Source of the DNA: Nitrospirota bacterium
GTDB lineage: Bacteria > Nitrospirota > JACRHJ01
Assembly (NCBI GenBank): GCA_963845245.1
Contig: CAWJRJ010000001.1
Span: 1 to 19,770 of the forward strand
Reading direction: 5' to 3'
DNA: 19,770 nt
The first letter of the stretch is position 1. Each line of letters starts with the position of its first letter. Below, in pieces: positions 1 through 19,770 of this stretch. Below the pieces are notes generated by a model. That model was given only the letters and a program-made list of their open reading frames with translations, had not been told where the DNA came from and did not search any database. The position numbers and the translations under genes are program-made.

Positions 1-590
1 TAGGAAGTTGGGTATGACCTTTCGAATGGAACCATCGCGGTTGACCCCGGGGTCACAGTTGACCTAGATACGCGGGGTCAAAGGTCACCAAAAGCGTATA
101 AGCTGAATAACTCAGAAACGGCTCGAGATAGATGAAAAATGTCAACAGACAGCAAATAGGAATGTGGGCATGACCTATCGATTGGTGCTATCCATGTTTC
201 CCCTGGGGTCAAGGGTGACCTAGATAAGCGGGGTCAAAGGTCACCAAAAGTAGGTCAGCGGAATAACTCGGAAACGGTTCGAGTTAGACAAAAAATGTCA
301 AAGGAACGCAAATAGGAAGTTGGGTATGACCTTTCGAATGGAACCATCGCGGTTGACCCCGGGGTCACAGTTGACCTAGATACGCGGGGTCAAAGGTCAC
401 CAAAAGCGTATAAGCTGAATAACTCAGAAACGGCTCGAGATAGATGAAAAGTGTCAACAGACCGCAAATAGGAATGTGGGCATGGCCTATCGAATGGTAC
501 CGTCACGGTTGACCTGCCTATTGAATGTTGCTATGCGTATGGGGCCCTGGTTACGGGTGACCTCGATTCGAATGGTTACAGGTCACCAGA
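1..590. repeat. 156-bp tandem repeat with dimeric (312-bp) higher-order structure, eukaryote-like satellite/Helitron-associated core repeat
   Basis: Monomers start with TAGGAA at 1, 157, 313 and 469 (period 156). Monomers 1-156 and 313-468 differ at only 2 positions, 157-312 is a diverged variant, and the fourth copy decays after ~510. Rich in GGGGTCAAAGGTCA/TGACC motifs, with palindrome TGACCCCGGGGTCA at 42-55. No ORF. Confidence 0.9.
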
Positions 591-811
591 AGTAGCTAGT
601 GACCGAAGTCGAGGTCTGTTCTTTATGAGAAATAGTTCATTGTGCGTTGTATTAGTGTTCACTTTGAAACACTTAGTAAAAACGGCAAATATAAATACAA
701 AAAACTTAACAGTTTCTAAGTGGTGTTATAGACGACCGTAGATGTCATTCGTATAAAACGGCAAATATCAAATTTGTTTGTGACCGTGTAAGGCGGCTAT
801 ACACTGTAAGT

Positions 812-2891
812 GGGTCGCCGCTTTCGTTACCACAAACTGCATGATGGTACGGGTATTTGGCCCGTAGCCAGGCAGCGTGGAAGGTGCTCCGCCAGTACGG
901 TCTGGTCCGGATCGCCAGTGTAGTAGTCGTGGCGAGGGTCAAACGCGGGCACAGGGGCGGGCGCATCGTTATAGAGAATTATTTTTGAGCCGGGCCTGGA
1001 CTCCGGAGAAGTCAACGATGACGTCCGCACGCTCTGCAGGACCAAGAATCAATCGTCTTGGTTCTGCACATTCAAGACTACTATGTCCCTGCGGTTGTAG
1101 TTATAGCCGACCGGCGTATTCGGCAGCACAACCGGCGCAGGCAGGAAACCGCCTTCTGTACCGATCTGGATAATCGACGGGCCTGCCGTGGCCGGGTCAG
1201 GTACGCCGCCATCCCTTCCATCCGTGGGCCAGGTCGCAGGCCATTTCGTCGAGCCCGGATGCGGGATAGCGGGGACCATTTTTACTTCCGTCGAATGTTC
1301 TTTGTCTGCAAAATAAAGTTGCAGGTTCAACATACGGTCATTGCACCCGTTCAGTATCCGGAACCGGTAGGCCTTGGGCTCCACCGTCAGGACGGGGTAC
1401 GGGGTGCCGTTGACCAGGGGTGTGTCCATAAAGGCTTCCGGCACAAGTGACGGGTTGGGCGTGCCTGGGTTATTTGTCCCCTCAAGGGGAGTAGTGCCTG
1501 CAAGCGGGTTGGCTGCCAGCCCGTGCGCTAGCAGGTCAGGTGTAACCGGAGGCCAGAACCATGGGCCGTAATCCCACCTCCCCATCGCGTTTACACCCGA
1601 ATCGTCGAAAGGGTTCTGGTTCGGCATATAGACGTGTGGGAACCACAGGTCGCCTGTGTGCGGTATCGGAGGCGTTGTCCCCCAGTTCCAGGTTGGGTCC
1701 TGATTGGCAATTCTTGTGGCGTCGACGAAGGTCTTGTCCTGGATTATCAGGGGTATGCCATAGCGGTAGACCCCCATCCCGAGGCCGGGGATAACACCGT
1801 TGTCAATCAAGCCTGTCTTCAACCGGGTCGGTTATCAGGTAACCCGCAACTTCTCCCGCATATACGTTGAGGCGGGTGATTCCGTATGCGTGGTCGTGGA
1901 AGAACATCATCCGCGAGCTCTGTTGGTTGGTCCAGTAAAACGTTGCCATCCCGTCGCCCGGGTCGCCGCCAAACATATCAGGGACGTTTTGCTGGCTGTC
2001 GCCTTTTTTGAAGGGGGTCGGGTCGCCCGCAGGGGTTATCCACTGGTGGGGCGTACCGTCGCTTATCCACGGGGTGACGCCGCCGTGCAGGTGTAGGGTG
2101 GCGCGGTTCTGTGTGTATATGCTGCTAACATCACCAAAGACGTTGAAACCCATGCCAGCCCCCATGGCGGTGGTATCTACTGGGATGAATAAATTACTGC
2201 TGGGGTTGTCAGACGTCGGGAGCATATTGGTGAACTTGATGCGCACCGGCCGGTCTTTTTGGGCGATGATTAATGGCCCAAGATAATGGGCGCGTGAATG
2301 GGCTGAGGTCTGATTCCCAAAGACCGGGTTCAGGTCTACATACCCGCGCAGTCTGGTGGCGGGCAGGTCCGAATGCATCTTCTCGGAGTACTCGACCAGC
2401 CCTAGCTGGTAATAATCGGAGCCCGGGAAGGAAGTGGTGTTCGCAAAGGCGACCGGGATATACTGGCCGAGATTGTTCGCATTGGCTGGCCCAACGCCCG
2501 GCAGCGTGTCGACAAATTTCCTGATGCCGCCGGTAATAACAGTCCCGGCAACCGTCGGGATCGGGCTGTTTGCATAGTTAGGGGTGGTGCCGAAATAGTC
2601 TGGCGTACCGCCGGGACCCGGAGGCGCAGGCACGAAAGCCGGAATAGCGGTCAGTGAGATGCCTGCGGGCTGCACGGCCTTTAGCCGGGCCGCCGCGGCG
2701 CGGGCCGCCGCCGCCTTCCTCTGTTCAGCACTCATCATACTTCTCATTATTGGTTGGCCGGTCATGGGGTTAATCGCTGGAACAACTTGTGCGGTTGAAT
2801 CAGCCAAGGACTGATTGGATCCCCAATAATAAATGGGGGAGGCAATAGCTATTATTGCCAGTGTGAATATTAATTTCTTAATAATACCCAT
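812..2891 (-). CDS. Large secreted multicopper oxidase (Geobacter OmpB / Leptothrix MofA-like), frameshifted and 3'-truncated
   Basis: ATG at 2891 with RBS GAGGAGG and a hydrophobic N-terminal signal. Cu motifs LHLHGG and FFHDHAYGITRLNVYAG. Joining frames across indels at ~1808, ~1060, ~1053, ~993 and ~898 gives ...YRFRILNGCNDR...GPAERADVIVDFS...GGAPSTLPGYGPNTRTIMQFVV. Homology then stops at ~815, before the C-terminal HPxHxH/HCH domain. Confidence 0.85.
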
Positions 2892-3052
2892 TTGATTCCT
2901 CCTCTTAGATAACTAAGATGGTCGCTTCCAACTTGATACCCTGATACAATCTGATGATCGGCATCGGCTATTACATAGATTAAGAAATACCAAATAGGTC
3001 AGCCTTCGTTCTTTGGATAGTCAAGTTTGATAAATATAGGTTTAAGATTTAC

Positions 3053-3086
3053 AAAGATTATTGATTAATAAATATCAATAATCTTT
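3053..3086. promoter_or_regulatory. 13-bp perfect inverted repeat upstream of the multicopper oxidase (candidate operator)
   Basis: AAAGATTATTGAT-N8-ATCAATAATCTTT in the AT-rich intergenic region, next to a minus-strand TTGACA at 3092-3097. Confidence 0.45.
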
Positions 3087-3223
3087 AATACTGTCAAGTT
3101 GGTGGGGTTACATATAACTGGGGGGAGAATACGTAATTTTTTAGCTGTTTATTGTATAAATTATAAAGTTTAAAATTAGAATCAAAATAGCAATAATAAC
3201 AGTAGCTAATAGCTCAATTAGTA

Positions 3224-4117
3224 TTACTGGTATCCCATCTCTTTCAAGATGCCCGGCTTCTCGCGCCAGTCTTTCTTAACCTTCACGAAAAGCTCAAGAA
3301 ATACCTTTGTGCCGAGCAGGGCTTCGATGTCCTTGCGGGCGGCCTGTCCAATGCTTTTGAGCATCTGCCCTTTCGCGCCTATGATGATCCCTTTGTGGGA
3401 CTCCTTCTCAACATATATGTCGGCGCGGGTATAGATAATGTCGCCCTTGTCCTTCATGTCCTCCACCAGCACGGCGGTAGAGTAGGGGACCTCGTCCTTG
3501 GTCATCCTGAATATCTTCTCCCGTATTATCTCGGCCACGATGAACCGCTCCGGCTGGTCTGACAGTTCGTCTTCCGGGAAGTATTGTGGGCCGGCAGGCA
3601 TGCTCTTTATTATGGTAGCCTTGAGGTCATCGAGGTTCTCACCCTTGAGCGACGATACTGGTATCACCTCATCGAAGCCGTACATGCTCGCGTATCTTTC
3701 AATGACAGGCAGGATCTTCGGCTTCTCGACAAGGTCTATCTTGTTTATGACGAGGAAGGTCTTTGTCTTGAGGCTCCTTAACAGTTCGACAATCTCTTCC
3801 TCCATCGGGCCGGGTTTGCTGTTTGCCTCCACCATGAAGATGATGAGGTCGACCTCCTTGCAGGCCTCCTTCGCCGCCTTCACCATATACTCGTTCAGGA
3901 GACCTTTGGGCCTGTGGATGCCTGGCGTATCGAGGAACACCACCTGCACGCCCGGCTCGTTCAGTATGCCGGTCACCTTGTTCCTGGTGGTCTGAGGCTT
4001 GTCGGAGGTTATAGCTATCTTCTCACCCAACAGGGCGTTCATGAGCGTAGACTTGCCAGCGTTCGGGCGGCCTATTATGGTTACAAAACCTGATTTGAAC
4101 TTCTTTTCTTTAGTCAA
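3224..4117 (-). CDS. era: GTPase Era
   Basis: G1 GRPNAGKST, KPQTTR, DTPG, NKID, and a C-terminal KH domain (GIIIGAKG). TTG start with RBS AGGAG. Intact, 297 aa. Confidence 0.97.
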   Translation of the reverse strand: MTKEKKFKSGFVTIIGRPNAGKSTLMNALLGEKIAITSDKPQTTRNKVTGILNEPGVQVVFLDTPGIHRPKGLLNEYMVKAAKEACKEVDLIIFMVEANSKPGPMEEEIVELLRSLKTKTFLVINKIDLVEKPKILPVIERYASMYGFDEVIPVSSLKGENLDDLKATIIKSMPAGPQYFPEDELSDQPERFIVAEIIREKIFRMTKDEVPYSTAVLVEDMKDKGDIIYTRADIYVEKESHKGIIIGAKGQMLKSIGQAARKDIEALLGTKVFLELFVKVKKDWREKPGILKEMGYQ

Positions 4118-4125
4118 AATCTCTC

Positions 4126-4729
4126 CTATTCCCAGCGTTTATAAAGGTCGTTCTCGATGCCCATCAGGTCGAGCGCACGGCCCACTATCGAGTCCACCAT
4201 GTCATGAATATTCTTCGGGTGGTTGTAGAACCCGGGCATGGCAGGGAGGATATGTACCCCCAGGCGCGAGAGCTTCAGCATGTTCTCTAAGTGTATTGAT
4301 GAGAGCGGGGTCTCGCGCGGGATGAGAAGCAGCGGCCGTCCGCTCCTTCAGTACCACGTCCGCAGCACGTTCAATCAGGTTGTTCGCGTACCCGTTCGCG
4401 ATTCCGGCAAGCGTCTTCATGGAGCACGGAGCGATGAACATGCCTGCTGTAATATATGACCCGCTCGATATCGGCGCGTAGAGGTTATCTTCAGAGTGGA
4501 ACGACACAGCCGCCAACTCAAGGTGCAGGTCGGTCTGGATTTTGTATGCCGTCTCGTTCTCGTCCGCTGCGGCCCAGTCGTACCCGACCTCGTCCTTCAG
4601 GATGGACAGCCCCTCACGGCTTGCAGTCACTGCAACCGAATGCCCCGCCGAGACAAGCGCCTTGATAACGCCCACACCGTATATGCTTCCTGACGCGCCG
4701 CTTATTGCCACAATGTATCTGGACATCAT
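4126..4729 (-). CDS. ubiX: Flavin prenyltransferase UbiX (futalosine-pathway MqnM-type), one frameshift
   Basis: [35 protein letters not shown]. An extra base at ~4340 restores [24 protein letters not shown]...[10 protein letters not shown]...LYKRWE, with stop at 4126-4128. Confidence 0.93.
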
Positions 4730-5583
4730 TACCTCATGTATACTGCAACTGCCGAGAATGCAAAAACCGTCACGCTGATGTAGCCGTTCATGTTGAAGAA
4801 CGCCGCGTCCAGCTTGTCAAGGTCGCCGTTTCGAAGGAGCAGATGCTCATACACCAGCATTGCCGCGACGACTCCTATCCCTATAAGATATATAAAGTGT
4901 AACCCGAGCGGGTAGTAAATGTAAAGAAGTCCCGCGATAGTGACCAAATGAAGGAGCCGCGCCACCCAGAGCGAGCCGTTCACGCCCAGGTATCTGGGTA
5001 TTGAATGCAGCCCCGCCTGCGTGTCGAACTCTATGTCCTGAAGCGCATAAAAGATGTCAAACCCGGCCACCCATGTAAGCACTGCGACGGCAAGTATTAT
5101 CACCGGCATGTCTATTGTCCCGCGTATCGCTATCCATGCGCCCACAGGCGCGAAGGCAAGGGCGAGGCCCAGGAATATGTGGCAGGCCCAGGTGAACCGC
5201 TTTGTCAGCGAGTAGAACGTCACGACCGCTATTGCGATAGGGGAGAGCTTCAGGCAGAGCGGGTTCAGCCTGTACGCGGAATATACCAGCAATGCGAAGG
5301 ATAGCAGGCTGAACAGCCCGACCTGCGCCTTAGTGAGCAGTCCGGCGGGTATGGCCCTCGTCTTTGTGCGCGGGTTCTTTGCGTCTATGTCCGCGTCCAG
5401 CATGCGGTTCATGCCCATCGCGCCGGAGCGCGCGCCGACCATCGCCAGCGTTATCCAGAGTATCTTGTCCCACGCGGGCATCCCGTTTGCGGCGAGCACT
5501 GCGGCCGTGAACGCGAACGGCAGTGCGAACACCGTGTGCGGGAACTTTATCATCTCAAGTATTACTTTTAATTTTTGGAACAT
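4729..5583 (-). CDS. ubiA: UbiA-family aromatic prenyltransferase (MqnP-like, menaquinone futalosine pathway)
   Basis: MIKFPHTVFALPFA start, NRMLDADIDAKNPRT Asp-rich motif, YSLTKRFT, GFDIFYALQDIEFD, AFFNMNG, and multiple TM helices. Lies between ubiD and ubiX. Confidence 0.93.
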   Translation of the reverse strand: MFQKLKVILEMIKFPHTVFALPFAFTAAVLAANGMPAWDKILWITLAMVGARSGAMGMNRMLDADIDAKNPRTKTRAIPAGLLTKAQVGLFSLLSFALLVYSAYRLNPLCLKLSPIAIAVVTFYSLTKRFTWACHIFLGLALAFAPVGAWIAIRGTIDMPVIILAVAVLTWVAGFDIFYALQDIEFDTQAGLHSIPRYLGVNGSLWVARLLHLVTIAGLLYIYYPLGLHFIYLIGIGVVAAMLVYEHLLLRNGDLDKLDAAFFNMNGYISVTVFAFSAVAVYMR

Positions 5584-5584
5584 T

Positions 5585-6226
5585 TTATTTCCTCTTACCT
5601 ATCATTGATATTCCTGCTACAAACTTCGGTTTGCCGCCGTTTGCCGGGTGGCGTATGTACTCCGCCTCCACGCCGATGTTTGCAAGCGCGAACTCGGCCG
5701 TGCGACCTATGGCGTATATCTGCCTGCCGGGGTACAGCGCCAGGAACGTCCGAAGCACGTCGACGGACTTGGCAAGCTCATCCTCCGTCGGTTTGCGGTT
5801 CTTGTTCTTCTCGCCCTGCTTGTATGTATGCCACGGGAATGCGTTCCAGAGTATCACGTCACTGCGCGCGGCAAGCTGGCCCCATACTATCGACGCGCTG
5901 TGCTCCTTCATCGGTTTGGGGACAAGGCTCGTCTTCTTGAAGCCATGCCCGCGCGCCCAAGGGAGGGGGTTCTCACCCATGATTAGCTCCTCGCTCGTGA
6001 AATGGATACCCGAGAAGCGGCATCCGTAGAAGCTCGGGGCCTCGCCCACAAGGATGTACTTCGCGTCCTTGAATATTTCCATGTACGCGATCAGGTTGTC
6101 GCGCCGTATCTTGTCCGCGCCGGGGATGTCGAATTCCGGGTCCACCTCGGCGTACTGGTTGAATACGTTCGGGCCGCGAAAATTATTTACTCCGCAAGGA
6201 GATGGGAAAGGCTCAATCTTTATCAT
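5585..6226 (-). CDS. Uracil-DNA glycosylase-like superfamily protein
   Basis: Motifs LVGEAPSFYGCRFSGIHFTSE, WNAFPWH, NRKPT and IRHPANGG match the UDG-fold motif A/B pattern. The N-terminal ~15 aa are uncertain. Confidence 0.75.
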   Translation of the reverse strand: MIKIEPFPSPCGVNNFRGPNVFNQYAEVDPEFDIPGADKIRRDNLIAYMEIFKDAKYILVGEAPSFYGCRFSGIHFTSEELIMGENPLPWARGHGFKKTSLVPKPMKEHSASIVWGQLAARSDVILWNAFPWHTYKQGEKNKNRKPTEDELAKSVDVLRTFLALYPGRQIYAIGRTAEFALANIGVEAEYIRHPANGGKPKFVAGISMIGKRK

Positions 6227-6599
6227 CCACTACATCACTGTAAGTGCCCAGTAAGCTCTTGGCTCGTGACATTGCGCCAGATGTTGAACGAATTGCGCCT
6301 CTACCCATTGCGCCGCCAAAAGTAGGTTCAATCCCCAAATTCGGTAGAGAAACTTTAGAGTGTATTGCACGAGTTAATGTAATTAATTCCTCCATCACTT
6401 CTTGGTTATTTCTTGATGGTGCAGGTTGTTCGCTACCTTTCTTCAATTCCTCTGTAGCAAGGGCTATTCCTTTATCAAAATCTGGCCAAAATCTATCAAA
6501 AATAGTGCTAAGTTTGGCGTCATCTAAGGCTCGTTCTTCCAATTGTTTGTTAATGCTTTTAAAGAGTTTTAACATGCCATCCTTGTTAGCGTTAACCGC
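6213..6599 (-). pseudogene. C-terminal half of a bacterial TIR-domain protein
   Basis: AVNANKDGMLKLFKSINKQLEERALDDAKLSTIFDRFWPDF...SRNNQEVMEELITLTR matches, from memory, the helical region that follows the TIR core in the MKxFISWSG-type TIR family. The start of the 6213-6683 ORF is unrelated sequence. Confidence 0.65.
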
Positions 6600-7095
6600 A
6601 TCATAAATTGCTTGCTGAACAGTCAAAGAGCTTTCTTCTGGTGCAGATTTATACGGATAATAATCTTCTGGACGAGCGTTCAATAAAACGTCTTGAAATG
6701 GCGGTATGATACCTTTTAGAAAAATTAGTAACTCGTTCTGATACTAATGATTTGATATGGTTAAAAGTTGAGTCCATTTCGATAAGAGATTCACGGCTTG
6801 CAGATACTATAGTATCTAGATAATTACATTCAACTAACGCTAAATAATGAGGAGATGGTGCGTCGGTCAGGTTTTTCGTCAGCTACCATTCGACCTTTGG
6901 CTGTATAAATTATTTGAGGAGGGAAACGTGAATTTTCGACTGGCTTGTTTAGCATTAGATGATTGATAGTTATTGGTTCAGGAATGTTTTCAGTGGAAGG
7001 AATTAATTCGTTTTCGCGAGATGATATAATTTTATTTATATCCAAAGACTCTTCCTGCACAACAATCTTATTTTTGGGATTGCCCAAGAGAAAAC
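6600..7095 (-). pseudogene. Internal fragment of an unrelated protein (possibly the mid-region of a GHKL/MORC-like ATPase)
   Basis: Frameshifted reading ...PPQIIYTAKGRMV...ALVECNYLDTIVSASRESL...DYYPYKSAPEESSLTVQQAIYD, with no start/RBS or proper end. The family assignment is from pattern memory only. Confidence 0.35.
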
Positions 7096-7197
7096 TACAA
7101 AAGGGTCTATGGCTTGTATTACCATAGAAAGCGTACTTTTTAATGCTGTGGCAATTATATGGCTCGAACCACCTGACCAACTAATAAAAAGCTTCAT
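7096..7197 (-). pseudogene. N-terminus of a bacterial TIR-domain protein (not in ORF track)
   Basis: RBS GAGGAGGA (7202-7209) then ATG at 7197: MKLFISWSGGSSHIIATALKSTLSMVIQAIDPFV, the canonical TIR beta-A FISWSG start. Similarity ends after DPFV and the frame stops at 7036. Confidence 0.8.
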
Positions 7198-7219
7198 ACA
7201 ATCCTCCTCAAAGGTCTAA

Positions 7220-7439
7220 TCATGATAACAAATTATTTATGTCAGAGCTATTAAGTACTTCGTAGCCTATTTGTCTTAAGGCTGCAAGGCGATCATATTG
7301 AAAAATAATACGTTCTTGATGTTCATTAATTGCAACCTGAAATGCCACTTCCAGCGCCTTAAATCAGATATTCGTAAAAAGGTTCTAATAAGTTGTCAAC
7401 ATGAGCGCCGTCATCTCTATTGGCTGCAGCAAGGTCTAC
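7220..7439 (-). pseudogene. C-terminal remnant of a conserved hypothetical protein (ANxDGGAHVD...RQIGYEVL family)
   Basis: Translation LAAANRDDGAHVDNLLEPFYEYLI* then, after a shift, RLAALRQIGYEVLNSSDINNLLS* (stop 7220-7222). No 5' portion is present. Confidence 0.55.
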
Positions 7440-7450
7440 AGCTTTCCTAG

Positions 7451-8352
7451 TTATACAACTGTATTTTCTACTTTAAACTCATCTAAATTGGTTGTAAGTT
7501 TTTCTATCAATGATTTGAAGTGTTATATATTTCTTGCGCTTGTAGAAAGATATTGTACTCCATCAACAATTTCTGCAAATTTGAACGCCTGTTCTGTTTT
7601 TGCAATGTTTGATTCTTGAATAACTTGATCAACTCGTCTTATTATTTGTTTCTTGACATCTTTCGGTAAAACACCCCAAAGAATTGGAATTGTAAATTCA
7701 ATATTTGACCTAAGTTCTGAAGCCGCTGCTGGGTGAACATATGATGTGAAAATCCTATTTGCAAGTTCATTTTTATATGTTTCCGGTAATTCTCCAAGTG
7801 CATTCTCAATAGCAATTTCATTGCGGTCAAAATCAGCGCTACCAAAATTGTCATATAATCATCAATGTCAATAATTTGAGAAGGATAATCTTCATTTAGA
7901 ACATATTTAATGCAATCGTCCATCATAGCTAATACCTTCAGAAATGAAGGTTCGCTACTTTTAGGATGCCCATCGAAAATGTGGCGAGTTTCTTTTGCAT
8001 GCTTTAATATCTTGCTAGCTTCCCAGCCGATTACACCAATTTTATATGCACCTTCAATTAGCTGATCATCATTTACATAATTTTGAAAATCTTCATAGAT
8101 TTTAATTTCTCTGCTGAGGGTGACCTCTTTATTGAAGAGAGCCAAACTTCTATGAATTATCTTATTTCTCAAATCATCAACAACAGCATTCCAGAATGAC
8201 CCAATTGCACTTCGATAACCACCCACAGGCAAAACTTTAATAGCCTCAAGAATATATGTATTTTCTCTAATATCTTCTCTTACAGATGAGAGAACCATAG
8301 CAAATAGAGGGGCAACGTCTTTCTTATCTATAGATATTAAGTTTTTTCCCAT
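7451..8352 (-). pseudogene. AT-rich hypothetical protein with HEPN-like RxxxxxH motif, frameshifted and truncated
   Basis: ATG 8352 with RBS AGGAG. LEAIKVLPVGGYRSAIGSFWNAV and ETRHIFDGHP. A shift at ~7843 continues as GSADFDRNEIAIENALGELPETYKNELANRIF...EIVDGVQYLSTSAR, followed by in-frame stops at ~7523 and ~7451. Confidence 0.6.
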
Positions 8353-8422
8353 AGTGAATGTATCTCCTAAACAGGAACATTTTATCGATTATCCATGCTT
8401 GTTGAATTACATTATGAAGTCG

Positions 8423-9895
8423 TTAAAACCCTAACTCCCGCCATCTCTCATCCACGCGCTTGATAACCTCCGGCCTCATCTTTATCTCGTCCGGCCATTC
8501 GCGGGTGAAGCCCTCTCCGGCCCACTTCTTCGTGGCGTCGATGCCCATCTTGGAGCCGTAGCCGACATACGGGCAGGCGTGGTCGAGTATGTCCATCGGG
8601 CCGTCAACGATTACGGTGTCGCGCCTCGGGTCCACATGGTTCATCACCTTCCAGGCGACCTCGGAGTAGTCGTGCACGTCCACGTCCTCGTCCACCACGA
8701 TGACGAACTTGGACTGAGCATCATCATCCCCGCGCTCCAGATGCTGTACATCACCTTGCGCGCGTGGCCGGGGTAGCTCTTCTTTATCTTCACTATGACG
8801 TTGTTGTGGAAGACGCCCTCCACCGGCAGGTCGTAGTCGAGGATGTCCGGGGCGACCATCTGGAGCAGCGGCAGGAAGATGCGCTCCGTCGCCTTGCCGA
8901 TGTATGCGTCCTCCTGCGGCGGACGGCCTACCACAGTCGCCGGGTATATCGCGTCTTTTCTGTGCGTGATGCATGTCACATGGAAGACGGGGTACTCGTC
9001 CGCGAGGGAGTAGTAGCCGGTATGGTCGCCGAACGGGCCTTCGATGCGCCTCTCGCCCGGCTCCACATATCCTTCAAGGACGAACTCGGCGTGCGCCGGG
9101 ACGCGGATGTCAACCGTCTTGCACTGGACGACCTCAAGCGGCTCCTGACGGAGGAAACCCGCAAAGAGGTACTCGCCCACGACCGGCGGCAGCGGGGCGG
9201 TGGAGGCATATATCGTGGCAGGGTCTGCGCCGATTGCGACCGCGACCTCCATGCGCTTGCCCACGCCCTCGTAGTGGCGGTAATGGCGCGCGCCGTCCTT
9301 GTGCTTGTGCCAGTGCATCCCGGTGGTGTTCTTGTCGAATATCTGGACGCGGTACATCCCGAGGTTTGTTATTGCGGTCTCCGGGTCCACCGTGGCCACC
9401 ATGGGGAGCGTGATGAACGGTCCGCCGTCGTCCGGCCAGCATGTTATTACCGGGAGCTTGCGTTAGGTCCACCTGGTCGCCCGTGAGCACGACTTCCTGG
9501 CATGGGGCCTTCTTTATGGTCTTCGGGAAGTAGGATGATATCTCGTTCAGCTTCGGGAGCACGGACAGCTTCTCCATGAAGCCCGCGCCGGGGCCGGGGA
9601 GTAACTGGGTCGGGTCCGCCATATTCTTCACGCGCGCGCCGACCTCGTCCAGGTTATTCACACCCAGCCCCATCGCCATGCGCTCCATAGAGCCCAAGAG
9701 GTTCGTGACCACCGGGAAGCTGCTGCCCTTCACCTTCTCAAAGTAGAGGCCGACGTTCTTGGAGCCTTTTTCCTTTGAAACACGGTCGGTTATCTCGGAT
9801 ATCTCAAGGTAGGGGTCAACCTCGGCCGTTATCCTCTTTAAAAGACCTTTATTTTCAAGTAACTTTATAAACTCGCGCAAATCCTTGAAAGCCAC
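8423..9895 (-). CDS. ubiD: UbiD-family (prFMN) decarboxylase, menaquinone-biosynthesis MqnL type, two frameshifts
   Basis: GTG 9895 with RBS GGGAGG. AFKDLREFIKLLE, CWPDDGGPFITLP, NLGMYRVQ, MHWHKHKDGA, EGPFGDHTGYY, GRPPQED, KMGIDATKKW. Indels at ~9460 and ~8714. Confidence 0.93.
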
Positions 9896-9946
9896 GAGAA
9901 ACCTCCCTAATATATAAAAGAGACTAGAGACAAAGAAATCTGGTCG

Positions 9947-9975
9947 AATATAAATGAAAACCGCCTTAAAGTCAA
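9947..9975 (-). promoter_or_regulatory. sigma70-type promoter for the ubiD operon
   Basis: Minus strand TTGACT (9975-9970) - 17 bp - TATATT (9952-9947), ~50 bp upstream of the ubiD start. Confidence 0.65.
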
Positions 9976-10028
9976 GAAATCCTCTTGGTTTACGCCTCTT
10001 TGCAAGGTGGAAGACCGCCTGAAATGCC

Positions 10029-10057
10029 TTGACAATAACTGCTCGCGGAAATATAAT
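10029..10057 (+). promoter_or_regulatory. Perfect-consensus sigma70 promoter for the fabF cluster
   Basis: TTGACA (10029-10034) - 17 bp - TATAAT (10052-10057), 38 bp upstream of ATG 10096. Confidence 0.85.
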
Positions 10058-10095
10058 CAAAACCTTATCGTAATTAAGAAAAGAAGGCGGTATTG

Positions 10096-11319
10096 ATGTA
10101 TTCCAGAAGGGTTGCTGTGGTTGGCCTGGGTGTGGTTAGCGCGCTCGGGATGACAAAAGACGATTTTTGGGACGGGTTGACCCATGGCCGCTGCGGGATC
10201 GGCCCGGTCGACCTGTTCAATACCTCCGCATACCGTACACATATCGGCGCCCAGATAAGAGGCCTTGACCCGTCCGCCCACTTCGGTAAAAAAGAGCTTA
10301 GACGGATGTCCCGCTGCGACAATATAGGTATAATCGCGGCGAGGGAGGCCGTGAAAGACAGCGGACTTGACCTTCCGCACGCTGACAAGACCCGCATAGG
10401 AGTCCTCCTCGGCGGCGGCGCTGGCGGCATGCTCTCCGGCGAGAAGTACCGAAGAGACCTCCAGGAGCAAAAGACAATGCCGCGCCCGTCGCTCCTGATA
10501 CCATTCTCGCCAAGCGTCACCACAGATTATATTGCATTGGAGTTCGGACTGGAAGGCCCGCGCGCAACTGTCGTCACTGCCTGCTCGTCATCCTCAACAT
10601 CCGTCGGCTATGCCGCCGACTGGATAAAGAACGGCGAGGCGGATGTTGTAATTACTGGCGGAAGCGACGCCATGTGTGAGCTTACTTACAGCGGGTTCAA
10701 TTCTCTGCGTGCGGTGGACGACGGCCCATGCAGGCCGTTCGACGCGACCAGAAAAGGCCTGTCGCTTGGCGAGGGTGCGGGCATACTGGTGCTTGAGGAT
10801 ATGGACCATGCGCTCGCTCGCGGTGCGAGGATATACGCCGAGGTTGCAGGATACGGCATAGCCGGGGACGCATATCATATGACCGCGCCCGAGGCAAGCG
10901 GGGCTGGGGCGGCTAGGGCGATACAGGCCGCGCTCGACGACGCAGGTGCATCTCCAGATGAAGTCGATTACATTAACGCGCATGGCACCGCAACAAAGTT
11001 TAACGACGTCGCCGAGACGGCGGCGATAAAGTTGGTCTTCGGAGAGAAGGCGTATGATATCCCGGTAAGTTCTATAAAGTCCATGATCGGCCACTGCCTC
11101 GGCTCAGCCGGTGGCCTTGAGGCCGTCTCGACCGTTCTAACTGTTTTCCATGATATCATTCCCCCCACAATAAATTACGAAAGCAAAGACCCGCACTGCG
11201 ACCTTGACTACACCCCGAACGAGGCAAGGAACAAGAAGGTCGGTTTTGCCATATCAAACTCACTTGCATTTGGAGGCAACAACACTACAGTGGCATTCAG
11301 GAAGTGGGCTAAACCATGA
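10096..11319 (+). CDS. fabF: Beta-ketoacyl-ACP synthase (FabF-like KS, catalytically intact)
   Basis: RRVAVVGLG start, TACSSS (catalytic Cys), INAHGTAT (His), SSIKSMIGHCLG (Lys/His), SNSLAFGGNN. Intact frame. Confidence 0.93.
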   Translation: MYSRRVAVVGLGVVSALGMTKDDFWDGLTHGRCGIGPVDLFNTSAYRTHIGAQIRGLDPSAHFGKKELRRMSRCDNIGIIAAREAVKDSGLDLPHADKTRIGVLLGGGAGGMLSGEKYRRDLQEQKTMPRPSLLIPFSPSVTTDYIALEFGLEGPRATVVTACSSSSTSVGYAADWIKNGEADVVITGGSDAMCELTYSGFNSLRAVDDGPCRPFDATRKGLSLGEGAGILVLEDMDHALARGARIYAEVAGYGIAGDAYHMTAPEASGAGAARAIQAALDDAGASPDEVDYINAHGTATKFNDVAETAAIKLVFGEKAYDIPVSSIKSMIGHCLGSAGGLEAVSTVLTVFHDIIPPTINYESKDPHCDLDYTPNEARNKKVGFAISNSLAFGGNNTTVAFRKWAKP

Positions 11320-12545
11320 CCCGGAGAGTAGTTATAACCGGACTTGGCACCGTGAACGCGCTGGGGCTTGACGTCGCCTCCTACTGGGCAAGCGTCAAGG
11401 CTAACCGCTCCGCAATAAGGCCGATAGAGGGTTTCGATACAGCGCCGTTCCGCTCCAAACTCGGGGCGGAGGTCAAGGGCTTTGAGCCGTCGAAGCTTCG
11501 TCGACCCGATGAAGCTTCGCAGGATGGACAGGCTGTCCCAGATGGTGCTTGTCTCGTCAATCGAGGCCATGAAGGACGCGGGCATCGAGGTCGGGGTAAT
11601 GCCGCCTGAGCGCATAGGGGTGGTAATAGGCAACGGTTATGGCGGCACGTCCTGTACGGAGGAGTTCTTCGAGGGGTTGCTGCTTCGCGGGCCAGCAGGT
11701 GTAAACCCGATGCTGTTCCCCACTACCGTGCCGAACTCTGCCGCAAGCCTTGACATCTATAGAGCTTAAAATAAAGGGGCCAAACTCCACATTCTGCCAG
11801 AAAGATATCTCCGCGGAGGAGGCGATAATATACGCAGCTGGCCTTATACGCAAGGGCGCTGCGGACGTGGTAATCGCAGGGGGCGGTGAGGAATTGAACG
11901 ACGTCATCTACCATGCATTCTCTTCGCTTGATATCCTCTCAAAAACAGAAAACGGTTTAGCTGAGGGTTGCAGGCCATTTGACAAGACGCGCAACGGCAG
12001 GGTGCTTGGCGAAGGAGCTGCGGTACTGATACTCGAATCGCTCGAATCCGCCAAAAATCGCGGGGCAAGGATATACGCGGAGCTTGCCGGGAGCGCACTC
12101 ACAGGCGGTCTGTCCGGTATATCTGGATACAACAAGGATACCGACACTATGGTCAGAGCTATGGGGGCGGCGCTGGAACGTTCCGGTGTCAGCAGCGTAG
12201 ACTACATCTCTGCGGCCGCAAACTCTACAAAAGACCTGGACGCATTCGAGGCCGAAGCAATAACGAAATTATTCGGCGAAAAGTCCGCGTCCATACCTGT
12301 AAGCTCCATCCGCCCGATGACCGGCGACTTCGAGGGCATGGGAGGACTGAGGCTTGTTGACGTCCGTGCTTGCCATGAGAGATGGATACATACCGCCTAC
12401 CCTGAACCTGGCCGAGCCGGACACGAGTATGGGGCTTGACCATGTGACCGGAAGCGGCAGGGAAGTACAGGTTAATACGATATTGCATAACGGTTTCGGC
12501 AATGGCGGTACAAACGCCTGCATAGTCCTGAAGAATCCGTCATGA
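11316..12545 (+). CDS. Catalytically inactive FabF paralogue (chain-length-factor-like KS subunit), three frameshifts
   Basis: ATGA overlap with the fabF stop. Extra bases at ~11493, ~11750 and ~12354 join four ORF pieces into a full KS fold (MTRRVVITGLG...CRPFDKTRNGRVLGEGAA...GFGNGGTNACIVL). Catalytic positions read CQKDIS, ISAAANST and SSIRPMTGD. Confidence 0.85.
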
Positions 12546-13969
12546 AGGATTCCTATGACGTCGTTGTTATCGGCGCAGGTATCGGAGGTCTTTCGGCCGG
12601 GGCGCTTCTTGCCAGGAAAGGTCTTTCCGTGGCAGTATTCGAGTCTCAGCCAGTTGCAGGCGGATACTGCACCAGCTTCCGAAGGAAGGGGTTCACATTC
12701 GACTCATGCCTGGATGCGATAAGTGGCTGTGGCGATAAAGGGTGGCTCAAAAGGATACTTAAAAAGATCGGTATAGAGGACGAGGTCGAGTTCGTGAGGC
12801 TCGACCCGCTTCGGGTTGACAACTTCGGCGGAGATGTCATCTCGATACCGGGCGAAATAGGGGCCTATAAGGAGTTGTTGCTGAGTATGGCGTCCGGTGA
12901 GAGAGACGGCATAGAAGGCATGTTCAAGACAATGACGTCGATATACAGGACGGCGATGGTCACCGCGCCCGAGACCCTTTATACCGACCCAAGGCTTGAC
13001 GGCAGGGGCGACGACCTCGCGAAGTACAGGCGGCTGACGTATAAAGACCTGCTCGATGATTTTGTAAAAGACCAGCGCGTGCGCGCCGTGCTATGTGACC
13101 GTTCCGCGTTTATGGGACTGCCGGCTTCAAAAGTCTCAGCCGTTGCGATGGTGACGATGCTGATGACCTTCGCGGAGGGCGGCGGCTACAGGATAAAAGG
13201 CGGGGCGCAGAGGCTTGCCAATGCGCTTGCCAAAGGGCTTCAAAACGCAGGCGGCGAGTTGTTTCTGAGGAAGCCAGTTACCGAGATTTTCAGCGAGGGC
13301 GGCAGGGCGGCAGGTGTGATGGTCGGCGGTCAGATGGTCAAGGCGAAGGCAGTCATATCCGGCATCGACGCCACGAAGACCTGTAAATTGGCCGGACTTG
13401 GTATTGACGGCAACCTCAGACCATCGACGAGTTTCTTCATGGTTTATCTTGGGCTTGGCAAGGACATTGATATGCCGGACAGCATGGGTTACTATCCGGG
13501 TTATGACATCGAGGGGACGTTCGCCGATACTGCGAAGGACATAGCATCATCAAAAGCCTCGGTTGAGATAATCAATTATTCCAGGATAAGTCCCGGCATG
13601 GCTCCTGTGGGATGCTCCACTGTCATGCTTATGTCCAAGGCGGCTTATGCATACAACAAGCCATGGCATTCCTGCAAGAGAGAAGAAGCTGACCGTCTTA
13701 TTGCGCTGGCCGGGAAGGCACTTCCAGAGTTGGCGGACAATATTTCATATGCGGAGGCGGCAACGCCGCTCACACTTGAAAGATATACGGCAAACGGTTC
13801 CGGCGCAGCGTTCGGATGGGAGCAGGGCTCCTATAACAGGCGTAGTACTGCAGCCACGGCTCTTCCCGGATTGTATATGGCTGGTCACTGGACATATCCT
13901 GGAGGCGGTATAGAGTCGGTTGCAGCGTCTGGTCTGGTGGCGGCGGAAAAGGCCGCATTGGCGATATAA
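12542..13969 (+). CDS. Phytoene desaturase/CrtI-family FAD-dependent oxidoreductase
   Basis: Rossmann GAGIGGLSAG, GGYCTSFRRKGFTFD, ATPLTLERYT, GAAFGWE, GLYMAGHWTYPGGGI. ATGA overlap with the upstream gene. Confidence 0.88.
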   Translation: MKDSYDVVVIGAGIGGLSAGALLARKGLSVAVFESQPVAGGYCTSFRRKGFTFDSCLDAISGCGDKGWLKRILKKIGIEDEVEFVRLDPLRVDNFGGDVISIPGEIGAYKELLLSMASGERDGIEGMFKTMTSIYRTAMVTAPETLYTDPRLDGRGDDLAKYRRLTYKDLLDDFVKDQRVRAVLCDRSAFMGLPASKVSAVAMVTMLMTFAEGGGYRIKGGAQRLANALAKGLQNAGGELFLRKPVTEIFSEGGRAAGVMVGGQMVKAKAVISGIDATKTCKLAGLGIDGNLRPSTSFFMVYLGLGKDIDMPDSMGYYPGYDIEGTFADTAKDIASSKASVEIINYSRISPGMAPVGCSTVMLMSKAAYAYNKPWHSCKREEADRLIALAGKALPELADNISYAEAATPLTLERYTANGSGAAFGWEQGSYNRRSTAATALPGLYMAGHWTYPGGGIESVAASGLVAAEKAALAI

Positions 13970-13989
13970 TAAACATCGGAGCATATCAC

Positions 13990-14415
13990 TTGATATTCGA
14001 CGAGACTGAGGTACGGGTAAGGTTCTACGAGGCCGACATGTGGCATATGGGCTGGCACGGCCATTACGTCGCATGGTTCGAGGTAGGCCGCATCGAGCTT
14101 GCGCGCAGGTTCGGCCTGATGCCTGCGGATTTCGAGGCGGCAGGCTGCGTGGCGCCCGTGATTAACCTCAACATAGACTACAAGGCGATGGCAAAGTTCG
14201 ACGACGTACTTACCATCCGCACAGCCGTGCGCGTGCCGACGAAGGCCGCGCTGACGTTTGAGTATGAGGCTGTAAGGAAGTCCGACGGCAGGCTCCTGGC
14301 CCGCGGCGAGACGACACAGGTACTGTTAAATAATAACGGCGATATGATGTACCTCATACCTGTCGCCTTGAAGGACAAGGTAGGGGATATGGTCATGTTC
14401 TGTAATCCGGAGTAA
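13990..14415 (+). CDS. Hotdog-fold acyl-CoA/ACP thioesterase (4HBT/YbgC family)
   Basis: VRVRFYEADMWHMGWHGHYVAWFEVGR, APVINLNIDYK, AKFDD, ARGETTQV. TTG start with GGAG RBS. Confidence 0.85.
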   Translation: MIFDETEVRVRFYEADMWHMGWHGHYVAWFEVGRIELARRFGLMPADFEAAGCVAPVINLNIDYKAMAKFDDVLTIRTAVRVPTKAALTFEYEAVRKSDGRLLARGETTQVLLNNNGDMMYLIPVALKDKVGDMVMFCNPE

Positions 14416-14421
14416 TACGTA

Positions 14422-16060
14422 ATGTCTAAACCAAGAGTACTGATGGCGGACCCGCCGCATCTCATCTGGGACATGATGAAGGGCTGGGTGCCAAACCCCG
14501 CCCTACTTGCGCTAAGCGCATACATAGAAAACGACTTCGACACCAGGGTTATGGACTGCACCGTCATGCCAAACCCGTGGGCGGACTTTGAGCGCGAGGT
14601 GGCAGAGTTCAAGCCGCAGGTGGTCGGGCTTTGCAACATCGGCACGAGCTACCTTTACGATGCCCTTAACGCGGCGAAGCTCGTCAAGATGGTCAGCCCC
14701 GAGACGAAGGTGATCATCGGCGGGACGCACCCGTCCCTTGCACCGGACGAGGTACTTGACCTTGGGCAAGGATGTTGACTTCGCTGCGTAGGCGAGGGCG
14801 AGGTTACGCTCAAGGAGTTCGTCCAGGCGGTGGACGGCGGCGAGAAGGATTTCTCCGGCATCAAGGGCCTTGCATTCCGGGACGGCTCACAGATAATCCG
14901 CACCGAGCCGCGTCCGTTCATAGAAGACCTCAACTCGCTCCCGATGCCCGCATACCACCGCGTCCCGATGAATAGCCCGCTTTACTCCATCGACGTCATA
15001 GGCCCCAAGTGCGTCGTGCCGTCGTTCTCGCGCGGCTGCGGCTACAAATGCACCTTCTGCACCGAGACGCTCCGCTGGGGCAACCGCTGGCGCGGCAAGT
15101 CGGCATGGAAGATAGTCGAGGAGATAGAGTACCTCCAGAAGAATTTCGGGATAAAGACGTTCCTCGTCGGCGACAACGACTTCCTGTGGGACCGCAAGCG
15201 AAACTACGAATACTGCGACCTGATGGAGAAGAAGGGCTTGAAGGCCAACCTCTGGATACAGGCGCGGCCAGACCATATCATGCGCGACCAGGAGCTTATC
15301 CCGAGGCTCCGCAAGGTCGGCCTGTTCGAGGTGCTGCTTGGCATCGAGTCGTTCGAGCAGTCGATGATGGACACGTGGGACAAGCGCGAGGAGCTTGAGA
15401 CGATACTCAAATGCATAAAGCTCCTTAAGAAGAACGACGTGATGGTGCTGACCAGCCTGATGTTCGGCCACTGGAACGACAGCAAGGAGACCATAGACAA
15501 ACTGATAAAGTCGGCGAAGAAACATTCCGACTTCCTTGGGTCTTGCGATTGCGACGCCGTTCCCCGGCACGCAGTTCTTCAAGGAGTCCAAGGAGCTTGG
15601 GCGCATAGAGGAGACGGACTACCGCAAGTTCGACTGGGGCACGGCCGTGATGTCCACCAAGCACCTCACCCGCAAGGAGGTTGGGCGTCTGCACGGCATT
15701 GCATACGGCAAGTTCTATGTGCGTCCCAAGACGCTTATCAAGGCGGTATTCTCTACCAACCCGTACATCAGGACGCTGTACAAATCCTTTGCGACGTACC
15801 TCTTCAGGAAACTGTTGAAACGGCCCTGGCGTCAGCCGGGTTTCATGCTGTTCGAGAACTACCTCTTAAAGAGGGAAGGCAAGCTTACGCTTGTGAAGGC
15901 GTCCGGCCAGCGTGAGAAGTGCGACGTCTGCGGAGAGCGCGTCGGGCTATATTCCGGTTACAGGTGCACCAACCCGGAGTGCGGGACGCTCTTCTGCATG
16001 GACTGCAACGCAGGAGGATTTGTAAAGCAGTGCCCGCAATGCGGGAGCACGGCCGGATAA
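14422..16060 (+). CDS. Cobalamin-dependent radical SAM enzyme 1 with C-terminal 8-Cys zinc-finger-like tail
   Basis: B12-binding domain (KPQVVG, IIGGTHPS, GEGEVT), SRGCGYKCTFC, LGIESF, ATPFPGT. Compensating indels at ~14765/14783 and a +1 at ~15540. Confidence 0.9.
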
Positions 16061-16076
16061 ACTTTAGAAGTCTGGA

Positions 16077-16217
16077 GCGGAGGGATAATGTTATTGCAAG
16101 AGACATCAAGTGATTCGGGCAATCAGGGAGTAAGCCTCGTAAAGGCGCGCTTTGGCGCTCGGCTACTCCCTGATTGCCCATCACTATGATGGCTCTTAAA
16201 TAACATTATCCCTACGC
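16077..16217. repeat. 141-nt long imperfect hairpin (MITE-like or structured RNA element)
   Basis: AGGGATAATGTTATT (16081-16095) pairs with 16199-16213, and GGGCAATCAGGGAGTA (16117-16132) pairs perfectly with 16164-16179. Intermediate pairs are AAGAG/CTCTT, CATCA/TGATG and AGTGAT/ATCACT. Confidence 0.8.
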
Positions 16218-16250
16218 ACAACTTAAATATACGGTTTTCAGGAGTTTGTA

Positions 16251-17732
16251 ATGCGAGTATTACTGGTTGATCCGCCACACGAGATATTCAAGTTCTTTCA
16301 GGGGCCGTATGCCCTCTCCGTCGTTGACGGCGCTTTCGGCATACATCGAGAACGACTTCGAGATGCGGGTGATAGACTGCACGGTGCAGGACAAGCCCTG
16401 GGAAGCGCTCGAAGCCGAGATACGCAACTTCAAGCCGCAGGTCGTCGGCATCTCCGCCATCTCCACCTCGTACATATACGACGCGATGAACGCGGCATAC
16501 CTCGTCAAGCAGATCGACCCGTCCATCGTGACCGTCGGCGGCGGCGTGCACATGTCGCTTATGCCGGAGGAGATCGCTTCGAGAAATGCCCGAGCATGGA
16601 CTATATCGTCATGGGCGAGGGCGAGCTCACGCTGATGGAGTTCCTGAAGGCCATCGAGTCGGGCCGCACGGACCTTGAGAATATTCCCGGCCTGGCCTTC
16701 CGCAAGGACGGCGGCTACCATATCGGCGCACGGCGCGAGCTTATCGCAGACCTCGACACGCTCCCGCTTCCCGGCTACCACAACTTCCCGATGCACAAGT
16801 ACATGATGCCCTCGCTTGGCATGGCGACGCACAACTCGATAGTCCTGACCACCGCGCGCGGCTGCGAGGGCGTATGCAACTACTGCTCGGAGGCGAAGCT
16901 CTGGCGCAGCACATGGAGGCCGAAGTCCGCGCCTCGCGTGCTTGAGGAGATGGAGCTTCTTTACAAGAAGTACGACAAGTACAGCTTCATGTTCGGGGAC
17001 GACTCGTTCAACTGGGACAGGGGCAGGGTGGAGGACTTTATCATCGAGCTTGAGAAGAAGAAGCTCCCCGTGCACTTCTGGTTCCAGACCCGCGCCGAGC
17101 ACCTCCTTCGTGACGCCGACCTCCTGCCGCGCTTAAAGAAGCTCGGGCTGTACATGATATCGATGGGCGTGGAGACGCCGTCCGAGGCGGCGCTCAAGAA
17201 CTACCGCAAGAAGCAGACTGCGGGCGTCGCGCTCAAGGCGATGCAGACCATCAAGAAGAACGGCCTGCTGCTCATCACGAACATCATGTTCGGCGACATA
17301 GACGACACCGAGGAGACGCTCCAGCAGACCATCGACTTCGCGAAGCCGTACTCCGACCACTTCGCCATATGCCTGACCACGCCGCTGCCCGGCACGGAAT
17401 ACTACAAGCGCGCGAAGGAGCAGGGCCGCATAAAGGTGTGGGACTACTCCAAGTACGACATGCTGAACCCGGTCATGGAGACGCGCACGCTCTCCATAGA
17501 AAAACTCGCCGAGATACACCCGGCGGCGATACAGAAGTTCTACTCGCGCTTCCGCGTCTTCTGGGACGCGTTCTTCTCGACGAACCCGTACCTGCGGAAG
17601 AACAACCGCTTCTTCGTGAACGTGGCCTGGGAGGTCATAACGCACAAGCCGTGGGTGCAGAAGAACTACGTGCCGTTTGAGAAGTACATGGAAGAGAAGA
17701 CCGGGAAGGCGTTTGAGCGCATACATATGTAG
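16251..17732 (+). CDS. Cobalamin-dependent radical SAM enzyme 2 (paralogue of enzyme 1)
   Basis: RBS AGGAG. Compensating indels at ~16302 and ~16577 give VLLVDPPH...LSAYIENDF...KPQVVG...GGGVH...GEGELT, then TARGCEGVCNYC, MGVET and TPLPGT. Confidence 0.9.
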   Translation: MRVLLVDPPHEIFKFFQGPYALSVVDGAFGIHRERLRDAGDRLHGAGQALGSARSRDTQLQAAGRRHLRHLHLVHIRRDERGIPRQADRPVHRDRRRRRAHVAYAGGDRFEKCPSMDYIVMGEGELTLMEFLKAIESGRTDLENIPGLAFRKDGGYHIGARRELIADLDTLPLPGYHNFPMHKYMMPSLGMATHNSIVLTTARGCEGVCNYCSEAKLWRSTWRPKSAPRVLEEMELLYKKYDKYSFMFGDDSFNWDRGRVEDFIIELEKKKLPVHFWFQTRAEHLLRDADLLPRLKKLGLYMISMGVETPSEAALKNYRKKQTAGVALKAMQTIKKNGLLLITNIMFGDIDDTEETLQQTIDFAKPYSDHFAICLTTPLPGTEYYKRAKEQGRIKVWDYSKYDMLNPVMETRTLSIEKLAEIHPAAIQKFYSRFRVFWDAFFSTNPYLRKNNRFFVNVAWEVITHKPWVQKNYVPFEKYMEEKTGKAFERIHM

Positions 17733-17755
17733 GGACCGACCTATGTGTCGGCCCT
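17729..17755 (+). repeat. GTAG-family REP 1
   Basis: GTAG-GGACCGAC-CTATGT-GTCGGCCC-T (one stem mismatch). Its TAG is the stop codon of radical SAM 2. Confidence 0.88.
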
Positions 17756-17817
17756 AAATTTAATAGACGGAGCGCAGATTTTAGAATACTCTGGTATTGC
17801 ACTTAATAGGAGGCATA

Positions 17818-18570
17818 ATGGAGTGGAAAACAGTATCGGGAGGCTCTGGCTCTATTATTGAAATTAATAATATTGAAGACGGTGATGGAAAAAGAATAGC
17901 CCATAAACGTTTTTTGACGGATGTATCAAAAAGATTCGCAAAAGAATGTAAACTATTTCATAATGAAGTTGGAGATTTGCCTTATATTTATAGTGAACGA
18001 CAAGTCCACTCCGCACTTTTTCCAGCAATACAAAAAGTTTCTGATGTCACTTTTTTAGAACAGCCAATTGACAGAAAGAGGAAAATTGGTAAGAAGAAAG
18101 ACGGTCATGGATGGGTTGATTATTGGGTCGAATACGGACAAAATGTTTTCTTAATAGAATTAAAACATTCATGGTTAAGTTATAAGAATATAAAACTTAA
18201 TGCGTATGACAATAAAGGAACATGGAAAGAATTACTTACTCAATTAAAATCTATTAAAAATTCTGATGCTAGATTCTTGGCAGATAAAAGCTGTAACGTA
18301 ATAAAAATGGGACTAATGATTATGCCGTTGTATTCCAACTCTAAAAATGAAGAAAGTGAACATTTAAATAAAGGAGAAGCTTTAGAAATGCTTAATAGAG
18401 TTCAGCATGAGTTGGATGCTGATTGGAGTTGTTTTTGGCATGCTCCCAAAACAATTTTAACAGAATCGTTTCCCTATTATGAAGATGGTAAAAAAGCTTA
18501 CTCAAAATATCCTGGAGTCATTTTAGCCTCGTGCGTAAATAGCATAGGTAAGGGAACTTACGAGATTTAA
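17818..18570 (+). CDS. AT-rich hypothetical protein with PD-(D/E)xK nuclease-like motif
   Basis: RBS AGGAGG then ATG 17818. YSERQVHS (helix Glu), LEQP, GWVDYW...FLIELKH (D...ExK). Composition is sharply more AT-rich than the flanks. Confidence 0.65.
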   Translation: MEWKTVSGGSGSIIEINNIEDGDGKRIAHKRFLTDVSKRFAKECKLFHNEVGDLPYIYSERQVHSALFPAIQKVSDVTFLEQPIDRKRKIGKKKDGHGWVDYWVEYGQNVFLIELKHSWLSYKNIKLNAYDNKGTWKELLTQLKSIKNSDARFLADKSCNVIKMGLMIMPLYSNSKNEESEHLNKGEALEMLNRVQHELDADWSCFWHAPKTILTESFPYYEDGKKAYSKYPGVILASCVNSIGKGTYEI

Positions 18571-18574
18571 ATAG

Positions 18575-18601
18575 AGGGCCGACACACAGGTCGGCCCCTA
18601 C
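18575..18601 (-). repeat. GTAG-family REP 2
   Basis: Minus strand GTAG-GGGCCGAC-CTGTGT-GTCGGCCC-T, inverted relative to REP 1. Confidence 0.9.
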
Positions 18602-18610
18602 AAAAGGTGG

Positions 18611-19129
18611 ATGATTATAAGAGGTCCAAGAAAAAGGCTGCGATTTGAGGGCTATAATTACTCACAGGAAGGTCTGTATTTTGTGACCATCTGCGTCCAT
18701 AACCGTGAATTGCTTTTAGAGGTGCCGCACGTTTCCGTTATGATTGAAAAATATTGGACTGATGTCCCGAATAAATATTGTCACATAATATTAGACGATT
18801 TTGTCATAATGCCGAATCATTTTCACGGCATTATACAAATTGTAGGGGCCGACCTATGTGTCGGCCCTGAATTAAATACAAATGCTCCTGTAAATGAAAC
18901 ACTGCCGCGCATAATGAAGTGGTTCAAATCACAGACCACGAATGCCTATCTTAGAGGTATAAGGCATGATGGCTGGCAGCCATTTAACGGCAGCTTATGG
19001 CAGCGCGGCTATCATGACAGGGTCATTCGTGATGAAGATGAATTGAATACTATAAGGTTGTACATTCAGGAAAATCCGAATAAATGGCAGGAAGATATCG
19101 AGAACCCATTAAGAAGGGCCGACACATAG
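18611..19129 (+). CDS. rayT: REP-associated tyrosine transposase (RAYT, Y1 HUH, IS200-like)
   Basis: LRFEGYNYSQEGLYFVTIC, HUH motif MPNHFHGII, WQRGYHDRVIR, and catalytic Tyr in YIQENP. Flanked by and containing REPs. Confidence 0.92.
   Translation: MIIRGPRKRLRFEGYNYSQEGLYFVTICVHNRELLLEVPHVSVMIEKYWTDVPNKYCHIILDDFVIMPNHFHGIIQIVGADLCVGPELNTNAPVNETLPRIMKWFKSQTTNAYLRGIRHDGWQPFNGSLWQRGYHDRVIRDEDELNTIRLYIQENPNKWQEDIENPLRRADT
18842..18868 (+). repeat. GTAG-family REP 3, in frame inside rayT
   Basis: GTAG-GGGCCGAC-CTATGT-GTCGGCCC-T, translated as VGADLCVGP just after the HUH motif. Confidence 0.9.
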
Positions 19130-19141
19130 GTCGGCCCCTAC
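19115..19141 (-). repeat. GTAG-family REP 4
   Basis: Exact reverse complement of REP 3. Contains the rayT stop codon TAG (19127-19129). Confidence 0.9.
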
Positions 19142-19156
19142 AATAGGAAATATAAC

Positions 19157-19770
19157 ATGAAGGTTTTAATTATTTCCCCGGAAGGCCGCCACACCGCTGT
19201 CGGCAAAAAGTTTAAGTTCCCGTTCCCGACGGCTGGTGCGCCGATGGTCGCGGCGCTGTCGCCTGCCGATTGTGATGTGCGGATAATCGACGAGATCGTC
19301 GAGGACATAAACTTCGACGAGAAGGCGGACATCGTCGCCATATCGTCCATGACCCCGATGGCATCGCGTGCGTACGAGATTGCTGCTGAGTTTCGGAAGC
19401 GCGGGGTGGCCGTGATAATGGGCGGGATACACCCGTCGGCATGCCCGGACGAGGCGGCGGAGCATTGCGACTCGGTAATCATAGGCGAGGCGGAAGACCT
19501 CTGGCCGCAGGCAATTGAGGACTTCAAGAACGGGCGGCTCCAGAAGATTTACAAGAAGGATTATCTCCACCCGCTGACCGCACTGCCGCAGCCGCGCTGG
19601 GACCTTCTGCGTACCGACAAGTACTTCCCCATCACGATTGTGGAGACATCACGCGGATGCCCGCACAACTGCGACTTCTGCGCCGTGACGACATTCTATG
19701 GCGGCAAGTACCGCACGCGCCCGGTGGAGGAGGTGGAGAACGAGATAAGCCCTGCTCGGGACGCGACTCT
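19157..19770 (+). CDS. Cobalamin-dependent radical SAM enzyme 3 (partial, runs off window; not in ORF track)
   Basis: ATG 19157 is open to the end: MKVLIISP...ADIVAISSMT...RAYEIA...MGGIHPS...IGEAEDLW...PRWDLL...ETSRGCPHNCDFC...RTRPVEEV. Confidence 0.92.
   Translation, partial: MKVLIISPEGRHTAVGKKFKFPFPTAGAPMVAALSPADCDVRIIDEIVEDINFDEKADIVAISSMTPMASRAYEIAAEFRKRGVAVIMGGIHPSACPDEAAEHCDSVIIGEAEDLWPQAIEDFKNGRLQKIYKKDYLHPLTALPQPRWDLLRTDKYFPITIVETSRGCPHNCDFCAVTTFYGGKYRTRPVEEVENEISPARDAT

Follow-up and report, generated by a model that had tools for sequence, protein, structure and literature searches.

Anammox bacteria carry a candidate ladderane operon, known as Cluster I (kuste3603-3608), which according to the annotation given in PMC4790861 comprises amxACP, amxFabZ, amxFabF2, amxFabFmut, a phytoene-desaturase homologue and a B12 radical SAM (rSAM) enzyme. 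The anammox ketosynthase (KS) pair is described as a heterodimer that decarboxylates malonyl-ACP (bioRxiv 10.64898/2026.05.19.726425). "Ladderane-type" clusters with unknown product, in which FabF paralogues occur together with CrtI-like and radical SAM enzymes, have been reported from non-anammox anaerobes (PMC2649909; PMC9902471). By description only, those of Desulfotalea psychrophila and the "ladderane" clusters called by antiSMASH in many phyla resemble the Nitrospirota cluster reported here; its nine-gene architecture is not listed in the accessible portions of PMC2649909 or PMC9902471, and Nitrospirota are absent from the phylum list in those of PMC9902471.

The window analysed is a whole contig of 19,770 nt, of which the cluster occupies positions 10029-19770, and because the window is the whole contig the cluster is cut off at the window end. 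The host is an uncultured, anaerobic bacterium whose named homologues indicate Nitrospirota. The reading favoured here, with moderate confidence, is that the cluster comprises the leading genes of an operon of nine, specific to one Nitrospirota family, which encodes a specialised pathway for acyl chains that draws on the cell's housekeeping fatty-acid synthesis of type II. The features are listed in Table 1.

Table 1 Features of the cluster in the window
Feature	Position	Strand	Evidence
Sigma-70 type promoter	10029..10057	+	TTGACA-17 nt-TATAAT, 12/12 consensus matches
KS1, active FabF-type beta-ketoacyl-ACP synthase	10093..11319	+	PF00109 and PF02801; Cys164-His262-His297 intact
KS2, catalytically dead KS, chain-length-factor (CLF)-like partner	11316..12545	+	Pfam on four frame pieces
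Des1, CrtI/amine-oxidase family FAD enzyme	12542..13969	+	PF01593 (Amino_oxidase) and PF13450 (NAD_binding_8)
TE, hotdog thioesterase (4HBT/YbgC-type)	13990..14415	+	PF13279 (4HBT_2) and PF03061
rSAM A, B12-binding radical SAM, BchE-like, Cys-rich C-terminal tail	14422..16060	+	Pfam on pieces
rSAM B, B12-binding radical SAM	16251..17732	+	B12-binding and Radical_SAM Pfam domains
Low-GC mobile insertion, 1.4 kb, GC 0.37	17728..19147	+	Repeats; REP_Tyr_transpos and Y1_Tnp matches
Four REP-like hairpins, within insertion	17728-17765, 18575-18607, 18841-18878, 19115-19147
Orphan ORF, within insertion	17797-18570
RAYT-like tyrosine transposase	18611-19129		REP_Tyr_transpos 70.2 bits (cut-off 80) and Y1_Tnp
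rSAM C, N-terminal 204 aa of B12-binding radical SAM, cut by contig end	19157..19770	+	Pfam

Gene content and operon structure

Pfam families were assigned to 12 of the 15 translated pieces of the window, the exceptions being pieces 12354-12545, 15536-16060 and 17797-18570. The complete order in relatives is KS1-KS2-Des1-TE-rSAM A-B-C-D-Des2, and the full cluster was found in one Nitrospirota family only (f1). Gene order in related genomes, on which the initial annotation had made its proposal depend, is kept: all nine genes are present in identical order in the four f1 loci examined in full, the gene coordinates are consistent in the seven f1 relatives possessing the genes (7/7), and orthologues are intact for 35 of 36 genes across four relatives, the exception being Des2 of relative G006. 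The rSAM C, rSAM D and Des2 genes of this genome sit at the end of contig C20, which overlaps the window end (at only 88-90 % identity) and holds a full rSAM C copy (C20:196297-194957). The "at least three" B12 rSAM genes counted earlier are rSAM A, B and C of the window; the complete cluster has four, together with a second CrtI-like gene (Des2).

The promoter, initially called perfect, deserves the description and recurs in relatives. A 12/12 promoter also precedes KS1 by 38-53 nt in G006 and G007, being kept in three genera despite different upstream genes in G007 (a sigma factor and a phosphoribosyltransferase), and the -35 and -10 elements are conserved in an alignment with G004. The stop codon of KS1 overlaps the start codon of KS2 (11316-11319), and that of KS2 the start codon of Des1 (12542-12545), in agreement with the partial translational coupling proposed. 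No ACP, FabZ, FabG or acyltransferase gene was found inside the cluster, and ACP, FabZ and FabG, already reported as not visible in the window, are absent even from the complete clusters of relatives. An amxACP-like gene was not found in this genome either, so the case for an acyl-ACP substrate depends on the KS pair and analogy.

Ketosynthase pair

The pairing of a fabF with an inactive fabF is borne out by the catalytic residues, as the Cys-His-His triad is kept in KS1 and replaced in KS2 (Cys to Asp, His to Gly, and His to Ser or Ala in 8/8 aligned Nitrospirota sequences); a change of GH to G(D/E) is common to all dead KS proteins in the alignment. KS1 scores 466.9 bits against NCBIfam fabF (cut-off 493.75) and 457 bits against PRK07314 (cut-off 387), and is about equally close to housekeeping FabF and to the anammox KS. 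In the phylogenetic comparison suggested in the initial annotation, the dead KS proteins of Nitrospirota and anammox bacteria form one clade (support 99/98), and KS1 falls outside the canonical FabF clade with only modest support (88/90). A separate origin of the anammox dead KS, where long branches are involved, was not rejected by the AU test (p-AU 0.059), and an origin of KS2 as a local duplicate of KS1 was rejected (p-AU 4e-56).

An active KS followed by an inactive paralogue with coupled translation also recalls the KS/CLF pairs of type II polyketide synthases (actinorhodin, ishigamide Iga11/12). Structure matches of KS1 and KS2 gave 378 and 254 bits for FabF, 288 and 175 bits for actinorhodin KS, and 269 and 164 bits for Iga11, with no CLF chain among the best 60 of 82 matches (KS1) and the best 60 of 74 (KS2). 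Classical CLFs have Gln in place of the active-site Cys, whereas KS2 has Asp. A second KS pair of this genome, on C20, resembles actinorhodin KS (402 bits).

Desaturase-like enzyme, thioesterase and B12 radical SAM proteins

Pfam families were found in both the phytoene-desaturase-family enzyme and the hotdog thioesterase that had been named from the sequence. Des1 scores 142 bits against crtI_fam, under the cut-off of 238, is 31-38 % identical to two desaturase-like proteins in each of three probable anammox genomes, and is the best match in this genome of the anammox Cluster I desaturase-like protein; the desaturase tree, with a single outgroup, is an unresolved polytomy. Of 401 Planctomycetota, 21 have a Des1-like protein at E<=1e-50, and a match to HZS_alpha is present in 15 of these 21 compared with 34 of the other 380. 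The thioesterase scores 63.8 bits for the NCBIfam YbgC/FadM subfamily (cut-off 68.7) and 75 bits for MenI (cut-off 225), and is 67 % identical to its orthologue in G006 and 58 % to that in family f2.

The rSAM tree separates an A/B superclade from a C/D superclade, the latter including the anammox Cluster I rSAM (SH-aLRT 99). Only rSAM C and D are of the Cluster I type; rSAM A and B are BchE-like. The latter two share the B12-binding and radical SAM architecture of BchE, HpnJ and HpnR and score best against these models, all far under cut-off; BchE, the best curated model, gives 252 and 216 bits, about half the cut-off of 481. Their gene context differs in having no tetrapyrrole or hopanoid link, and even the closest solved structures match them only remotely (<=57 bits). 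rSAM A is 80-82 % identical to an intact 542-aa protein of G006, rSAM B is a paralogue of rSAM A (43-44 %), and rSAM C is 84 % identical to residues 1-202 of G006 rSAM C. Of the 80 loci from metagenomes that encode a relative of rSAM C, three have a KS and none has a match to Des or TE, which indicates that this family is not tied to a single pathway.

Frame breaks and mobile insertion

KS2 has about three frame breaks (near 11492-11512, 11735-11751 and 12354-12358, located by tblastn with the intact 408-aa G006 orthologue), rSAM A about three (the sequence is garbled locally near 14770-14790 and frameshifted near 15539) and rSAM B two (near 16297 and 16585); rSAM D and Des2 on C20 are also broken. 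Of 13 genes set against their G006 counterparts, 7 have broken frames in the assembly, which makes the function of the cluster in this particular genome putative. The REP/RAYT insertion separates rSAM B from rSAM C and is missing in G006 and G001; in G006, rSAM B and rSAM C adjoin directly, with overlapping stop and start codons. The insertion is not part of the pathway.

At least eight breaks distributed over KS2, rSAM A and rSAM B, with more on C20, and an insertion where relatives have overlapping genes are what a decaying, non-functional array of pseudogenes split by a mobile element would present. Such decay is nevertheless unlikely. The unrelated housekeeping neighbours UbiD, split over three frames, and UbiX, split over two, are broken too, so the breaks within the cluster look like assembly errors; the out-of-frame stretch in rSAM A is short and returns to frame, which is typical of consensus errors; and the low identity of the contig-end overlap tells against decay as well. 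KS1, Des1 and TE are intact behind a perfect promoter, and the orthologues in four relatives are almost all intact.

Gene neighbourhood and other possible substrates

In this genome and in G006, the cluster is immediately preceded, on the opposite strand, by homologues of UbiD, UbiA and UbiX. These homologues, the CrtI/CrtISO superfamily membership of Des1 and Des2, and the BchE, HpnJ and HpnR models matched by rSAM A/B could all be accommodated if the tailoring enzymes acted on an isoprenoid or quinone, through CrtI-like saturation or desaturation and B12 rSAM methylation as in the hopanoid and bacteriochlorophyll methylases. In the same direction points family f2, in which TE-rSAM B-C-D-Des2 has no adjoining KS pair (L036 and L037, both short contigs cut by their ends), suggesting that the tailoring module can work without KS1/KS2. 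This is considered quite unlikely, as the model scores are far under cut-off, KS1/KS2 are translationally coupled to Des1, G007 has other upstream neighbours, a relative in family f6 has a Des1-like gene beside a PP-binding carrier protein and an rSAM C orthologue, and anammox Des1 homologues failed to replace CrtI in the lycopene assay given in PMC4790861.

Immediately beyond Des2, this genome, G006 and G007 all have an SDR-BioF-BioW-BioB operon in convergent orientation. BioW requires free pimelate, the anaerobic source of which is poorly known, and the thioesterase would give a free acid; the cluster could thus supply pimelate or another dicarboxylate for biotin, a C7 unit being cut or built, freed by TE and re-activated by the neighbouring BioW. 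The bio genes are, however, on the opposite strand, and their adjacency is found within one family only, where it may simply be inherited. No bio genes occur on L036 and L037 (subject to the same contig ends), the anammox loci read show no biotin-gene link to the homologous clusters, and four B12 rSAMs and two flavoenzymes far exceed such a task, which makes a biotin role very unlikely.

Comparison with anammox clusters

Cluster I was represented by loci L132 and L133 of probable anammox genomes, which have the order ACP-FabZ-KS-KS(Cys to Val)-desaturase-like-B12 rSAM; the kuste3603-3608 annotation in PMC4790861 agrees with this gene content. Judged by sequence, the KS pair, Des1 and rSAM C/D are homologous to this candidate cluster. 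In both, an active KS, a dead KS and a CrtI-like enzyme are followed by a B12 rSAM of one superclade (not adjacent in the Nitrospirota cluster), with identities of 40-42 % for KS1/KSa, 33-35 % for KS2/KSb, 31-33 % for Des1 and the desaturase homologue and 32-33 % for rSAM C and the anammox rSAM, and with nearly identical NCBIfam score profiles for the KS pairs. The initial description as ladderane-operon-like thus stands for four component families in matching relative order; it does not extend to rSAM A/B, and KS1 is no closer to the anammox KS than to FabF. Orthology is at family level only; the anammox rSAM has closer relatives on C18 and C17 of this genome. Cluster I has a dedicated ACP and FabZ, which the Nitrospirota cluster does not; the latter is extended by a thioesterase, the BchE-like rSAM A and B, a fourth rSAM, and Des2 as second CrtI-like enzyme. 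At the catalytic positions of the dead KS, Nitrospirota have Asp/Gly/Ser and Cluster I has Val/Met/Asn, and the Nitrospirota host differs in having no match to the hydrazine-synthase domain HZS_alpha in its genome at 90 % completeness.

The large anammox fatty-acid cluster (kuste3335-3352 type), represented by L136, L126 and L134, likewise has several KS genes, among them an inactive one, together with a Des1-like enzyme that is the best anammox match of Des1 (36 %, 269 bits) and an rSAM C homologue (44 % identity). It is much larger and carries ACPs and other genes, and it includes rSAMs of the TIGR04072 type (440 bits), a model against which those of the window score 44-104 bits (cut-off 360).

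That the cluster makes genuine ladderanes (lipids with concatenated cyclobutane rings), the role suggested for its anammox counterpart, is highly improbable in spite of the common core order, given the lack of a dedicated ACP or FabZ and of HZS_alpha, extra TE, BchE-like rSAM and Des2 enzymes that point to other chemistry, homologous clusters of a non-anammox bacterium that yielded no ladderanes according to the part of PMC2649909 concerned, and an anammox cluster whose own role is described as unproven in the relevant part of PMC13459092.

Proposed pathway

In the favoured acyl-chain pathway, the KS heterodimer would decarboxylate malonyl-ACP and then elongate the chain to a defined, probably short to medium, length, acting on an ACP encoded elsewhere together with the cell's own FabG, FabZ and FabI. 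Des1 and Des2, as CrtI-like flavoenzymes, would introduce or move double bonds in the chain, the four cobalamin rSAMs (two BchE-like and two anammox-type) may carry out C-methylation and/or C-C ring closure at unactivated carbons, and the hotdog thioesterase would hydrolyse the thioester to release the product as a free acid. The product put forward in the initial annotation would be a polyunsaturated acyl chain, cyclised by radical chemistry or methylated several times and then set free by the thioesterase. The product is probably a heavily modified fatty acid, and a branched or carbocyclic fatty acid is more likely than a ladderane. The operon has core enzymes in common with the candidate ladderane genes, and adds to them three more B12 rSAMs, a second desaturase-like enzyme and a thioesterase.

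Organization of the gene cluster

From position 10029 to the end of the contig every real gene lies on the forward strand. Protein families were assigned with Pfam, which was run on 15 translated pieces and gave families for 12 of them. The initial annotation had described a co-directional run of an active and an inactive ketosynthase (KS1 and KS2), a CrtI-type enzyme (Des1), a hotdog thioesterase (TE) and at least three B12-binding radical SAM enzymes (rSAM A, B and C) behind a perfect promoter. This observation was correct, since the genes, their strand, the 12/12 promoter and four-base overlaps between KS1 and KS2 and between KS2 and Des1 are all seen in the window.

Features of the cluster in the window
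Feature	Position	Strand	Description	Basis
Promoter	10029-10057	+	TTGACA-17-TATAAT	12 of 12 positions match
KS1	10093-11319	+	Ketosynthase with N and C domains	Pfam
KS2	11316-12545	+	Second ketosynthase, in four frame pieces	Pfam
Des1	12542-13969	+	Amino_oxidase/NAD_binding_8 flavoenzyme	Pfam
TE	13990-14415	+	4HBT-type hotdog thioesterase	Pfam
rSAM A	14422-16060	+	B12-binding radical SAM	Pfam
rSAM B	16251-17732	+	B12-binding radical SAM	Pfam
rSAM C	19157-19770	+	B12-binding radical SAM, truncated by the contig end	Pfam

The complete cluster has nine genes, KS1-KS2-Des1-TE-rSAM A-B-C-D-Des2, the last encoding a second CrtI-like enzyme. The order is identical in four relatives from the same family, f1 (G006, G007, G004 and G001), and 35 of their 36 cluster genes are intact, the exception being Des2 of G006, which is split over two frames. 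In the window's own genome, full-length rSAM C, rSAM D and Des2 continue at the end of contig C20 on the minus strand (196297-192025), and the B12 enzymes of the complete cluster thus number four. The initial annotation had held that a lack of synteny in related genomes would count against such a cluster; besides the order shared by the four relatives, coordinates fit the same order in all seven f1 relatives having the genes. Four further genomes among the 11 other f1 genomes lack them, and these are 65-93 % complete. The 12/12 promoter is kept upstream of KS1 in the window's genome, G006 and G007, and in G004 by alignment. The upstream boundary varies by genus, with UbiD, UbiA, UbiX and Era in the window's genome and G006, and a sigma factor and a phosphoribosyltransferase in G007. 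The downstream boundary is an SDR-BioF-BioW-BioB operon. A role of the cluster in supplying pimelate to this biotin operon, which is adjacent to it and convergent with it, is very unlikely.

TE has an acidic residue near its N-terminus, seen by eye, which we take to be that of the YbgC-type motif. The C-terminus of rSAM A (15920-16057) is a Cys-rich tail with several CxxC-type pairs that is conserved with G006, matches no Pfam family and looks like a zinc ribbon. At the junction of rSAM B and rSAM C, stop and start overlap in G006 and G001, and a different insertion is found in each of three genera. The insertion in the window (17728-19147) contains four REP-like hairpins, an orphan 257-aa ORF and a RAYT-like transposase, and those in G007 (L014:12763-13635) and G004 (L016:8786-9880) hold unrelated orphan ORFs of 291 and 365 aa, respectively, to which no Pfam family could be assigned. 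The window's genome contains 29 copies of the hairpin core and, on contig C30, a further RAYT copy.

Sequence quality

The genome comprises 2.88 Mb in 37 contigs, is 90 % complete with 5.2 % contamination, and includes the window as the whole of its contig C1 (19,770 bases). Comparison with intact orthologues revealed frame breaks in KS2, rSAM A and rSAM B, where rSAM A has a short out-of-frame stretch before the frame is regained. Breaks were found outside the cluster as well, the neighbouring homologues of UbiD and UbiX being spread over three and two frames, respectively, and altogether 7 of 13 genes are broken relative to G006 (UbiX, UbiD, KS2, rSAM A, rSAM B, rSAM D and Des2). Where the ends of C1 overlap other contigs, the identity is only 88-90 % (C1:18148-19747 with the C20 end, and C1:814-1769 with C6); taken with a repeat of bases 1-186 at 313-498 (97.8 % identity), this is a sign of noise in the assembly or of mixed strains. 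Because the breaks reach beyond the cluster, affect 7 of 13 genes and accompany such divergent contig overlaps, they are tentatively read as products of a noisy or strain-mixed assembly rather than of gene decay. That the cluster is dead in this genome, as the broken frames by themselves would suggest, is given a low probability beside the intact orthologues of the relatives. Among the sequencing runs searched no RNA run with the sequence was listed, and the best DNA runs shared 0.05-0.08 of the sampled words.

Two other features were seen in the contig. A low-GC island (0.34-0.43) at 6800-8400, with orphan ORFs such as that at 7642-8352 on the minus strand, sits between a uracil-DNA-glycosylase-like gene and the UbiD homologue; G006 shows no gap of this kind there. 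At 1049-2891 on the minus strand, in the 5' part of the contig, lies a large gene whose translation, read by eye, looks multicopper-oxidase-like; it runs over two frames and overlaps the stretch common to C1 and C6.

Distribution of the cluster

Among 401 genomes of the phylum (400 and the window's own), rSAM A orthologues at 80 % identity or more were found in family f1 only. Against 5.8 billion proteins, rSAM A matched 11 clusters at 79 % or more, the next being at 50 %, and KS2 matched at least 32 clusters at 60 % or more among the matches listed, followed by a drop to 45 %. The named members above those drops, one for rSAM A and three for KS2, are all labelled Nitrospirota.

Parts of the cluster occur in other Nitrospirota families. 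A family f2 genome (G021) has TE-rSAM B-rSAM C at one contig end and rSAM C-rSAM D-Des2 on another contig, and no KS pair adjoins this tailoring module on either contig (L036, L037). At a family f6 locus an rSAM C orthologue and a Des1-like gene are accompanied by genes for a PP-binding protein, a SPASM rSAM and an ATP-grasp enzyme. Since f2 and f6 carry tailoring genes in other arrangements, f2 without an adjacent KS pair, the tailoring part and the KS part are separable modules. The f2 module lies downstream of an ECF sigma/anti-sigma pair, and its neighbours include a third CrtI-like gene and genes for a 23S-IVS protein and for a U32-peptidase-like protein that carries DUF2621. Some U32 proteins are oxygen-independent hydroxylases.

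Anammox counterparts

A total of 401 Planctomycetota genomes were searched for anammox counterparts. Three of them (G533, G433 and G636) each encode two copies of a protein of about 810-826 aa with a hydrazine synthase alpha domain (HZS_alpha). This domain is not specific for anammox bacteria, being present in 49 of the 401 Planctomycetota and in one control genome; it was used for cross-tabulation only, and the three genomes are hence termed probable anammox genomes. No HZS_alpha domain was found in the window's genome (90 % complete), which bears only indirectly on whether this host makes ladderane lipids. One locus each in G533 (L132) and G433 (L133) has the order ACP-FabZ-KS-KS-CrtI-like-B12 rSAM, which agrees in order and annotation with kuste3603-3608, the anammox Cluster I, as presented in the available text of PMC4790861. 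The second KS of both loci has Val at the Cys position, as described for amxFabFmut in the accessible part of a 2026 preprint (bioRxiv 10.64898/2026.05.19.726425).

Ketosynthase pair

The catalytic residues of KS1 are intact (Cys164, His262 and His297). KS2 has Asp, Gly and Ser/Ala at these positions, with GD in place of the conserved GH, in all eight Nitrospirota sequences aligned, and in a wider dead-KS group, 38-45 % identical, six of the seven members have Glu at the Cys position and one member is labelled Deltaproteobacteria. KS1 scored 466.9 bits against the NCBIfam fabF model, below its cut-off of 493.75 (KS2 of G006, 335.9), the wider PRK07314 subfamily model being the only one that it passed (457 bits, cut-off 387). 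Identity to the active (KSa) and inactive (KSb) ketosynthases of L132 and L133 was 40-42 % for KS1 and 33-35 % for KS2, respectively.

A KS tree of 33 rows was built under LG+C20+F+G4, one very long row being left out. The initial annotation had proposed a pair of the anammox kind, separate from housekeeping FabF. For the dead partner the tree favours this, in that the inactive Nitrospirota KS groups with the Glu-type sequences and the anammox KSb in a single clade (99/98). It was less firm for the active one, as KS1 and KSa branch beside that clade in a polytomy and fall outside the canonical FabF clade (99/95) with support of only 88/90. A local origin of KS2 from KS1 was rejected (p-AU 4e-56), and an origin of KSb from KSa inside anammox was not (p-AU 0.059, log-likelihood difference 9.7, long branches involved); the groups of the AU tests were named only after the tree had been seen. 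A common origin of the dead KS partners of Nitrospirota and anammox bacteria is the best-supported reading of these sequences, and is not settled because the p-AU of 0.059 leaves an anammox-internal origin, the test groups were post hoc and the branches are long.

A type II PKS pair of a KS with its chain-length factor (CLF) was also considered and rejected: the best PDB matches were FabF structures, no CLF chain was among the best 60 rows of either KS search, and the partner has Asp. Classical CLFs have Gln at the position of the active-site Cys. Chains B and C of PDB 9s5h are a recently solved '3-oxoacyl-ACP synthase' pair; chain B matches KS1 (362 bits), KS2 matches chain C better than chain B (226 vs 210 bits), and the pair may be the anammox heterodimer.

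A second KS/dead-KS cluster was noted in the same genome at C20:124000-138000 (locus L018). An active KS, for which the actinorhodin KS is the best solved match (402 bits), and a dead KS are accompanied there by two TIGR04076 proteins, an ACP, a PF04199 cyclase, an FMN reductase, an amidohydrolase, two CrtI-like proteins, a DUF4410 protein, an LpxL-like acyltransferase, a SPASM rSAM and a B12 rSAM resembling TIGR04072 (277 bits, cut-off 360). L018 resembles a type II PKS-like cluster for a lipid.

Radical SAM enzymes

A quick rSAM tree (37 rows, LG+G4) gave three superclades. The first, of TIGR04072 type, holds a 440-bit anammox enzyme from a large anammox cluster (L126) and the B12 rSAM of L018 (277 bits); the second, with rSAM A and rSAM B, is BchE-like; and the third (C/D; SH-aLRT 99) unites rSAM C, rSAM D, metagenomic relatives and the anammox Cluster I rSAM. 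In this quick tree the proposed kinship with the anammox cluster therefore stands for rSAM C and D, which group with the Cluster I rSAM, and falls for the BchE-like rSAM A and B. Identity with BchE itself was dismissed, as rSAM A, B, C and D reach 252.2, 216.2, 102.5 and 44.5 bits against TIGR02026 (cut-off 481.35). Identity between rSAM C and the Cluster I rSAM is 32-33 %, and a closer anammox homologue, full-length and 44 % identical, lies on the 5' side of a large fatty-acid cluster (L136:4214-5557 in G533, L135:5612-7054 in G433).

The TIGR04072 model (rSAM_ladder_B12, lipid biosynthesis B12-binding/radical SAM protein) has a curated cut-off of 360 bits, below which fall rSAM A, B, C and D of G006 (86, 104, 58 and 44 bits). 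The Cluster I rSAM itself fails it (87 bits), so that the model marks a different anammox enzyme, that of L126, and was dropped as a membership test for the anammox cluster. Its matches in G533 and G433 (L129-L131) are not Cluster I.

Further C-type rSAM paralogues are present in the window's genome on contigs C17, C18 and C22. The contexts of rSAM C relatives at 80 metagenome loci are heterogeneous. Lipid or acyl-activating neighbours at the 30 annotated loci include PagL (two loci), LpxL-like/LolA-like/acyltransferase (one), enoyl-CoA hydratase/KAS III/3-hydroxyacyl-CoA dehydrogenase (two), AMP-binding enzymes (two) and LuxE (one), which is too mixed for substrate assignment.

Desaturase-like enzymes

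Des1 follows the KS pair directly, overlapping the KS2 stop. It scored 142 bits against crtI_fam (cut-off 238) and only 48-66 bits against solved CrtI-family structures. Against proteins of the probable anammox genomes, two in each, its scores were 231-270 bits. It is the best match in the window's genome of the Cluster I desaturase homologue, with 31-33 % identity. Tailoring of an isoprenoid or quinone, which the CrtI-like family and the Ubi neighbours might bring to mind, is highly improbable. In the available text of PMC4790861, anammox desaturase homologues failed to substitute for CrtI when assayed for lycopene.

A Des1-like match at E<=1e-50 was present in 21 of the 401 Planctomycetota, 15 of which also had an HZS_alpha match, against 34 of the 380 others; because the genomes are related, these counts are descriptive only and carry no statistical test. 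The desaturase tree (15 rows, one outgroup) was a polytomy. Used alone as a query, Des1 found only remote FAD proteins in genome contigs, one locus (L028) leading to Planctomycetota, and only generic phytoene-desaturase clusters in the protein atlas.

Carrier protein and other fatty acid genes

The absence of ACP, FabZ and FabG first noted for the window extends to the complete nine-gene cluster of G006, in which Pfam found none of these and no acyltransferase. The window's genome has four PP-binding matches elsewhere, on C30 (beside the housekeeping FabF), C20 (two) and C14, and the L132 ACP as a tblastn query found no match in it at E<=1e-4. Its FabZ homologues lie at C20:117 kb and on C21. 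An aryl-polyene (Ape) type cluster was rejected, as the ACPs, ketoreductase, dehydratases and export genes of that type are all absent by Pfam; the comparison with this type was one of gene content.

Comparison with the candidate ladderane operon

Both the Nitrospirota cluster and anammox Cluster I have an active Cys-His-His KS, an adjacent inactive KS, then a CrtI-like gene, and a B12 rSAM of the C/D type, and to that extent the likeness to the ladderane operon drawn by the initial annotation was borne out. It breaks down in other respects: the dedicated amxACP and amxFabZ of the anammox operon are missing, the residues replacing the catalytic triad in the dead KS are not those of Nitrospirota KS2, and the Cluster I rSAM is not a one-to-one orthologue of rSAM C, which is not adjacent to Des1. 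Which enzymes form the rings of ladderanes is still not known according to the available part of a 2026 review (PMC13459092), and homology to the anammox cluster therefore transfers no function; the accessible text of the 2026 preprint (bioRxiv 10.64898/2026.05.19.726425) likewise states that the rings have yet to be linked to any enzyme. True ladderane synthesis by the cluster is, for all the shared genes, very improbable.

Clusters of FabF, CrtI-like and rSAM genes outside anammox bacteria are known in outline (PMC2649909), and the available text of PMC9902471 gives 'ladderane' calls in nine phyla or candidate groups, Nitrospirota not among them. The literature searched yielded no description of the nine-gene architecture or of the wider dead-KS family.

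Proposed function and implications

It is considered rather likely that the cluster makes an acyl chain built by KS1/KS2, tailored by Des1, Des2 and the four rSAMs and freed by TE, a general reading that goes beyond the observed genes, order, promoter and homologies to an inferred chemistry and commits to no product. By analogy with the anammox pair, KS1 and KS2 would form a heterodimer to prime a chain and extend it to a fixed length, with the ACP that carries it provided in trans. Double bonds would be introduced or shifted by Des1 and Des2, methylation or cyclisation at unactivated carbons would fall to the four cobalamin rSAMs, and TE would release the free acid. The accessible part of the 2026 preprint (bioRxiv 10.64898/2026.05.19.726425) describes the anammox pair as a KS/CLF-like heterodimer that decarboxylates malonyl-ACP and seems to favour C6-C8 over C16 in crosslinking, and calls the partner the first chain-length factor in fatty acid synthesis.

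A more far-reaching reading, to which we give a small chance, is that the module common to anammox bacteria and family f1 (FabF-type KS with dead partner, CrtI-like flavoenzyme and C/D-type cobalamin rSAM) is an ancient transferable unit forming C-C bonds, as small rings, in a growing short acyl chain. If so, family f1 Nitrospirota would produce fatty acids of a new class, carbocyclic and/or poly-methylated, and their compact ACP-less operon would separate a minimal ladderane-type ring-forming core from anammox-specific additions.

Comparative anatomy is one of the few handles on ladderane biosynthesis in anammox bacteria. On the best-supported reading of the sequences, the inactive FabF partner of anammox bacteria is probably part of a wider family that extends to Nitrospirota and other anaerobes. 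Outside anammox bacteria, the KS pair travels with the CrtI-like enzyme and a C/D-type B12 rSAM, and the putative pathway would need no ACP or FabZ of its own and would admit more rSAMs and a thioesterase. The intact orthologues of the relatives are compact constructs for heterologous expression, and a product that turned out to be a new branched or cyclic fatty acid could serve as a sediment biomarker for anaerobic Nitrospirota.
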